Assembly: GCA_963662625.1 (NCBI GenBank)
Contig: OY759726.1
Coordinates: 384,001 to 448,000, forward strand
Direction of reading: 5' to 3'
Length of the DNA: 64,000 nucleotides
DNA from: Nitrosopumilus sp.
GTDB lineage: Archaea > Thermoproteota > Nitrososphaeria > Nitrososphaerales > Nitrosopumilaceae
Shown here: one piece after another, positions 1-64,000 of the stretch
Numbering within the stretch: the first letter of the stretch is position 1
How the letters are laid out: every line of letters begins with the position of its first letter
Position numbers and translations under genes: made by a program
Notes under the pieces: model-generated
The model's database searches: none
Told to the model about the DNA's origin: nothing
Seen by the model: only the letters and a program-made list of their open reading frames with translations

Positions 1-1
1 C

Positions 2-277
2 GTCGCCCGAATGCGTGCCGGTGCTACCGTCCCCCCAGTCCACCGCATAGGTGCCCTCGGCGTCCCCGACGGGGATTGTTATGGACTCCCCGGCGGCGCC
101 GGTCTCCCAGGTGGTGATGAAGAGGCTTTCGGGCAGCGGCATGGATCCGGCGGGCCCCGCCGGGCTGCCTGCGTGCGTCATGCCTCCGTCTCCCGCGCCC
201 AGTGCTACAGGCGATGCCACGATCGCGGACGCCATCGCCGCGACTGCGAGACAAAGCACCAAACGCGTTATCAGCAC
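2..277 (-). CDS. BspA/DUF285-type surface protein, N-terminus (signal peptide + PKD-like domain); runs off the window start
   Basis: Not in the ORF track. Manual translation from GTG277 (GGAGGA upstream): VLITRLVLCLAVAAMASAIVA...LFITTWETGAAGESITIPVGDAEGTYAVDWGDGSTGTHSGD. FITTW...ITIP...Y.VDWGDG is typical of BspA/DUF285 proteins. Confidence 0.75.
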   Translation of the reverse strand, partial: MLITRLVLCLAVAAMASAIVASPVALGAGDGGMTHAGSPAGPAGSMPLPESLFITTWETGAAGESITIPVGDAEGTYAVDWGDGSTGTHSGD

Positions 278-629
278 GCGCGCGTTCCTCCCAGTGGGGA
301 AAGACAGACCGATCCAGCGAACCGTGGCGATCCCGACCCCCAATGACTGCATGCCCTAGCATTGCCCCCGTCGCACATAAATGCAGATGGTTTGCGGCAA
401 GGCCTTGGCCGGATTCGCGCCTGGGCGGAAAGTGTCGGCGGCAGGTTTTGTTCATGCCGTGTCCGGTACCTGACGATGTACCGTCAGCCCGCACACCGAC
501 AGATCCGCGCCGGATTTACACCTGGTGGGAAGCCGGACACAGCTTGCGTTCTCGTAGTGCCGGCGGCCCTGAACACGCACGCCGGCCCAGACAGTGTATT
601 TATTAGGCACGGCCCAATTCCAAGTCAGC

Positions 630-1643
630 TTGAAGATCGCGGTGATGGGAATGGGAGTGGCAGGATCCTACCTTATGGCAAGGCTCAAGGGCTCCGAACA
701 CGACGTCACAGGGTATGAGCGGATGCCCGCAGAAAGGCATGACTCCATCTGCGCATGGGGAACGATAAAGTCGGAACTGTCGGAGTTCTGCAAGAAGACC
801 GGGAGAAACTTTGACGACTATGTAATACATGACGGAAAAAGCATGCACGTAAAGATGAACGACAACGTCAAGTTTGACATCGGCCTGAAGGGGCTGTGCA
901 CGTACGACAAGCTGGGCCTGATCCGGGACTTTATCAAGGACTCCAACGTGGTTTACGGCCGGTCGCCCAAGCTGGAAGACTTGGAAAAAGAGTACGACAT
1001 GATAGTCGACTGCACCGGATTTCACAGGGTGTACCTGCCGAGGCTTGCCGAGGACTTTTTCCTGCCCACGTATGAATACAAGGTGGAGTACGAGAACGGG
1101 CTGCCGTATGAAGACTTTTACATAGAGCCGTTCCCTGGCATGTCTGGGTACTTTTGGTACTTCCCGCTTGGGGAGAAGTGGGCCCACATAGGCGCCGGCG
1201 ACTACCGCAAGAACCACATAAAGGCGACCGACGGGTTCCTGAAAAAACACGGCGGCAGGGTGGTTGCGACCAAGGGCAGGCCGATCAGGCTCGCGACGCC
1301 GGACAGGTGCAAGCCCTACTACTCTGGAAAGGTGGTGGGAGTGGGGGAATCGATCGGGACGGTGTACGCCCTGCTCGGCGAGGGGATAATCCCGTCAATG
1401 CAGTGCGCCGAAATATTCCTGGAGAACATGCGCGACTTTAAGGCCTACGAGAAGGCGGTGGAGGACCACTTCAAGGTGTACGCCAAGGTGTTCAACTTTG
1501 TAAGGGCAAAGATACGCAAGGACTTTAGCATCCTAAAGTCGCTGCCAGACTTTATAGCCATATTCCGATACATGAAAAAACACGAGGACCGGTTCGGGAT
1601 GGACATCAGGATGGCAGACCTGATGAAGGTGGCAAAGGCCTAG
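630..1643 (+). CDS. NAD(P)/FAD-dependent oxidoreductase (geranylgeranyl reductase-like)
   Basis: KIAVMGMGVAG Rossmann motif, GYFWYFP, VGESIG...GEGI; TTG start at 630 chosen. Confidence 0.85.
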   Translation: MKIAVMGMGVAGSYLMARLKGSEHDVTGYERMPAERHDSICAWGTIKSELSEFCKKTGRNFDDYVIHDGKSMHVKMNDNVKFDIGLKGLCTYDKLGLIRDFIKDSNVVYGRSPKLEDLEKEYDMIVDCTGFHRVYLPRLAEDFFLPTYEYKVEYENGLPYEDFYIEPFPGMSGYFWYFPLGEKWAHIGAGDYRKNHIKATDGFLKKHGGRVVATKGRPIRLATPDRCKPYYSGKVVGVGESIGTVYALLGEGIIPSMQCAEIFLENMRDFKAYEKAVEDHFKVYAKVFNFVRAKIRKDFSILKSLPDFIAIFRYMKKHEDRFGMDIRMADLMKVAKA

Positions 1644-1719
1644 GGCGTGCGCAACGCGGCGGCCCAACGGGCCAGGCCGGGGTGCCATGACCAGTGCGCC
1701 AAAACGCGCCCCGCGGCCC

Positions 1720-3056
1720 CAGTAGATCGAAATGTACCCCTGTGGGGCGTTGGCCAGCATGTATTGACCTGGCACTGGAACGTTTTGGACAGAAAAACCA
1801 ATGGATCAGGCGCCCCTGTCATCCGTCATGTACAACCAAAACGAACCGCAGGGGCACCGACTCAGGGTGGCCGGCAAGGCGTTTAAAATGTTGCCCGGGC
1901 TGCTGGAGAGGGCGGGCATCGGGTTCTCGGGCCGGCACAACGCCGTGTACGGCATGGCCGACTTCGTGCGCGTTCTGGTGTCCATGTGCAGGGACCGCGC
2001 GTGCGCGTCTGGCGCCACCGGGACGCTCGCCGTGCGCCACGGGCCCCGCCGCGTGCCGTCGTCGGCGTGGGTGCTCTCCAGGATACGGGGGGCGTGCCCC
2101 GAACCGGACGCCATGCGGGAGCGGTGCGCCGGCGCCCTCGCATCCACCGTGCGGGATGCCGGGCGGTCGAGGATCCTCAGGCGGATCCGCTGCGTCGTGG
2201 CCCTGGACTACCACCTGATACCCAGGTACGACAGGGATCCCGCGACCAGGGAGGAGCAGCTGGTGCGCGCGAGGCACAGGTCCGGGACGTCGCGCTTCGA
2301 GGGGTACGCCACCGCCCAGATGGTGGACGGGCCGGGGCTGAACCTGGCGTGCAGGCCCAAGGGGGGGAGCACGGGGGCCGGAATCGTGCGCGAGCTGCTG
2401 CGTGACTGCGCTGGCGTGGGCGTCCGCCCCAGGCTGGTCCTGCTGGACCGGGGATTCTTCTCGGCAGGGGTCGTCGGGGAGCTGTCCGGGTCGGGCCACA
2501 GGTTCATCATGCCCGCGTCGCGGACTGCCGGGATAAAGAGGGCCGTGGGGGAGCACGCCCGCGGGGAGAGGGCCGCGGTGTCCCCGCACGCCCTGACGCC
2601 CCAGGACAGGAAGGCCAGCGAGCCGTTCACCCTGGTGATAGTCCCGAAGAAGGAGGGCGAGGACGGGTGGGACTCGGGGGACGCGCAGGAGAGGTACCTG
2701 GCGTACGCCACCAACGCGGACGCCGGCAGGGCGGTGCGCGCCGCCGACGTCCCTGACGAGTACCGGAAGAGGTGGGGGATAGAGACCGGGTACAGGGACG
2801 CCGAGAAGGCCAGGCCCAGGACCACCAGCCCGGACGCCTCGGTCAGGACGTTCCTGTTCTTCATGGCGCTGGTGATGTACAACCTGTGGATGATGTCGGT
2901 GGAATGGTCCGCCGGGTGGTACGGGAGCCGCGACACCGCCTCGATCCGGCTGGCGGTCATGCTGGAGTGCATGGTGGGGATGGCTGCGGGCGGGACGGAT
3001 GGCTGCCGGGCGTGGCCCAACCAGTCGTCTGGCGGCTAGTACATTTCGATCTACTG
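1720..3056 (+). mobile_element. ISH3-like (IS4 superfamily) insertion sequence
   Basis: Perfect 18-bp TIRs CAGTAGATCGAAATGTAC (1720-1737 and 3039-3056) around a DDE transposase; no direct target duplication. Confidence 0.85.
1801..3039 (+). CDS. DDE transposase, ISH3/IS4-like
   Basis: VALDYH, LLDRGFFS and YRKRWGIETGYR (YREK) motifs. Confidence 0.9.
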   Translation: MDQAPLSSVMYNQNEPQGHRLRVAGKAFKMLPGLLERAGIGFSGRHNAVYGMADFVRVLVSMCRDRACASGATGTLAVRHGPRRVPSSAWVLSRIRGACPEPDAMRERCAGALASTVRDAGRSRILRRIRCVVALDYHLIPRYDRDPATREEQLVRARHRSGTSRFEGYATAQMVDGPGLNLACRPKGGSTGAGIVRELLRDCAGVGVRPRLVLLDRGFFSAGVVGELSGSGHRFIMPASRTAGIKRAVGEHARGERAAVSPHALTPQDRKASEPFTLVIVPKKEGEDGWDSGDAQERYLAYATNADAGRAVRAADVPDEYRKRWGIETGYRDAEKARPRTTSPDASVRTFLFFMALVMYNLWMMSVEWSAGWYGSRDTASIRLAVMLECMVGMAAGGTDGCRAWPNQSSGG

Positions 3057-4090
3057 GGGCCGGCCAGCGCCGGGCCGATGACCCACCCTATGCCAAAGAC
3101 CGTCTCGTATGCCCCGATGGCCTTTCCGGACGCCGCCCCTTGCGTTCTGCTCAGGACTATCTCGAGCGTCAGCGGGAAGAATATCCCGAACCCGAACCCC
3201 ATCAGCAGCAGCGCGGCGGCGAACCCCGCCGCGGAGTCCGCCGCGGCCGAGAGCGCCAGGCCCGCCGACACCGCCAGCGCGGCGAACACCAGGGTCGTGC
3301 CGGTCCTTCGCGCAAGGCGGCCGCCGACGGCGAGCGACGCGATCCTGGAAATCCCGAAGACAAAGTACAGCAGCAGGACGTCTACGTCCGAGATCCCCCC
3401 GTCGTTGAGGAACGCGGGGTAGATCGAGAGTATCACCCCAAACGACGACGTGAAGAAGATCACCAGGACGATCACCTCGGGGAATTTTTTCATCTCCCCG
3501 AATGACGCCATGCTGAACCGCTTGCCGCCGCCCGCCGCGTCGCTTCGAGATGCCAGCAGCGCCGAGATTATGGCGGTGGCCAGGATGAGCGCGGTGACCT
3601 GGAACAGCGCCCTGTAGGTCATGTCGGCGTCCTCCAGCAGCACGGTGCCCGCCAGGGGGCCGGCCATGAACCCGGTCACGAAGAACATCGTGAACCACGA
3701 GATGTTCCGCACCCTGTCCCCCTCGCCGCTGTGCTGCGAGATGATGGACTCGCACGGGGGCCAGAAGAACGCGTGCGCTATCCCCGTCAGGACGCGGAAC
3801 CCCATGATCTCCGGGATCGACTGCGCCACGGACAGGAGGTAGATCGACGCCGCATTCAGCGCGGATCCCAGCGCCAGGAGGCGGCCGCCGCTGAACCTGT
3901 CCAGCAGCGCCCCCACGAACAGGGGGATGAACATGTACGGGAGGAAGTTCACCAGCCCCACGAGGCCCAGTTCGGAGTACGACGCCCCGATGACGTTCTT
4001 TGCAAACAGCGGAAGGATCGGCCCGTGGAGCCCGTACGAGATCCCGATGATCAGGCCCGTGGCGTTTACGAGTATCAGGGCCCTGTTCAT
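2957..4090 (-). CDS. MFS transporter, C-terminus replaced by IS sequence
   Basis: MNRALILVNATG start, multiple TM helices, GALLDRFSGGR motif A; after ...GPALAGP the frame reads into the IS TIR. Confidence 0.85.
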   Translation of the reverse strand: MNRALILVNATGLIIGISYGLHGPILPLFAKNVIGASYSELGLVGLVNFLPYMFIPLFVGALLDRFSGGRLLALGSALNAASIYLLSVAQSIPEIMGFRVLTGIAHAFFWPPCESIISQHSGEGDRVRNISWFTMFFVTGFMAGPLAGTVLLEDADMTYRALFQVTALILATAIISALLASRSDAAGGGKRFSMASFGEMKKFPEVIVLVIFFTSSFGVILSIYPAFLNDGGISDVDVLLLYFVFGISRIASLAVGGRLARRTGTTLVFAALAVSAGLALSAAADSAAGFAAALLLMGFGFGIFFPLTLEIVLSRTQGAASGKAIGAYETVFGIGWVIGPALAGPSRSKCTSRQTTGWATPGSHPSRPQPSPPCTPA

Positions 4091-4776
4091 TTGTATGCGG
4101 CCACCATTATGGCCCCGCCCATAAGATCCTTCTCGAACTCGACTTTGGGGAATTTTTCCAGCAGCAGTTTTTCCAGCATCTTGTTCCGCGGCCACCTCTT
4201 GTACGTGCCGTAGAGCGTCCCGAACTTCAGCCCCAGCCTGCCGCCCACGAGCAGCGCGAGCAGTGGCATGACGCACCTCAGGTAAAAGGAGGCGCCGCAC
4301 CTGGCCGCCGCGTTGTCGGGCTTTCCCAGGTCCACTACCACCAGCCTGCCCCCGTCCTTGAGCACCCGGTGGGCCTCGGATATGGCGATCCTCAGGTTTA
4401 TCGCGTCCCGCAGGGAATAACCGCACAGCACGGCGTCAAACTCCCCGTCCCTGAATGGGATATGCTCAAATACCCCGCTCGCCATGTCGGGAGCCCTCTC
4501 AAAGTGCCTGCCCGTGTTCTTTAGCATCGGGACGAGCGGGTCGTAGAGCGTGATCGAGATCCTGCCCCCGCACAGCTCCGACGCCGTCTTGGACATGTTG
4601 CCAAACCCCGAACCCGCGTCCAGGACCCTGTCGCCGGGCAGCACCCTGCCCCGGATTCCCCTGTTCCGGTGCTCCGCGTCCTTTCCGAGGGAGATGTACG
4701 AGTTTACCCTGTCGTAGACCGGGATGATCTCCCGGAGCACCTCCATTACCTCGCCCCAGTAGCTGCCCAGCCCCAT
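4087..4776 (-). CDS. class I SAM methyltransferase (UbiE/MenG-like)
   Basis: YDRVNSYISLG, VLDAGSGFG, IPFRDGEFDAV, RVLKDGG. Confidence 0.85.
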   Translation of the reverse strand: MGLGSYWGEVMEVLREIIPVYDRVNSYISLGKDAEHRNRGIRGRVLPGDRVLDAGSGFGNMSKTASELCGGRISITLYDPLVPMLKNTGRHFERAPDMASGVFEHIPFRDGEFDAVLCGYSLRDAINLRIAISEAHRVLKDGGRLVVVDLGKPDNAAARCGASFYLRCVMPLLALLVGGRLGLKFGTLYGTYKRWPRNKMLEKLLLEKFPKVEFEKDLMGGAIMVAAYK

Positions 4777-4821
4777 ACCTACTGTCCCCGCAAGCCGGTT
4801 TGAATAGTTTTCAGATCGCGT

Positions 4822-5547
4822 CTACGCCGGGGCGAATTTTGGCGCGTCCTTGGAGTAGCCCGCGAGCTCGTCTTCCCGGATCTTCTCGAACAGCCTGCCC
4901 TCGGCCGTGATCTTTGCCATCTTTATGTGGTTGATCCCCTCCTTCTGTTCGGCCTTTATGTTGATCGCCGCGATTGCCAGGGACGCCGCGTCGTCCATCG
5001 TCATCCCGGGATCGTAGTGCTTTTCCAGGAACGAGTTGACGTCGTCGGAGCCGGCGCCGATCGCCACCGCCGCATACTGCACGTAGGCCCCGCTGGGATC
5101 CGTCACGTAGACGGACTCGCCCTTTTGATCGATTCCCGCGATGATCAGGGCCACGCCGTTCGGCCTCACTCCGGAATACTGGGTGAACTGGTGGGACTGG
5201 TCTGCCAGGTGCTTTGCGACGGTAGCTACCTCGACGGACTCGTCGTATGTCAGCCTGTTGCCCTGCGAAAAGAACCTCGCGTTGTCTACCTGCACCCGGG
5301 CGTCCGGGATGTAGCCGGCGGCCGCCACCCCGATGTGGTGGTCCACCTGGAAGATCTTCTGGGTGACGTTCGACGTCTGCAGGGATCTCGGCTTTTCCTC
5401 GACTGCCATTATCACCCCCTGCTTGGTGCCGATTCCCAGCGCCAGGGTTCCCCTCTTGACGGTCTCGATGGCATACTCCACCTGGTAGATCCTGCCGTCC
5501 GGGGAATACATTGTGGGCGTCATGTCGTACCCGCGCGATGCCATCAT
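4822..5547 (-). CDS. psmA: proteasome subunit alpha
   Basis: GYDMTPTMYSPDGRIYQVEYA alpha-subunit signature. Confidence 0.97.
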   Translation of the reverse strand: MMASRGYDMTPTMYSPDGRIYQVEYAIETVKRGTLALGIGTKQGVIMAVEEKPRSLQTSNVTQKIFQVDHHIGVAAAGYIPDARVQVDNARFFSQGNRLTYDESVEVATVAKHLADQSHQFTQYSGVRPNGVALIIAGIDQKGESVYVTDPSGAYVQYAAVAIGAGSDDVNSFLEKHYDPGMTMDDAASLAIAAINIKAEQKEGINHIKMAKITAEGRLFEKIREDELAGYSKDAPKFAPA

Positions 5548-5723
5548 GCCATGTCGACTCCTCTTCCAGTCAATTTAAGGGTAATTGTCGCGGCGTGCGG
5601 CGTTGACGGGCGCCTCGCGCGCCGCCGCCCCGCCCCTGCCCCAACCCGCATGCCGCGGATGCGGCCCGGATCAGAACCAGGGCGCGCCGCCAACCAAACC
5701 TATATAACATAATCCGTGCAATC

Positions 5724-7004
5724 GTGGGCATGGCCAGCGTGGATCCGTTTGCAAACGCGACGAAGCAGGTCAATGACGCCTGCGACATACTGAACATCAA
5801 GGACAAGCAGCTGCGCGAGTACCTTGCCATGCCCAACAGGGTCCTGAGGGTCAAGATCCCCGTTAGGATGGACAACGGCAAGATCAGGGTATTCACGGGC
5901 TTTAGGAGCCAGCACAACAACGACCGCGGCCCGTACAAGGGCGGGATCAGGTACTTCAACCCCGAGGGCGGGGTGGAGTACATGGAACGCGAGGTCATGG
6001 CGCTGTCCTCCTGGATGACGTGGAAGTGCGCCATCGTGGACATCCCGCTGGGCGGGGGAAAGGGCGGCATCTATGTCAACCCGAAGACCGAGAAGCTCAG
6101 CGACGGCGAGCTGGAAAGGCTCACCAGGGGGTACGCGTACAAGATTGCCGAGGTGATCGGCCCGGAGAAGGACATCCCGGCGCCCGACGTGTACACCACC
6201 GGCAGGGAGATGACCCAGATAATGGATACTTTTAGCAAGCTTAACGGGAACCGGCATTCCCCGGGCGTGATTACCGGCAAGCCGATCTCCATGGGGGGGT
6301 CGCTTGCCAGGAACGTGGCCACGGGCCTGGGCGCCGCATACTGCTGCAGGGAGGCTGCAAATGCGCTGAAGATAAAGCTGGCAGGCGCCAAGGTGGTCCT
6401 ACAGGGGTTCGGAAACGCGTCCACGTTTGCCGGAGAATACCTGGAAAAGATGGGCGCCAAGGTCATCGCCGTGAGCGACTCCAAGGGTTCCATCTCGATC
6501 CCGAAGGGCGCCAAGGTCAGCAAGATCCTGGCGCACAAGCAGGAGACGGGCTCCGTCGTGGGCTTCCAAGGCAGCAAGAAGATCACCACCGGGCAGCTTT
6601 TGACCACAAAGTGCGACGTGCTGGTTCCTGGCGCGCTGGAAAACCAGATCACCGCAAGGATCGCCAAGAACCTAAAGTGCAAGATCATCGCGGAGGCCGC
6701 GAACGGCCCGACGCTGCCAGAGGCAGACCCGATCATCCACAAGAAGAACATCCTGGTCATCCCGGACATCCTGGCGAACTCCGGCGGCGTCTGCATATCG
6801 TACCTGGAGTGGGTCCAGAACAACATGGGTTACTATTGGTCGTTTGACGAGGTCGCCGGCAAGATGGAGGCCAACATCACCAAGGGCTTCAAGGACGCCT
6901 ACGCGCTGTCCAAGAAGCACAAGATCGACATGAGGAGGGCCACGATGGCCCTGGCAGTCGAGAGGGTCGTCGAGGCGTTCGGCCACAAAGGCATCTGGCC
7001 CTAG
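5724..7004 (+). CDS. gdhA: glutamate dehydrogenase (Glu/Leu/Phe/Val family)
   Basis: GPYKGGIR, LGGGKGG, DIPAPDV, QGFGN, EAANGP, PDILANSGGV. Confidence 0.95.
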   Translation: MGMASVDPFANATKQVNDACDILNIKDKQLREYLAMPNRVLRVKIPVRMDNGKIRVFTGFRSQHNNDRGPYKGGIRYFNPEGGVEYMEREVMALSSWMTWKCAIVDIPLGGGKGGIYVNPKTEKLSDGELERLTRGYAYKIAEVIGPEKDIPAPDVYTTGREMTQIMDTFSKLNGNRHSPGVITGKPISMGGSLARNVATGLGAAYCCREAANALKIKLAGAKVVLQGFGNASTFAGEYLEKMGAKVIAVSDSKGSISIPKGAKVSKILAHKQETGSVVGFQGSKKITTGQLLTTKCDVLVPGALENQITARIAKNLKCKIIAEAANGPTLPEADPIIHKKNILVIPDILANSGGVCISYLEWVQNNMGYYWSFDEVAGKMEANITKGFKDAYALSKKHKIDMRRATMALAVERVVEAFGHKGIWP

Positions 7005-7378
7005 GCCAGGTAGGGCTCGTAGCACACCAGCTGCTCGGTAAACATCACCTGCCCCCGCGTTATCATGCGGAGCCGCTTTTTGAAGGACAGGTCTATCCTC
7101 GTCCTCCGCTCCAGCAGCCGTATCGCCTTCCCCGTGAGGCGGGAGCCCTTCTTGTCCCTATCAAACAGGATGATCACGCTCTCGTACCTCGCAACCGAGT
7201 CCGCAAAATCCACCATCCCGCCAAAACGGTTGAGCTGCAGGACCTTGCCGGAAAACCCCAGCCTTTGCAGCGCGCACGCGTCACGCTTGCCCTCCACGAC
7301 CACCGCGCTGCCCCGCATGGCGTTCAGGTGCGCGATGAACCCCCTCAGCTGGTCGATCTCGTGCTCCGTGACGCGCAT
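7001..7378 (-). CDS. Toprim domain protein
   Basis: VVVEGKRD and LFDRDKKG Toprim motifs; start MRVTEHE. Confidence 0.85.
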   Translation of the reverse strand: MRVTEHEIDQLRGFIAHLNAMRGSAVVVEGKRDACALQRLGFSGKVLQLNRFGGMVDFADSVARYESVIILFDRDKKGSRLTGKAIRLLERRTRIDLSFKKRLRMITRGQVMFTEQLVCYEPYLA

Positions 7379-7427
7379 GTTGCGGTACCGGCTCGGACAT
7401 ATTAAGCGCTTTTGATAAGGAACCGCG

Positions 7428-8111
7428 ATGGCGGACGTCTTGCTGGTGCAGAACACCCGGGCGGAGGGATCCGGGCGCCTGGGCGAGCTGTTGCGGGGGG
7501 ACGGGTTCGACGTCCGCTCCGTGCACGCTAAGACCGAGAGGATCCCGGACTCGGGGCACTCCCTGGCGGTGATCCTGGGAGCCCCGGAAAGCGCCAACGG
7601 CCGGGCGGGGTACCTGCAGTCGGAGCAACGGCTGATCAGAAAGAGCGTGAGCGACGGCATCCCGGTCCTTGGCATATGCCTCGGCTCCCAGCTGATCGCA
7701 AAGGCGTTCGGGGCGGACGTCTACCGCGGGCCGAGGAAGGAGATCGGCTTTTACAGCGACCTGGAGGCAATCCCCGGCTCCCGGCTGTTCTCCGGGTTCG
7801 AGAACCCGTTTACCGTGTTCCACTGGCACGGCGACACGTTTGATCTTCCAGAGGGGGCGGTGCGCCTGGCGCGTTCCGGGCAGTACCAAAACCAGGCGTT
7901 CCGGATCGGCAGCGCGGTGGGGCTCCAGTTCCACCTGGAGGCAGACGGGAGGATGGTGAACGCGTGGCTTGACAGAACCGAAGACGCCCTGAGGCGGATC
8001 CCCGACGCAGACCCCGAAAGGATACGGTCGGAGATCGGCGAAAAGACCCCCGCCGTGATGGCCAACATGGAGAAGTTTTACGGCAACTTCAAGGCAGAGT
8101 TCGGGCTCTGA
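7428..8111 (+). CDS. type 1 glutamine amidotransferase
   Basis: LGICLGSQL, FHWHGDTF, GLQFHLE. Confidence 0.92.
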   Translation: MADVLLVQNTRAEGSGRLGELLRGDGFDVRSVHAKTERIPDSGHSLAVILGAPESANGRAGYLQSEQRLIRKSVSDGIPVLGICLGSQLIAKAFGADVYRGPRKEIGFYSDLEAIPGSRLFSGFENPFTVFHWHGDTFDLPEGAVRLARSGQYQNQAFRIGSAVGLQFHLEADGRMVNAWLDRTEDALRRIPDADPERIRSEIGEKTPAVMANMEKFYGNFKAEFGL

Positions 8112-8180
8112 CGGCGCGCCCCCGCCGGCATGGCGGGTCGCGCGGGCGCCCGGGCGGCCATCTGCGGCGCGGGCCTCCTT

Positions 8181-8640
8181 TGTGCAGTGTATGAAAAGCC
8201 GGTCCGCCAGCCATCAGTGCCCGCCCCCATCCGCCCGGGGCCGTTTTTCCTGATCGCGCCCGTGGCATTCTTGTCACGGAAGGCCCTCGGCGGGGCCTGG
8301 CAGTTGCCGGCGTCCGGGGAGAGGTGCAGCCTGTCCCCGTTGCAGTGCGCCACGTGCCCGGGCATGCTCCCGCGGTGCCATGCCCCGTCCCCCGCGCCCC
8401 GGAAGAGCCGCCCGGCCTTCCCGCTGGCCTGGGGGCCGCGCGGCCCGGAGCTTGCGGGCCCGGCGCCCCGGCCGGGGGCCCCGCCCCGGACGCGGCGGGC
8501 CTCCGCGGCCGGGGAGGGGCCTTCCCGCGGCCGCTCCGGCCCACGGGGCACGGGCCGTTGCCGGGGGGCACGGTCGCATGCGTGCCGAACCGCCCGGTCG
8601 CGTCCCCGGGCGCCGGCACAGCGTCCCCCGGCGCGGCCTG
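8181..8640 (-). pseudogene. IS481-like transposase, 3' remnant with ...GCACA terminus
   Basis: PQASGKAGRLFR (degenerate PQTNGKxER), HCNGDRLHLSP (degenerate YNxxRxHxSL), QAPPRAFRDK; 5' boundary approximate. Confidence 0.6.
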
Positions 8641-8649
8641 CGCGGGCAC

Positions 8650-9141
8650 GCGCGCCGCGGCCGCATGACCAAGGCGGGGGCCCCGCCGGTGCGGCATCTG
8701 CCGGCGGGGGCGGCGACGGTGCACGTGGCCGTGGCGGCCAGAAGGGGGCCTCCCGCCCCGACCGGCGCGTCTTGCCACGGGACTGCAGGGAAGCGCGGGG
8801 GTTCCAAGGCAAGGGCGGCGGCTGCCGCCAAGATGCCGGGGATCGCGCCCTGGATGCCGAAGGAGGGGACTGGCCCTGGGGCGTGCCCGGCGGGGGCAGG
8901 AAGTGCACGGAGCGCGGGGAGGAGCGCGGGGCATGAACGCGGGCCACATCATGGCCAGGGGCTTGTGCGTTTGAACCATGGGGTTCGATGCCCGACCCAG
9001 CAGCTACACCCAGGCCCTGACGAATGGATGGAGATGGTGCTGGGATTCGATGCCCGAATGGACACGTGTCCGCACCATCCCTTGGAAACGGACGCCGCCC
9101 AGCGTGAGCCATGCCCTGACGCATGAAAGCGGCCGCCATAT
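8650..9141 (+). pseudogene. IS110-family recombinase C-terminal remnant plus right non-coding end
   Basis: RRGRMTKAGAPPVRHL...KRGGSKARAAAAAKMPGIAPWMPKEG matches the IS110 pattern GxITKxG...KAxVAxAxKLLxIAYWML; ends ...GCCATAT. Confidence 0.6.
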
Positions 9142-9178
9142 TTATTAAGATTGCACACAGGCAGTTATAGAACTAATA

Positions 9179-9748
9179 ATGACTTGGAAAAATTCAAAAC
9201 AGACACTGCCTGTAATATTTACAATTACAGCTCTTCTAATCGCAATCCCTGGAATCGCATATGCAAATACAGAACCTTGGACTTGGCCATCAGCTGATCA
9301 ACATTATCTGTGCACATCATCTGTGCCAAATATTACCCATACATCAAATGTTAATCCATGTGGTGACTTGAACAGTTCATCTAATGTTTGGGAAGCAGGC
9401 TCAGGTAACTCTTGGGATCTTGATCCATCTAGTAGTGGTTGGCCAGTATATGCATGGAGTCTTCCATCTGGAACTGGAGGCGAAACATATGTGGCATACA
9501 ACTCTAGTGGTGAAGCACGTTATGCATGGATAGTTATGAACAAAAATTTGTCTTGGGAAGATTCCAATAAAGACTGGTGGACTAGTGGTTATGACTGGAG
9601 AACCTTTACTGGTCATGAGTTTGGCCATCTGGCAGGAATATCTCATACATCAAATAGTAATTCCATAATGTATGATTCAAGAGGACCTAATGACGCAGAA
9701 CGCAGCCCCCCACAACATGAAATAAACCACATGAAGGACAAGTATTGA
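9179..9748 (+). CDS. secreted matrixin-family (metzincin) metalloprotease
   Basis: Signal peptide ending AYA, HEFGHLAGISH zinc motif, SIMY Met-turn; AT-rich. Confidence 0.9.
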   Translation: MTWKNSKQTLPVIFTITALLIAIPGIAYANTEPWTWPSADQHYLCTSSVPNITHTSNVNPCGDLNSSSNVWEAGSGNSWDLDPSSSGWPVYAWSLPSGTGGETYVAYNSSGEARYAWIVMNKNLSWEDSNKDWWTSGYDWRTFTGHEFGHLAGISHTSNSNSIMYDSRGPNDAERSPPQHEINHMKDKY

Positions 9749-10314
9749 AGATGATTAACAAAGTTATATTTTCAATATTGGTGATTGCCGTTGCAAGCAT
9801 CTCATTTACTGCTTTGTTAACCAATCAGGATAAAGAGATGAATGTACAAGAAGAGATTACAATTCAGAAAATGAGCTCCTATATTGCAACTGATGTTGAT
9901 GAAATAAAAGCTCTGTCGACTGTAATTTTGGAGGGAAGAGTTATTGACAAATATGTTGTGATGGAGTCAAGAGACGAATTTGGAAAGTTTGTAGATAACG
10001 ATTCAAGCTTGGCAGCAGTAACATATCCTAACATCATATATGAAGTCAAAACAATGGTAAATTACAAGGGCGCTGAGCAAGACAGCATATTGTTGCAAAT
10101 TCCAGGCGGAACAATGAATGGAATTACTGTTACCTCAGACCATGTTGAATATGCAGTTGGAGATATTGTTGTTGTCTTAGTTGATGGGCCATTTGAAAAT
10201 GGATATTATCAACCAACATCTGGCCCACACTCTATATTCAAAATAGACGGTGATTTGGCATCTACGGTTAGAGGCAGCTTGAATGCCGACCAACTAAAGG
10301 ACTCACTAGACTAG
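9745..10314 (+). CDS. membrane-anchored/secreted hypothetical protein, possible TIMP/NTR-like OB fold
   Basis: N-terminal TM segment; start overlaps the protease stop (coupled); AT-rich. Confidence 0.8.
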   Translation: MKMINKVIFSILVIAVASISFTALLTNQDKEMNVQEEITIQKMSSYIATDVDEIKALSTVILEGRVIDKYVVMESRDEFGKFVDNDSSLAAVTYPNIIYEVKTMVNYKGAEQDSILLQIPGGTMNGITVTSDHVEYAVGDIVVVLVDGPFENGYYQPTSGPHSIFKIDGDLASTVRGSLNADQLKDSLD

Positions 10315-10346
10315 AGTGACGCTCATAAATAATTTCCTCCCTGAGA

Positions 10347-11661
10347 CAGTTAAGCGAAATGTACCCGATCCTGCCCCCTCATGGCGGGGGCTTGGGCTCC
10401 AGTATCCTGGCCGACTCCAACTGGCAGGCGAACGCCCGCTGGGCCGTCACGCCGTTCCCGCAACCCCTTCCAGAAAGGACGGCCCGCACCACCACCCACT
10501 CGTTGTACGCCAGCAGCGAGTAGCAGGGGCACGGCATGCGGGCCCCCTCGTCGGCGACCCTAGTCTTGGCCCCCATGGGCCCTGTAACCCTGTACGACGT
10601 CCCGGTGCCCCGCCTGCGCGGGTACCCCCTTGCGCTGGCTGCGGGACGGTTGGTCGCAAACCCGACGTGCCGCTCCTCAGGGACGGGGGGATCGTCGCAC
10701 TTCTTCCTCTCCTCGATCTTGACGTGGTACCCCGCGGAGTTCCGCCCCCCGGCCGCCGCCGGGGACACGCCGGGCCTGGCGTTGCGCGCGGACTCCCGCA
10801 GCGCGGCCACCGCGTTGCCGGTGTTCCTGCACGGCACGGGGTACCCGGTGCGGGCCCTGCCCGGCGCCCTGACCGTCCCCGCCGCGAGGGACTCCCTGCT
10901 CGGCAGGACGGGGCCGGGCCCGATTCCGGCGTCCCGGACAGACCGCAGCGCCCTTTCGACGAAACCGGGCACGGAACCGGACATGCTCGCGCGGTACGCG
11001 CCCAAAACCAGCGGGTACCTGCCCCCGACGCACCGGGCCGCGGCGTGCCTCCCGGACAGCCTGGTTCCGTTCTTGCTCCCGGGGCGGGTCAGCCCGGGCC
11101 CCGGCGCGGAACCGTGGCGCGGTATCAGGTGCATGCCGGTGGCGACGGGGGGCTTGCGGGGCAGCCTTCCGGCCCTTTTGGGCGCGGCCGCTTGCCTCCC
11201 CACGGCGCCGCCGAGGGCATCCTGGATCCCGGCGCCGCCGGCCCCCCGGGCGCCAAGGCGGACCGCCTGCCCGGGGGGGCCGCCCTGCTGTGCACGGCCT
11301 TGGCCGCGTTGGCGCACCCCCCGACCTGGTGCGGGACAGGACCGGGGAGCGGTGCCACTGTGCACGGCCTTGGCCGCGTTGGCGCACCCCCCGACCGACG
11401 AGTCCCGGAGCGCGGCCCCAAGCATGCCCCGGCTGGGGGCGCCCGCTCCAAACACGGCGTTGCGGCCCGCTGGCCGCATGAGCTGGGCCAGGAACCCGCG
11501 CATGCCTGCGACGACACCCTGATATAGGCGGGGGTCGTTCACCATGTCGCGGCCCTGGCGGGTCTTGTTTCGAGACAATCCAAGTCTTGTCGGGGCCCAT
11601 CCCCTGTTGATCTGTTTGGAATTGCGAGAGTTGACTATTTGGTCTACTTTTCGCTTAACTG
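10347..11661 (-). mobile_element. decayed ISH3-like IS nested in IS630 copy 1
   Basis: TIRs CAGTTAAGCGAAA; 6-bp TSD CTGAGA (10341-10346 and 11662-11667); empty site seen in copy 2; degenerate HVGFATN...YPRRRGTGTSYR (YREK) motif. Confidence 0.88.
11288..11396. repeat. 39-bp perfect direct repeat around a 31-bp unique spacer
   Basis: CTGTGCACGGCCTTGGCCGCGTTGGCGCACCCCCCGACC at 11288-11326 and 11358-11396. Confidence 0.95.
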
Positions 11662-11757
11662 CTGAGAGGGGGCACTGCAGAAAAGCCTGTTGATCACCGG
11701 ATCGCCGAACCATCCACGGGCGGGACCGACAGGAAACCGCGGGACCTGACGGAGGCC

Positions 11758-12779
11758 ATGCGCGCAGAGAGGGACGCCAGGATCCGCAACAGGACGGTGG
11801 CAGTGCGCGGGGTGCCCGGCGGATACCCCGCGAGGGACGCCGCGTACTTCGTAGACGTAGAACAGCGCACAGTCCGCCCGTGGGCGGGACGGTCCGGCAC
11901 CGGCGGCCTCCGGGACATTCCCGGCAGGGGAAGGAACCCGCGCGTCCGGTACGGCCCCATGGGCAGGCTTGCCGGCAGGCTCGGCCGCATGGGCATGCCC
12001 GCGCCGAGGAAGCTCCGCAACAGGGTGCGCGGGGTGCCCGGGCGCGCGCACGTCCCGTGCAGCGTGCGCAGGATCATGAGGGAACTGGGGTTCTCCCCCA
12101 AGAGGCCCGCCACCAAATATGCAGCTGCCGCAGGCGACGACGCGGTGCGGCGGCTGCGGGCCTGCGCCGCAGGCGCGATTCTGCGCGCAAGGAGGCGCAA
12201 GACGGCGACAGTGGTGCAGGACGGGCCCGCCTTCGTCAGGATGGGCACCAACGGCCGGAGGCTGTGGTCCCGCGTAGGGGAGGGGGCCGCCGCCGGCAGG
12301 CCCGGCAGGAGGGACAGGGCAGCCGCGTGCGGCTCCCTCGCGGCCGACGGGACGGGGCCGGTGCGGCCGTGCGGCAGGCCCGGTGGGGACACCTTCCTGG
12401 CGTACCCCAGGGAGATCCATGAGGCTGTGACATGAGGTGCGTGATCTGCCGGAGGGGTGGGGACACCTTCCTGGCGTACCCCAGGGAGATCCGGCGCAAG
12501 CGGGGGCGCGCGCCGGTGGCAGCGGGCAACGCGGGGCAGCACGGGACGGCGGACGCGGGGGAATGCCTGCGGGACCGCCGAGAGATCGAGGCACTGTACC
12601 TTCCCACCGCCACGCCGAAGCCCGGCGCGGCGGGGGCCGTGTGGAAGGAGGCAAAGCACGGGCGGGTCACGTCCAGGCACCACGGGACGCTGGACGGCTT
12701 GAGGCGCTCAGTCTCGGAGTATTTCAGGACGTGCCCGATCAGGGCGGGCACCTGCAAGTTCCTGTACCGTTCCATATGA
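11758..12779 (+). pseudogene. IS630 transposase pseudogene (start codon lost, frameshifted)
   Basis: Near-identical to 15981-16979; start ATG changed to ACG; split into ORFs 11758-12435 and 12432-12779 by the insertion. Confidence 0.9.
12382..12492. repeat. 37-bp perfect direct repeat around a 37-bp unique spacer
   Basis: GGTGGGGACACCTTCCTGGCGTACCCCAGGGAGATCC at 12382-12418 and 12456-12492; single copy and no spacer in IS630 copy 2. Confidence 0.95.
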
Positions 12780-12811
12780 GGGGAAATTTTCAATAATCGT
12801 CACTATAGGCC

Positions 12812-12830
12812 CTTTTTTCTTTTTTTATTT
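12812..12830 (+). terminator. oligo-T terminator of the protease operon, displaced by the IS630 insertion
   Basis: CTTTTTTCTTTTTTTATTT follows the reconstructed CTAG stop/target site. Confidence 0.5.
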
Positions 12831-12845
12831 AAGTAATCTAGAATA

Positions 12846-13500
12846 TAGCTTGGTGCGTAACTGCCAGAAATTGCCGGGTCTAATCAGTTAACCCATAGCA
12901 CAACCATGCCAAACCGAAAAGGCCTTGGATCGCGGCCGCGCACCGTGCCCGTTGGCCGCAACCGACAACGGGAAGTGCGCCAGGCGCGGGCGGGGCCTGG
13001 CGGTGCCGCATGACCCCGGCCGGGGGGCGGCCTGAGGGAGGCCAACGCAGGCAAGGAGGGCGCCCCGTTCAGGTACGCCGGGGCGCTGGTCATGGCGGCG
13101 GCCGCGCTGGGGACCGCGTGGGGGATCCGGTACAGGCAGCTGTCCGGGCTCCTCGCGGGGATGCTGGGGGGGCGCGGCGCGGGGCGGTGCGGGACCGGCC
13201 GGGGGGCGGCCCGGAGGCGCGCGCCGGCAGGGTGGGCACGGAGGAGAGGGAGGAGAACGTCCGGTACCGGGAGGCCAGGAAGGGGCACGGCAGGAGGTGG
13301 CTGACCGGGATAACCATGTCGGCGTTCAAGAGGATGTTCGGCGACCACGCGCGCTCGCGCAAGTGGGAGAACATCGTGCAGGAGGCAAGGCTCAGGATGG
13401 CCCAGTACAACCGGTGGGCGGGTGAGGCGGGGGCGTAGGGACTCCAAGCGGCACGGCCTGGCCACGGCCCGGGGATCGTGCCGAGTTGTGCAACAGACTA
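12846..13500 (+). mobile_element. internally deleted IS5-family (IS903-like) element
   Basis: Imperfect 16-bp TIRs TAGCTTGGTGCGTAAC / TAGTCTGTTGCACAAC; 8-bp TSD CTAGAATA; remnants NAGKEGAPFRY...YRQL and SAFKRMFGDHARSRKWEN. Confidence 0.82.
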
Positions 13501-13544
13501 CTAGAATAGTAAAGGGTAAAGCATAGTATGTCATAATAGGTATA

Positions 13545-14435
13545 ATGACTGGAAAAAAGACAATCATAATTGCTTCATTGATTGCTGCAGTGTTAATCCC
13601 ACTATCACTACAAGTAGGAAGTGCTGACCAAAACACTCAGGCTCAAAATGTAAAACAACTGTTTGCAGATGTCGACCAAGAGATTAGACAGTATGTAAAC
13701 GGAGATATGAAAAACCCTGAAGACAAAAAAGCACAACTAATTGAAAAGTATTCAAACAATCTTGAGGCAATAATCAATACCATAACAATTCATGACAACT
13801 TACAATTTGACTCTGAAGTAGAGGGAATAAAAGAGTTGATTATCTCAGAACACATGAGTGAGGTAAATAGACAGAAAATAATCTCCCAAATCCCTGATGA
13901 TGCCATTACAGAAACTATAGAGGTAGAACCTGATTTATCCAAACAAGGGGTATTTGAGCTGCCAAAGGCATATGCTGCCGGAAATCCATACCCAATAAAC
14001 ACATGGAAACAAGTAACCCATGACAGAACAGGCGGTTCTGGTACTGACAGTTCTGGTAACTCTTACAACATCAATGGCAACAATCACTTTACCTCACTAT
14101 CAACCTCATATACATCATCCAAAGTAACATACACTTTGACATTCAAAGATGAAGACCACCCAAATCCATTCTGGGATAAATTTTGGGATAATTGGAGACA
14201 GATTCAGTATGGTAGGACCACTGATATCGAATCCTTCACAGTTGATTCTAATGGGGTAAAGTTTCCAGGAATTTGGGATAATGACAAGACGTTTGCAGAG
14301 TTTATGGGTCAACATGGTACAAAAACCAGATCATACTATTCGGGAATGAGTATCTATGTTAGTAATGTCTGGAATCATGCTATGGATACAACCAATGAAA
14401 ACCCTGGAATGTCAATTACAACATTGACTACATAA
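13545..14435 (+). CDS. secreted hypothetical protein (AT-rich)
   Basis: 296-aa ORF with signal peptide, followed by an oligo-T tract; family not recognised. Confidence 0.85.
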   Translation: MTGKKTIIIASLIAAVLIPLSLQVGSADQNTQAQNVKQLFADVDQEIRQYVNGDMKNPEDKKAQLIEKYSNNLEAIINTITIHDNLQFDSEVEGIKELIISEHMSEVNRQKIISQIPDDAITETIEVEPDLSKQGVFELPKAYAAGNPYPINTWKQVTHDRTGGSGTDSSGNSYNINGNNHFTSLSTSYTSSKVTYTLTFKDEDHPNPFWDKFWDNWRQIQYGRTTDIESFTVDSNGVKFPGIWDNDKTFAEFMGQHGTKTRSYYSGMSIYVSNVWNHAMDTTNENPGMSITTLTT

Positions 14436-14498
14436 CCTTTTTATTTTTTTAAAAATATGAATGAAAAACCACTAGTTGCTAAATTTAACATCTATGTA

Positions 14499-15591
14499 TA
14501 GCAACGCGCATAAATTCATGAGACCAATTTTGTCAGGCCAAAACACATTTTGATCGCGGCGTCCCACGCAAGCCATGGCCACAACCACGCCGGAAGATCC
14601 CTGGGAGGCGTACAAAAAAGAGAAGGGCCCAAGGGTGATCAAGGGGATGGCCGCGGCGAGCATGGTGTGCATGAACGATGAAAGCGTCCAACACACGGCA
14701 GACTCCATCATGCAGTGCCCCGACCGGGTGTCGTTCCGGGCGGGACACCTCGGGGAGGGCGGCACCGGTGCCCCCCCTGGAACCTTCCCAAGGGCGGGAG
14801 GCCTCCAAAGGCCAGGCTTGAGGAGATCCAGGGCATGCCGGGCGGCACGGGCGGCACTGCCACCCCGGCGGGGCCCCACGACGACATGCGGAGAACGCCG
14901 GGCGCGGCATACCGCGTCGCGTAGGCCGGGAGGATCATAGGGAACACCGGCCTGTCCCCCAAGGCGCCGCAGCGCGCCCGCGCCGGCAAGGCGGCCCGGG
15001 CGGGACACGCGGGCGGCAGAAGAGGGCAAGGGGGAAGATCCCGCGCCGGGAAGGGCAGGATCTTGCCACGGTAATGCCGGGCGGGGTGTCTGCACACACG
15101 ACCCGGCGGCCGGGAGGAGGTGCCGGTCCCCCGGGGGCGGACGGATCGTCGTGGGGGGCACGACGGCAACCGCTGCAAGACGGTGGCGTACGGGGCGCCG
15201 GCAGCTGGCGGGCGCAGGCACTTCCGCGTTCACGACAGGTCCGGCAGGGACAAGTTCCTGCCGTGCCCCAAGGGGCCGCGCCGACGCTTCGGGAGGGTGC
15301 ACGCAATGATGGACGGCGCGTCGCCCCACGCTGCCGGGGCCGTGAAAAGATACGTCCCGCGCAGCCCCGGCACGGGGGCCGTGTGCCTCTTCGCCGCCAC
15401 GCCGAAGCCGGACGCCACGGGGGAACACTGGCGCAGGCCAAGGCGCGGCACCCGGTGCCGGGCATTGCAGGACGTTCGGGGAGGCGTGGCGCACCCTGTC
15501 CGAATGCCCAGGGACGTCCCACGCCAACCTGGGCGTTATGGGGCACACCGGCAGGAAATCCTTGGCGCTCAAGAACTTTTGAGCGTTGCTA
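14499..15591 (+). mobile_element. heavily decayed IS630-family element (second type)
   Basis: Imperfect TIRs TAGCAACGC(G/T)CA(T/A)AA(A/G)TTC(A/T)TGAG; TA/TG flanks; remnants WEAYKKEK.PRVIK and MMDGASPH...ATPKPDATGEHWR. Confidence 0.8.
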
Positions 15592-15730
15592 TGCTAGAGT
15601 TAGACGGTAAAATTGTAGGCAGGATGGATATCCCACAAGGAGATCTTAGTCTTTCTCATGATGATATAATTAAAATTTTAAAGCAGCAAATCAAAACACA
15701 ACTAAAATTAAAAGAAGGGCATGAGAACAA

Positions 15731-15782
15731 CCACAAGAATCATGATAAAAAATACCACAAGAATCATGATAAAAAATACCAC
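15731..15782 (+). repeat. 24-bp tandem repeat x2 (HKNHDKKY)
   Basis: CCACAAGAATCATGATAAAAAATA twice. Confidence 0.9.
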
Positions 15783-15899
15783 TAGAAAAAATTACTGCAG
15801 ATAGCTAGGAATCTTTTTTATAATGTATGAAAGTGATATTTTTCCAGGACCGCTAACAATTACAAACAAACATGCAGATACCTGGAATAAATTCAGCTA

Positions 15900-17005
15900 G
15901 AGTGACGCTCATAAATAATTTCCTCCCTGAGAGGGGGCACTGCAGAAAAGCCTGTTGATCACCGGATCGCCGAACCATCAATGGACGAGACCGACAGGAA
16001 ACTACGGGACCTGACGGAGGCCATGCGCGCAGAGAGGGACGCCAGGATCCGCAACAGGATGATGGCAGTGCGCGGGGTGCCCGGCGGATACTCCACGAGG
16101 GACGCCGCGTACTTCGTAGACGTAGAACAGCGCACCGTCCGCCTGTGGGTGGAACGATCCGGCGCCGGCGGCGCCGGTGGCCTCCGGGACATTCCCGGCA
16201 GGGGAAGGAACCCGCGCATCCGGTACGGCCTCATGGGCAGGCTTGCCGGCAGGCTCGGCCGCATGGGCATGCTCACGCCGGGGAGGCCCCGCAACAGGGT
16301 GCGCCGGAAGCCCGGGCGCGCGCACGGCCCGTGCGGCGTGCGCAGGATCATGAGGGAACTGGGGTTCTCCCCCAAGAGGTCCACCACCAAATATGCAGCT
16401 GCCGCAGGCGACGACGCGGTGCGGCGGTGGCAGGCCGACGCCGCAGGCGCGATTCTGCGCGCAAGGAGGCGCAAGACGGTGACAGTCGTGCAGGACGGGC
16501 CCGTCTTCGCCAGGATGGGCACCAACGGCAGGAGGCTGTGGTCCCGCGTCGGGGAGGGGGTCGCCGCCGGCAGGTCCGGCAGGAGGGACAGGGTAGTCGC
16601 GTGCGGCTCCCTCGCGGCCGACGGGACGGGGCCGGTGCGGCCGTGCGGCAGGTCCGGCGGGGACACCTTCCTGGCGTACCTCAAGGAGATCCGGCGCAAG
16701 TGGGGGCGCGCGCTGGTGATAATGGACAACGCGGGGCAGCACAGGACGGCGGACGCGGGGGAATACCTGCGGGACCACCGAGAGATCGAGGCACTGTACC
16801 TTCCCACCGCCACGCCGAAGCCCGGCGCGGCGGGGGCCGTGTGGAAGGAGGCAAAGTACAGGCTGGCCACGTCCAGGCACTACGAGACGCTGGACGGCTT
16901 GAGGCGCTCAGTCTCGGAGTATTTCAGGACGTGCCCGATCAGGGTGGACACCTGCAAGTTCCTGTACCGTTCCATATGAGGGGAAATTTTCAATAATCGT
17001 CACTA
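15900..17005 (+). mobile_element. IS630-family element copy 2 (uninterrupted)
   Basis: Same ends as copy 1; TA duplication in a CTAG target. Confidence 0.92.
15981..16979 (+). CDS. IS630 transposase, ORF open but catalytic motifs degenerate
   Basis: HTH region, QDGPVF (canonical DE), MDNAGQH, TPKPGAAGAVW (canonical PELNxIExxW). Confidence 0.85.
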   Translation: MDETDRKLRDLTEAMRAERDARIRNRMMAVRGVPGGYSTRDAAYFVDVEQRTVRLWVERSGAGGAGGLRDIPGRGRNPRIRYGLMGRLAGRLGRMGMLTPGRPRNRVRRKPGRAHGPCGVRRIMRELGFSPKRSTTKYAAAAGDDAVRRWQADAAGAILRARRRKTVTVVQDGPVFARMGTNGRRLWSRVGEGVAAGRSGRRDRVVACGSLAADGTGPVRPCGRSGGDTFLAYLKEIRRKWGRALVIMDNAGQHRTADAGEYLRDHREIEALYLPTATPKPGAAGAVWKEAKYRLATSRHYETLDGLRRSVSEYFRTCPIRVDTCKFLYRSI

Positions 17006-17257
17006 TAGTGCAATTGGTATTTGCATCTCTACAGGTATTCCCATACTTGATATCCAGTTACCAAATCCTGGATTACCAAACTTTCCTACTCCGTGAGCTA
17101 TAAAGATTACTCCAATGACTGATCGCAGTCCCATATTTACAATATCGTCAAATTTGGATATTGAAAATCCCGTATTTTCTTCAATGGTACGGAAAGTCGG
17201 TCCGCGCCGGATCAAGAGGACGGTAGCCGACTATTTTAGGCTGTACCGGTCACGGAA

Positions 17258-18726
17258 GTATGAGGTCACGTATGCTGACCCTTTAATCAACAAGGCGCGA
17301 TCCTGCTGATCCTTATTGCAGGAGGTGCCAGTACGTGCGTGGCAAGGTGCAGAACGACCAGGCAGCCGGGGGGCCTGCTGGCACGGGCGCTTGACGATAT
17401 CGACTCACTCAAGTCAAAATACATGGAGGCGGTGGCAGATAACAAGAGGCTCCAGGCCCGCCTCGCGTACTACGAGAACGCCCATTCCCCGCCGTCGGCC
17501 AAGTCGCTGGAATGGAAGGAGGCCAGGCGGGCGAGGAGGAAGGCCCGGAAGGCGGCGCCGGAGGGGGGCGACGGCGCCCCCGCGAGGAGGCCCGGCGGGC
17601 AGCCGGGGCACCGCGGGGCGTCCCGCAGGCACGCGCCGGGGCGCACGGCGCGCCACGGGTCCGATGGGGGCGTCCCGCCAGAATGCGGCCGGTGCGGCCG
17701 CGGGACCGTGCCGGGCAGGCCCGCCGCGCGGGACATCCCGGACTTCGAGGTGGTGGTGACGGAGACGCGGCATGCCGTCCAGACCGCCGTGTGCCCCAAG
17801 TGCGGCAGGGGGCACGTGGCGCCAAGCGGCCTCCCGGCGCGCGGGAGCTACGGCAAGAACACGGTGGCCGCGCTGCGCCACGCGGCCGTCCCGTTCGGGA
17901 AGATAGCGGGTGCCGTGCGGGAGATCACCGGGGTGAGGATCGCGAAACCTGCAGCCATAAACGTGACGGGGCGCACCCGCGACGCGATGCGCGGGCCGTT
18001 CCGGGACATCGTGGGCCGCGCCAGGAGGTCCAAGAATGCCGGGGCCGACGAGACGCGCGCCATCCTGGCGGGAGAGGACGGGTGGGCGCGGGTCATCCAG
18101 TCAGGCAGGGACGCCGTGATCGTGCACGGCCGGAGCAGGGGGCCGCGGGTGCCAGGCAGGCACGCGGGCGGGTACCGCGGGATCGTCACGTCCGACAGGC
18201 CCTCCGCGTACGGGAGGTCCGGCCCGGGCGGGCGCCACCGGCCGTGCCGGCCCCGCGGGCTGCGGGAGCTGCGGCACGCGGCGGAGAGGAAGGGGACGAC
18301 GCCGCGCGCCGGGGTGCCGCGCCGGCAGGTGTCAGGCGCGTACGCCGGGGCGCTGGCGGCCGCCGCCCCGGGCAGGCACCCGGCGCGCCTGCGCCGCGCC
18401 TCCGGGTCTGGGATGCGCAGGCTGCTGTTCGGGCACGGGGACGCCGGGGGCACCGCGCTTGCCCCACTGGTGGGCAGGCTGCAGGCGCCGCTGCCCCACC
18501 TGTTCACGTTCCCGGGGCACAGGGGGGCGGGGCCCACGAACAACGCCCCCGGGCGCGGCCTGCGGCATGTGGTGGTGTCCCGAAAGATAAGCGGCCAGAC
18601 CAGGGGCGGGAAGCCCTGGAGGGACAGGTGGTCCTACTTCATGACGTGCATGATCACGTGGGAGAGGCACGGGAAATCCCTGTCAGGCGAGGTATCCAAG
18701 ATAGTGTAGGGGTGGTGACCTCATAC
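17258..18726 (+). mobile_element. IS66-family element, single ORF, decayed
   Basis: 12-bp TIR GTATGAGGTCAC at both ends; no matching 8-bp TSD. Confidence 0.8.
17339..18709 (+). pseudogene. IS66 transposase (TnpC-like), degenerate
   Basis: YENAHSPPS, PGGQPGHRG, CxxC zinc finger, ADET, PTNNAPGRGLR (canonical TNNxAERxLR). Confidence 0.85.
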
Positions 18727-18781
18727 AACTAGTACTTTAATAAAGTTTAATATATTGAGCTTTGATCTAACCGATAGTCAG

Positions 18782-20896
18782 ATGAATTCAGTTAAACAGA
18801 TTTTTAGCGAAACCATCAAAACCGATCACAAAGTAATTACGGAGGAGGCAGCAAAGTCCATTCTCAAGGCCTACGGGGTGAAAGTCCCGCCGTACGCGCT
18901 CGTGACGTCCGCCGGGGACGCCGCGAAGCAGGCAAAGAGGATAGGGTTCCCGCTGGTAATGAAGGTGGTCTCGCCGCAGATCCTCCACAAGACGGACGTC
19001 GGCGGCGTCAAGGTAGGCATCGAGAGCGTGGACGACGTCAGGAGGACGTTCAAGGACATGCATGGCAGGCTATCGAAAAAAGGGGCCGACGTGAAGGGGA
19101 TACTCCTCGAGAAGATGGTTCCAAAGGGCGTCGAGCTGATCGTCGGGATCCAAAACGATCCGCAGTTTGGCCCGGTCATCATGGTCGGGCTGGGCGGGAT
19201 CATGACCGAGGTGATGAAGGACGTCGCGTTCAGGATGCTGCCCATTACGGCCGCGGACGCAAAGTCGATGCTGGGCGAGCTGAAGGGATCCAAGGTCCTG
19301 GAGGGATTCCGCGGGAGCAAGCCCGTGGACACCGACATGGTGGCAAAAATGCTGGTCCAGATCGGGAAGCTGGGAGTGGAGAATGCCGACTATATCAACA
19401 GCGTCGACTTTAACCCGGTAGTGGTGTACCCAAAATCCCACTTTGTGGTGGACGCAAAGATAATCCTTAACGACGGGGTGAGGAAGAACTCCGTCACCAG
19501 AACAAAGCCTAACAAGGAGTTCATGGAGGAGTTCTTCACGCCAAAGTCCGTGGCGCTGGTGGGCGCGTCTTCCACCCCCGGGAAGATAGGCAACTCCATA
19601 CTGGACAGCCTCGTGAATTACGACTACAAGGGAAAGGTATACCCGATAAACCCCAAGGCCGACAAGATATTTGGCAAAAAATGCTACCCCTCGGTCGCGG
19701 CGATACCGGGCAAGGTGGACCTGGTGGTGGTCTCCGTGGACTTGTCGGTGACGGCCCCCGTCTTGGAGGACTGCGCGAAGAAGGGCGTGCACAGCGTGGT
19801 AATCGTCTCAGGCGGCGGAAAGGAGCTGGGCGGCGAGAGGGCCGAATACGAGGCCGAGATAAAGAGGATCTCCGAAAAGCACAAGATAAGGATCATCGGC
19901 CCGAACTGCATCGGGATGTTCAACGCGTCAAACAGGCTGGACTGCGCGTTCCAGGGGCAGGAGAGGATGGTTCGCGCCAGGCTGGGCCCGGTCGCGCTGC
20001 TGTCACAGAGCGGGACCATGGGGATCAGCTTCCTGGAAACTGCCGACTCGTTTGGCCTCTCCAAGATGGTCAGTTACGGGAACCGCTCCGACGTGGACGA
20101 GGCTGACATGATCTGGTACCTTGCAAGCGATCCACAGACCAAGGTGATCGCGCTGTACGTGGAGGGGTTCGGCGACGGCAGGAAATTCGTCAACACCGCC
20201 AAAAGGGTGATGAGGGAGAAGAAAAAGCCCGTGATCATATGGAAGAGCGGCAGGACGGAACTCGGGGCAAAGCAGGCGGCGTCCCACACTGGCTCGCTGG
20301 GGGGCTCGAACGCCATAATCATGGGGGCGTTCAAGCAGGCCGGAATCATCTCGGTGGACAGCTACCAGGAGCTTGCGGCAGTCGCAAAGGCGCTGGCGTG
20401 GCAGCCCGCATCCAGGGGGAACAGGGCCGCGATGTGCAGCAACGGGGCAGGGCCCATGATCGGCGGGATTGACCACTTTGGGAGGCTGGGCCTGCGGCTC
20501 GCGAGGGTCACTCCAAAATCCCGCAAGAAGATGAAGGACCACTTCCCGCCGACGTACGTCATCGGCAACGGAAACCCGGCCGACGTCACGGGCGGCGCCA
20601 ACGCCGACGACTACAGGTTCGTGATTCAGACGTTCATGGACGACCCGAACGTGGACATCGTGATGCCGTGGTTCGTGTTCCAAGACGATCCGCTCGAGGA
20701 GACCATAATCGATCACCTGGCGGCGTTTTCAAAGAAGGGGAAGAAGCCCCTGCTGGTGGGCGGAAACGGCGGCCCGTACACCCAGAAGATCTCCAAGCTC
20801 ATCGAGGAGAAGGGTGTCCCGGTGTACGACGACCTCAGGGACTGGGTCGCGGCGGCATCTGCGCTTTCCCAATGGGGAAAGATCTCCAAGAAATAG
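18782..20896 (+). CDS. 3-hydroxypropionate--CoA ligase (ADP-forming), 3HP/4HB cycle
   Basis: ATP-grasp ([10 protein letters not shown]) plus CoA-binding domain, [15 protein letters not shown]; adjacent to crotonase as in Nitrosopumilus. Confidence 0.88.
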
Positions 20897-20932
20897 ACAA
20901 CATTTAAGTCCGGCAGGGCAGCCTGTAAGCAC

Positions 20933-21694
20933 ATGTCAATGGTCACCAAGTCCATCTCCGACGGCATATGCACGGTGGAGATCAACAGGCCCAACAAGCT
21001 CAACGCAATGAATGCCGACATCGCAAAAGAGATAATATCGACCTTCGAGGTGCTGGAGCACGACGATGACGTCAAGGTCATAATCCTTACCGGGAAGGGC
21101 GACAAGGCCTTTTCCGCGGGTGCCGACATCAAGTACATGTCAAAGATAACCCCCGACGAGTCGGTCGAATACGCAAAGCTGGGCCAGCTCATGACTTCCA
21201 CCGTGGAGCTGGCAAGGCAGCCCACGATTGCGGCCATCAACGGGTTTGCGCTCGGCGGCGGGTGCGAACTCGCGATGTCGTGCGACATCAGGATAGCGGC
21301 AGACACTGCCAAGATGGGCCAGCCGGAAGTCACGATCGGCATACCCCCGGGATGGGGCGGGACCCAGCGCCTGATGAGGATCGTCGGGATAGCAAAGGCG
21401 AAGGAACTGGTATACACCGGAAGGCTGGTCGACGCGGCCGAGGCAAAGGAGATCGGCCTCGTAAACCAGGTCGTCCCCCTCGCGTCACTGCAGGAAGAGG
21501 CGCAGAAGATTGCGCAGAAGATTGCCGGGAACTCCGAGATAGGGGTCCAGATGTCCAAGGTCACCATCAACAAGGGCAGGAACGCGGATCTCGACACGGG
21601 GCTCGCGGTGGAGATCCTGGCATGGAGGAACTGCTTCACGCACCCTGACAGGGAAGAAAGAATGACCGATTTCGTGAACAGGTCTTCAAAATAG
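20933..21694 (+). CDS. enoyl-CoA hydratase (3-hydroxypropionyl-CoA dehydratase / crotonyl-CoA hydratase)
   Basis: [38 protein letters not shown]. Confidence 0.92.
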
Positions 21695-21799
21695 GAAGCC
21701 CAACCGCTTATTTTATTGGAATGCCGCGGGCGGAAGCCGGATCCCCGCGCGGCGGGGGGGCAGATAAAGCTTTAATTGTGCGAATTCAGGCCAAAACCT

Positions 21800-22114
21800 A
21801 TGGTAGAATTTATGCCGATTTCGCAAGTAAAAAAAATGCGCAGCGGAATCAACACAAAAGCCAGTGTAAAAAGCAAGGGAGATCCAAGGACAGTGAACCT
21901 GAGAAGCGGCGGAACCATTGATGTTTGTGACGCGGTCATTGCAGACGGCGACACTGAAGAGGATCAAATGAAACTGGCGCTTTGGGGAGACGACATCAAC
22001 GAGGTGAATGTGGGCGACGTGGTGGTGATTACCAACGGCTACACAAACGAGTTCAGGGGAGAGGTTTCCCTCACGAAAGGCAAGTTTGGTCAGATGACGG
22101 TCAATCCAGAATAG
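21800..22114 (+). CDS. single OB-fold ssDNA-binding protein (SSB/RPA-like)
   Basis: MKLALWGDD, VGDVVVITNGYTNEFRGEVSL. Confidence 0.85.
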   Translation: MVEFMPISQVKKMRSGINTKASVKSKGDPRTVNLRSGGTIDVCDAVIADGDTEEDQMKLALWGDDINEVNVGDVVVITNGYTNEFRGEVSLTKGKFGQMTVNPE

Positions 22115-22139
22115 GGCTCGGGCCGGTCTGATTTTATTT

Positions 22140-23351
22140 TCAAGCTCTTTTTGTTTTCTTTGATGGCTTAGTTTTCTTCGCGGGCCTGGTTTTTGGCGCC
22201 GCGCTCTTCGCGGGCCTGCCCGGTTTAGCCTTGGGGGCCGCGCGCTTCGCGGGCCTGGTTTTTGGCGCCGCGCTCTTCGCGGGCCTGCCCGGTTTAGCCT
22301 TGGGGGCCGCGCGCTTCGCGGGCCTGGTTTTTGGCGCCGCGCTCTTCGCGGGCCTGCCCGGTTTAGCCTTGGGGGCCGCGCGCTTCGCGGGCCTGGTTTT
22401 TGGCGCCGCGCTCTTCGCGGGCTTCCTTGCAGGTTTCCTTGCGGGCTTTGCGGCCCTCTTCGCGGGCTTCCTTGCGGGCTTTGCTTTGGTGGCCGCGCTC
22501 TTCGCGGGCTTCCTTGCAGGTTTCCTTGCGGGCTTTGCGGCCCTCTTCGCGGGCTTCCTTGCGGGCTTTGCTTTGGTGGCCGCGCTCTTCGCGGGCTTCC
22601 TTGCAGGTTTCCTTGCGGGCTTTGCGGCCCTCTTCGCGGGCTTCCTTGCCGCCGTCCTCTTGGCGGCGGCCAATTCCGCCATCCTGGCCGCCTTCCTTGC
22701 GGCGGCCTTTCTTTTCTTGGCCAGGAATTCCCTGAATTGGGAATTGGCCGCGTCGAACCGCTCCGCGGCGGATTTTTCCAGCACCTCGGTCTGCTCTAGT
22801 TCCTTGGCAAAGCTTGCGATGGATTTCTTGCTGGAGGCCACTAGGCCGGACAGGGCGGGCTTGAGCTTTGACTGTTTCTGGATGTTGGTGCCGATGTGCG
22901 ACTTTAGCGCGGAATATTTTGAGATTTCCTTGGAGATTTTCTTGGCCGTGGCCTTCCTGGAACGGATCTCCGACTCCAGTTCCCCGATGCGCTCGTTGAT
23001 GAGCCGCCGCCTGGACTCTGCCTGTTCCGTCTCGACTGGGCCGTCGGCGAACTCGACCTCCTGCTCGGCTTGGGAGGCGGCGTCTTTTTCCCTGGCCAGG
23101 CGCTCCTGCGCGCCCGCGATCAGGCGGCCGATGCTTTCCGACTGGGAGATCCTCTGCTGCAGGTCGGCGGAGACCCCTTCCACTGACTCCCTTGCGGACT
23201 CGATCTTCCTTGCGATGGAATCCAGTCGCGTCTCGGAGCGCCTTTGATCTGACCTTGCCTGCTTGAGCTGCAGTTCTATTTTTTTCCGCAGCGCCGTGGC
23301 CTCGTTTTTTTTCTGTCTCAGGCCGGAGACCGTGTTTTCTAGCGATGACAC
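22140..23351 (-). CDS. coiled-coil protein with histone H1-like K/A/P-rich tail
   Basis: Heptad-rich N-terminus, long basic repeat tail. Confidence 0.8.
   Translation of the reverse strand: MSSLENTVSGLRQKKNEATALRKKIELQLKQARSDQRRSETRLDSIARKIESARESVEGVSADLQQRISQSESIGRLIAGAQERLAREKDAASQAEQEVEFADGPVETEQAESRRRLINERIGELESEIRSRKATAKKISKEISKYSALKSHIGTNIQKQSKLKPALSGLVASSKKSIASFAKELEQTEVLEKSAAERFDAANSQFREFLAKKRKAAARKAARMAELAAAKRTAARKPAKRAAKPARKPARKPAKSAATKAKPARKPAKRAAKPARKPARKPAKSAATKAKPARKPAKRAAKPARKPARKPAKSAAPKTRPAKRAAPKAKPGRPAKSAAPKTRPAKRAAPKAKPGRPAKSAAPKTRPAKRAAPKAKPGRPAKSAAPKTRPAKKTKPSKKTKRA
22176..22648 (-). repeat. coding tandem repeats: about 3 x 87 bp and about 3 x 69 bp
   Basis: Units RKPAKRAAKPARKPARKPAKSAATKAKPA and PKTRPAKRAAPKAKPGRPAKSAA. 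Confidence 0.9.
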
Positions 23352-23512
23352 AACTAAAACACGCCCTGCGAGTCGGTTAAATTGTTAAGATGACCATGAT
23401 TTGACTTACCGGTTAACAAAATTAACTTCATTTGAAGGCATTCCGGCCCACGGCACGGCCGCCGCGCCGTGCACAAGGTCTATAAAAAACGCGCCCCGGC
23501 GGAAATGGTAGA

Positions 23513-23824
23513 ATGGACTTCCATCCCAGGGATCTGCCGGTCTCGAAGACGTATGATCTCAGGGACGAGAAGGACGCGTACGACGCCGTAAGCGACATGG
23601 TCGCGGCCGGTTTCAGGGGCAGAAGGGACGGCTTCAGGGTGCTGATGCCAAAGGAGCCCAAGCTGGCAAAAAGGATAGGGTACGCCGTTACGACCGGCGT
23701 GACTGCCGGGCTCCGCAAAAAAAACGAGATCAGGGACGTGAGGTACTGGACGTACCACCACGACCAGGATCATTACGCGATCGTCCTGATCAGCAGCGGG
23801 GCGCTGGAGGGCCTAGGGCACTGA
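23513..23824 (+). CDS. conserved hypothetical protein
   Basis: TATAAAAA upstream, host-like codon usage. Confidence 0.75.
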   Translation: MDFHPRDLPVSKTYDLRDEKDAYDAVSDMVAAGFRGRRDGFRVLMPKEPKLAKRIGYAVTTGVTAGLRKKNEIRDVRYWTYHHDQDHYAIVLISSGALEGLGH

Positions 23825-24481
23825 CCTGCCAAAGAACTTGTATAGCTTGGTCCGCTTGGCCAGGACGCCCGACAGCATCATGCCCAGGACGAGCCCCCCC
23901 AGGATGTCCATAGGGTAGTGCTCCAAGACGTACACCCTGCTGACGGACACTAGCGCCGGGTACAGGAACATCAGGTAGGCCCCGCGGGGGAACCGCTCGG
24001 ACAGCGCGTATCCCAGTATTATCGCGAATATCATGGTGCGGGCTGCATGCCCGGACGGGTATGAGGCGGCGTACCCACCCTCGCAGAACAGCGCAAACGT
24101 GTCCCGGCTGAGCTCCACGGGGAACGGCACCCCCTCGTACTCCAGTGGTGGCATGGCCCTGTCGACCCCGCATTTGACGTACCCGGTAAGCAGGGTGGAC
24201 AGCACGATCAGTATCATCAGGGTGATGCCGATCCTCCTGGTTTTTTTTATTGCCAGCACCAGTATGCCGAACCCGAGCATGTAGAACGAGTCGCCGCTCT
24301 CGGTGACGTACTGCATCACGAGATCCACCACGGGGTCCCCGGCGGCCTCATGCGCAATCTCCACGGCCCCACGGTCAAGGCTCTCGGTGGCGCCGGAGTA
24401 CACGAGGGCCGTCACTGCAAGGAACGCGGCGGCGGACAGGACGAACGGGCGCGACCTTATGTCAAAAATCCAGCTTTGCAA
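23813..24481 (-). CDS. PAP2 family phosphatase
   Basis: SYPSGH and SRVYVLEHYPMDI motifs. Confidence 0.9.
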   Translation of the reverse strand: MQSWIFDIRSRPFVLSAAAFLAVTALVYSGATESLDRGAVEIAHEAAGDPVVDLVMQYVTESGDSFYMLGFGILVLAIKKTRRIGITLMILIVLSTLLTGYVKCGVDRAMPPLEYEGVPFPVELSRDTFALFCEGGYAASYPSGHAARTMIFAIILGYALSERFPRGAYLMFLYPALVSVSRVYVLEHYPMDILGGLVLGMMLSGVLAKRTKLYKFFGRSVP

Positions 24482-24722
24482 CTAATTCAACCCCGGGCAT
24501 GCCGTTTTTAATTTTTCTCAGGCCCCGTGGCGCTCCGCCCCGCCGCGCCCGGAGTTGGCATGCCTGCGCGGGGCGGCATAGGGCGCGGATCGGCGCCCCC
24601 AGGTCCCGGCCGCCTGCTGGATCCCCGCGGGCGGGCCCGGCGGCGGCCCGGGGGACGCGGCCCCCGGCGTGGCGCGCGGGCGCCGGCTCAAAGCATTTAA
24701 CCGGGGCAGGGATAGGAAACCC

Positions 24723-25928
24723 GTGAAGGTTCTCACGCTGGATGATTTTGATCTGAAAGGCAAGACCGTCTTTTTGCGCGTCGACATGAACTGCCCGATA
24801 GATCCCGAAAGCATGGAGATTTCGGGGACCAAGAGGATAGAAGAGGCCACGGAGACCATAAGGGACCTCGGGGAGTCCAAGCTGGTCGTGGCCACGCACC
24901 AAGGCAGGGTGGGGAACAAGGACTACACCGGGATGGACAAGCACGCAAGGGTGCTGGAGGAGTTCCTCGGCAGGGACATCAAGTACGTCGAAGACGTGAT
25001 CGGGGCCGCCGCGCAGCACGAGATAAAGAACCTGAAGGACGGGGAGATACTGCTTCTGGACAACCTGAGGCTGTGCGCCGAGGAGAATTACGAGTTCCGG
25101 CCATCGGAGGCGGCCAAAACCATCATGGTAAGCAGGCTGTCGAAGCACTTTGATCTCTGCGTCCTCGACTCGTTTCCGAGCGCCCACAGGTCCCACCCGT
25201 CCATAGTCGGGTTCCCGCAGGTCATGCCCGCGTGCGCGGGGAGGATCGCCGAGCGGGAGGTGAGGAACCTGGACGAGATAATAACCGTTGCAAAGGCGCC
25301 CCACGTCATCGTCCTGGGAGGCTCGAAGGTGCCCGACAGGCTGGAAGCCATAAGGCTGCTCATCCGGAACGGCCGCGCGGACCACATCCTGCTGACGGGC
25401 CTGATAGGCAACGTGTTCATGAGGGCGCAGGGCAGGATCAAGTCCCCGCTGGGGATAAAGCGGGAGGAGGAGGTGGTCGCAAAGGCCCACTCCCTGATCG
25501 GGGAGTACCCGGACGTCTTCTCGACCCCGGTGGACGTCGCGATCGACAAGGACGGCGAGAGGATGGAGATCGACGTCAGGGACCTGGCCAGGGGGGACAG
25601 GATCTACGATCTGGGCCCGAAGACGGTAAGCCACTACTCCAGGGAGATCGCGAGCGCCGGGACCGCGTTTATCAGCGGGCCGGCGGGGTTCTTCGAGATG
25701 GAGAACTTCAGCGCGGGGACGAAGGGGCTCCTGGAGGCCGTGGCAAACTCTATGGCCACCACGATAGTCAGCGGGGGCCACCTGACGTCCGCGCTGAAGA
25801 GGTACGGCCTGGCGGGGCAGATCAACCACATCAGCACCGCCGGCGGGGCTCTGGTCCTGTACCTGACGGGCCAGAAGCTGCCGATGGTGAAGGCGCTGGA
25901 GGACGCCGCCGGCAGGCACGGGGGCTAG
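24723..25928 (+). CDS. pgk: phosphoglycerate kinase
   Basis: FLRVDMNCP, THQGR, LLDNLR, LGGSK, HISTAGGA. Confidence 0.95.
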   Translation: MKVLTLDDFDLKGKTVFLRVDMNCPIDPESMEISGTKRIEEATETIRDLGESKLVVATHQGRVGNKDYTGMDKHARVLEEFLGRDIKYVEDVIGAAAQHEIKNLKDGEILLLDNLRLCAEENYEFRPSEAAKTIMVSRLSKHFDLCVLDSFPSAHRSHPSIVGFPQVMPACAGRIAEREVRNLDEIITVAKAPHVIVLGGSKVPDRLEAIRLLIRNGRADHILLTGLIGNVFMRAQGRIKSPLGIKREEEVVAKAHSLIGEYPDVFSTPVDVAIDKDGERMEIDVRDLARGDRIYDLGPKTVSHYSREIASAGTAFISGPAGFFEMENFSAGTKGLLEAVANSMATTIVSGGHLTSALKRYGLAGQINHISTAGGALVLYLTGQKLPMVKALEDAAGRHGG

Positions 25929-26272
25929 AGTTCCGCGCCGCACGACGGGTTGGGGCAGGCCCGCTCTTCCAGCCTTCCCAGAAACACGTCAAGGCCGCAC
26001 GCGCCGCAGCGGTGCCTCTCCACCGCGTCGAAGAGCTTCAACCACACGGTGGTGAAGTTCTGGGCTATGTTTCGGGCCATCCCCGAGTCGCAGAGCCCCG
26101 TTATGTACGGCTCGATGTCGTCCACTATCCACTCCGGATCCAGGTCCCCGTTGCGCTTGAGGACGTCGAAGATCTCGTCGTTTGTGAACTTCTTGTCTAC
26201 GTCGTTGTGCATGTCGAAAATTATCTTCCGGATCTGGAGGGGGACCGGTGTTTCCGGCACAAAGTCTGCCAT
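25925..26272 (-). CDS. hypothetical protein (wHTH-like, C-terminal Zn ribbon)
   Basis: MADFVPETP...CGAC...CPNPSC. Confidence 0.75.
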   Translation of the reverse strand: MADFVPETPVPLQIRKIIFDMHNDVDKKFTNDEIFDVLKRNGDLDPEWIVDDIEPYITGLCDSGMARNIAQNFTTVWLKLFDAVERHRCGACGLDVFLGRLEERACPNPSCGAEL

Positions 26273-26715
26273 CAGTACAGGTTTGCTGCCTCTTCCTTCA
26301 ACTTGTCCGCGTCCCCGGGGTCCTGTGGCCGGGATCCCAGGTAGGAATAGAGCGCGTACTTTAGCACCTTGAGCGACAGCAGCGCGCACTTTATCCTGAC
26401 GGCCTGCAGGTTCCCCAGCCCCAGCTCGCCGAGGATGTCGTCCTTGCCTATGCCCCTCACCTCGTCTATTCCCTTTCCCTTTGCCATCTCGGTCAGCACG
26501 GAGGAGCACGCCATGCATATGGCGCAGCCCTTGCCGTGGAACTTGATGTCCGACACCGTGTCGCCGTCGATCTTCATGTCGATGTCTATGCTGTCGCCGC
26601 ACAGGGGGTTGGAGTCGTGGTACGTCACGTCATGATCCTCGATCGTGCCGTAATTGGCGGGGTTCCTGAAGTAGTCGATGATCATCTCGTGGTAGATGTC
26701 CGCGTTGGAGCTCAT
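26272..26715 (-). CDS. sufU: Fe-S scaffold SufU/IscU
   Basis: NPLCGD, GCAICMAC, RIKCALL. Confidence 0.9.
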   Translation of the reverse strand: MSSNADIYHEMIIDYFRNPANYGTIEDHDVTYHDSNPLCGDSIDIDMKIDGDTVSDIKFHGKGCAICMACSSVLTEMAKGKGIDEVRGIGKDDILGELGLGNLQAVRIKCALLSLKVLKYALYSYLGSRPQDPGDADKLKEEAANLY

Positions 26716-27956
26716 AGTTTGAACAGCTCCGCCACCTTATTGAGTGAATCGACCAGGGCGTCTACGTCCTCCCGGGTGTTGTACACGTAAAAGCTTGCCC
26801 TCGACGTCGCCGCCACCTGGAGCCTCTCCATCAGCACCTGGGCGCAGTGGTGCCCGGACCGTATGGCGATCCCCTCCTCGTCGATGATCTGGGCGACGTC
26901 GTGCGGGTGGACGTCCGCAAAATTAAACGAGATCACCCCCCCGCGCCTTGCCACGTCCCTGGTCCCGTAGATGTGCAGCCCCTTGACCCCGGACATCCTC
27001 TCGAGCGCATACCCGGTCAGTTCGGCTTCGTGCTCCCGCACGTTGTCCATTCCCAGCCCCGACAGGTAGTCTATCGCCGCCCCGAGCCCCACCACGTCGG
27101 CGATGTTCGGGGTCCCGGCCTCGAATTTGTACGGTAGGTCGTTCCAGGTCGTCTCGTACTTGTGCACCTCCCGGATCATGTCGCCCCCGCCGTGGAACGG
27201 GGACATGCCCTCGAGCACCCGCTTCCTTACCCACAGCACCCCGATCCCGGTGGGGCCCAGCATCTTGTGCCCGGAGAACGCGAAAAAGTCGCAGCCCAGC
27301 TCCTCGAGGTCGACCCTCATGTGCGGGACGGCCTGGGCGCCGTCGACCAGCGTCAGCGCACCCGCAGCCTTGCATTTCGAGATTACTGCGGCGGCGTCCG
27401 TGATGGTCCCCATGACGTTGGACATCAGGCTGAACGCCACGAGCTTGACCCGCCCCGTCGCCAGCAGCCTGTCTAGATCCTCCAGGATCAGCTCGCCGTC
27501 GTCGTCCATCCCGATGTACTCGATCCTCGCCTTTTTTTCCCGCGCCAGCAGCTGCCACGGGACGATGTTGCTGTGGTGCTCGTATTCCGTCGTGACCACT
27601 ATGTCGCCCTCCCCGACGTGGTCCCGGCCCCACGCGTACGCCACCAGGTTGATCGCCTCGGTGGTCCCGCGGACGAAGATGATCTCCGTCCTGTCCTTTA
27701 TGTTGACAAAGCCGGCGACCTTGTCACGGGCCTGCTCGTAGGCCTCGGTCGCCTCCTCCGCCAGTGCGTAGACCGCCCTGTGGATGTTGGCGTTGTGGTT
27801 CCGGTAATAGTCGTCGATGGCGTCGATGACCTGGTTTGGCTTTTGCGTGGTGGACGCGTTGTCAAGGTACACCAGCGGCTTGTTCTCGCGCACGGTCCTC
27901 CCCAGTATCGGGAAGTCCTTGCGCAGGTTTCCAAATGACGATTGTGCGCTCTGCAT
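26712..27956 (-). CDS. sufS: cysteine desulfurase
   Basis: YLDNASTTQKP, SGHKMLGPTG, RSGHHCAQ. Confidence 0.95.
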   Translation of the reverse strand: MQSAQSSFGNLRKDFPILGRTVRENKPLVYLDNASTTQKPNQVIDAIDDYYRNHNANIHRAVYALAEEATEAYEQARDKVAGFVNIKDRTEIIFVRGTTEAINLVAYAWGRDHVGEGDIVVTTEYEHHSNIVPWQLLAREKKARIEYIGMDDDGELILEDLDRLLATGRVKLVAFSLMSNVMGTITDAAAVISKCKAAGALTLVDGAQAVPHMRVDLEELGCDFFAFSGHKMLGPTGIGVLWVRKRVLEGMSPFHGGGDMIREVHKYETTWNDLPYKFEAGTPNIADVVGLGAAIDYLSGLGMDNVREHEAELTGYALERMSGVKGLHIYGTRDVARRGGVISFNFADVHPHDVAQIIDEEGIAIRSGHHCAQVLMERLQVAATSRASFYVYNTREDVDALVDSLNKVAELFKL

Positions 27957-27961
27957 GCCTC

Positions 27962-28270
27962 TCAAACCTCGACGTAGATCTCGCCATCGTCTATTTTAAC
28001 ATTGTATACCCGGAGGGGCGCCTCGGCCGGCGGGTTACGGGGCCGGCCGTCCTCCAGGTTGAAGACCGAGAGGTGCAGCGGGCAGCGCACCCCCTCGTCG
28101 CTCAGGAAGCCCGCGGACAGGTCCGCCTCGGCGTGCGTGCAGATCAGGTCCGTGGCGCGTACCGTGCCCCCGGAGTTTGCGAGCAGGATCCTCTTGCCGG
28201 CGTGCGCGAAGCCGAACAGGGCGCCGTCCCGCACCTCGTCTGCCCTGCAGGCCCTGACCCATCTAGCCAG
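27962..28270 (-). CDS. Rieske-type ferredoxin
   Basis: CTH and CPLH Rieske motifs; start uncertain. Confidence 0.85.
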   Translation of the reverse strand: MARWVRACRADEVRDGALFGFAHAGKRILLANSGGTVRATDLICTHAEADLSAGFLSDEGVRCPLHLSVFNLEDGRPRNPPAEAPLRVYNVKIDDGEIYVEV

Positions 28271-28275
28271 TTTGA

Positions 28276-29673
28276 CTACCTGTACTTGTAATGCTGCTCA
28301 ATCTCGGCGTCCTCGTTGTACCTGGTCTCCTCGACCTCGACGAACTTTGCAAGCTCCTCGTCCGTGTTGATGGACAGCTCGCGGCCGTCCCATTTTGACT
28401 CGATAAGGTACGCTATCCAGGCCCTCACCTGGAACGACATCTTCCTGGAAAGCGGTTCCAGGAACCCCTCGACGATCGTCCTCTCGGCCTCCTCGCGGCT
28501 CAGGCACCTCGTCTTCAGGTAGAATATCTGCTCCTCGTCGATCTGCGCCACCGACGCCGAGTGGGTCGCCTTGACGTCGTTGGTGAAGATCTCCAGCCCG
28601 GGGATGGCGTCCGACTTTGCGTCGCCGTCAAGCAGTATGGAGCGCCCCGACAGGAACGAGTTGGACTTTGTGGCGTTCTCCTTGATCCGGATCATGCCCT
28701 TGAAGAGCGACTTTGACCTGTTCCGCAGGATTGACTTCTCCACCACGCGCCCCTCGGTCGCGGGGCTCTCGTGGTTGACGTTGGTCTGGATGTCGAAGGT
28801 CTGCTCGTTGTTGCCAAATACCACCTCGGAGTCGTTTGCTGACGCCCCCGTGCCGTTCAGGTAATAGTCTATCTTGTACCTGGAGAGCAGCGAGCCGAAC
28901 AGGCCCGAATACCAGTTGACCCGGGCGTCCTGCTCCAGGTCGGTCCTCCTCGTGGAGAAGTTGACTGACGACTGGTCCATCATCTGCAGCGTGGTGATGT
29001 CAAGCCGGGCGTTTGCCCGCGCGGTGGTGTTCAGCAGCTCCAGGTAGGCCTGCTGCTTCTGCGCCGCGGGCGAGTACAGCTCCTGCACTATCGTAGCCCT
29101 GCTGCCCTCCTCCGCGTGGATGATGTTCCTGGATATGGTGGAGACGCCGTCCTCGGAGAGGCACGACAGTATGTGCACGGGATCCTCCACCACGAGGTTC
29201 CTCGGCACGTAGACGAACACCCCGGTGTTGAACGCGGCGTTGTTCAGGGCGGTGAACTTGTCATCCTCGGGATCCGAGGACTCCAGCGCCCGCCTGACCA
29301 GGTCGGGGTGGTCCGCCACGGCGCTGCCGATCGAGCTGATCACCAGCCCCTCGGACCGCAGGCCCTCGGGGACGTTGATGCTGCCGATGTTCGTGCCGAC
29401 TTGCACGATGCCGGTCTGCCCCTCCACCTCGCCGAGCCGCTTTTGCAGGAACGCTGGGACGGAATCGGCCGTATCTGGCGCCAGCGAGACCTGGCCCGGA
29501 TCCATCTTTTGCGCGTCGGTATACTTGCTGTACAGCGCTGACGTCTCCACGGGCAGGCGCCCGTATACCGAGAGGGAGTTCTTCCTGTACTCGTTCAGCC
29601 AGGCCGGCTCGTTCTTCGACGACGAGATCTCGTCTATGTGATCCTGGCCTAGGTTTGAAAGGATTTGCGGCAT
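28276..29673 (-). CDS. sufD: Fe-S assembly protein SufD
   Basis: PGLEIFTNDVKATHSASV, IFYLKTR. Confidence 0.92.
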   Translation of the reverse strand: MPQILSNLGQDHIDEISSSKNEPAWLNEYRKNSLSVYGRLPVETSALYSKYTDAQKMDPGQVSLAPDTADSVPAFLQKRLGEVEGQTGIVQVGTNIGSINVPEGLRSEGLVISSIGSAVADHPDLVRRALESSDPEDDKFTALNNAAFNTGVFVYVPRNLVVEDPVHILSCLSEDGVSTISRNIIHAEEGSRATIVQELYSPAAQKQQAYLELLNTTARANARLDITTLQMMDQSSVNFSTRRTDLEQDARVNWYSGLFGSLLSRYKIDYYLNGTGASANDSEVVFGNNEQTFDIQTNVNHESPATEGRVVEKSILRNRSKSLFKGMIRIKENATKSNSFLSGRSILLDGDAKSDAIPGLEIFTNDVKATHSASVAQIDEEQIFYLKTRCLSREEAERTIVEGFLEPLSRKMSFQVRAWIAYLIESKWDGRELSINTDEELAKFVEVEETRYNEDAEIEQHYKYR

Positions 29674-29689
29674 GTCGGTTCGGTCGGGG

Positions 29690-31090
29690 CTAGCCTACTG
29701 AATCGTCCATTTCCAGCTTGATGAGCCTGTTCAGTTCCACGGCGTACTCCATCGGGAGTTCCTTCGTGAACGGCTCCATGAACCCGTTGACTATCAGTGA
29801 AAGCGCCTCCTCCTCAGTAAACCCCCTGCTCATCAGGTAGAATATCTGCTCGTCGCCGATCTTCCCCACCGTCGCCTCGTGGGTGATCGTGGCGTCCTCC
29901 TGGTTGATCTCCATGTACGGGTAGGTGTCGGTCTTGGAGGTGTCGTCCAGGAGCAGCGCGTCGCACCTGACGGTGGACTTGACGCCCGTGGCGCCCTTGG
30001 CCACGTTGAGCAGCCCCCGGTACGTGGAACGCCCGTCCAGCCTGCTGACGGACTTTGACGTGATCTTCGAGGTCGTGTTCGGGGCCAAGTGGACCATCTT
30101 TGCGCCCGTGTCCTGGTGCTGGCCTTTCCCGGCGAACGCGATCGAGAGCGTCTCCCCGTACGCGCGCTCGCCCAGCAGGTAGACCCCCGGGTACTTCATG
30201 GTCAGCCTGCTCCCGATGTTCCCGTCGATCCACTCCACCGTGGCCCCCTCGTACGCGTACGCCCGCTTTGTGACGAGGTTGTACACGTCGTTGCTCCAGT
30301 TCTGTATGGTGGTGTAGCGCAGCTTCGCGTCCTTGTGCGCGACCAGTTCGACCACCGCGGAGTGCAGGGATTCCGACGAGTACACGGGGGCGGTGCAGCC
30401 CTCGATGTAGTGCACTTCTGCTCCCTCGTCCACTACGATCAGCGTCCTTTCGAACTGGCCGATGTTCTCGGCGTTGATCCTAAAGTATGCCTGCAACGGC
30501 ATGTCTACCTTGATGCCGGGGGGCACGTAGATGAAGGATCCCCCGCTCCATACCGCGCTGTTGAGGGCGGCAAACTTGTTGTCCTCGGGCGGTATGACCT
30601 TGCCGAAGTACTTTCTGAAGATCTCCGGCTGCTCCTTCAGGGCAGAGTCCGTGTCAAGGAACAGCACTCCCTGCTTTTCCAAGTCCTCCCGGAGGTTGTG
30701 GTACACCACCTCGGACTCGTACTGCGCCCCCACTCCCGCCAGGAACTTCTTTTCGGCCTCGGGGATTCCCAGCTTGTCAAAGGTGTTCTTAACGTCCTCT
30801 GGGACGTCGTCCCAGTTCTTCTCGGTCTTTTCGGACGCCTTTGCATAGTAGTAGATGTTCTGGAAGTCGATCACGCTGAGGTCCCCTCCCCACGTCGGCA
30901 TCGGCTTGCTCATGAAAATTTCGTAGGAACGCAGCCTGAAGTCGAGCATCCACTGCGGCTCGCCCTTCATCTTGCTGATTCCGATTACGGTCTCCTTGGT
31001 CAGGCCCTTCTTGCTCAGGTGGACGTACATCTCGGTAGAGTCCTTAAAGTCGTACTTCGAGTAGTCCATGTCTAGGTTTTCAGTGGCCAT
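29690..31090 (-). CDS. sufB: Fe-S assembly protein SufB
   Basis: [34 protein letters not shown]. Confidence 0.96.
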
Positions 31091-31372
31091 ATAGAGAATA
31101 ACTCCGTTATATTATAAATACATGAGGAAAAATAGGCGTAGCTAAATAGCTGGGGCCAAACTGCGCGCGTCCGGCCCCGGCGGGGGGCGGATCCGCCCTC
31201 CCGCGCGATCCGCCGCTCCCTGGAACCGCCGGCTTCGCGCCGCCGGCCGCCGCAAACGGGATCCCGCGAAATCCGCGGCGTCATGCGGCGCTGGGGGGGC
31301 TGGCCGTCTTCCGGATCCCGACGGGCGCCGCATTCCCAAAAAGCTTTTTAATGACAACTGGGGACAAAGTCC

Positions 31373-31756
31373 ATGGAAACGAGTCTGGTAAAGCAGGTAA
31401 GGGCAGAGGAGAACTCGAAGATCAAGGCGCTCCAAAAGACCATCTCCGACACGAAGGCATCCCTGAAGAAGGCAAGGAAGGAAGCAAGGAAGAAGATAAG
31501 GGCTACGAAAAAGTCCGAGGTGGAACGAATCAGGGCCGAGAAGATTCAGGCAAAGGAGGAAGCTAGGAGGCGCGCCATAGAGGCAAAGAAGAACGTCAAG
31601 AGGATGCGAAAGCGCGTCAAGGAGACGAGGCACACGGCCAAGCAGGAAGCCCGCGCAAAGATCAAGGACGCGAAGAAGGCCCTAAAGGATGCAAAAAAGC
31701 ACCCCGAGAAGGCCGCGGCTGATCCAAAGCCGTCCAAGGCAGAGGCTAAGGCCTGA
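31373..31756 (+). CDS. small Lys/Arg-rich helical protein
   Basis: 127 aa, very basic; TTTTTAAT upstream. Confidence 0.7.
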   Translation: METSLVKQVRAEENSKIKALQKTISDTKASLKKARKEARKKIRATKKSEVERIRAEKIQAKEEARRRAIEAKKNVKRMRKRVKETRHTAKQEARAKIKDAKKALKDAKKHPEKAAADPKPSKAEAKA

Positions 31757-32504
31757 AACTGTCCAGTTCTTGGACGAGTTTTTGGTAGAGCTCGCTTCGT
31801 TTGTTTTTTTCCGAAGCCACGATCTCCGTAAAGTCGGGAAACTCCCTGCGGTTCTTCTCCAGGTACCCTACGAAGACGTCGCAGTCGTGTATGTCGCCCG
31901 CGAGCTTCTGCAGGAACTTCAGGTTGGTGATGAGCTTGTCGTGGGCGTCCGCCGGGAACAGTTCCAGCACGTACCTCAGTTTTTTGGCGTCCTTGCGCAG
32001 GGAATGCAGTTCGTCCATGTTACCCTCGTCCCCCATCACGGCGGGGACGCGGCCCTTGATGCTCTTGACCAGCGCGATGATCCGCTTCTGGGACCTCGAG
32101 TCGTCGGGCCCGGACGTCTTGACCACCACCCTCCCGGACTTGGAGATTTTGGCGGCCAGGTCCAGCGCCTTGGACAGCCTCTTGAGCTTCATTCCGTTTG
32201 TGAGCACCGAGATCCTGGAACTGGGATCATAGCCGTACTGCGCCAGCTTTTCCAGTATGATGTCGTGGTCCCTGATCAGGCTGTTCAGAGAGAAGAGGCT
32301 CCTGTACATCGAGATCATCCTCTTGGACTGCTTGGTCTTGCCCGATTTCGGAAACACCGAGTACGCCGCCTCCAGCCTGCGGATGGAGGTCCTGATGTCG
32401 TGGATGTTCTTCTCCGACGGGTGCTCGATGTAGGATTCCAAGACAGAGTGCACCCGGCCCAACCTTGCGAAGAATACGTCTAGGAAAGACTCAGGCCGGC
32501 TCAT
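31746..32504 (-). CDS. CHAD domain (polyphosphate-binding) protein
   Basis: IHDIRTSIRRL, LHSLRKDAKKLRY, LQKLAGDIHDCDV. Confidence 0.92.
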   Translation of the reverse strand: MSRPESFLDVFFARLGRVHSVLESYIEHPSEKNIHDIRTSIRRLEAAYSVFPKSGKTKQSKRMISMYRSLFSLNSLIRDHDIILEKLAQYGYDPSSRISVLTNGMKLKRLSKALDLAAKISKSGRVVVKTSGPDDSRSQKRIIALVKSIKGRVPAVMGDEGNMDELHSLRKDAKKLRYVLELFPADAHDKLITNLKFLQKLAGDIHDCDVFVGYLEKNRREFPDFTEIVASEKNKRSELYQKLVQELDSFRP

Positions 32505-33241
32505 GCCACCTTTGCCAGGAATCTGCTGATCCGTCGCTGCAGCATGACGTTTACCTGCTCCTGCGTCCTGTTCCCGTCCATCGAGATCAGGTTGTATTTC
32601 TGCTGCAGGTGCTGGAACTCTTTTGCAAGCTTCCTCTGGTATAATATGAAGGACTCGAACATGTCTTCGGACAGCCCCATGTCGGCGCCCGACTCGTAAT
32701 AGTCGAGCGACCGCTTCTTCTCAAACACCCTGTGGACCAGCTTGAAAGGATCCACGTCCAGGTAGAACACCAGGTCGGGCACCAGCGCGAAGCTGTACAG
32801 GTTTGAGGACCACCCCCTCTGGATCCCGCGTACCGTGTTCCTGGCCATCAGCGTGTAGATGTACCTGTCGGCCAGGACCACGTATCCCGCCTGGAGCGCC
32901 GGGATTATCTTCTGCTCCAGCTGGTCGGCAAAGTCGGCCGCGTAGAACAGGGCGCTGGTCCTCTTCCCCAGGGAGACGTTCCTCTTTGCCTCCAGGATCC
33001 CGCCGCCTATGAGCTCCGAACGCTTCAGCCCCGTGTTCAGCACCGCGAATCCGTCGGCCTCCAGCTGCGTGGTAAGCATCTCGATCTGCGTGCTGCGGCC
33101 GGACGCGTCGGGCCCCTCGATCACTATCAGCCTGCCGCTGATCTCGAGGTCCTGCATGTACGGGATCCCGCCGAACTTGGCGGAGCCGTACCAGACCAGC
33201 TTGCGGTTTTTCCAGTGGCGCGTGAGTCCCGTGCGCATCAT
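32501..33241 (-). CDS. dTMP-kinase-like protein, probable archaeal PPK3 subunit (degenerate P-loop)
   Basis: EGPDASGRST, ADRYIYT; polyP gene context. Confidence 0.8.
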   Translation of the reverse strand: MMRTGLTRHWKNRKLVWYGSAKFGGIPYMQDLEISGRLIVIEGPDASGRSTQIEMLTTQLEADGFAVLNTGLKRSELIGGGILEAKRNVSLGKRTSALFYAADFADQLEQKIIPALQAGYVVLADRYIYTLMARNTVRGIQRGWSSNLYSFALVPDLVFYLDVDPFKLVHRVFEKKRSLDYYESGADMGLSEDMFESFILYQRKLAKEFQHLQQKYNLISMDGNRTQEQVNVMLQRRISRFLAKVA

Positions 33242-33954
33242 GGCACCTCCAGCATCGCCTTCTTCATCTTCGGGGTGAGCAGCTGCATTATCCTGCTCCG
33301 CATGATCTTCTGCTGCTCCTGGATCCCGAACGTCGCGTCGATGACCGCGAAGTTCTCCCTCTTGGCCATGGACTCGTACTGCTCGATTATCTTGCTTTGG
33401 AATATCCTGTAGCTTTCGTAGATGTCGTTGCTCAGGTTCAGGTCCATGCCCGCCTCGTAGTGCTTCAGCTTCGGCCTCCCGGACAGGATCCTGTCCATCG
33501 ATATGTCTATCGGCACCCTGAAATAGAATGCCAGGTCAGGCTTTAGCGCAAAGTCATATATCTTCCTCACCCACTGCGGGTTGCACCCCCTCGTGACGTC
33601 CCTCGCGTACGCCGTGTAGACGTACCTGTCTGCCAGCACAAAGTACCCGGCGCGCAAGAGCGGCAGGATGTTCCTTTCGAACCGATCCGCAAAGTCGGTC
33701 GCGTGCAGCAGGCTGAACGTGGTGGGCGTGAGGTTCGCCTTCTTCTTTCCCTTGGAGGTCACCGACTTTACCATGTTAGACGAGTTCCATTCCGTGAGGA
33801 ACACCTCGAAGTTGTTGAAGCGGAGCCATTTTTCCACCAGGCGCAGCTGTGTAGACTTTCCCGAGCCGTCGATCCCCTCCACGACGATCAGCTTCCCTGG
33901 TATGTCGTATTTTTTAATGGACTGCTTCGAACTGGACAACGCTATGGTTACCAT
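33238..33954 (-). CDS. dTMP-kinase-like protein, probable archaeal PPK3 subunit (intact P-loop)
   Basis: EGIDGSGKST, ADRYVYT; polyP gene context. Confidence 0.8.
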   Translation of the reverse strand: MVTIALSSSKQSIKKYDIPGKLIVVEGIDGSGKSTQLRLVEKWLRFNNFEVFLTEWNSSNMVKSVTSKGKKKANLTPTTFSLLHATDFADRFERNILPLLRAGYFVLADRYVYTAYARDVTRGCNPQWVRKIYDFALKPDLAFYFRVPIDISMDRILSGRPKLKHYEAGMDLNLSNDIYESYRIFQSKIIEQYESMAKRENFAVIDATFGIQEQQKIMRSRIMQLLTPKMKKAMLEVP

Positions 33955-34099
33955 GCCAATGACGGGTATAAATTCCCTATGCAACCCGGCTCGAGTCCGG
34001 GCCGGGCGGCCCCCCCCCCCCCGAATCTGGCGGCGGCCGGTCTTGCGCGTGCCGCGTCGGCGCGCCCCGGGGGCCGCCGGGCCGCGGGATCGTGCGGCC

Positions 34100-35632
34100 C
34101 TACCCGCTGCGGATCGTGAACTTTGCGGATATCCCGAGCGCGTCCTCTGCCCGCGAGCACGCCCGCCGCAGCAGGGACTCGGGGAACGTGCCGCCTGCAG
34201 TGCAGACGTCCATGCTGAGCGAGCGGGGGGCCCCGGATGCAGGCCTGGCCGTCGTTCCGGCCTTGTGGAAGACGTCGCAGAGGGATACCGCCGCAGAGAT
34301 TTTTTCGACCGTCTTCTCGTCGGACGGTTCCAGGATGCCCCCATACCGGGAAAGCAGGTTCCCCGCCTCCCCCGGCGCCCCGGCACATGCAACCGACAGC
34401 GCCACTATGAGATGATCCCTGTGGGACAGCGGGCCGTCGTCGTCCAGGATCGATCTCAGCGCGCCGTCGGCGCCGCCGGGCGCTGGCGGCATGCCGATTT
34501 GCGCGACTGCCTCCGCCAGCAGCGCCCCCTCGCGCTCGGTGAACAGGCCCATCGAGAGCAGCAACCGCGCCAGTTCCTCGGCGTGCCTTGGAAAGGCCGC
34601 GGGCCGGCGTGACAGGCGGATCAGTTCCCGCACGTGTCCGTCGCCGATCTTGTGGGCGGCAAACTCCCCCGGGAACCGGAGCGAGAGGGACAGAGCTCCC
34701 TCCCGCAGCGCCCGCGTGCTCATTACCAGCGAGCGGAACCCCAGTTTTTTCACGAGTTCCGAGATCACCGTCAGGCCGGCGTGGACGACGTGGGCCCGGC
34801 CCGGCCCTATGGGCCCGATCGCCGCCAGCTCGTCCTGGGTCTTCGGCACGAGGTCCCGCAGGATCGACTCCACGGACTTGGACGTCATGGCGTAATTGTG
34901 CAGCTTCGGCAGGGGGTAGCCTGCCGTCGTCTGGTCGTACTGCACCATTGCGCGCAGCGTGCCCCCGACTCCCACCAGGACCGGATCGTCGGAGCCCGAC
35001 AGCCCGAGGGACTCCCTGGAGGGCAGGCGCCCTGCAACGTAGGAGCGCATGGACTCGAGGCCCTCGGCGGAAAGCGCCCCGCCCGCCGAAAACCTCTGCG
35101 TGAGGCGGATGGCGCCGAGCGGCAGGGAGGACACGCTCAGGATTTCAAAGTCCCTCGAGGACACGATCTCGATGCTCCCTCCCCCGATGTCAAAGAACAC
35201 CACCGACGGGAGGTCCATCGAGCAGATCGCGCCGGCGTAGGAATAGAGGGCCTCCTCGCGCTCCGACAAGACCTTGAAGTCGATGCCGGTCTCACGGCGG
35301 ACGCTGCCGAGGAAGGCCTCCCGGTTCGAGGCTTCCCGCACTGCGCTGGTGGCGATCGCGACGACGTGATCGATCCGGTCAGAGCCCATGGCACTCTTGA
35401 AGGACTCGAGCGTCTCGATGGTGTGCGCCAGGCGGCTGTCCGAGATGGCGCCGTCGGCCATCCCGGCCGCGAGTTTTACCGCTACCGACTCGTGGTGGTA
35501 CGGCCTGTACGAGCCGTGCATGCCGGCGGAATAGCTGACCATCTTCAGGGTGTTTGATCCGAGGTCTATCACCGACGCCTTTGCGGGCATGCCGGCGGCG
35601 CCCGGGCCACCCGGTCGGGGCGTTTGTGCCAT
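34100..35632 (-). CDS. ppx: exopolyphosphatase Ppx/GppA
   Basis: VIDLGSNT, ATSAVREA, EEA, DIGGGSIE, ALREG. Confidence 0.92.
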   Translation of the reverse strand: MAQTPRPGGPGAAGMPAKASVIDLGSNTLKMVSYSAGMHGSYRPYHHESVAVKLAAGMADGAISDSRLAHTIETLESFKSAMGSDRIDHVVAIATSAVREASNREAFLGSVRRETGIDFKVLSEREEALYSYAGAICSMDLPSVVFFDIGGGSIEIVSSRDFEILSVSSLPLGAIRLTQRFSAGGALSAEGLESMRSYVAGRLPSRESLGLSGSDDPVLVGVGGTLRAMVQYDQTTAGYPLPKLHNYAMTSKSVESILRDLVPKTQDELAAIGPIGPGRAHVVHAGLTVISELVKKLGFRSLVMSTRALREGALSLSLRFPGEFAAHKIGDGHVRELIRLSRRPAAFPRHAEELARLLLSMGLFTEREGALLAEAVAQIGMPPAPGGADGALRSILDDDGPLSHRDHLIVALSVACAGAPGEAGNLLSRYGGILEPSDEKTVEKISAAVSLCDVFHKAGTTARPASGAPRSLSMDVCTAGGTFPESLLRRACSRAEDALGISAKFTIRSG

Positions 35633-35699
35633 TACACCCTTGCGGGGCCGCACAAAGCTAAAAAAAGTATCTGCCGCGCATCCCGTGGCGGGCCCGGGG

Positions 35700-36206
35700 C
35701 TACTTGCAGAGCCTTCTGAGCTGCTTCGGGGTCAGTATGCTCCGCAGGATTCCGGTGACCGCGGAGTTAGTGGCGGAGCCCTGCATGTGCGCAAAGCCGC
35801 CTTTCTTAAGGGAGATGGAGACCTCGTGGCTCCCCTGTGATATTATGGCGCCGATCAGATCGCTGAGGAGGGGCTCGTGGCCCACCAGCATGACGGAGGC
35901 GTCGGGGTTCAGGGTCGAGAGCTTTTGCAGGATTGCGCCGGCGTCGAACTCGGGCTTTAGCTCGTCCCAGTACGCGATGGGGCGCTTCTTCCTTTTCACG
36001 TACTTCGAGGCGATCTGGGCTGTCTGCTTTGCCCTCAGCAGGGGGCTGGACGCTATGTAGTCCAGTTCGAGGTCCATGTCCTTGATTGCCTTGGAGATGC
36101 AGTGGAGCTCCTTCTTTCCGGCCTCGGTCAGCTTCCGGTTGGAGTCGCTTTTTACCGTCAGCAACCGTTCCTCCGCCTTGCCGTGCCTTAGAATATAGAT
36201 ATCCAC
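35700..36206 (-). CDS. sixA: phosphohistidine phosphatase SixA
   Basis: LRHGKA, SSPLLRAKQTA, LVGHEP. Confidence 0.92.
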   Translation of the reverse strand: MDIYILRHGKAEERLLTVKSDSNRKLTEAGKKELHCISKAIKDMDLELDYIASSPLLRAKQTAQIASKYVKRKKRPIAYWDELKPEFDAGAILQKLSTLNPDASVMLVGHEPLLSDLIGAIISQGSHEVSISLKKGGFAHMQGSATNSAVTGILRSILTPKQLRRLCK

Positions 36207-36318
36207 AACAACATATTATATGTTCATTATTTATTTAAAATGACAATATTTTGCATAATCTATATAGAAAATGGCCCGGTGCCGGAAAACGCGGCCGGCC
36301 GGGTTCCCCGTGGGCGGC

Positions 36319-37125
36319 CTACCGGCCCGACAGCGCCGCCCCCAGCGTCTCGAAGGAGCCAGCCACGGTGTGCACCCCGGAGACGGCGTGGTCCACGTGA
36401 AACTTTGCAAGCTCGCCTGCGGTGAACGGGCCTATGGCCACCACGTGCATCCCGGACAGGGCGTCTGCGAGGTCGGCCTCCGCGTGATCCCGGGTCATGA
36501 TCTCGAAGAAGCCGCGCACTGACGAGGCGCTCGTGAACACTATGCCGTCCACCCCGCCCCGCGAGAAGAGCCCGCGGAACTCGTCCCACTGGGACGTGTC
36601 GCGGAACGCGCGGACGTCGTAAAGGTGGAGCTCCAGCACGTCGATCCCGATCTTGTTCAGCAGGTCCTTCAGGAACGGCGTGGACGCCCCGCTGCGCGGC
36701 ACTATCGCCTTCTTGCCCACCGCGTTGATCCTCGTGAACACCTCCCCTACCCCGACCGAGGAGAACGTCCTTTCTGGCATCAGGTTCACCCTGATCCCCT
36801 CGCCCTCCAGGGCGTCCCGGGTCTTGGGGCCCACCGCCACCACGGTCGTGTTGGCCACCGCCAGCCGGAGCTCCCCCTCCCGCGACGACTCCCTCGCGGT
36901 GTCGAACAGCAGCCTTGCGGCCTTGGAGCTCATGAACACCGAATAGTCCGGGGCGTATTCGTCCATCGAGTCCAGGAACTCGTCCACTATCCCCGGGCCC
37001 TTGCTGACCAGCTCGATGGCAGGGATTGGCAGCGGCCTCACGTTGTTGCTTTTGGCCAGCTCTATGAACTCGCCGGCGTCCTCCCTGGAACGCGTTATCG
37101 CGATCGTCTTTGCGCCTGCAGTCAT
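36319..37125 (-). CDS. hemD: uroporphyrinogen-III synthase
   Basis: IAITR, AVGPKT, FTSASSV, IGPFT. Confidence 0.9.
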   Translation of the reverse strand: MTAGAKTIAITRSREDAGEFIELAKSNNVRPLPIPAIELVSKGPGIVDEFLDSMDEYAPDYSVFMSSKAARLLFDTARESSREGELRLAVANTTVVAVGPKTRDALEGEGIRVNLMPERTFSSVGVGEVFTRINAVGKKAIVPRSGASTPFLKDLLNKIGIDVLELHLYDVRAFRDTSQWDEFRGLFSRGGVDGIVFTSASSVRGFFEIMTRDHAEADLADALSGMHVVAIGPFTAGELAKFHVDHAVSGVHTVAGSFETLGAALSGR

Positions 37126-37862
37126 CTCCACCCGATCTCCTTGGACAGGGTGACCACGTTGCCGATTATAATGTTTGCAGGGGGCCTGATCTTGCCCGCC
37201 CTCACCCGCCTCCCGATGTTCGACACCGTCCCGGTCACCATCCTGTGCCGCGGCGTGGTACCGTTCTGGATGACCGCCGCCGGCGTGTCCTTGTCCATGC
37301 CCCCCTCCACCAGCTGGCCGCATATGTAGTCAAGCCTCGACAGGCCCATCATTATGACTATCGTGTCGACCGACTTTGCAAGGCGCTTCCACCTTACCGA
37401 CCTGGACCCCTTTCCGGGATCCTCGTGGCCCGTGACGAACGCCACCGACGACGCGTGCCTCCTGTGGGTGAGCGGGATCCCCGAATACGTGGCGGAGCCT
37501 ATGCCGGAGGTTATGCCAGGCACTATCTCGTACCTTATGCGGTTCTTCCGGAGGAACTCGGCCTCCTCGCCCCCGCGCCCGAAGATGATCGGGTCCCCGC
37601 CCTTGAGGCGCACCACGTGCCGCTTTGACCTCGCATGCCGCGCCATCAGCTCGTTCGTGACGTCTTGGTGCGCGGCGTCGTCGCCCACCGCGCGTCCGAC
37701 GTATACCTTCTCGGCGGTCTTCGGCACCATCGAGAGTATCTTCTTGCTGACCAGCCGGTCGTACAGGACCGCGTCGGCCTTTTGTATCAGCTCCACCGCC
37801 CTGACCGTGATGAGCTTCGCGTCGCCGGGGCCGGCGCCCACGAGGTACACCTTGCCCGTCAT
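37122..37862 (-). CDS. cobA: uroporphyrinogen-III C-methyltransferase
   Basis: VYLVGAGPGD, RLKGGDPIIFGRGGEE. Confidence 0.95.
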   Translation of the reverse strand: MTGKVYLVGAGPGDAKLITVRAVELIQKADAVLYDRLVSKKILSMVPKTAEKVYVGRAVGDDAAHQDVTNELMARHARSKRHVVRLKGGDPIIFGRGGEEAEFLRKNRIRYEIVPGITSGIGSATYSGIPLTHRRHASSVAFVTGHEDPGKGSRSVRWKRLAKSVDTIVIMMGLSRLDYICGQLVEGGMDKDTPAAVIQNGTTPRHRMVTGTVSNIGRRVRAGKIRPPANIIIGNVVTLSKEIGWR

Positions 37863-38794
37863 CCCCCGTTCCACTCCTCGAGCCGCTCCCTCCAGTTCAG
37901 CGCGAGATCGCCGAGGCCCCTCTCGCGGAGCTCCCTGCCGGCCAGGACTCCCAGCGACGCGGGATCCGACTTGGGCCCGGTCTTCTCCACTGCCAGCGAC
38001 CTCGAGCCATCCACCGAGAACGCGGATGCCCTGAGCGTCAGCTCCCCCCCTCCGGCCCTGGCATAGGCGCCCACCGGAAAGCGGCACCCGGAATCCACCG
38101 CGGACGACAGCGCCCGCTCCGCCTCCGCCTCCAGGCGGGAGTCCGGATCCTCTATGCCCCCGAGCATCGACGCCGTCCCGGCGTCGCCCTCCCGCGCCAC
38201 GACGGCCAGCGCGCCCTGTCCGGGGGACGGCACGAAGTCGTCTAGCGGCAGCACCTCGTGCCTTACGCCGAGCCCCAGCCGCCCGATCCCGGCGGCGGCC
38301 AGGATTACCGCGTCGTAGTCGGGGCCGCCAACCTTCCCTATCCTGGTCCCTATGTTTCCCCGCACCGGCTTGACGGCGATGTCGGGCCTCTTTCTCGTGG
38401 CCTGGACTGCGCGCCTCAGGCTGCTCGTGCCGACCGTCGAGTTCGGCGGCAGCCCCTCCAGCGTCGAGCCGTCGGCCGAGACCAGCACGTCGTTGGCGGG
38501 CGCGCGCTTTGGGACGCACGCCAGGCGCAGGCCGGCCGGCAGGCCGGAGGGCACGTCCTTCATGCTGTGCACCGCAAAGTCCACCCTTTCTTCTGCCACG
38601 GCCAGGTCCACCTCCCTTTCGAACATCCCCCTCTGGTCTATCGCGAACAGCGGGCGCGCGTCGGTGTCGCCCCTCGTGGTTATCCGCACCACCTCGTAGT
38701 CGCATCCCGGGTTTGCCTCCGCCAGCCGGCGAATCACCCATTCCGTCTGTGCCAGGGACAGCGGGCTTCCCCGGGTACCCACGAGGTACTTCAA
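37859..38794 (-). CDS. hemC: hydroxymethylbilane synthase
   Basis: GTRGSPLSLAQ, AVHSMKDVP, GTSSLRR, RGNIGTR. Confidence 0.95.
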   Translation of the reverse strand: MKYLVGTRGSPLSLAQTEWVIRRLAEANPGCDYEVVRITTRGDTDARPLFAIDQRGMFEREVDLAVAEERVDFAVHSMKDVPSGLPAGLRLACVPKRAPANDVLVSADGSTLEGLPPNSTVGTSSLRRAVQATRKRPDIAVKPVRGNIGTRIGKVGGPDYDAVILAAAGIGRLGLGVRHEVLPLDDFVPSPGQGALAVVAREGDAGTASMLGGIEDPDSRLEAEAERALSSAVDSGCRFPVGAYARAGGGELTLRASAFSVDGSRSLAVEKTGPKSDPASLGVLAGRELRERGLGDLALNWRERLEEWNGG

Positions 38795-40068
38795 TTCCTT
38801 ACCGCCTTGAGCGCGTCCCCGTACGCGTCAAGCGCCCTGGCCAGGTCCTCCCCGGTGTGCGCCGCGGAAAAAAACACCACCTCGAACTGGGACGGCGCCA
38901 CGAATATGCCGTTCTTGAGCAGCGCGGAGAACAGCCTCCCGAACTTCTTGGCGTCGGCCCCCATGGAGGACGCATAGTCCGTGACCGGCGCGTCGGAGAA
39001 AAAGATCTGCATCATCGAGGAGGTGAAGTTGACCTGGTGCGGTATCCCGCAGTCGGCGGCCAGATCGTCCACCCCCCTGGAAAGCCTCTCGCAGTAGCGC
39101 TCCAGCCTCGGGTACATCCCGGCCTTCAGCCTGTCCATCGTCCTGACCGACGCCAGCGCGGCGCTGACTGATACCGGGTTTCCCGCGAACGTGCTTGCCT
39201 GGTAGACCCTCCCCCCCGGGGCCAGCTGGTCCATGATCCGCCTGCTGCCGCCCACCGCCGCGATCGCAAACCCGTTGCCCAGCGCCTTCCCTAGCGTGGT
39301 GATGTCAGGCCTTATGCCAAAGCTCCGCTGCGCCCCGCCCGGGGAGACCCTGAACCCGGTGACCACCTCGTCGAAGATGAGCGGGACGCCGTGCTCCCTG
39401 GTGACCTTCCTCACGTGCCGCAGGAAGTTTTTTTCGGGCAGGACGAGCCCCATGTTCGCCATGATCGGCTCTATGATCACGCCGGCGACGTCGTCGTCCC
39501 CGGCGAGGATCCCCTCGATGTCCCCGAAGTCGTTGTACTGCGCCACCAGCGTCTGCCTCGAGACGCTTGCCGGGACGCCGTCGGAGACCGAGATCCCGTT
39601 GTGCGCGGAGCCCGAGCCGGCCCTGACCAGGACGGAGTCGTGGGCGCCGTGGTAGCACCCCTCAAACTTGACGATCTTGTTTTTCTTGGTGTGGCCCCTG
39701 GCCAGCCTGATGGCGGTCATCGTGGCCTCGCCCCCCGTGTTCACCAGCCTTACCCTGTCCACGGAGGGGAAGCTGCCAGCTATCGCCTCTGACAGCTCGA
39801 CCTCCTGCTCCGTCGGGGCGCAGTAGAGCGTCCCGCGGCCCAGCTGCCCTGCGGCCGCTGAGACCACCTCCCTGCGCCGGTGCCCCAGCAGCAGGGCGCC
39901 GTAGCCGTTGCAAAAGTCCACCAGCTCCCTCCCGTCGGCGTCCCAGACGCGGCTGCCGCCGGACCTGGCCACGAAGAACGGGTACGGCTCGAAGTGGCGC
40001 ACGGGGCTGGTCACGCCCGAGGGCATCACCTTCCTTGCCCGGGCGAACAGTCTTCTGGACTTTGGCAA
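38791..40068 (-). CDS. hemL: glutamate-1-semialdehyde 2,1-aminomutase
   Basis: PSGVTSPVR, FEGCYHG, FDEVVTGFR, TTLGK, PSQFE; start uncertain. Confidence 0.95.
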   Translation of the reverse strand: MPKSRRLFARARKVMPSGVTSPVRHFEPYPFFVARSGGSRVWDADGRELVDFCNGYGALLLGHRRREVVSAAAGQLGRGTLYCAPTEQEVELSEAIAGSFPSVDRVRLVNTGGEATMTAIRLARGHTKKNKIVKFEGCYHGAHDSVLVRAGSGSAHNGISVSDGVPASVSRQTLVAQYNDFGDIEGILAGDDDVAGVIIEPIMANMGLVLPEKNFLRHVRKVTREHGVPLIFDEVVTGFRVSPGGAQRSFGIRPDITTLGKALGNGFAIAAVGGSRRIMDQLAPGGRVYQASTFAGNPVSVSAALASVRTMDRLKAGMYPRLERYCERLSRGVDDLAADCGIPHQVNFTSSMMQIFFSDAPVTDYASSMGADAKKFGRLFSALLKNGIFVAPSQFEVVFFSAAHTGEDLARALDAYGDALKAVRN

Positions 40069-40201
40069 CGCCGTACTTGGGGGCCCGTCATTATTATTCG
40101 TACATCTTCGGTTCACGGGCCCCGCGGCAAGCTCCGCCGCGGGCGCGGCCGGGCACGGGAGGGGGACGCCCGGCACTGCGGGCAGCCGCCGCGGGCGCGG
40201 G

Positions 40202-40885
40202 TCACCGCGGCCGGCGCGTCCCCGGCCTCATGCGCCGGATGGCAAGCGCCGCCGCGGGCGCGGCCGAGCCCAGGAACGGGGCGGTCCAGTACAGCCAGAG
40301 GCCGTCGTAGATGCCCGTCACCGCCGCCGGCGCCAGCGAGCGGATTGGGTTCATCGACGCGCCGGAGACATGGCCGAAAAAAAACACGTCCAGTGCCACT
40401 ATCCCTCCGACCACCGCACTTACGACCAGCGGGGCGCTCTTGGCGCTGATGGCCAAGAGTATCCCCCCCATCAGGAAGGCGGTCGCGAGGGCCTCGATGC
40501 CGAAGACCGCGGGCAGCGGGTATCCCGGGTCGGGCGCGTTCAGCCCCAGCTTTGCGAAGTTTCCCACCGCGTACCGGACGAACAGGCTCCCAGATATCGC
40601 CCCCGCCGCCTGCGCGGCAAGGTACAGCGGGATGAGCCCGGGCCGGAGGTAGCCGGAGATCGCAAACCCGACGGTCACCGCCGGGTTGAAGTGGGCCATG
40701 GAGTACCTGCCGAATGCCAGGACCAGCACGAACAGGCCGACGAAGTGCACCAGCGCCACGAAGGGGGCGCCCAGGGAGAACCCCACCGAGCCGTCGTACG
40801 CGATGGATCCGGTGGCCGCCACCACCAGCCCGAAGGTGCCGACCATCTCCGCGACGAATATGTTGACCCGCCGTGCGCGCGTCAT
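40202..40885 (-). CDS. aquaporin (MIP family), probably arsenite-related
   Basis: HFNPAVT and ASMNPIRS; coupled to arsC. Confidence 0.9.
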   Translation of the reverse strand: MTRARRVNIFVAEMVGTFGLVVAATGSIAYDGSVGFSLGAPFVALVHFVGLFVLVLAFGRYSMAHFNPAVTVGFAISGYLRPGLIPLYLAAQAAGAISGSLFVRYAVGNFAKLGLNAPDPGYPLPAVFGIEALATAFLMGGILLAISAKSAPLVVSAVVGGIVALDVFFFGHVSGASMNPIRSLAPAAVTGIYDGLWLYWTAPFLGSAAPAAALAIRRMRPGTRRPR

Positions 40886-41286
40886 TGCTTCTCGAGCCGG
40901 GCCGCCAGCTCCACGACCTTGCGCTCTATGGCGTCCCTGATGATCCTGACGTCCCGCAGGGGCTTGCCCTTCGGATCGGGTATTCCCCAGTCCTCGACGC
41001 CGCCGGCGGGGAACGCCGGGCACGACTCGCCGCCCATGCACCCCATGCTGACTGCCTTGGCGGGGGGCAACACGTCCTCGCCCGTCAGGGCCTTCGGCGC
41101 GCCGGACAGCTCTATCCCCACCTCCCTCATCGCCTCCACCACCACGGGGTTCAACCGGGCGGCGGGCATGGTCCCCGCGCTGGACGCCCGGAGCGACCCG
41201 GGCGCGTGCCTCTTGAAGAACGCCTCCGCCATCTGGCTCCTGCCCGCGTTCTCGACGCATATGAAGACCACCTTGGCCCCTTCCAT
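40882..41286 (-). CDS. arsC: arsenate reductase (LMW-PTP type)
   Basis: CVENAGRSQMAE, CP, WGIPDP. Confidence 0.88.
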   Translation of the reverse strand: MEGAKVVFICVENAGRSQMAEAFFKRHAPGSLRASSAGTMPAARLNPVVVEAMREVGIELSGAPKALTGEDVLPPAKAVSMGCMGGESCPAFPAGGVEDWGIPDPKGKPLRDVRIIRDAIERKVVELAARLEKQ

Positions 41287-41293
41287 AAAATTC

Positions 41294-41318
41294 ATATAAA
41301 TCTGGATTTATATAAATC
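41294..41318. promoter_or_regulatory. palindromic operator in the divergent arsC/arsR promoter
   Basis: ATATAAATC-TG-GATTTATAT overlapping the palindrome GATTTATATAAATC. Confidence 0.7.
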
Positions 41319-41327
41319 TAGGTTAAT

Positions 41328-41627
41328 ATGAATGGGGTTACCCTGCTGAGGTGCATCTGCGACGACACCAGGTTCGAGATCCTGGAGCTGCTCGGGAAGA
41401 GGGGGGAGATGTGCGTCGGCGACCTCGTGTCGGCCGTGAGGAAGGGCCAGCCACTGGTGTCGCACCACCTGGGGACCCTGAGGCGGTGCGGGATAGTGAG
41501 GTCGAGGGCTGACGGGAAGAGGATGCTGTACGCGATATCAAGCAGGGAGCTGCGCGACCTGATCAGGGGCGTCACGGCCGCGGGCAGGAAGATCCCCGTC
41601 CTGTGCGACGGCGCGGGCTGCTGCTAG
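41328..41627 (+). CDS. arsR: ArsR/SmtB transcriptional regulator
   Basis: RFEILELL, MCVGDL, QPLVSHHL; C-terminal CC. Confidence 0.88.
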   Translation: MNGVTLLRCICDDTRFEILELLGKRGEMCVGDLVSAVRKGQPLVSHHLGTLRRCGIVRSRADGKRMLYAISSRELRDLIRGVTAAGRKIPVLCDGAGCC

Positions 41628-41639
41628 GGCGGCCGCCCC

Positions 41640-42425
41640 TCAGAACGGCTTGTTGACCTCGCGGGTGAAGACGTAGCCCGCCAGCACCACCATCGCCGCC
41701 ACGAACGCGGCGATTATCCCGACGCTGAGCAGCGCCGGGACGTCGGCCTCGGAGACCCCTGTCATCATCTCCCGCACGAGCAGGACGGTGTAGGTCACCG
41801 GGTTCAGCCTGGCCGCCGCCGCCAGCCAGTCCGGCATCAGCTCCAGCGGGAACAGGGCCGGGCTCAGCATGAACAGCGGCATCCCGAGGAAGTTTATCAC
41901 CCCCCAGAACGTCTCCTGCGACTTCGCGGTGGCCGCGACAACCACGGAGATCCCGGAGAAGCCCAGCGAGAACAGTATGACTATGGCCATGATCGGCGCG
42001 ATCATGAGGGGGTTGGGGAAGCTCACCCCTATGGCCAGGGCGATCCCCAGTATGAGGCTGGCCTGGAGCGCCGCGATCAGTGATATGGCAGACATCTTCC
42101 CGAGCGCGATCGCCGAGCGCGACACGGGCGAGGTCAGCGCCTTGTTCATGAACCCGTAGCGGCGGTCCCAGAGCGTGTTGACGCCGCCGAAGATGCTCGT
42201 GAATATCGCGGTGAGGATTATCACCCCGGGCGCCATGAACTCTATGTACTGGCCGTCGAACCCCACGGACTGGATCAGGGGCTCGGTCCCGGCAAACGTG
42301 TTCCCTATGACGACGATCCATATGGCCGGCTGTATGAGCCTGATCAGGACGCCGCTGCGGGACTTTTTGTACCTCTTCAGCTCGCGCCAGAACACCGTGT
42401 ACGCGTCGTACGCCAGGGCGCTCAT
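41640..42425 (-). CDS. ABC-2 transporter permease
   Basis: FMAPG, DRRYGF, LNPVTY; about 6 TM helices. Confidence 0.9.
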   Translation of the reverse strand: MSALAYDAYTVFWRELKRYKKSRSGVLIRLIQPAIWIVVIGNTFAGTEPLIQSVGFDGQYIEFMAPGVIILTAIFTSIFGGVNTLWDRRYGFMNKALTSPVSRSAIALGKMSAISLIAALQASLILGIALAIGVSFPNPLMIAPIMAIVILFSLGFSGISVVVAATAKSQETFWGVINFLGMPLFMLSPALFPLELMPDWLAAAARLNPVTYTVLLVREMMTGVSEADVPALLSVGIIAAFVAAMVVLAGYVFTREVNKPF

Positions 42426-43441
42426 AGCCGCAGCCTCCTCATCCTTGCGCGCCCGGATCCACGGTCGTAGCCGGCCCCGCCGTCGCGGATCTGGCGTCCC
42501 GTGTACGAGATGAAGACGTCGTCCAGCGTCGGCTGCGTCATCGAGATGGACCTTATCTTGACTCCCATGCGCGAGGAGATCCGGAAGATCTCCGGTATGA
42601 CCTCGGCGCCGTGGGACGCAAACAGGGTCATCCGGCCCGCGTCGTCCGTGGCCTTTGAGATTTGCGGGAGCCGCCCCAGCTCGGACAGGAACTCCCCGCC
42701 GGAGCCGTCCCCCTCGTAGCTCAGGGAGATCACCCCGCCCCCCAGGTCTCTCTTCATTCCATGTGGCGAGCCCATGGCCTGGATCGTCCCGTCGTCGATT
42801 ATCCCGACCCGGTCGCACAGGCGGTCGGCCTCCTCCATGTAGTGGGTGGTGAGGAATATGGACATGTCAAACTCCCCGTGGATACTCCGGATGTACTCCC
42901 AGATCTTCCTCCTGGTCTGGATGTCCAGGCCGACTGTAGGCTCGTCCAGGAACAGGACCTTGGGCCTGTGGAGCAGCCCGCCCGCTATGTCGAGGCGCTT
43001 GCGCATCCCCCCGGAGTACGTCAGCACCGGATCGTTTTGCTTCCCCTCCAGCTCGATCAGCCCCAGCACCTCGTCGATCCGCCCGTCGATCAGGCCGCGC
43101 GGGATGTGGTTCAGCCTGGCCTGCAGGACCAGGTTTTCCCGGCCGGTGAGGTACTCGTCCACGGCGGTGTCCTGCTGGACGTACCCTATGTTCTGCCGCA
43201 CCCGGTCGGGCCTCGCGAGCACGTCGTGGCCGGCTATCAGGGCCATGCCCGACGTGGGCTTGAGCAGCGTGGTGAGCATCATCATCGTGGTGCTCTTGCC
43301 GGCGCCGTTGGGCCCCAGGAAGCCGAAGATCTCGCCGGATTCCACCTCGAATGACACGCCGTCGACTGCCTTCGTCTCCCCGAAGTGCTTTGAGAGCGAC
43401 CTTACCTCTATGGAATGCAACAGCTTGATCGCTTCTGGCAA
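42422..43441 (-). CDS. ABC transporter ATP-binding protein (DrrA-like)
   Basis: GPNGAGKST, YSGGM, LDEPT, TTHYMEEAD. Confidence 0.93.
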   Translation of the reverse strand: MPEAIKLLHSIEVRSLSKHFGETKAVDGVSFEVESGEIFGFLGPNGAGKSTTMMMLTTLLKPTSGMALIAGHDVLARPDRVRQNIGYVQQDTAVDEYLTGRENLVLQARLNHIPRGLIDGRIDEVLGLIELEGKQNDPVLTYSGGMRKRLDIAGGLLHRPKVLFLDEPTVGLDIQTRRKIWEYIRSIHGEFDMSIFLTTHYMEEADRLCDRVGIIDDGTIQAMGSPHGMKRDLGGGVISLSYEGDGSGGEFLSELGRLPQISKATDDAGRMTLFASHGAEVIPEIFRISSRMGVKIRSISMTQPTLDDVFISYTGRQIRDGGAGYDRGSGRARMRRLRL

Positions 43442-43646
43442 TTATAAATTGCTAAGTTTTTCGGGCCGGGCCGGGGGCGCCGGGCGATCCGGGCCCGCGT
43501 GGAAAAACCAATTTAAGGAACGCCGCCGGGCGTGTATGCATGAGGGGGCTTTGCCAGAAGTGCTTTTCTACCAACATGGAGACCTTCATACAGGACGGCA
43601 TCCCAGTCTGCGCCGCGTGCAGGAAGGCAGGGTAGCTCCGGGGGCG

Positions 43647-44099
43647 TTACTCGGACGCCTTGAACTCGTCCCGGGTCATCTTCAGGATGACCTGCTCGCC
43701 GACCCCCCAGATCTCCGACTTTGGGAGCATCCTGGAGTGCATCATGCCGGTGCCCACCTCTATGGACTCGATCTCGTTAGTGGCGTGGTCCCTGTGGATC
43801 CGCTTTAGCGTGCCCAGCTTGTGCTGGTCGATGTCGACCACCGGGATCCCGGTCCTGATGGGGGGCCTGCTGAGCAGCAGGGTCTCGCCGGTAAACTTGT
43901 CGACATAGTCCGTGGGCAGGAAGTAGTCCTTGTGGAACCCCTGGTGCACCGTGACGCCGGAGACCGTGAGCGCGTCCCGGTCGATGTGGACGTGCTTTAC
44001 CCTGCCGTACTCGATCCCCTCCCTGTCTATGACCTTGTTTCCCACAAAATCATCGGCCGCCGTCACGTTTCCGGGCATGCCTTCCAGGCTGGATGACAT
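43647..44099 (-). CDS. PRC-barrel domain protein (tandem)
   Basis: GNKVIDREG.EYGRV and GIPVVDIDQHKLGTL. Confidence 0.8.
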   Translation of the reverse strand: MSSSLEGMPGNVTAADDFVGNKVIDREGIEYGRVKHVHIDRDALTVSGVTVHQGFHKDYFLPTDYVDKFTGETLLLSRPPIRTGIPVVDIDQHKLGTLKRIHRDHATNEIESIEVGTGMMHSRMLPKSEIWGVGEQVILKMTRDEFKASE

Positions 44100-44186
44100 G
44101 TACGATGCTGGAGGGATTCGCTTATCATACCGGGTATCATAATTTGCCACCAATGGGGTTAAATTACTTGACGCGGGACAACGTGC

Positions 44187-44510
44187 ATGGGGGGCGCCGC
44201 GGTGACGTTCAGGGCCACGCTGGGCACGACCGGGAGGAGGACCTCGAGGGCGCACTCCGTTACGCTGCGGGCCGTGAGGTACGGCGGGGAGATATACTTT
44301 TCAAGGCACAGGCCGGACTCCGACTGGTTCAAGAACGCGCTGGCAGACCCCGAGGTCACCGTCCGGTACGGCGGCAGGACGTACGCCGGGAGGGCCGAGG
44401 CGGTGGAGGACGAGGGGCTGAACCGCGAGATATCCCGGCTAAAGTACCCCGGGGAGGCCAGGGCCTCCGAGAGGAGGGTCTCGATAAGGGTCACACTATA
44501 TGGACGATAG
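44187..44510 (+). CDS. deazaflavin-dependent nitroreductase-like (DUF385) protein
   Basis: TTGRRTS and SDWFKNALADPEV. Confidence 0.75.
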   Translation: MGGAAVTFRATLGTTGRRTSRAHSVTLRAVRYGGEIYFSRHRPDSDWFKNALADPEVTVRYGGRTYAGRAEAVEDEGLNREISRLKYPGEARASERRVSIRVTLYGR

Positions 44511-45135
44511 TGCTCAGCCCCCTCCTCTCGACCTCGGTGCCGCCATCGACCTCGCATACGGTGACCGTGAACGAGATGACGTCGCGCTGCCGCGCCTCCT
44601 CGGCGTGCAGCAGGAGGCGGATGTCCATAAAGTCGAACTCCCCGGCGGGCAGGTCGGCCTCGTCCAGGCGCGCGTTGCAGGTGGACTCGATCCTGAACCT
44701 GTTGTCCTTGAAGTGGAAGCCCAGCCGCATCTTCCTCCCCTCCCTTCCGCTGGCCTTGACGTTTACATCGATGGCCCCGGGGCCGGCCTCCGTGTAGCCG
44801 GACTTGCCGTTTACGAACACCCCGACCTCCAGCGGCTTCCCGGCTGTCGACTCTGCCATCTTCTGTATGCCGTCGTTCATCACCACGTCGACTGCCTTGA
44901 TCGTCTGGGCCACCTTGGCGATCCAGTCGTTGGTCCGCCGGATTATGGCCCTTACCCCGGAGCGCCTCCTCCTGTCCTCGTCCTCCGGGAGCTTGTAATA
45001 GTCCACCCACGCCTCGTAGTCGCGGGAGATGTCCCTGATGAAGTCCATGCATGTCCTCTTGTACTCGTTGACGTCGTCGGTCCTCTCCGCGGCGTCGTCG
45101 GTCCGCATGCCGTCGTAGTCCATGGGCATCGCCAT
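44491..45135 (-). CDS. hypothetical protein
   Basis: Globular 214-aa ORF with host-like codon bias. Confidence 0.7.
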   Translation of the reverse strand: MAMPMDYDGMRTDDAAERTDDVNEYKRTCMDFIRDISRDYEAWVDYYKLPEDEDRRRRSGVRAIIRRTNDWIAKVAQTIKAVDVVMNDGIQKMAESTAGKPLEVGVFVNGKSGYTEAGPGAIDVNVKASGREGRKMRLGFHFKDNRFRIESTCNARLDEADLPAGEFDFMDIRLLLHAEEARQRDVISFTVTVCEVDGGTEVERRGLSTIVHIV

Positions 45136-45218
45136 GGGGTGGCTCCGACGCCACGACTAAAAAACCAATCCTGCCGGCGGGGCCAATGGTTATAACCTGA
45201 GCCGTGGCCTGCAATGTC

Positions 45219-45695
45219 ATGATGTTCTCGGAGATGACCCGGGACCTCCAGGATCGGCTGAGGAGCGACCTGGCTCAGATACGCTTCCTGCTGAAGAAGA
45301 ACCCGGCCATGGGCTACTCCAGGATAGTGGAGATCGGCAGGGAGGTGGGCAGGAGGTACGGCGTCAAGCTGGTGGTCAACTTCCCGAAGGAGGGCAGGAT
45401 AGAGGAGTTCGACATGTACGGCAGGAGGGACCTGAGCCTGATCGTGGACTATGACAGGAAGCGGTTCCCGATAGACAGGGGCCTGATCAAGGCCAAGGCC
45501 GTGGAACTGCTCGGGGACGTGCAGGTGTCGGACGCCTACATGTACGAGAACAAGGAGGGGGTGAGGGTGTCTGCGGACGACTGGAAGATAGACATACTGC
45601 CTCACTCCGTCCACGTGTGGACGGAGTTCACCGACGGGGTCACGGAGTTCTGCGACTGGCTGCTGGAAAACGCGTACGGGATGAAGGGCGGGTAG
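45219..45695 (+). CDS. conserved hypothetical protein
   Basis: TTATAA upstream, host-like codon bias. Confidence 0.75.
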   Translation: MMFSEMTRDLQDRLRSDLAQIRFLLKKNPAMGYSRIVEIGREVGRRYGVKLVVNFPKEGRIEEFDMYGRRDLSLIVDYDRKRFPIDRGLIKAKAVELLGDVQVSDAYMYENKEGVRVSADDWKIDILPHSVHVWTEFTDGVTEFCDWLLENAYGMKGG

Positions 45696-45697
45696 GC

Positions 45698-46057
45698 TCA
45701 GGCGTCCTCCAGCCGCTCAAGCAGCCCGTGCGCCTCGTAGTTCTCGGGCTCCAGGTCCAGTATCTTCCTGCAGCAGTCGATCGCCTCGTCCCTCTGCTGC
45801 AGGGCCAGGTGCGCGTTTGTCTTCAGCTTCAGCGCCTCCGCGTCGCCGGGCTCCAGGCGCAGCGACTTTTCAAAGTACGGCAGCGCCTTTTCCGGCTCCT
45901 CCACTATGAAGTAGATGCTGCCCATGATGAACATGAAGTTCGAGTCGTCCGCGTGGTCCTGCTCGATCCTGTGGCCCAGCTCCAGGGCCTCGGCGTACTC
46001 GCCGTCCCTGACCAGCTTTTTCAGGCGGCGCTTTGGATAACTAAAGAGCCCCGTCAT
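45698..46057 (-). CDS. TPR repeat protein
   Basis: ALPYFEKSLRLEP and AIDCCRKILDLEP TPR patterns. Confidence 0.85.
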   Translation of the reverse strand: MTGLFSYPKRRLKKLVRDGEYAEALELGHRIEQDHADDSNFMFIMGSIYFIVEEPEKALPYFEKSLRLEPGDAEALKLKTNAHLALQQRDEAIDCCRKILDLEPENYEAHGLLERLEDA

Positions 46058-46084
46058 CGTCGATCAAAGCGTCATTGCGGGGGC

Positions 46085-47578
46085 TCATCCGAGCCATAAC
46101 GGCGGCGCCCCCGTGGTGCCGGAGTCGTTCTGGCCCGGGATCTTCACGATCCCCTCCTGGATCAGGTACTGGATCCCCTGCACGAACGACGCGTCGTCTA
46201 TCTGGCCCTCCGCCCACCAGCCCGCGTTGGTCTTCACCCACGACGGGATCTGGTTGTTTCCGGCGCCCGTGCTCGGCGCGGTCGGCGGAATGTTCATGAT
46301 CCCCTCCCGGATCAGGTACTGGAGCCCCTGCACGAACGACGCGTCGTCTATCTGGCCCGTAGCCCACCAGCCCGCGTTGTTCTTCACCCACGACGGTATG
46401 CCCTGGCCGCCTGCGGCGGCCGGCGCGGACACCGGGATGTCTATCTGGACGTAGTCGGTCGGATCCGACGGCACTACCCCCTCAGGGGCCAGCCCGTAAA
46501 TCAGAACCACGTAGTGCGCCATCCCGGGTTCCTCGTTTACCACCATGTCCACGATGGCCTGGCCCGACGGGGAGTACAGGTGGTGGCGGCCCTCGTCGTC
46601 GGCGAGCGAGCGTATGGGGTTCAGGTCGTCGTCCACCACCAGCAGGTCGTACTGCACCTGGTTCAGGAACTCGGTGTCGTCGAACTTGCTGATGAACTTG
46701 ATCAGCCACTGCATCTCGCAGCCCTGGACCGGGTACTCCGGGCCGTAGAATACGTGGACCTGGTACTGGAAGTTCTTCGACGGCTTCTTTACGCTGACCT
46801 TCTCAAAGCTCTGCTGGCAGCCCTTTGCAAGCTGCTCGTCGATCGACGGGACGATGTCCACGAAGGGGCTCGTTTTCACGTTTTCCCTGTAGTCCACCAG
46901 CTCAAACCTGTATTCGGGCGGAGGGGTCCCCTCCGAGACGTGCGTGTACGTGTAGGCCTTTATCGGGAATGGGAAGTAGTCAGCCACCCAGACTTGGCTG
47001 GTATAGCCTCCTGTCCTCCAAGAGATTACCACGGTGTCCCACGTCCCGGCCTGGACCGTCACGGTCTCTACGGAAGTCGGGCGAATCTGCTCGCCGCCTA
47101 TGTTTGCGATCTTGCCCCATGATACGTCGCGGAATGCCTTCGGTCCCTTCTTGCTGCCGTCCTCCAGCGCTGTCGCGAAGGCGGACAGCCATACGATCGA
47201 TGACTTGAACGCATTCCTGTAGGTGCCCAGGTTGTCGCTGCCGCCGGTAGGCTCCGGCGCGATCTTGCCCAGCTCCATGTCGCCGACGATCGTCTTGTTC
47301 CCGTCGCGCACGACGACCTCTACGAGCCACTTCTCCTCAGTTCCGACAGTAATCACGCCCTGGATCCAGAAGCTCATGTCGAAGGCGACGCACTCCTTAT
47401 AGTCCACGTGGCACATCCTGTAGGAAAAATAATCGCCCTGCTTGAGCCCCTCGCCCGCGTACCATTCGCCGTCCTTGTCAACGCCGCCTGACTGGTACTG
47501 CGCAAATGCTGCGGGCACCGAGATGGTGACCGCAAGCAGGATCACTGCCAGTGGGATCGCGGCATGCGGGGCATTCAA
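46085..47578 (-). CDS. secreted thaumarchaeal protein with two C-terminal IPxWVKNNAGWW domains
   Basis: Signal peptide; IPSWVKxNAGWWAxGQIDDASFVQGxQYLI twice. Confidence 0.88.
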   Translation of the reverse strand: MNAPHAAIPLAVILLAVTISVPAAFAQYQSGGVDKDGEWYAGEGLKQGDYFSYRMCHVDYKECVAFDMSFWIQGVITVGTEEKWLVEVVVRDGNKTIVGDMELGKIAPEPTGGSDNLGTYRNAFKSSIVWLSAFATALEDGSKKGPKAFRDVSWGKIANIGGEQIRPTSVETVTVQAGTWDTVVISWRTGGYTSQVWVADYFPFPIKAYTYTHVSEGTPPPEYRFELVDYRENVKTSPFVDIVPSIDEQLAKGCQQSFEKVSVKKPSKNFQYQVHVFYGPEYPVQGCEMQWLIKFISKFDDTEFLNQVQYDLLVVDDDLNPIRSLADDEGRHHLYSPSGQAIVDMVVNEEPGMAHYVVLIYGLAPEGVVPSDPTDYVQIDIPVSAPAAAGGQGIPSWVKNNAGWWATGQIDDASFVQGLQYLIREGIMNIPPTAPSTGAGNNQIPSWVKTNAGWWAEGQIDDASFVQGIQYLIQEGIVKIPGQNDSGTTGAPPLWLG

Positions 47579-47766
47579 ATCAAAAAAAATGAACGGTACG
47601 GATAGTTAAACGTTGTTCAGGCGCGGCCTCCCCGGCCAGCCCCCGCCCCCCACGCGCCCGGGCCGCGCTCCCGGGGGTACCGCGGCGGGCCCCCGGCACG
47701 GGGGCCGCGCGGCGGGGGAGACTATTGCGTAGGCAAATATAGAGGAAAAACCACCCGGATCTCAGT

Positions 47767-47937
47767 ATGTGCGAGTGCACCAAGGTCCACCTGTACGAAG
47801 TGGAGTTCAAGCTGGACGGCATGATAGTTGTCCCCACCCACAAGAACTGCGGGTTTGCCTTGGACGAGAAGCAGTCCGAAAAGTTTACCAAGGAACTGGT
47901 AAGGACGTGGGGAATCGAGGAAGAGGACGAGGAGTAG
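47767..47937 (+). CDS. small conserved protein (56 aa)
   Basis: Manual: MCECTKVHLYEVEFKLDGMIVVPTHKNCGFALDEKQSEKFTKELVRTWGIEEEDEE. Confidence 0.75.
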   Translation: MCECTKVHLYEVEFKLDGMIVVPTHKNCGFALDEKQSEKFTKELVRTWGIEEEDEE

Positions 47938-48139
47938 GCAGCCGCGCGCCCTTCCGGCCGCCCGGAACCCGTCCCGTCGCGCGTCATGGAACCGGCGCAA
48001 CGTCCCCCGTACGGCCACGCGCGACCTGAAAAAACGTCCCGTCGCGCGACCCGGCCTTCAGGCACAAAAAGCGGCACCGCGAAGGCAGGCTCGGGCACGG
48101 TCATGCAACAGGCTACAAAAAAAGAAAGAGAGTTATGTG

Positions 48140-48274
48140 TTAATGTTCGGTGTTCTTGCAAACATCCAACCTGCAATCACATGTAGCGTCACAATAACAC
48201 TCACCTTGCATCGTGCAGTCACATTCAGTGTTATTTTCTGCCTGTGCCGCACAACCGCATGCTGCGTCTGACAT
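48140..48274 (-). CDS. Cys-rich metallothionein-like microprotein (44 aa)
   Basis: Manual: MSDAACGCAAQAENNTECDCTMQGECYCDATCDCRLDVCKNTEH; TTTTAAAA box upstream, oligo-T tract downstream. Confidence 0.7.
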   Translation of the reverse strand: MSDAACGCAAQAENNTECDCTMQGECYCDATCDCRLDVCKNTEH

Positions 48275-48425
48275 AGTATAATATTATCACTACTTGTTTT
48301 AAAAGTTTGGTACAAAAACGCGCGTTCCCCCGGGCCCCGGGTTTGGGCCCGATCTTGGCCGCCCGGGGCCCGCGGGCCGGCCATCCGGGGGCCCTGCCGG
48401 CACCTCCCCCGGGCCCCCGCGGCGA

Positions 48426-49310
48426 TCACCCGCGCGGCGCCAGGCCTAGGATCTCGTGGCACGCGTCCCGCGTGCGCCGGGCGTGCTGGGAGACCAGCAC
48501 CGGGTCCGCCTCCAGGTCAAAGGCCGTCTTCAGGACGTGGATCAGATCGGGCCGCCGCGGGAGGGAGGCCTTCATCCTGAGGAAGTTGTCCCGGTTCACG
48601 CACCCCAGGTAGAAGTAGCAGTCGGAGAACATGGAGTTTTCCACAAAATAACCGTGCTTGCGCCCGATGGCCCCCGGGTGGCCGTTGCCCTCTGCCATGT
48701 CAGAAAAGCCGATGGTGGACTTGAGCATCCTCTCCAGCAGCGGGGGGGAGGCCCTCTCTATCCCCAGCGTCTGGGCAACCACGGACATCTTCCCGTTGAT
48801 GGCGTTTTTTTCAAACCTGCGCGCGATCTCCAGCGCGTGGGAGGGGCTCGGGGGCCTCTGGTTGAGCGCGAGTATCGCGTCTGCCAGCATGTGGGAGGCG
48901 CATTTTTGCCAGCACGCGGAGAACGCCCCGGATTCCCGCGGCCCGCGCAGGCATTTTTCGCAGCAGAGCAGGGATCCCACGAGGCAGTTCCTGGCATAGT
49001 CCCGGAACAGCGCGGAGCGCCTCTGCCTGAGCCCTGACAGGAGCATCCCCAGGTCCCACGAGCCGTCCAGTACGATCCGCATGCCGTCCAGGTGCACCAG
49101 CGAGTCGGTGCGGGTCGCGTCTATGGGGCAGTGGTGCAGGTTGACGAACTGGCCCTCGTGGGGGAGGAACCGGTTGCCCTGCCGCCCGCCGTCGAACACG
49201 ACCACGTCGTGATCGCACGAGTCGAACTGGTCCCCGTGCGCCCTGCACCCGCCTAGGCCGGCGGGGTGGCCTTGCAGGCCGCGGTCGGCCAGGAATTTTT
49301 CCAGGTCCAT
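48426..49310 (-). CDS. hypothetical protein (nucleotidyltransferase-like N-terminus)
   Basis: GGCRA...SCDHDVVV resembles the GS...DxD motif. Confidence 0.7.
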   Translation of the reverse strand: MDLEKFLADRGLQGHPAGLGGCRAHGDQFDSCDHDVVVFDGGRQGNRFLPHEGQFVNLHHCPIDATRTDSLVHLDGMRIVLDGSWDLGMLLSGLRQRRSALFRDYARNCLVGSLLCCEKCLRGPRESGAFSACWQKCASHMLADAILALNQRPPSPSHALEIARRFEKNAINGKMSVVAQTLGIERASPPLLERMLKSTIGFSDMAEGNGHPGAIGRKHGYFVENSMFSDCYFYLGCVNRDNFLRMKASLPRRPDLIHVLKTAFDLEADPVLVSQHARRTRDACHEILGLAPRG

Positions 49311-49407
49311 ACGGGATCCTCAGGCCGGTTTTTTGTATAAACCGTCCAACCGACAATTGTTTACAAGGCAGTTCCTTTAAATTGAGACCGGGGCTGTTTT
49401 TCATCAA

Positions 49408-49483
49408 GCTCCTGTGGTGTAGTCCGGCTAAGCATACTGCCCTCTCAAGGCAGTGATCTCGGGTTCAAATCCCGACGGGAGCA
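49408..49483 (+). tRNA. tRNA-Glu(CTC)
   Basis: GCTCCTG/CGGGAGC acceptor, CTGCC-CTCTCAA-GGCAG anticodon arm, GGTTCAAATCC. Confidence 0.93.
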
Positions 49484-49765
49484 CTACCATCTGTTCGGCG
49501 GGCCCGCACCCCCGCCAGGCACCCGCAACGGGAAGCCCCCCGCCATCGCGTCCCCGGGCAGGAAGGCCGCACGGGCGATCGTGGAAGGCATGGCCGGGGA
49601 CTGCCGGGGCGGGACGCCCGTGCCGCCGGAATGGCGCGCCGCCGGATCCCGTGTCTGCGCCGTGGCCCGGCCCGCAGGGGGCGCGCGGGGCGCCCACGCC
49701 TTACGGGATCCTCCCCGGCGGGAGGGTGTCGTTTCCTTAAATACGAAGGCCACGACTGCAATCCA

Positions 49766-50416
49766 TTGGGCTTACGGGACATCGACCTCAAGGAGGAGTA
49801 CCGCTCAGACAGGGATGACATAATTGGGGAGTTCATCTTCCCGTGCCTTAGAAACTGCACCGAATACGACCGGTGCGTCGACTTCCTGTCGGTGGACTCG
49901 CTGGTAACGCTCGCGGAGGATTTTGACAGCTTTGCCCCGGGCAAGGCAAGGCTGCGGATGATTACGGGCCACAAGTTCAAGACCAGGGACCTCGCGACGC
50001 TGACGAGGCTCTTCGCGGAGAGGCAGGGGAAGATCTTCGATGGGGCCAAGAAGGACCTGAGGCTGCAAAAGCTGCAGGCGTTTGAAAAGGGCCAGATCAG
50101 GATAAAGATCGCGCTGCCCAACTCCGAGCAGGTGACGGGGACGTTCTCGGAGAGGATCGGGATCTTCCGGGACGGGGACGGCCAGGCAGTCGCGTTTACC
50201 GGCATAGCCAAGGAGTCGTTCCCGACGCGCGAGATGGACTTTGAGTCGGTGGACGTCTTTACGTCATGGAACGACGGATCCAGGGTGGAGGCCAAGCAGA
50301 GGGGCTTTGAGAACCTGTGGGCCAACAGGACGGAATACGTCGAGGTGTGCGACTTTACGGTGGCGGAGGGCAACAACCTGCTCAAGTTCTCGACCGACTG
50401 GGTCTTCAAGATCTAG
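49766..50416 (+). CDS. stand-alone PLD-like domain resembling the N-terminus of SF2 helicase/restriction proteins
   Basis: EEYRSDRDDIIGEF..P, YDR, ERIGIFRD.DG..VAFTG, FESVDVFTSW. Confidence 0.7.
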   Translation: MGLRDIDLKEEYRSDRDDIIGEFIFPCLRNCTEYDRCVDFLSVDSLVTLAEDFDSFAPGKARLRMITGHKFKTRDLATLTRLFAERQGKIFDGAKKDLRLQKLQAFEKGQIRIKIALPNSEQVTGTFSERIGIFRDGDGQAVAFTGIAKESFPTREMDFESVDVFTSWNDGSRVEAKQRGFENLWANRTEYVEVCDFTVAEGNNLLKFSTDWVFKI

Positions 50417-50979
50417 GTTGGGAAGGGCTCGCCCGCGCCCGCCTTGTTTTCGTAAAAGTTCATCCGGTTGATCTTGTAGTAGATCACCTCCCCCCGCCGC
50501 TCGATCACCGCGACGATGGGCTCCTTTCCCATCTGCGTGATCTGCTCGACGTTCTTCTGCATCGAGCCCATCTTCTCCTGCTGGCCCTCGCCGAGGCCAA
50601 ACACCAGGAACTTGGCCGCCTTCGACCCGAACTGCCCCCGCTCGTACACCCGGAAGTCGGAGCCGAAGCCGAAGCCGTCCTTCACCACGTAGCCCCGGTT
50701 TCTCAGGTCCCTGTAGATGAGGAACTTTGTCAGGATCGCCGGGTCGGTCTTTTGGCACATCCGCATGAACTCGTTGAAGCCCACCTGCCTGCTCCCCCTG
50801 TCCAGGGTCAGCTTCTCCAGGTACAGAAGGTAGAGCGACTCGAACGGCTTTAGGAGCAGCCCCTTCCCCTCCTGGTCCCCATACCCCTTGAGCCCGAGCT
50901 CGTGGATCATGTCCTTGTCGGAGACTAGCGCCTGCCCGGACTGCAGCACTCCCCTTACCGCCGGGGCCTCGTCCATCAT
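50413..50979 (-). CDS. endA: tRNA splicing endonuclease subunit
   Basis: ESLYL, YRDLRNRGYVVKDGFGFGSDFRVY. Confidence 0.88.
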   Translation of the reverse strand: MMDEAPAVRGVLQSGQALVSDKDMIHELGLKGYGDQEGKGLLLKPFESLYLLYLEKLTLDRGSRQVGFNEFMRMCQKTDPAILTKFLIYRDLRNRGYVVKDGFGFGSDFRVYERGQFGSKAAKFLVFGLGEGQQEKMGSMQKNVEQITQMGKEPIVAVIERRGEVIYYKINRMNFYENKAGAGEPFPT

Positions 50980-51072
50980 GACGGGGAGACCACGGGTTTC
51001 AATATATAAGCATTGGAACCGGGATCAGGATCTTCTAACCGTTAAAATATGGGCGACCGGGTCTGAGGTATC

Positions 51073-51579
51073 ATGCACGGCGCCAACTACAGGAAGGGGA
51101 CGGGGCAGCCTTTCTGCAGAAAGGAGTACATCAAGGGAAAGCCGCAGATCAAGATTGCAAAGTTCCAGGGCGGGAAGCGGGCAGAATACCAGTACTGCGT
51201 CCAGCTCCTCATAAACGAGAAGATCCAGATCAGGCACATGGCGATAGAGTCGTGCCGGCTGGCCGCCAACAAGACGCTGGAAAAGACCACGGGCGAGGCG
51301 GGCTATTATTCCAGGCTCCGGATCTACCCCCACAACCTGCTCAGGGAAAACAAGATGATCGCCACGGCGGGCGCCGACAGGCTCCAAGAGGGGATGCGAA
51401 GGGCCTGGGGAAAGGCCACCAGCCTCGGCGCGCGGGTGAAGCAGGGCCAGTGCATAATGGAACTGTACGTAAACGAGGCGCACGTGGAGGCCGCCAAGAA
51501 GGCCCTGAGGGGCGCGTGCGTCAAGCTGCCAGGGACGCCCACCATCAAGGTCGCCAAGTGGGGAAAGCCGTCACCATAA
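51073..51579 (+). CDS. rpl10e: 50S ribosomal protein uL16 (L10e)
   Basis: RENKMIATAGADRLQEGMRRAWGK. Confidence 0.95.
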   Translation: MHGANYRKGTGQPFCRKEYIKGKPQIKIAKFQGGKRAEYQYCVQLLINEKIQIRHMAIESCRLAANKTLEKTTGEAGYYSRLRIYPHNLLRENKMIATAGADRLQEGMRRAWGKATSLGARVKQGQCIMELYVNEAHVEAAKKALRGACVKLPGTPTIKVAKWGKPSP

Positions 51580-51834
51580 GTCCGCGAACTTTTCGGCCTT
51601 CAGCAGGTCCAGGAACTCCCGGAATTCGGCCCCCGTGGGGTCCCGGCCCAGGATCCGCCTGGTCTGGTAGTAGAACGCGTTGTACATCCTCCCTACCGCC
51701 ACGCCCAGCACGAACTGCCTCGAGCCGTCGATCTCCGACATCGACCTGGCGAGCTCCCTGATCTCGTCCTTGTTTGAGACCGTCTCCCGGATTTTCTGCT
51801 CCAGCTTGTCCTGCAGGGCCCTGTCCACAGTCAT
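51571..51834 (-). CDS. conserved hypothetical protein
   Basis: GRMYNAFYYQTRRILGRDPT; TTTTTAA upstream. Confidence 0.7.
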   Translation of the reverse strand: MTVDRALQDKLEQKIRETVSNKDEIRELARSMSEIDGSRQFVLGVAVGRMYNAFYYQTRRILGRDPTGAEFREFLDLLKAEKFADLW

Positions 51835-51891
51835 GCTTGGGCCGGATGGTTAAAAACAATTTAATAACGAAATTTTTGCCTTATGGTTATT

Positions 51892-51968
51892 GCAGTTATA
51901 GTACAGTTTGGTTAATATGCGAGCTTGCCAAGTTCGTGACCCGGGTTCAAATCCCGGTAACTGCACCA
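51892..51968 (+). tRNA. tRNA-Gly(GCC)
   Basis: GCAGTTA/TAACTGC acceptor followed by ACCA, CGAGC-TTGCCAA-GTTCG, GGTTCAAATCC. Confidence 0.9.
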
Positions 51969-52399
51969 TCATTCTTGGCGGCGGAGCCCAGGCCCGTCTT
52001 GATGATCCGGAGCGCGTCCTCTGCCTTGTCGGGCCTCGGAAGCTGGATCAGGAAGACGTTGTCCTTGCCGTAGCTGGACTTGGGGGAGGACAGCGCGATC
52101 ATCGACGTCGCTGCGAGCGACTCGAAGAAGGCCAGGTTCCTGTTGGCGTTGATCAGGATCCTTTCGGCGATGCCCCCCGCGGAAAACCTCAGCGACACCT
52201 CTACGAACACGTGCCCCAGGCCGTCCTGCAGTATGTTGAGGTCGGTGTCGATCGCAAGCGGCTTCCCGGCCACCTTGGAGAGGATGTGGTCGTAGCGGCC
52301 CCCGTCAAACACGATGCACGGGACGTCCCTCCCGTCAAGGTCAAACGAGGTGATTCCGTCGTGGGACCTCCCGAGCAGGTCGTCCAGTTCGTCAGGCAT
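51947..52399 (-). CDS. conserved hypothetical protein
   Basis: Coupled to the antiporter gene; host-like codon bias. Confidence 0.7.
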   Translation of the reverse strand: MPDELDDLLGRSHDGITSFDLDGRDVPCIVFDGGRYDHILSKVAGKPLAIDTDLNILQDGLGHVFVEVSLRFSAGGIAERILINANRNLAFFESLAATSMIALSSPKSSYGKDNVFLIQLPRPDKAEDALRIIKTGLGSAAKNDGAVTGI

Positions 52400-53717
52400 C
52401 TTTCTCGTTCAGCCTTGAGACGATCCTGTCGCTTGCCTTCACCATGAATGGCGAGATGAACGCCGTGATTATGGATATGATTCCGATCAGCGGGAAGAGG
52501 AACGCGCTCACCGCGCCGGCGTCGATCCCGGTCTTCACTATCACGATCGAGAACTCCCCCCGGGGGGCGCCCAGCGTGAACGCCGAGCGCAGGGAGGTCC
52601 CCCGCTTCTGCCTGAACAGGAAGTTTCCCAGCATGTTGCCCCCGAACTTCATGCCGGTGGCCACCGCGATCAGCACCAGCGCCACCAGGATGTAGTTTTC
52701 CACGTGCGAGATGTCCATCAGGGCACCCACGGAGATGAAGAACACGGCCACGAACATGTCCTTTATCGGGCTGGCAAGCAGCTTCGACACCGCGGCAGAC
52801 TTGGATTCGGCGACGAGCACCCCCGCCAGGAACGCCCCGATTGCGACCGAGAGGCCCACGAGGTTTGCGAGCAGCGAGTACCCGAAGCACAGCCCCAGCA
52901 CGCTCAGGAGCAGGATCTCGCGGTGTTCTGCGGCCGCCACCCGGTCAATCAGGTGCGGGATCGTCCTGGTTCCGACGGTAAACGTGCCTATGATCAGCCC
53001 GGCGGCGACCAGGATCACCACGACGATGGACTCCACTGACACCGTGCCCACCAGGGCGATGGACTGCAGCGACGAGATCAGGATCACGGCCACTATGTCT
53101 TCTATGATCAGGATTCCCAGGATCAGGATGGACGACTTTCGCTGGATCGTGCCCATCTCCTCGAGGATCTTTACGATGATGGCGGTACTGGAGATGGAAA
53201 GCGCGGCGGCTATGAACAGCGAGTCCATGAAGTTCAGCCCCAGCGCGGTAGCCGTGTAGAACACGACTCCCAGCGCGGAGAACAGGCCGATCGTGCCCAC
53301 CCCGATTGCCACCCTGCCGATGCTCTTGATCTTCGGGTAGGGGAACTCGATCCCTATAACGAACAGGAGCAGTATCACGCCGATTTCGGAGAACAGGTTC
53401 AGGGCGGTGATGTCAGACAGGATCCCGGCTCCCTCGTGCGCGGCGTCCCCGGATCCGCCCTCCGGAAGCACCCACGACCACAGCGGGGACAGCGGCCCGA
53501 TCAGCATCCCGGCAAAGAGGTACCCTATGATCAGCGGCTGCCTGATCTTGAAGAAGGCCAGTGTGATGGCCGCTCCGATGATCATGATCAGGGCCAGGTC
53601 GGTGACAAAACTGGTGTGCGGCAGTTCCGGGATCACGTGCGCAAGCAGGTTGTCCAATGCGTCGGCGAGGTAGTTTTGAATCGATGACTGGTCTGCCTGC
53701 AGCTGAAAATTTTGCAT
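52392..53717 (-). CDS. cation:proton antiporter (CPA2/KefB-like)
   Basis: LSISSTAI, IEDI, GAFLAG, PRGEFS. Confidence 0.92.
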   Translation of the reverse strand: MQNFQLQADQSSIQNYLADALDNLLAHVIPELPHTSFVTDLALIMIIGAAITLAFFKIRQPLIIGYLFAGMLIGPLSPLWSWVLPEGGSGDAAHEGAGILSDITALNLFSEIGVILLLFVIGIEFPYPKIKSIGRVAIGVGTIGLFSALGVVFYTATALGLNFMDSLFIAAALSISSTAIIVKILEEMGTIQRKSSILILGILIIEDIVAVILISSLQSIALVGTVSVESIVVVILVAAGLIIGTFTVGTRTIPHLIDRVAAAEHREILLLSVLGLCFGYSLLANLVGLSVAIGAFLAGVLVAESKSAAVSKLLASPIKDMFVAVFFISVGALMDISHVENYILVALVLIAVATGMKFGGNMLGNFLFRQKRGTSLRSAFTLGAPRGEFSIVIVKTGIDAGAVSAFLFPLIGIISIITAFISPFMVKASDRIVSRLNEKDA

Positions 53718-54196
53718 GATATCCTTGAGCAAGATCGTTTAAAAACAATTGCGCATGGCGTGCCGCCAGAATCCCGGTCCGGGCGCCCTGCCGGGCGGGT
53801 CGTGGCGGCAGTTCTCCCGGGCCCGGGGGCGGCCCTGACGCGCGCTGGGCGGCGCCGGGCGGTGGCTGCGGCGGCGCGGCGCATCCCATGCCGTCCGGCA
53901 GGATCGGCGGCCCGATCCAGCCAGAATCGCGCCCGCGGCCGGCCGGCAGCGCATCCCATGCGGCGGGGCGGGACCGGCGGCCGGGCCGCCCGTGATCCCA
54001 GGATCCCGGGATGCCGCCCTCCTTCGTCTGGGGGAACGGCGCGTGTGGCGCGCCACCGCGCGCGGCACAACGCGGGCCTTCCGGGAGGACGGCGGCGCCG
54101 GGGTCCCCCGCGCCGCGTGCGCGGGCCCGACTCGGGCGCGGCGCCCGGGAGGTTTTTATCCGGTCGGGCGCCCTTATGGCTGGAGGGGCCTCCAAG

Positions 54197-54260
54197 TGCA
54201 GGGTGATGAGTAGGTCGGCTGAAGATTGTGTGGAGAGATGACCTGGGGTATCTGACTGCA
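54197..54260 (+). ncRNA. box C/D guide sRNA
   Basis: C box GTGATGA 54203, D' CTGA 54219, C' GAGATGA 54235, D CTGA 54252, terminal stem TGCAG/CTGCA. Confidence 0.75.
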
Positions 54261-54292
54261 TTTGGTAATGTAGTCATTACCCGGGCGTTAAT

Positions 54293-54313
54293 AGTACGGT
54301 ACCATACCGTACT
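54293..54313. promoter_or_regulatory. perfect inverted repeat, operator-like
   Basis: AGTACGGTA-CCA-TACCGTACT between a TTAATA box and ATG 54316. Confidence 0.6.
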
Positions 54314-54315
54314 TT

Positions 54316-54423
54316 ATGATTCAGTGCGAATACTGCCCAAGGGGGTTTGCCGAGACGGCAAACGGCCTGGTGGAGAAGACCTTCCACGAGCTGCTCCACG
54401 AACCAAAAGTCGTGAACAAGTAA
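54316..54423 (+). CDS. C2H2-type zinc-finger microprotein (35 aa)
   Basis: Manual: MIQCEYCPRGFAETANGLVEKTFHELLHEPKVVNK; oligo-T tract follows. Confidence 0.65.
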   Translation: MIQCEYCPRGFAETANGLVEKTFHELLHEPKVVNK

Positions 54424-54476
54424 CTTTATTTTTTATTTTACCCAACTTTTTTATCACTAGTTTTAATTTGGAAGGC

Positions 54477-56108
54477 ATGGTCGCAAAGCCTGCAAAGAAA
54501 AAGCCCGCGGGGCGCGTGCCTGCTGGGAAGGCCACGGGGCGCGTGCCTGCAAGGAAGGCCACGGGGCGCGTGCCTGCAAGGAAGGCCACGGGGCGCGTGC
54601 CTGCTGGGAAGGCCACGGGGCGCGTGCCTGCTGGGAAGGCCACGGGGCGCGTGCCGACGCCCGCGGCCGTGCTAAAGAAGGTGGCCGCGGTGTCGGACTC
54701 TACCAAGGCGCTGCAGAAAGAGATCAGGGGGATGTCAAAGATCTTCGCGGAAAACCAGAAGGTCTTGGTTTCGATGAAGGGCATGATCGACACGCTGGCC
54801 TCGACGCTGGAGGCCATCCAGAAGCAGTCGAGGCAGATCAGCATCCTGGAGGAGGACGCGCAGAAGCTCCACGCCGGGCTCAGCCAGGTCAGGTCCCAGT
54901 CCGGCATGATTACGAAGATAGGCGACCAGGCCTCGAAGCTCGAGGAGGAGGTGGCCAGGATCAGCAGGCTGCAGAAATCGGCGCCGGACGCCGAGCAGCT
55001 GCACAGGCAGATCGAGGACGGCGTGAACGCGAACAAGAACAACTCCCACATGATCATAAAGATAGCCCAGAGGATTGACGAGGTGAGGGACGACCTGAGG
55101 AAGGTCTCCGGGAAGACCGACTCCTTCCTGGAGGCCGGGAAGGAGATAGACCGGTTGAAGAACAACGTAGACCAGATCGCCGGGAAGACGAACCGGATCA
55201 AGGCCAACTCCCAGATCATCGAGAAGCTAAAGCAGGACCTGGGGGGCATGAGCAGGAGGATGGCGTCGGTCTCAAGCGTGAACTCCGAGCTTGACGCCAT
55301 AAAGTCGGCCATAGACTCCATAGCGGACAAGTCCTCGAAGATCGACTCGCTCGGGGGGGTCATGGACGGCCTGAAGCGGCAGTTCGAGGCCATATCGTCC
55401 AGGGCCGACGCCGCGAGCGCCAACGTGGAGTACCTCAAGGGCATGACCGGCAAGATCGACAGGATCGAGTCCGAGATCGGCGCGCTGGCGCAGAGGGCAG
55501 ACGCGACGGCGTTCGTGGGCGAGGGGCTGAAATCCGTCCAGGACGACCTCCTGGACTTCAAGCGGGACGTCTCCGACAAGACCGGCAACATCGAGCAGAA
55601 GATCTCCTCGGTGTCGGACATCCTCAAGAGGCAGGGCGAGTCCGTGATCGAGTTCCACAAAAAGTCTGACAGGGTGTTCTCGGAGCTCCGTTCCGTGAAG
55701 GGCGCGGCGGGCAAGGCGTCAGGCGACTCGTCAAAGGAGATGATGGCGCTGCTGAGGCTCTCCGAGTACCAGTCGACGGTCAGGATGCTCGCAGAGTCAA
55801 AGTACGGCGGGCCGAAGGACCTGGAGGCCATGGCGTCCCAGACCGCCGACATCGCGAACCTGTTTGACGGGGTCTCGGCAAGCACCGGCAGGGAGGTCCC
55901 GCTGCCGCGGGAGGTCATGCGGTGGGCGGTGGGCAAGATCCTCGACTGCGCGGACAGGTGGGAGATCAGGTTCGCCGACGCGTACTCCGTCCTGACCAAC
56001 GCCATAGGCAGGGACATGCTGAAGGAGTCGATCAGGATCCAGCAGGTCCGCGACATTTACGGGATCAGGGCGGTCGACGAGATCAGGGGCGACCTGAAGG
56101 CGTCCTAG
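54477..56108 (+). CDS. long coiled-coil protein with N-terminal basic repeats
   Basis: MVAKPAKKK start, extended heptads, C-terminal IRIQQVRDIYGIRAVD. Confidence 0.85.
   Translation: MVAKPAKKKPAGRVPAGKATGRVPARKATGRVPARKATGRVPAGKATGRVPAGKATGRVPTPAAVLKKVAAVSDSTKALQKEIRGMSKIFAENQKVLVSMKGMIDTLASTLEAIQKQSRQISILEEDAQKLHAGLSQVRSQSGMITKIGDQASKLEEEVARISRLQKSAPDAEQLHRQIEDGVNANKNNSHMIIKIAQRIDEVRDDLRKVSGKTDSFLEAGKEIDRLKNNVDQIAGKTNRIKANSQIIEKLKQDLGGMSRRMASVSSVNSELDAIKSAIDSIADKSSKIDSLGGVMDGLKRQFEAISSRADAASANVEYLKGMTGKIDRIESEIGALAQRADATAFVGEGLKSVQDDLLDFKRDVSDKTGNIEQKISSVSDILKRQGESVIEFHKKSDRVFSELRSVKGAAGKASGDSSKEMMALLRLSEYQSTVRMLAESKYGGPKDLEAMASQTADIANLFDGVSASTGREVPLPREVMRWAVGKILDCADRWEIRFADAYSVLTNAIGRDMLKESIRIQQVRDIYGIRAVDEIRGDLKAS
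54509..54655 (+). repeat. 27-bp coding tandem repeat, about 5.5 copies (GRVPA[G/R]KAT)
   Basis: GGGGCGCGTGCCTGC(TG/AA)GGAAGGCCAC units. Confidence 0.92.
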
Positions 56109-58147
56109 ACCCCGGCCGCGTCGTCAAGCAGCCGGAGGTGCTCCTTCTTTCTCCTCAGCGCGGCGAATATCCCGATTATGGCGGCGACCCACATCGAGGC
56201 AAACACGATGTTCCAGTAGCTGACGAACATGTAGGGGGTGGCGTCCATGACGTTCTCCTTGAGGATCTGGGCCCTGCTGTTGATGTCCAGCATCCCGGTA
56301 TGGTACGTGGAGCTGTCCTTCGGCACCGCGGAGATCTGCTCCACGCTGCTGATCATGGTGTCGACGTCGCCCTGGATGCGCAGGAAGTTGGTGGAGTCGG
56401 TCGGGAATATCCAGACGGGGTTCTTCGTGGCGTCGAGCTTTTCCATGACCGTCGCCAGGTGGACCTGTATCTCGGCCAGGTGCGCCCGGATGACCTCCGG
56501 GTCAGACGAGCTCGTGATCCCGTCGAGGTGGCCGCGCGTCTTGTCCAGCGGGTATATGGACTCGCCGTACCCCACGAACGCCATCACGCAGCCGAACACG
56601 ATCAGTGCGAGGATTCCCCCCACGGAGACCTTGTAAACGTTGTTCGCCATCTTTTCCCTCTTCGAGGTGACTCTGGGCCGGCTTGATTTATTTCTTTTAA
56701 ATCTGGTGTGGGAGAGGCTCATGTAGGCTATGTAGAAGAAGCCGAGGGCCTGCAGGCCGATTATGGGGGCAAATATCGGGTTGTTGGAGAATATCGAGAC
56801 CGAGATCCCCAGGATCCCGTACACGCCGAAGAAGAGCTCGAGCAGCGTGGTCTGGGTAAACGGCAGGTTGTAGGCCTTGTCCCGCCAGTCGTCGCGCTTC
56901 GTGATTATGCCGTACTTGGGCGTCCTGAGGAACTCGTTCTTCTTCCCGAACAGCGCGTCGAAGACCGCCACGGTGTTGTTAACCGACATCCCCGCGTTGT
57001 ACACCAGCAGCGCGGGCAGTATCTTGGCCTTGGACTTCCACGACTGGTGGTACATGCTCTGGATTATCATGATGTACGCGCCCGGGCCCATCGCGAGGTA
57101 CGCGGCGATGGTCAGGGCAGGGATGAAGCTCACCACGTACAGGTTCACCTGGCCCGCCAGGAGCAGCGGCAGCGTCAGGAACTGCACCAGCATCAGCGGG
57201 TAGACTATGTGGCGCGTGAGCTGGACGAACGCCTGGATCTTCGTCTCCAGCGAGACCTTGCGCTTGGCGAGGATGCCCGGGAGCAGCTTCACCGCGCACT
57301 GGATGGAGCCCTTGGCCCAGCGGAACTGCTGCCTCTTGGCAGCGTTCATCTGCACCGGCAGTTCCGCGTCGACCACGATGTCCGGCAGGAAGACGCACTT
57401 CCATTCCTTCATCTGGGCCCGGTAGCTGAGATCCAGGTCCTCCACGAGGGTCGCGGTGTGCCAGCCGCCGGCGTCCTCGATGCAGCTCCGCCGCCATATC
57501 CCGGCGGTCCCGTTGAAGTTCATGAAGAGGTGGGAGTTGCTCTTGGCCTTCTGCTCTATGAGGAAGTGGAAGTCGAGGCTCAGCGCCTGGACCTTGGTGA
57601 TCGCCGAGTAGTTCTCGTTGACGTGCCCCCAGCGGCACTGGACCAGGCCGATGCCCGAGTTCGCAAAATGCGGGATCGCCCGCTTCAGGAACCAGTCGGG
57701 CGGGATAAAGTCCGCGTCAAATATCGCCACGTACTCGGTGTCCGTGGTCTGCATCGCGTGCTTCAGCGCGCCGGCCTTGTAGCCGGTCCTGGTGCCGCGC
57801 CTCACGTGCTCTATGTCGAACCCCTGCCTCTTGTACGACTCGACCACCCTGCCCAGCAGATCCACCGTGTCGTCGTCCGAGTCGTCCAGCACCATTATGC
57901 GCATCTTGTCCCGCGGGTAGTCCATGTCGCATACCGAGTCCACCAGCCGCTTTGCGACGTACTTCTCGTTGTAGATCGGGAGGTGGATGGTGATCGACGG
58001 GGTGCTCATGTCGGCGGTCTGCAGGGGCGTCCTCCTCTGCCGCGACAGGTACGCCAGGTAGTAAAAGTTGCAGGTGTACAGCGTGATGACGACGGCCGAC
58101 AGCAAAAACAGGTCGAAGACTAGTTGGGTGAACGGGTTTACTGGCAT
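56105..58147 (-). CDS. GT2 processive glycosyltransferase (cellulose/mannan synthase-like)
   Basis: LPIYNE, DDS, KAGAL, FDADF, VEDLDL, QQFRW; multiple TM helices. Confidence 0.92.
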   Translation of the reverse strand: MPVNPFTQLVFDLFLLSAVVITLYTCNFYYLAYLSRQRRTPLQTADMSTPSITIHLPIYNEKYVAKRLVDSVCDMDYPRDKMRIMVLDDSDDDTVDLLGRVVESYKRQGFDIEHVRRGTRTGYKAGALKHAMQTTDTEYVAIFDADFIPPDWFLKRAIPHFANSGIGLVQCRWGHVNENYSAITKVQALSLDFHFLIEQKAKSNSHLFMNFNGTAGIWRRSCIEDAGGWHTATLVEDLDLSYRAQMKEWKCVFLPDIVVDAELPVQMNAAKRQQFRWAKGSIQCAVKLLPGILAKRKVSLETKIQAFVQLTRHIVYPLMLVQFLTLPLLLAGQVNLYVVSFIPALTIAAYLAMGPGAYIMIIQSMYHQSWKSKAKILPALLVYNAGMSVNNTVAVFDALFGKKNEFLRTPKYGIITKRDDWRDKAYNLPFTQTTLLELFFGVYGILGISVSIFSNNPIFAPIIGLQALGFFYIAYMSLSHTRFKRNKSSRPRVTSKREKMANNVYKVSVGGILALIVFGCVMAFVGYGESIYPLDKTRGHLDGITSSSDPEVIRAHLAEIQVHLATVMEKLDATKNPVWIFPTDSTNFLRIQGDVDTMISSVEQISAVPKDSSTYHTGMLDINSRAQILKENVMDATPYMFVSYWNIVFASMWVAAIIGIFAALRRKKEHLRLLDDAAGV

Positions 58148-58201
58148 GTCCCTAGTATCCCAAGGCCGCCCCTCGATATTTATACTTGCAAGAACGCCGG
58201 G

Positions 58202-59149
58202 CTACTTTTGCTCGAATATCTTGATCGCCTGGGGCGGGCAGACGCCCTCGCATGCCAGGCAGAAGATGCAGTCCGGCTCCTTGGACATCAGCGGCTTCTT
58301 CTCGGAGCCGGGGTTTCCCGGGGTGTCGAACCACTCGTATACCCCCACCGGGCACGCCTCTATGCACGCGCCGTCGGCGACGCATATGTCATAGTCCACC
58401 GAGACGAACTCGCCCCACACCCCCATGATGGCGTTGCTCGTGCCCCTCCGGCCCCACGTCTTGATGGTGTGCTCCGGCGCCGAGTAGGGCGTGGACGGCT
58501 TCATCTTCGCCTTGTACTCTATGTCGATGGGCCCGGGCTTGGCTCCCTCCGGCATCTCGACCTCGCCCTCGTCCTCCTCGTCGGCGTCCTCGGCCGCCTC
58601 GATGGGCTTTGGCTTTGCGTTGAGCACTATCTTGGCGAGCGGGGTCAGCTCCTCGAGCCTCTTGATCGCCCCCGCCTCGGATATCTTCTCGGCCTTTGCG
58701 AGGTACTTTACCATCTTGTCGGACAGGATCGTGTTGCGCAGGATCGTGTCGATCACCATCTTTGCAAAGTGGTCGGCCTTCTTCCGGTAGTCCTTGACCC
58801 AGTTCGGGTCGCCGAACTTCTCGATCGGGAATATCTGGTAGATGATGTCGACCACCTCGCCGCTTACGATCTCTACGGTGACGGACAGCTCGACCTCCTC
58901 GTACCCCCTTGCCGCGGGATCCCTCATGTTCTGCTCCTTCCAGCGGTACGTCGCGAAGATCCTGTCCGCATATGCGTCCATCTCAAAGGCCCCCTTCAGG
59001 CCGTCGTGGACCGACTTTATCTCCGCCGGATCCTCAAGCGTTATCGGCAGCCTGTAAAGCCCGAGCTTGAATCCGTGCAGTGGGTACACGCCGCGCTTGG
59101 CGGTAGGGGCCTCCATGGACCACACGCGGTCTTTTAAAAGCAGCGACAT
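58202..59149 (-). CDS. 4Fe-4S dicluster ferredoxin with large N-terminal domain
   Basis: CVADGACIEACP and CIFCLACEGVCP. Confidence 0.88.
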   Translation of the reverse strand: MSLLLKDRVWSMEAPTAKRGVYPLHGFKLGLYRLPITLEDPAEIKSVHDGLKGAFEMDAYADRIFATYRWKEQNMRDPAARGYEEVELSVTVEIVSGEVVDIIYQIFPIEKFGDPNWVKDYRKKADHFAKMVIDTILRNTILSDKMVKYLAKAEKISEAGAIKRLEELTPLAKIVLNAKPKPIEAAEDADEEDEGEVEMPEGAKPGPIDIEYKAKMKPSTPYSAPEHTIKTWGRRGTSNAIMGVWGEFVSVDYDICVADGACIEACPVGVYEWFDTPGNPGSEKKPLMSKEPDCIFCLACEGVCPPQAIKIFEQK

Positions 59150-59252
59150 CAGTTTTTGTAGGGCGCGGTTCGCTTAAAAATGTTGTCCAGCACCGGCGGA
59201 TCGGCGCGCCGCCGGGGGCATTCCCACGGATCCGCCGCCCTTGGAAACCGCG

Positions 59253-59555
59253 CTAGTCCGGGCACGTTAGCCCGCGCAGCCTGGCGTACTTTTCCTCCAG
59301 TTCCCCGGCGCGCTCCATGACCTCGTCGAGGCCAAAGCCGGACTTGGGGAAAAACCACCTGACTGCCACGGGGTGGCCCGTCCCGTCCATCCCGTGGATC
59401 ACCCCCATGTCGGCCCTGACCCCCGGCCCCCCGTCCGGGCGCGTCTCCCGCACCTCCAGTCCGCGCTTGGTCATGTCTTCCAGGACGAGATCGTCGCCGC
59501 CGTCGACGACGCGGTAAAACGAGCCTTCCTTCAGCACTGGGGGATCCGGGGGCAA
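59253..59555 (-). CDS. conserved hypothetical protein
   Basis: Directly downstream of the sulfurtransferase; LEDMTKRGLEV, VRWFFPK. Confidence 0.65.
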   Translation of the reverse strand: MPPDPPVLKEGSFYRVVDGGDDLVLEDMTKRGLEVRETRPDGGPGVRADMGVIHGMDGTGHPVAVRWFFPKSGFGLDEVMERAGELEEKYARLRGLTCPD

Positions 59556-59556
59556 C

Positions 59557-60402
59557 CTACCTTTCCACGGGGTTCCCTACCATGTTGCCCCACTCGGTCC
59601 AGGAGCCGTCGTAGTTCCTGACCCTGGAGTACCCCAGGAGGTACTTTAGCACGAACCAGCTGTGGGACGACCTCTCCCCTATCCTGCAGTAGCATATGAC
59701 GTCCTTGTCCGGGGTGACCCCCTTCGGCTCGTAGTTCTGCCTGAGCTCCTCGGCCGACTTGAACGTGCCGTCCGCGTCGTTCACGGCGGTGGCCCACGGG
59801 ATGCTGTTGGCGCCCGGGATGTGGCCCCCTCGCTGGGCGTTCTCCGTCGGGTATTCCGGCGGGGCGGTCACCTCCCCCGAGAACTCTTTTGGCGAGCGGA
59901 CGTCCACCATCACGGTGTCTTCCTTGCTCAGCGCCCTGCTCACGTCGAACAGGTAGGCGCGCAGCCCCTCGTCGGGCGGCTGGGCGACGTAGGCAGAAGG
60001 CTGCACCTGCGGCTCGTCGGTGGCGTAGTCCCTGCCCTCCAGCTCCCATTTTTTCCTGCCGCCGTCCATGATCTTGACGTCCTTGTGGCCGTAATACTTG
60101 AATACCCAGAACGCGAATGCCGCGAACCAGTTGTTAAAGTCGCCGTAAAGGACCACCTCCGACTCCGGGGTGATCCCGTTTTTCGACATCAGCTCCTCGA
60201 ACTGCTTCTTGTTGATGATGTCCCTCGTGAGCGGGTCGTTGATGTCCCGCTTCCACCATATGAGGGTGGCCCCGTCGATGTGCCCATTCCGGTAGCCGCT
60301 TGCCGGATCATAGTCGACCTCGACTATCCTCCGGTTCCCGCCTGGCGGGCGGCTGGATACCCATTCAGTGTCGACCAGCACCTCCGGATGAGCGTAACCC
60401 AT
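59557..60402 (-). CDS. thiosulfate sulfurtransferase (tandem rhodanese)
   Basis: GHIPGA, YCRIGERS, NYDGSWTEW. Confidence 0.95.
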   Translation of the reverse strand: MGYAHPEVLVDTEWVSSRPPGGNRRIVEVDYDPASGYRNGHIDGATLIWWKRDINDPLTRDIINKKQFEELMSKNGITPESEVVLYGDFNNWFAAFAFWVFKYYGHKDVKIMDGGRKKWELEGRDYATDEPQVQPSAYVAQPPDEGLRAYLFDVSRALSKEDTVMVDVRSPKEFSGEVTAPPEYPTENAQRGGHIPGANSIPWATAVNDADGTFKSAEELRQNYEPKGVTPDKDVICYCRIGERSSHSWFVLKYLLGYSRVRNYDGSWTEWGNMVGNPVER

Positions 60403-60528
60403 GGCCTGTGTGGCGCGGCCAGCATAATTAATTGTTTAGGCGTGGGAGGCCCGGGCGGGGCGATCGGGCCGGGGGGCGCCCCGCCAAAGAAAACGGTTTT
60501 TAAGTAAACGCCGGTCAGGAAAACGGGC

Positions 60529-61344
60529 GTGAATCTGAGGAGGGTGGCGATAGTAAGCAAGTTTGGCTCGAGGGAATCGGAGGATGCCGCGAGGGCCGTC
60601 GCCAAGAAGTTTCTCGCCATAAAGTCCAAGGTGCTCACTGTCTCGCCGGCCAGGGCCGAGGGGGCGGCGGTGGTCGAGTCGCTCGACGAGCTGGGCAGGG
60701 AGAGGCCGGACCTGGTGGTGACCCTCGGCGGCGACGGCACCACGCTGCGCGTCTTCAGGCACCTGAAGAACGACACGCCGATCCTCACGATCAACGTCGG
60801 GGGCAACAGGGGGATCCTGTCGGAGATAACGATGGACGGGGTGGACCACGCGATAGGCCAGATCACGAGGGGCAAGTTCTTCCTCGACAAGAGGACCAGG
60901 GTGGTGGCCTCTTGCGGCAAGGCAGAGTTCCCGCCGGCGCTGAACGAGATCTACATCAGCAGGACGAACCTGACGAAGACGGCGGAGATCGAGGTGAAGT
61001 TCCAGAACGACACGATCAGGCAGAAGATGGACGGGGTCATAGTGGCCACGCCGAGCGGGTCGACCGGCCACTCGTTCTCGCTCGGGGGCCCGATCCTCCA
61101 CGAGAGCCTCGACGTGCTGATAATAACCCCGGTGGCGCCAGTATACAGGCTGGAGTCGATCGTGGTCCCGGACGAGAAGATCGAGATCATCTCCTCGCAC
61201 GACTGCAACATCGCGATGGACGCGCAGGTGGTGAGATCGGCCGGCTACGGGGAGCCCATAACCATCAAGAAGTACAAGAAACCCGCCGTGTTCGTCAGGC
61301 TGAAGAAGCGCGGCCTGAGACAGATGAGCAAGCTTGGCTTTTAG
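60529..61344 (+). CDS. nadK: NAD kinase
   Basis: LGGDGT, LNE, ATPSGSTGHSFSLGGP. Confidence 0.93.
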   Translation: MNLRRVAIVSKFGSRESEDAARAVAKKFLAIKSKVLTVSPARAEGAAVVESLDELGRERPDLVVTLGGDGTTLRVFRHLKNDTPILTINVGGNRGILSEITMDGVDHAIGQITRGKFFLDKRTRVVASCGKAEFPPALNEIYISRTNLTKTAEIEVKFQNDTIRQKMDGVIVATPSGSTGHSFSLGGPILHESLDVLIITPVAPVYRLESIVVPDEKIEIISSHDCNIAMDAQVVRSAGYGEPITIKKYKKPAVFVRLKKRGLRQMSKLGF

Positions 61345-61813
61345 GGTGCTGGACGCTAGCGCGTTCTACGCTGGGGTGCCGTTCGGGTCGTCGGCCGAAT
61401 GCTGCACGACGCCGCTGGTCTACGAGGAGGTGAGGCACATCAAGAGGGACCACGACGCGCTGGGAGTGCTGATCGAGACCGGCAGGCTCAGGATAATGGA
61501 GCCCGGCCCGGGATCCACGGAGGCCGCCGAGAGGGCCGCTAGGAAGACGGGCGACCTGCGGCAGCTCTCGAGGCAGGACGTGTCGGTGGTCGCGCTAGGG
61601 CTGGAGGTCGGGGGGGACATCGTCACCGACGACTTTGCGGTGTCCAACGTCGCGCGCAGCCTCGGCATAGTGGCGTTGCCCGTGATGACCGGCGGCATCA
61701 GGGACGCCGGCAGGTGGATCCACTACTGCCCCGGCTGCAGGAGGAGGCAGGGCCGGGGAAGTGAGTGCGACAGGTGCGGGACGCCGCTCAGGAGGAGGCT
61801 CGTCAGGGGGTAG
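61334..61813 (+). CDS. nob1: NOB1 family PIN endonuclease
   Basis: VLDASAF, LSRQD, TDDFAVSN, C-terminal zinc ribbon. Confidence 0.9.
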   Translation: MAFRVLDASAFYAGVPFGSSAECCTTPLVYEEVRHIKRDHDALGVLIETGRLRIMEPGPGSTEAAERAARKTGDLRQLSRQDVSVVALGLEVGGDIVTDDFAVSNVARSLGIVALPVMTGGIRDAGRWIHYCPGCRRRQGRGSECDRCGTPLRRRLVRG

Positions 61814-62495
61814 GGTCGTGCAGGGTCTTCTGGCCCGGCCTTTTCGCGCCGCCTCCCCTGGATCCCAGCATCCTCCTGATCCTCGCAGCCCTCGCCCTGC
61901 CGAGGCCCTCCACCTTGGCGAGCTCGGCAGCCGTCGCGTTGAACACCCCGATCGGCGTGCCGAACCTCTCCAGCGCCCGGGCCGCGAGCTTCTCGCCTAT
62001 GCCCGGCAGGCTGCACAGGGAGGCCAGCTGCTGCTTTTGCAGGTCGTCTGACTTTTTTATCTTCTTGAGGAACGGCCCCCTCGGGCGCTCTTTTCTGGCG
62101 CACATGGAGACGAGCAGCTTCGCGGTGTGGGACGCGTCCGGGGTGGGGATCACCGGGATCCTGAAGTCGAGGACCACGGTGGAGACCGCGCCGTAAAAGA
62201 CCAGGGGGTTGTCCGTGATCTCGTCGACCTCGTCGGCGTCGCCCTCCAGCAGCAGCACGGGGGTCTGGAAATGCTCCTTGAGCCTCGAGCACTGGTCGAA
62301 CAGCCTGCCGTCGAACACTGAGGACACAAAGTCGTGGGTGCTCTTCCTTTCCACCACCGTCTCCGGCGCCACGATATAGTCCCCCACCGCGAGGGTCTTC
62401 ACCTCCATGTTCAGCCCCACCGACCTCAGCAGGTCCGGGATCCCGCTCTTCCTCTCCCGCTCGTCCACTATGATCCTGAGGCTCTTCAGATCCAA
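61803..62495 (-). CDS. xpf: ERCC4/XPF nuclease with HhH motifs
   Basis: IVDERE, GDY, VERKS, DGRLFDQ, LPGIG. Confidence 0.9.
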   Translation of the reverse strand: MDLKSLRIIVDERERKSGIPDLLRSVGLNMEVKTLAVGDYIVAPETVVERKSTHDFVSSVFDGRLFDQCSRLKEHFQTPVLLLEGDADEVDEITDNPLVFYGAVSTVVLDFRIPVIPTPDASHTAKLLVSMCARKERPRGPFLKKIKKSDDLQKQQLASLCSLPGIGEKLAARALERFGTPIGVFNATAAELAKVEGLGRARAARIRRMLGSRGGGAKRPGQKTLHDPTP

Positions 62496-62554
62496 CAATA
62501 GTGTCTGGCGCGGTTTGTTAATATCTTGTGTGGAGGCGCGGCGCGCTGGTAAAG

Positions 62555-62629
62555 AGGGCTCGGGGGGCTTCGATCCCCCGACCTGGCAGTCCGGAACCGC
62601 CCGCACTGTCCTGACTGTGCTACGAGTCC
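62555..62629 (-). tRNA. tRNA-Arg(CCG), atypical T-loop
   Basis: GGACTCG...GCAC/GTGC D-stem, GGCGG-TTCCGGA-CTGCC, GGGGG-ATCGAAG-CCCCC, CGAGCCC. Confidence 0.8.
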
Positions 62630-62684
62630 GGCTTTTTCAGCACGCTCCATTCTAAAAACCTATCAGCCCCGGGACGCGGCGCGG

Positions 62685-63092
62685 CTACCGCCTTGGATCG
62701 TCGCCCGCGGGCTTGCCCGCCCCGGGCGGCGCGCCTCCCTGCTGCCCGCCCTTCATCATCGCCGTGATCTTTGACTCCTGCTCCTTCAGGGCCTCCTTGA
62801 GCCTGGCCTCCTGCTTTTCCAGCACGGTGAAGCGGGTCTTTGCCATCTCCCTCCTCTCCTCGAGCTCGGCGATCAGGTCCTGCCTCGTGGACCGCACCAT
62901 GATGGAGCCGGCGTGCTTGTACACGCCGTCAGAGTCCCCCGCCTTTTGCAGTTCCTCGAGGGCCCTGTCGTTCTCGGCCCGCTCCATCTCGAGGTGCTGC
63001 TTTTGGGCCATCACCGACTGGAGGTTCTGCTGCGACTGCTGCAGCTTTGCCAGCTGTTCCTGGAGCCACGGCGGCACCTGCGGGGACGACAT
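62685..63092 (-). CDS. pfdB: prefoldin subunit beta
   Basis: QVPPWLQEQL, VYKHAGSIMV; conserved operon context. Confidence 0.92.
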   Translation of the reverse strand: MSSPQVPPWLQEQLAKLQQSQQNLQSVMAQKQHLEMERAENDRALEELQKAGDSDGVYKHAGSIMVRSTRQDLIAELEERREMAKTRFTVLEKQEARLKEALKEQESKITAMMKGGQQGGAPPGAGKPAGDDPRR

Positions 63093-63153
63093 GCAGGTAC
63101 CTAGTACGGGTTTCGTTATATCTCTTACCAAAACGGGTTCCCCGGGGGCGGGG

Positions 63154-63411
63154 CTATTCTGGGGCGCGGGTGGCCCGCACGGACTCGATCGAGTCGTGGC
63201 TCGCCTGGATCAGCCGCAGCAGGGAGTTCAGGTTCGCGCGTAGGTGCGGCAGGTGGTCGGACTCGACCCGGACGGTGATGCCCCCGTCCATGGACATCCT
63301 GGTCCTCGTGGGGTTCTCCGGGTAAAAGTCGTTGTCGGTGCTTATCGAGTCGAATATGGCCCCGGTGTTCCCCCCGGCGTCCACCGCGACCTCTGCCTCA
63401 AAGCTTGACAT
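63154..63411 (-). CDS. pcc1: KEOPS complex subunit Pcc1
   Basis: HLRANLNSLLRLI; lies between rpl37ae and pfdB. Confidence 0.85.
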   Translation of the reverse strand: MSSFEAEVAVDAGGNTGAIFDSISTDNDFYPENPTRTRMSMDGGITVRVESDHLPHLRANLNSLLRLIQASHDSIESVRATRAPE

Positions 63412-63610
63412 CGTACGCGGTCCCGGCGATCTTGAAGCCGCACTTCTTGCACGACCAGATCCCCACGGCGTCCCTGCCGAACTTCCCGGAGCCGCACTCG
63501 GGGCACGTCCGCTTCTCCTTCAGCTTCATGTGGACCTTGGTGTACTGCTTCCGGATCTTGATGCCGTACCGGGCGCCCAGCCCCTTCAGCGACTTTTTCT
63601 TTTTTGCCAA
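63398..63610 (-). CDS. rpl37ae: 50S ribosomal protein eL43 (L37ae)
   Basis: LGARYG, CPEC, GIWSCKKC. Confidence 0.95.
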   Translation of the reverse strand: MAKKKKSLKGLGARYGIKIRKQYTKVHMKLKEKRTCPECGSGKFGRDAVGIWSCKKCGFKIAGTAYDVKL

Positions 63611-63611
63611 C

Positions 63612-64000
63612 TCAGCGGCCGCCCGCCTGCCTCAGGATCTCCCTCAGCCCCGCGCCCACGCGGACAGACGTCTCGCCGCAGTTCACGACCTCGTCTAGCG
63701 TGAACCCGCCTGCGCCGCCCTTCTGCAGGGCGCATATGTTTCCGTCGGAGTTGGTGGTGATCGTGATCCTCGCCTCCATGCAGGCCCACTCGTCGGCGTC
63801 GGGATCCACCACGATGTGCCCCCCGATCTTCCCCATGGTCACAGATACCGGAACGGTGGTTATGGGCACGGGTGCCTCCTCCCCCTCCACGAGCGTCGGG
63901 ACGTCGTCCCTCATCTCCCACCTTGGCGACGTTGACGACATCAGGGCGGCCGTCGCGGCATAGGAGCAGGCGTCAAAGAGGTTGCCGCCATAGTCGACGA
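63612..64000 (-). CDS. rrp42: exosome subunit Rrp42, C-terminal part (runs off the window end)
   Basis: DYGGNLFDACSYA, VVDPDADE, ICALQKGG. Confidence 0.9.
   Translation of the reverse strand, partial: VDYGGNLFDACSYAATAALMSSTSPRWEMRDDVPTLVEGEEAPVPITTVPVSVTMGKIGGHIVVDPDADEWACMEARITITTNSDGNICALQKGGAGGFTLDEVVNCGETSVRVGAGLREILRQAGGR

What the first reader, a model, noticed from the sequence alone, without database searches (positions are those of the whole stretch)
12382..12492. CRISPR-like repeat-spacer-repeat insertion breaking an IS630 transposase
Seen: a 37-bp stretch of transposase CDS is perfectly duplicated around a 37-bp unrelated sequence (ATGAGGCTGTGACATGAGGTGCGTGATCTGCCGGAGG). IS630 copy 2 shows the empty allele (one copy, no spacer, about 16656-16692). 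The insert adds a stop and a frameshift. Both repeats carry copy-1-specific substitutions, so the event is recent. The duplicated target contains a hairpin (CCTGG-N6-CCAGG). Known: Cas1-Cas2 duplicates a repeat-length target around a new spacer and can do so off-target, whereas IS target duplications are normally far shorter. Inference: ectopic spacer integration by a Cas1-like integrase in nature, which here inactivates a transposon and seeds a proto-array. No cas gene lies in this window.
Basis: partly seen in the sequence, partly recalled or inferred. Interest (0 to 1): 0.85.

Follow-up and report, generated by a model that had tools for sequence, protein, structure and literature searches.

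The report
Off-target CRISPR spacer insertions genome-wide
The repeat-spacer-repeat that breaks this transposase gene is real and is one of about 29 such units scattered through an archaeal genome, best explained as the cell's own CRISPR integrase pasting spacers into the wrong places.

Summary
Window 12382-12418 and 12456-12492 are identical 37-nt copies around a unique 37-nt insert, inside the DDE domain of an IS630-like transposase. Five other copies of the IS carry the site once.

The interpretation also holds, and more widely than proposed. The genome is a 1.86-Mb Nitrosopumilaceae-like archaeon with one type I-G CRISPR-Cas locus: a Cas4/Cas1 fusion, Cas2, and 135 repeats of 36 nt with units of 70-76 nt.
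- In a genome-wide scan, 25 of 43 isolated direct-repeat pairs had a spacing of 70-74 nt.
- 29 curated repeat-insert-repeat units (69-74 nt) lie outside the array. One is 1.1 kb away in this window.
- Seven have empty paralogous sites, and one has an empty site in related metagenome contigs.
- All inserts differ. 13 of 29 copy other places on the same chromosome, clustered at the replication origin, against 2 of 134 array spacers.
- Unit ends favour G.
- A congener with the same Cas4/1 has such units. 800 kb of a relative without a Cas1 hit has none.

Best reading (0.9): off-target spacer integration by Cas4/1-Cas2. This is known from E. coli experiments and is natural and frequent here. Not shown: this spacer's source, read-level proof, or growth into an array.

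The parts
12382..12418 (.). left copy of the duplicated 37-nt target (R1)
   Evidence: (D1, 100%); G is the first base on both strands
12419..12455 (.). unique 37-nt insert ('spacer'). Its source is unknown. It carries the in-frame TGA at 12433-12435.
   Evidence: No match in viral contigs (37, 70), metagenome contigs (68, 69) or 200 family genomes (72).
12456..12492 (.). right copy of the duplicated 37-nt target (R2)
11662..12808 (+). IS630-like element, copy 1, carrying the 74-nt unit
   Evidence: alignment with copy 2; BLAST against the genome
11758..12435 (+). truncated transposase frame of copy 1 (225 aa), ending in the insert
   Evidence: Without the 74 nt the frame stays open for 348 codons with GC3 0.87 (computed, not printed).
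15927..17008 (+). IS630-like element, copy 2. The intact ORF 15981-16979 has DDE_3 and HTH_29 domains.
16656..16692 (.). empty (single-copy) target site in copy 2. It lies about codon 225 of the ORF, inside the DDE_3 match (aa 180-307).
11288..11396 (.). second unit of the same kind: 39-nt repeat, 31-nt insert, 39-nt repeat (unit 70). It sits in a 4-5-copy element just left of the IS.
   Evidence: Four paralogues have the empty site. Contigs about 91-96% identical skip exactly these 70 nt in 3 of 3 runs.

Best explanation
The unit is the scar of an off-target spacer integration by the genome's own type I-G adaptation complex, the Cas4/Cas1 fusion with Cas2.

Inferred mechanism: the complex, loaded with a 37-nt prespacer, attacked the two strands of the transposase gene about 37 bp apart, at a G on each strand, at a hairpin-prone stretch. 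Gap filling then copied the 37 bp on both sides of the insert. This gives repeat-spacer-repeat with the dimensions of one CRISPR unit.

Shown: the duplication, the empty alleles, the matching dimensions, the presence of the enzyme genes, and the genome-wide family of such scars with unrelated inserts, many copied from the same chromosome.

Inferred: that Cas4/1-Cas2 did it, and the order of the chemical steps.

Consequence here: the IS630-like transposase is cut off inside its DDE domain. The unit is not a working CRISPR, because its repeat is unrelated to the repeat that the Cas proteins process.
For: 1. Enzyme present. The genome has one Cas1 hit, a full-length Cas4g/Cas1g fusion (NF049935, 727.6 bits, cut-off 560). 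It scores 549 bits over residues 7-554 to the solved Cas4/Cas1 fusion 7mi4. Cas2 lies next to it, with cas7 and cas3 on the other side of the array.

2. Dimensions. The array has 135 identical 36-nt repeats and 134 spacers of 34-40 nt (37 nt x44, 36 x41, 35 x22, 38 x17). Its unit is 70-76 nt, mean 72.6. The finding's unit is 74. The 29 curated units span 69-74, mean 72.07.

3. Sharp genome-wide peak. Of 43 isolated exact repeat pairs (24 nt or more, spacing 30-300, array excluded), 25 have spacing 70-74. Only 2 others have spacing below 132. A mismatch-tolerant scan shows the same peak.

4. Insertion, not ancestral. Seven units have paralogous empty sites: 4, 5, 3, 15, 2, 2 and 17 paralogues. 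No paralogue carries an insert. The neighbouring unit is skipped exactly (70 nt, 37 letters ambiguous) by contigs about 91-96% identical in 3 of 3 runs.

5. Inserts behave like spacers. All differ, and none matches an array spacer. 13 of 29 have a second exact or near-exact copy elsewhere on the chromosome, against 2 of 134 array spacers (Fisher p=1e-9).
   - 3 of 12 unique sources lie within 4 kb of the single orc1/cdc6 gene and its AT-rich origin-like region. 7 of 12 lie in 816-926 kb.
   - P. furiosus shows an OriC hotspot for self spacers (PMC5737086, passages).
   - TTN, the I-G PAM (PMC6547450, passages), adjoins 4 of 13 sources against about 7% expected.

6. Ends. The first base of the duplicated stretch is G at 24 of 36 ends, against a background of 0.31 (p=1.4e-5). 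P. furiosus Cas1-Cas2 shows the same preference at off-target sites in vitro, at G or C a repeat length apart (PMC6698737, passages).

7. Targets fold more stably than random 34-42-mers: DNA MFE -5.78 against -4.26, p=0.006.

8. Kin. A congener with the same Cas4/1 (742 bits) and a 73-nt CRISPR unit has 2 such units in the 476 kb read (37/36 and 36/38). One insert has a self copy 5.7 kb away. A family member with no Cas1-type hit has 0 pairs at spacing 69-75 among 15 isolated pairs in 800 kb, where about 10.8 would be expected at this genome's density.
Against: - The duplication is 37 nt here and most often 37-38 nt (range 34-39 in 18 clean units), not the 36 nt of the CRISPR repeat.
- The targets show no sequence likeness to the CRISPR repeat beyond chance: 12.88 against 12.88 matches, p=0.52. 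No leader-like flank was found.
- This spacer's source, and hence its PAM, was not found anywhere: all gave 0 hits.
- 9 of 13 self sources lack an adjoining TTN.
- 7 of 17 junctions show 2-4 nt of identity between the source's flank and the target's end. This is not a described trait of Cas1-Cas2 and is a trait of microhomology-mediated repair.
- Measured repeat and insert lengths are anticorrelated, r=-0.70.
- No read or contig was seen to cross the R1-insert or insert-R2 junction of this unit.
- The link with Cas1 presence rests on three genomes, two of them read only in part.
- P-values for the origin cluster use windows chosen after seeing the data.
Confidence: 0.9

Rival explanations
1. 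Cas-independent repair. A staggered double-strand break or a replication template switch was mended by microhomology-mediated synthesis. This copied a short stretch from elsewhere ('filler DNA') and duplicated the overhang.
For: 2-4 nt microhomology at 7 of 17 junctions, against 9.3% in mismatched pairs. Many inserts are templated from the same chromosome. The targets bear no likeness to the CRISPR repeat.
Against: Nothing in such repair fixes the insert at 31-38 nt and the duplication at 34-39 nt, or the sum at 69-74, the same as the CRISPR unit. It does not explain the G at both ends. It does not explain the absence of such pairs in 800 kb of a relative with no Cas1 hit.
Confidence: 0.04
2. 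Another element or integrase made the units: a very short mobile insert, or the footprint of an excised one, with a target duplication of about 37 bp. A casposase-like enzyme would be one candidate.
For: Long target duplications are a mark of integrases. 9 of 29 units lie in mobile DNA.
Against: The 29 inserts share no sequence and have no terminal inverted repeats. The genome has a single Cas1-type gene, and it is the CRISPR one, fused to Cas4 and next to Cas2. From recalled knowledge, casposons give duplications of about 14-15 bp.
Confidence: 0.03
3. Assembly or sequencing artefact: the duplication with foreign filling was created by the assembler or by chimeric reads.
For: No read-level check of this unit's junctions was possible. 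The IS is multicopy.
Against: - 29 units have one geometry, G-flanked ends and inserts drawn from the origin region.
- The same kind of unit occurs in an independently assembled congener.
- In runs X1 and X2, contigs with 0 differences start at 12463. That is the first 31-mer to leave R2, as a de Bruijn graph branches at a 37-nt duplication (k=31 is recalled, not shown).
Confidence: 0.03

Closest known systems
Non-canonical (off-target) spacer integration giving 'neo-CRISPR' units in E. coli overproducing Cas1-Cas2 (Nivala, Shipman and Church 2018, Nat Microbiol). The paper is not held, so it is known here only through citing papers' passages.
   Same: A spacer-sized insert is flanked by a duplicated, repeat-length stretch of ordinary genome, away from the array, and made by the adaptation complex.
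   Different: The units here are natural, with no overexpression. The host is an archaeon with a type I-G Cas4/Cas1 fusion, and there are about 29 fixed events in 1.86 Mb. Nearly half of the inserts are self-derived, with an origin-centred source pattern, and the junctions show microhomology. Citing authors describe the natural evidence in that paper as 'circumstantial' in two other species.
In vitro off-target full-site integration by Pyrococcus furiosus Cas1-Cas2 (PMC6698737; abstract and passages read)
   Same: Paired attacks on opposite strands a repeat length apart, with a preference for G (then C) at the attacked position.
   Different: There the off-target sites shared positions with the CRISPR repeat. 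Here no likeness beyond chance was found. There the substrate was plasmid DNA in a tube. Here the products are chromosomal and inherited.
Canonical type I-G (formerly I-U) adaptation by Cas4/1-Cas2 (PMC6547450; PMC10274657; passages read)
   Same: Spacer length is about 36 nt, TTN PAM selection is partial, and prespacers have roughly 7-nt 3' overhangs. The Cas4/1 here is a close full-length relative of the solved one.
   Different: Canonical integration is at the leader-repeat junction and duplicates the 36-nt repeat. Here the sites are scattered, the duplication is mostly 37-38 nt, and most known sources lack the PAM.
'Ectopic spacer acquisition' in Streptococcus thermophilus and S. mutans arrays (PMC7999890, PMC5338259, PMC8265633; search listing and abstracts only)
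   Same: Integration is away from the leader-proximal repeat.
   Different: Those events are inside the CRISPR array at genuine repeats. These are outside it, at unrelated sequence.
Self-spacer hotspots in Pyrococcus furiosus (PMC5737086; passages read)
   Same: Chromosomal sources are concentrated at OriC and at transposons.
   Different: That pattern was measured in arrays after short-term culture. Here it is preserved in off-array scars, while the array itself holds only 2 of 134 self spacers.

Membership tests
Off-target Cas1-Cas2 spacer integration (neo-CRISPR unit) | Direct duplication of a target stretch of about repeat length | tested here: met
   37 nt against the 36-nt repeat. The range in 18 clean units is 34-39.
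Off-target Cas1-Cas2 spacer integration (neo-CRISPR unit) | Insert of spacer length, unrelated to the flanks | tested here: met
   37 nt, the commonest length of array spacers (44 of 134).
Off-target Cas1-Cas2 spacer integration (neo-CRISPR unit) | Cas1 and Cas2 encoded in the same genome | tested here: met
Off-target Cas1-Cas2 spacer integration (neo-CRISPR unit) | An empty allele with one copy of the target exists | tested here: met
   5 of 5 other IS copies or fragments that hold the site have it once.
Off-target Cas1-Cas2 spacer integration (neo-CRISPR unit) | The insert derives from a protospacer with the system's PAM | tested here: inconclusive
   No source was found for this insert. Among sister units, 13 of 29 have sources, and 4 of those 13 have an adjoining TTN.
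Off-target Cas1-Cas2 spacer integration (neo-CRISPR unit) | The target resembles the repeat or the leader-repeat junction | tested here: not met
   Identity to the repeat equals chance. Only G at both ends and hairpin propensity are shared. In this unit the hairpin loop lies at positions 20-25, as in the repeat.
Off-target Cas1-Cas2 spacer integration (neo-CRISPR unit) | Formation depends on Cas1 catalysis | not testable with these tools
   This needs biochemistry or genetics. The only support is correlative, across three genomes.
Functional CRISPR array | Repeats that the system's crRNA-processing protein recognises, a leader, and several spacers | tested here: not met
   The repeat is unrelated to the array repeat. 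There is one insert only. The unit lies inside a coding frame. Transcription was not tested.
IS630 family insertion sequence | DDE_3-type transposase with N-terminal helix-turn-helix | tested here: met
   Copy 2: PF13358 at 4.2e-10 and PF13551 at 1.5e-05. The broken copy-1 pieces gave no Pfam hit at E up to 0.01.
IS630 family insertion sequence | Terminal inverted repeats and TA target duplication | not tested
   The ends were placed by alignment only.
Type I-G CRISPR-Cas | Cas4/Cas1 fusion, Cas2, GSU0053-type Cas7 and Cas3 | tested here: met
   Cas8u and Cas5/6 were not searched for.

The most novel reading that the evidence does not exclude
In this thaumarchaeal lineage the Cas4/1-Cas2 integrase is a chronic, genome-wide insertional mutagen.

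Its stray integrations choose G-flanked, hairpin-prone stretches of about 37 bp. They are helped by 2-4 nt of pairing between the prespacer's single-stranded 3' ends and the target, a mode of target capture not described for Cas1-Cas2.

Because the scars are not expressed as crRNA, they keep an unselected record of what the adaptation machinery takes up. That record includes self DNA from around the replication origin, or from around a primed self target. Such scars are also the raw material from which new arrays could arise.
Probability: 0.4. Interest if true: 0.85.

Novelty: new member of a known kind. Interest (0 to 1): 0.78.

Why it matters
Off-array integration by Cas1-Cas2 has been shown with overproduced proteins in E. 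coli and in test tubes. How often it happens in nature, and what it costs, is open.

This genome holds about 29 fixed events, and a congener holds more. They break or alter genes, including two families of transposases and a surface protein. That gives a direct measure of a hidden cost of CRISPR adaptation and a way for a host to knock out its own mobile elements by accident.

The scars escape the selection that purges self-targeting spacers from arrays: 13 of 29 are self-derived, against 2 of 134 in the array. They therefore record the raw uptake spectrum of an uncultivated archaeon's adaptation system, origin hotspot included.

They are also the long-postulated starting material for new CRISPR arrays. 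In practice they are a source of frameshifts that annotators will read as pseudogenes. The simple scan used here can be run on any genome.

Tried and rejected
**Source of the finding's spacer**
- No second copy in the genome (blastn-short).
- 0 exact hits in viral contigs for the 37-mer and for a 24-nt core.
- 0 exact hits in metagenome contigs for either.
- 0 of 200 other family genomes at up to 3 mismatches.

**PAM from array spacers**
- Two array spacers and one other off-array insert gave 0 hits in viral contigs.
- The PAM rests on the literature for type I-G.

**Read-level check**
- The three runs found (one study) are contigs. None of those listed bridges 12382-12492, so this is inconclusive.
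- Most cover there comes from contigs about 91-96% identical and from other IS copies.

**Empty sites in species-level relatives**
- Same-genus genomes are only about 71-75% identical in DNA. They did not cover the three units in the region searched, so this route was dropped.

**Likeness of targets to the CRISPR repeat**
- None was found.

**Growth into arrays**
- Every place with 3 or more copies at spacing 66-80 outside the array is a protein or short tandem repeat, with one exception at C1:463590-463790.
- That exception's flanks and first 'spacer' share a motif, so it may be a decayed 72-nt tandem repeat. It is not counted as a proto-array.

**Units dropped or weak**
- One of the 25 pairs (C1:1366762) lies in a 75-nt protein repeat family and was dropped.
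- Five units with 1-3 mismatches were added.
- The weakest of the 29 are 348484, 480580, 506436, 631904 and 1137212, which have short exact cores or 2-3 mismatches.

**Other dead ends**
- GC skew gave no clear origin.
- McrA is absent, so the organism is not a methanogen.
- Gene context from open frames and GC3 alone is rough in a 63% GC genome. Only ten frames were checked with Pfam, and 5 of 10 gave no family.
- The Nivala 2018 paper is not held. Supplements of papers were not consulted.

Full report
**The observation**

Window 12382-12418 and 12456-12492 are identical 37-nt stretches, 74 nt apart start to start. The 37 nt between them are unrelated sequence. The 37-mer has a third, single copy with 3 mismatches at 16656-16692, and none is expected by chance. 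The insert is unique in the window and in the genome.

**The element that was hit**

Two copies of a roughly 1.07-kb element lie at window 11662-12808 and 15927-17008. Their alignment shows a single 74-column gap in copy 2 at this place. Copy 2 has an intact 332-aa ORF with a DDE_3 domain (aa 180-307) and an HTH_29 domain, so it is IS630-like. The site falls at about codon 225, inside the catalytic domain.

In copy 1 the frame now stops at a TGA inside the insert. Without the 74 nt it would stay open for 348 codons.

The genome holds four full-length and several partial copies of this IS. All 5 other copies or fragments that hold the site have it once. Both copies of the repeat share a T at position 3 that is C in the other five. 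The duplication is therefore younger than that substitution.

**A matching CRISPR-Cas system**

The window is G000:C1:384001-448000 of a closed 1.86-Mb chromosome with 63% GC. The organism is an archaeon:
- It has one orc1/cdc6 gene and no McrA.
- Its Orc1/Cdc6 is 79-84% identical to those of the 80 best loci kept. Most of them are named as Nitrosopumilaceae or other Thaumarchaeota/Nitrososphaerota records.

The CRISPR-Cas locus has these parts:
- One Cas1-type gene, a full-length Cas4g/Cas1g fusion scoring 727.6 bits against a cut-off of 560. It scores 549 bits to the solved fusion 7mi4.
- Cas2 next to it.
- An array of 135 identical 36-nt repeats at C1:1683977-1693742.
- GSU0053-type cas7 and cas3 beyond the array, and a second cas7 and cas3 pair 11 kb further on.

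This is type I-G. The spacers are 34-40 nt (37 nt x44, 36 x41, 35 x22, 38 x17, 39 x8), giving a unit of 70-76 nt. The finding's unit of 37+37=74 lies inside that range.

**The unit is one of many**

I scanned the whole chromosome for exact direct repeats with these criteria:
- 24 nt or longer;
- start-to-start spacing of 30-300;
- at least 15 nt between the copies;
- no third copy nearby;
- the array left out.

Of the 43 pairs found, 25 had a spacing of 70-74 (70 x4, 71 x3, 72 x6, 73 x9, 74 x3). Only two others had a spacing below 132. A scan allowing 4 mismatches in 32 showed the same peak.

I dropped one pair that lies in a protein repeat and added five diverged ones. The 29 curated units have spacings of 69-74 with mean 72.07, and 20 of them have no mismatch between the two copies. 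One lies only 1.1 kb from the finding, at window 11288-11396.

**They are insertions**

Seven units sit in multicopy DNA and have paralogues with a single copy of the target. The paralogue counts are 4, 5, 3, 15, 2, 2 and 17, and no paralogue carries an insert.

Three public runs (one study, contigs) hold contigs about 91-96% identical to the window. In all three, a contig skips exactly the 70 nt of the neighbouring unit, with 37 letters fitting either side.

For the finding's own unit no listed contig bridges the junctions. Contigs without any difference start at 12463, which is where a 31-mer graph would branch at a 37-nt duplication. This is suggestive only.

**The inserts behave like spacers taken without selection**

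All 29 inserts differ, and none matches an array spacer. Thirteen have a second exact or near-exact copy elsewhere on the same chromosome. Only 2 of 134 array spacers do (Fisher p=1e-9), and neither of those two has a TTN next to its source.

The self sources cluster:
- Three of the 12 single-copy sources lie within 4 kb of orc1/cdc6 and the AT-rich, repeat-bearing region in front of it.
- Seven of the 12 lie in 816-926 kb. That window was chosen after seeing the data.
- One source is a multicopy element.

P. furiosus takes self spacers preferentially from OriC and from transposons (PMC5737086).

One array spacer (c113) matches C1:837999-838035, 1 kb from the origin region. Priming from that self target would give the same cluster and cannot be separated from an origin effect here.

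TTN is the PAM shown for type I-G in G. sulfurreducens, where about half of unique new spacers had it (PMC6547450). Here it adjoins 4 of 13 sources, against about 7% expected.

**What the targets share**

- The first base of the duplicated stretch is G at 24 of 36 ends (C 9, A 2, T 1; background G 0.31). Off-target sites of P. furiosus Cas1-Cas2 in vitro show the same preference (PMC6698737).
- The stretches fold more stably than random ones of the same length: -5.78 against -4.26 kcal/mol, p=0.006.
- In the finding's target the hairpin loop lies at positions 20-25, as in the CRISPR repeat.
- There is no sequence likeness to the repeat beyond chance.

**Unexplained features**

- Duplications are mostly 37-38 nt rather than 36 nt.
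- Measured repeat and insert lengths are anticorrelated, r=-0.70.
- At 7 of 17 scorable junctions the source's own flank matches the adjoining end of the target for 2-4 nt, against 9.3% in mismatched pairs (p=5e-4).

Type I-G prespacers carry 3' overhangs of about 7 nt (PMC10274657). Pairing of these ends with a breathing target is conceivable, but that is my inference.

**Kin**

Among 20 relatives, one congener (G002) has the same fusion at 742 bits. Its CRISPR repeat is closely similar and its unit is 73 nt.

In the 476 kb of G002 that I read, 2 of 7 isolated pairs outside its CRISPR are such units, 37+36 and 36+38. One of those inserts has a self copy 5.7 kb away.

G003 is a complete genome of the same family with no Cas1-type candidate. 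It gave 15 isolated pairs in 800 kb, none at spacing 69-75, where this genome's density predicts 10.8. That is three genomes, two of them read in part, so the support is correlative only.

**Where the units landed**

- Nine of 29 lie in dispersed repeats, which make up 12% of the genome (p=0.005).
- Their hosts include this IS630-like element and a DDE_Tnp_1 element with 15 or more copies.
- One 72-nt unit sits in frame in a PKD/DUF285 surface protein.
- Others sit at the starts or ends of frames.

This fits loss of harmful insertions by selection, but a preference of the enzyme is not excluded.

**Comparison with what is known**

Off-array integration was shown in E. coli overproducing Cas1-Cas2. 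The natural evidence there was called circumstantial, in two other species, by a citing paper (Nivala 2018, known here through; the paper itself is not held).

Full-text searches for 'neo-CRISPR', 'off-target spacer integration', 'ectopic spacer' and related phrases found no report of a natural genome with many such units. 'Ectopic' is otherwise used for events inside arrays.

I therefore file this as a natural, archaeal, type I-G member of a known kind of event. It is unusual for its number, for the self-derived inserts and for the microhomology.

**Limits**

- There is no biochemical link to Cas4/1.
- There is no source or PAM for this particular spacer.
- There is no read across its junctions.
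- The 'proto-array' idea is not supported. All 29 units have one insert, and the only three-copy candidate (C1:463590-463790) may be a decayed tandem repeat.

Noticed in passing
window 11288-11396: A second repeat-insert-repeat unit (39+31+39, unit 70) lies 1.1 kb left of the finding, in a 4-5-copy element. Contigs about 91-96% identical in three runs lack exactly these 70 nt.
   Followed up: yes
G000:C1:839000-840700 (outside the window): The likely replication origin: an AT-rich intergenic stretch with repeated GGAAATATAGGGGTC boxes in front of the only orc1/cdc6 gene. Sources of several off-array inserts and of array spacer c113 lie in it or within 4 kb of it.
   Followed up: partly
G000:C1:463590-463790 (outside the window): Three copies of a roughly 35-nt repeat at spacings of 72 and 71, sharing CGGCCCCAT with the CRISPR repeat. 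It is either a two-spacer mini-array or a decayed 72-nt tandem repeat, since its flanks and first 'spacer' share a motif.
   Followed up: partly
G000:C1:837999-838035 and 1799688-1799725: Two of 134 array spacers match the host chromosome perfectly. Neither source has a TTN PAM beside it, so they may be tolerated, or may prime acquisition.
   Followed up: partly
G000:C1:925987 and 1512149: Two independent self sources of off-array inserts are preceded by the same 8 nt, CTTGCCAC. This could be a TTG PAM with a 4-nt slip, or chance.
   Followed up: no
window 1801-3039 and 15 or more other places in the genome: An abundant element of about 1.2 kb encodes a DDE_Tnp_1 transposase. Two off-array units sit in copies of it.
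   Followed up: partly
G000:C1:1668958-1683794: Two cas3 plus GSU0053-type cas7 pairs lie in tandem beside one array and one adaptation module, which suggests a duplicated type I-G effector module.
   Followed up: no
many places, e.g. G000:C1:381300-383800, 898700-899500, 1602000-1604900: Long runs of 75-nt (25-aa) repeats of the DUF285/BspA-like kind are found in large surface proteins. They swamp naive CRISPR finders at spacings of 75 and 150.
   Followed up: no
whole genome and G002: This genome has 63% GC, while the 476 kb read from a genome placed in the same genus has 42% GC. Named relatives by Orc1/Cdc6 are Nitrosopumilaceae, which are usually AT-rich (recalled).
   Followed up: no
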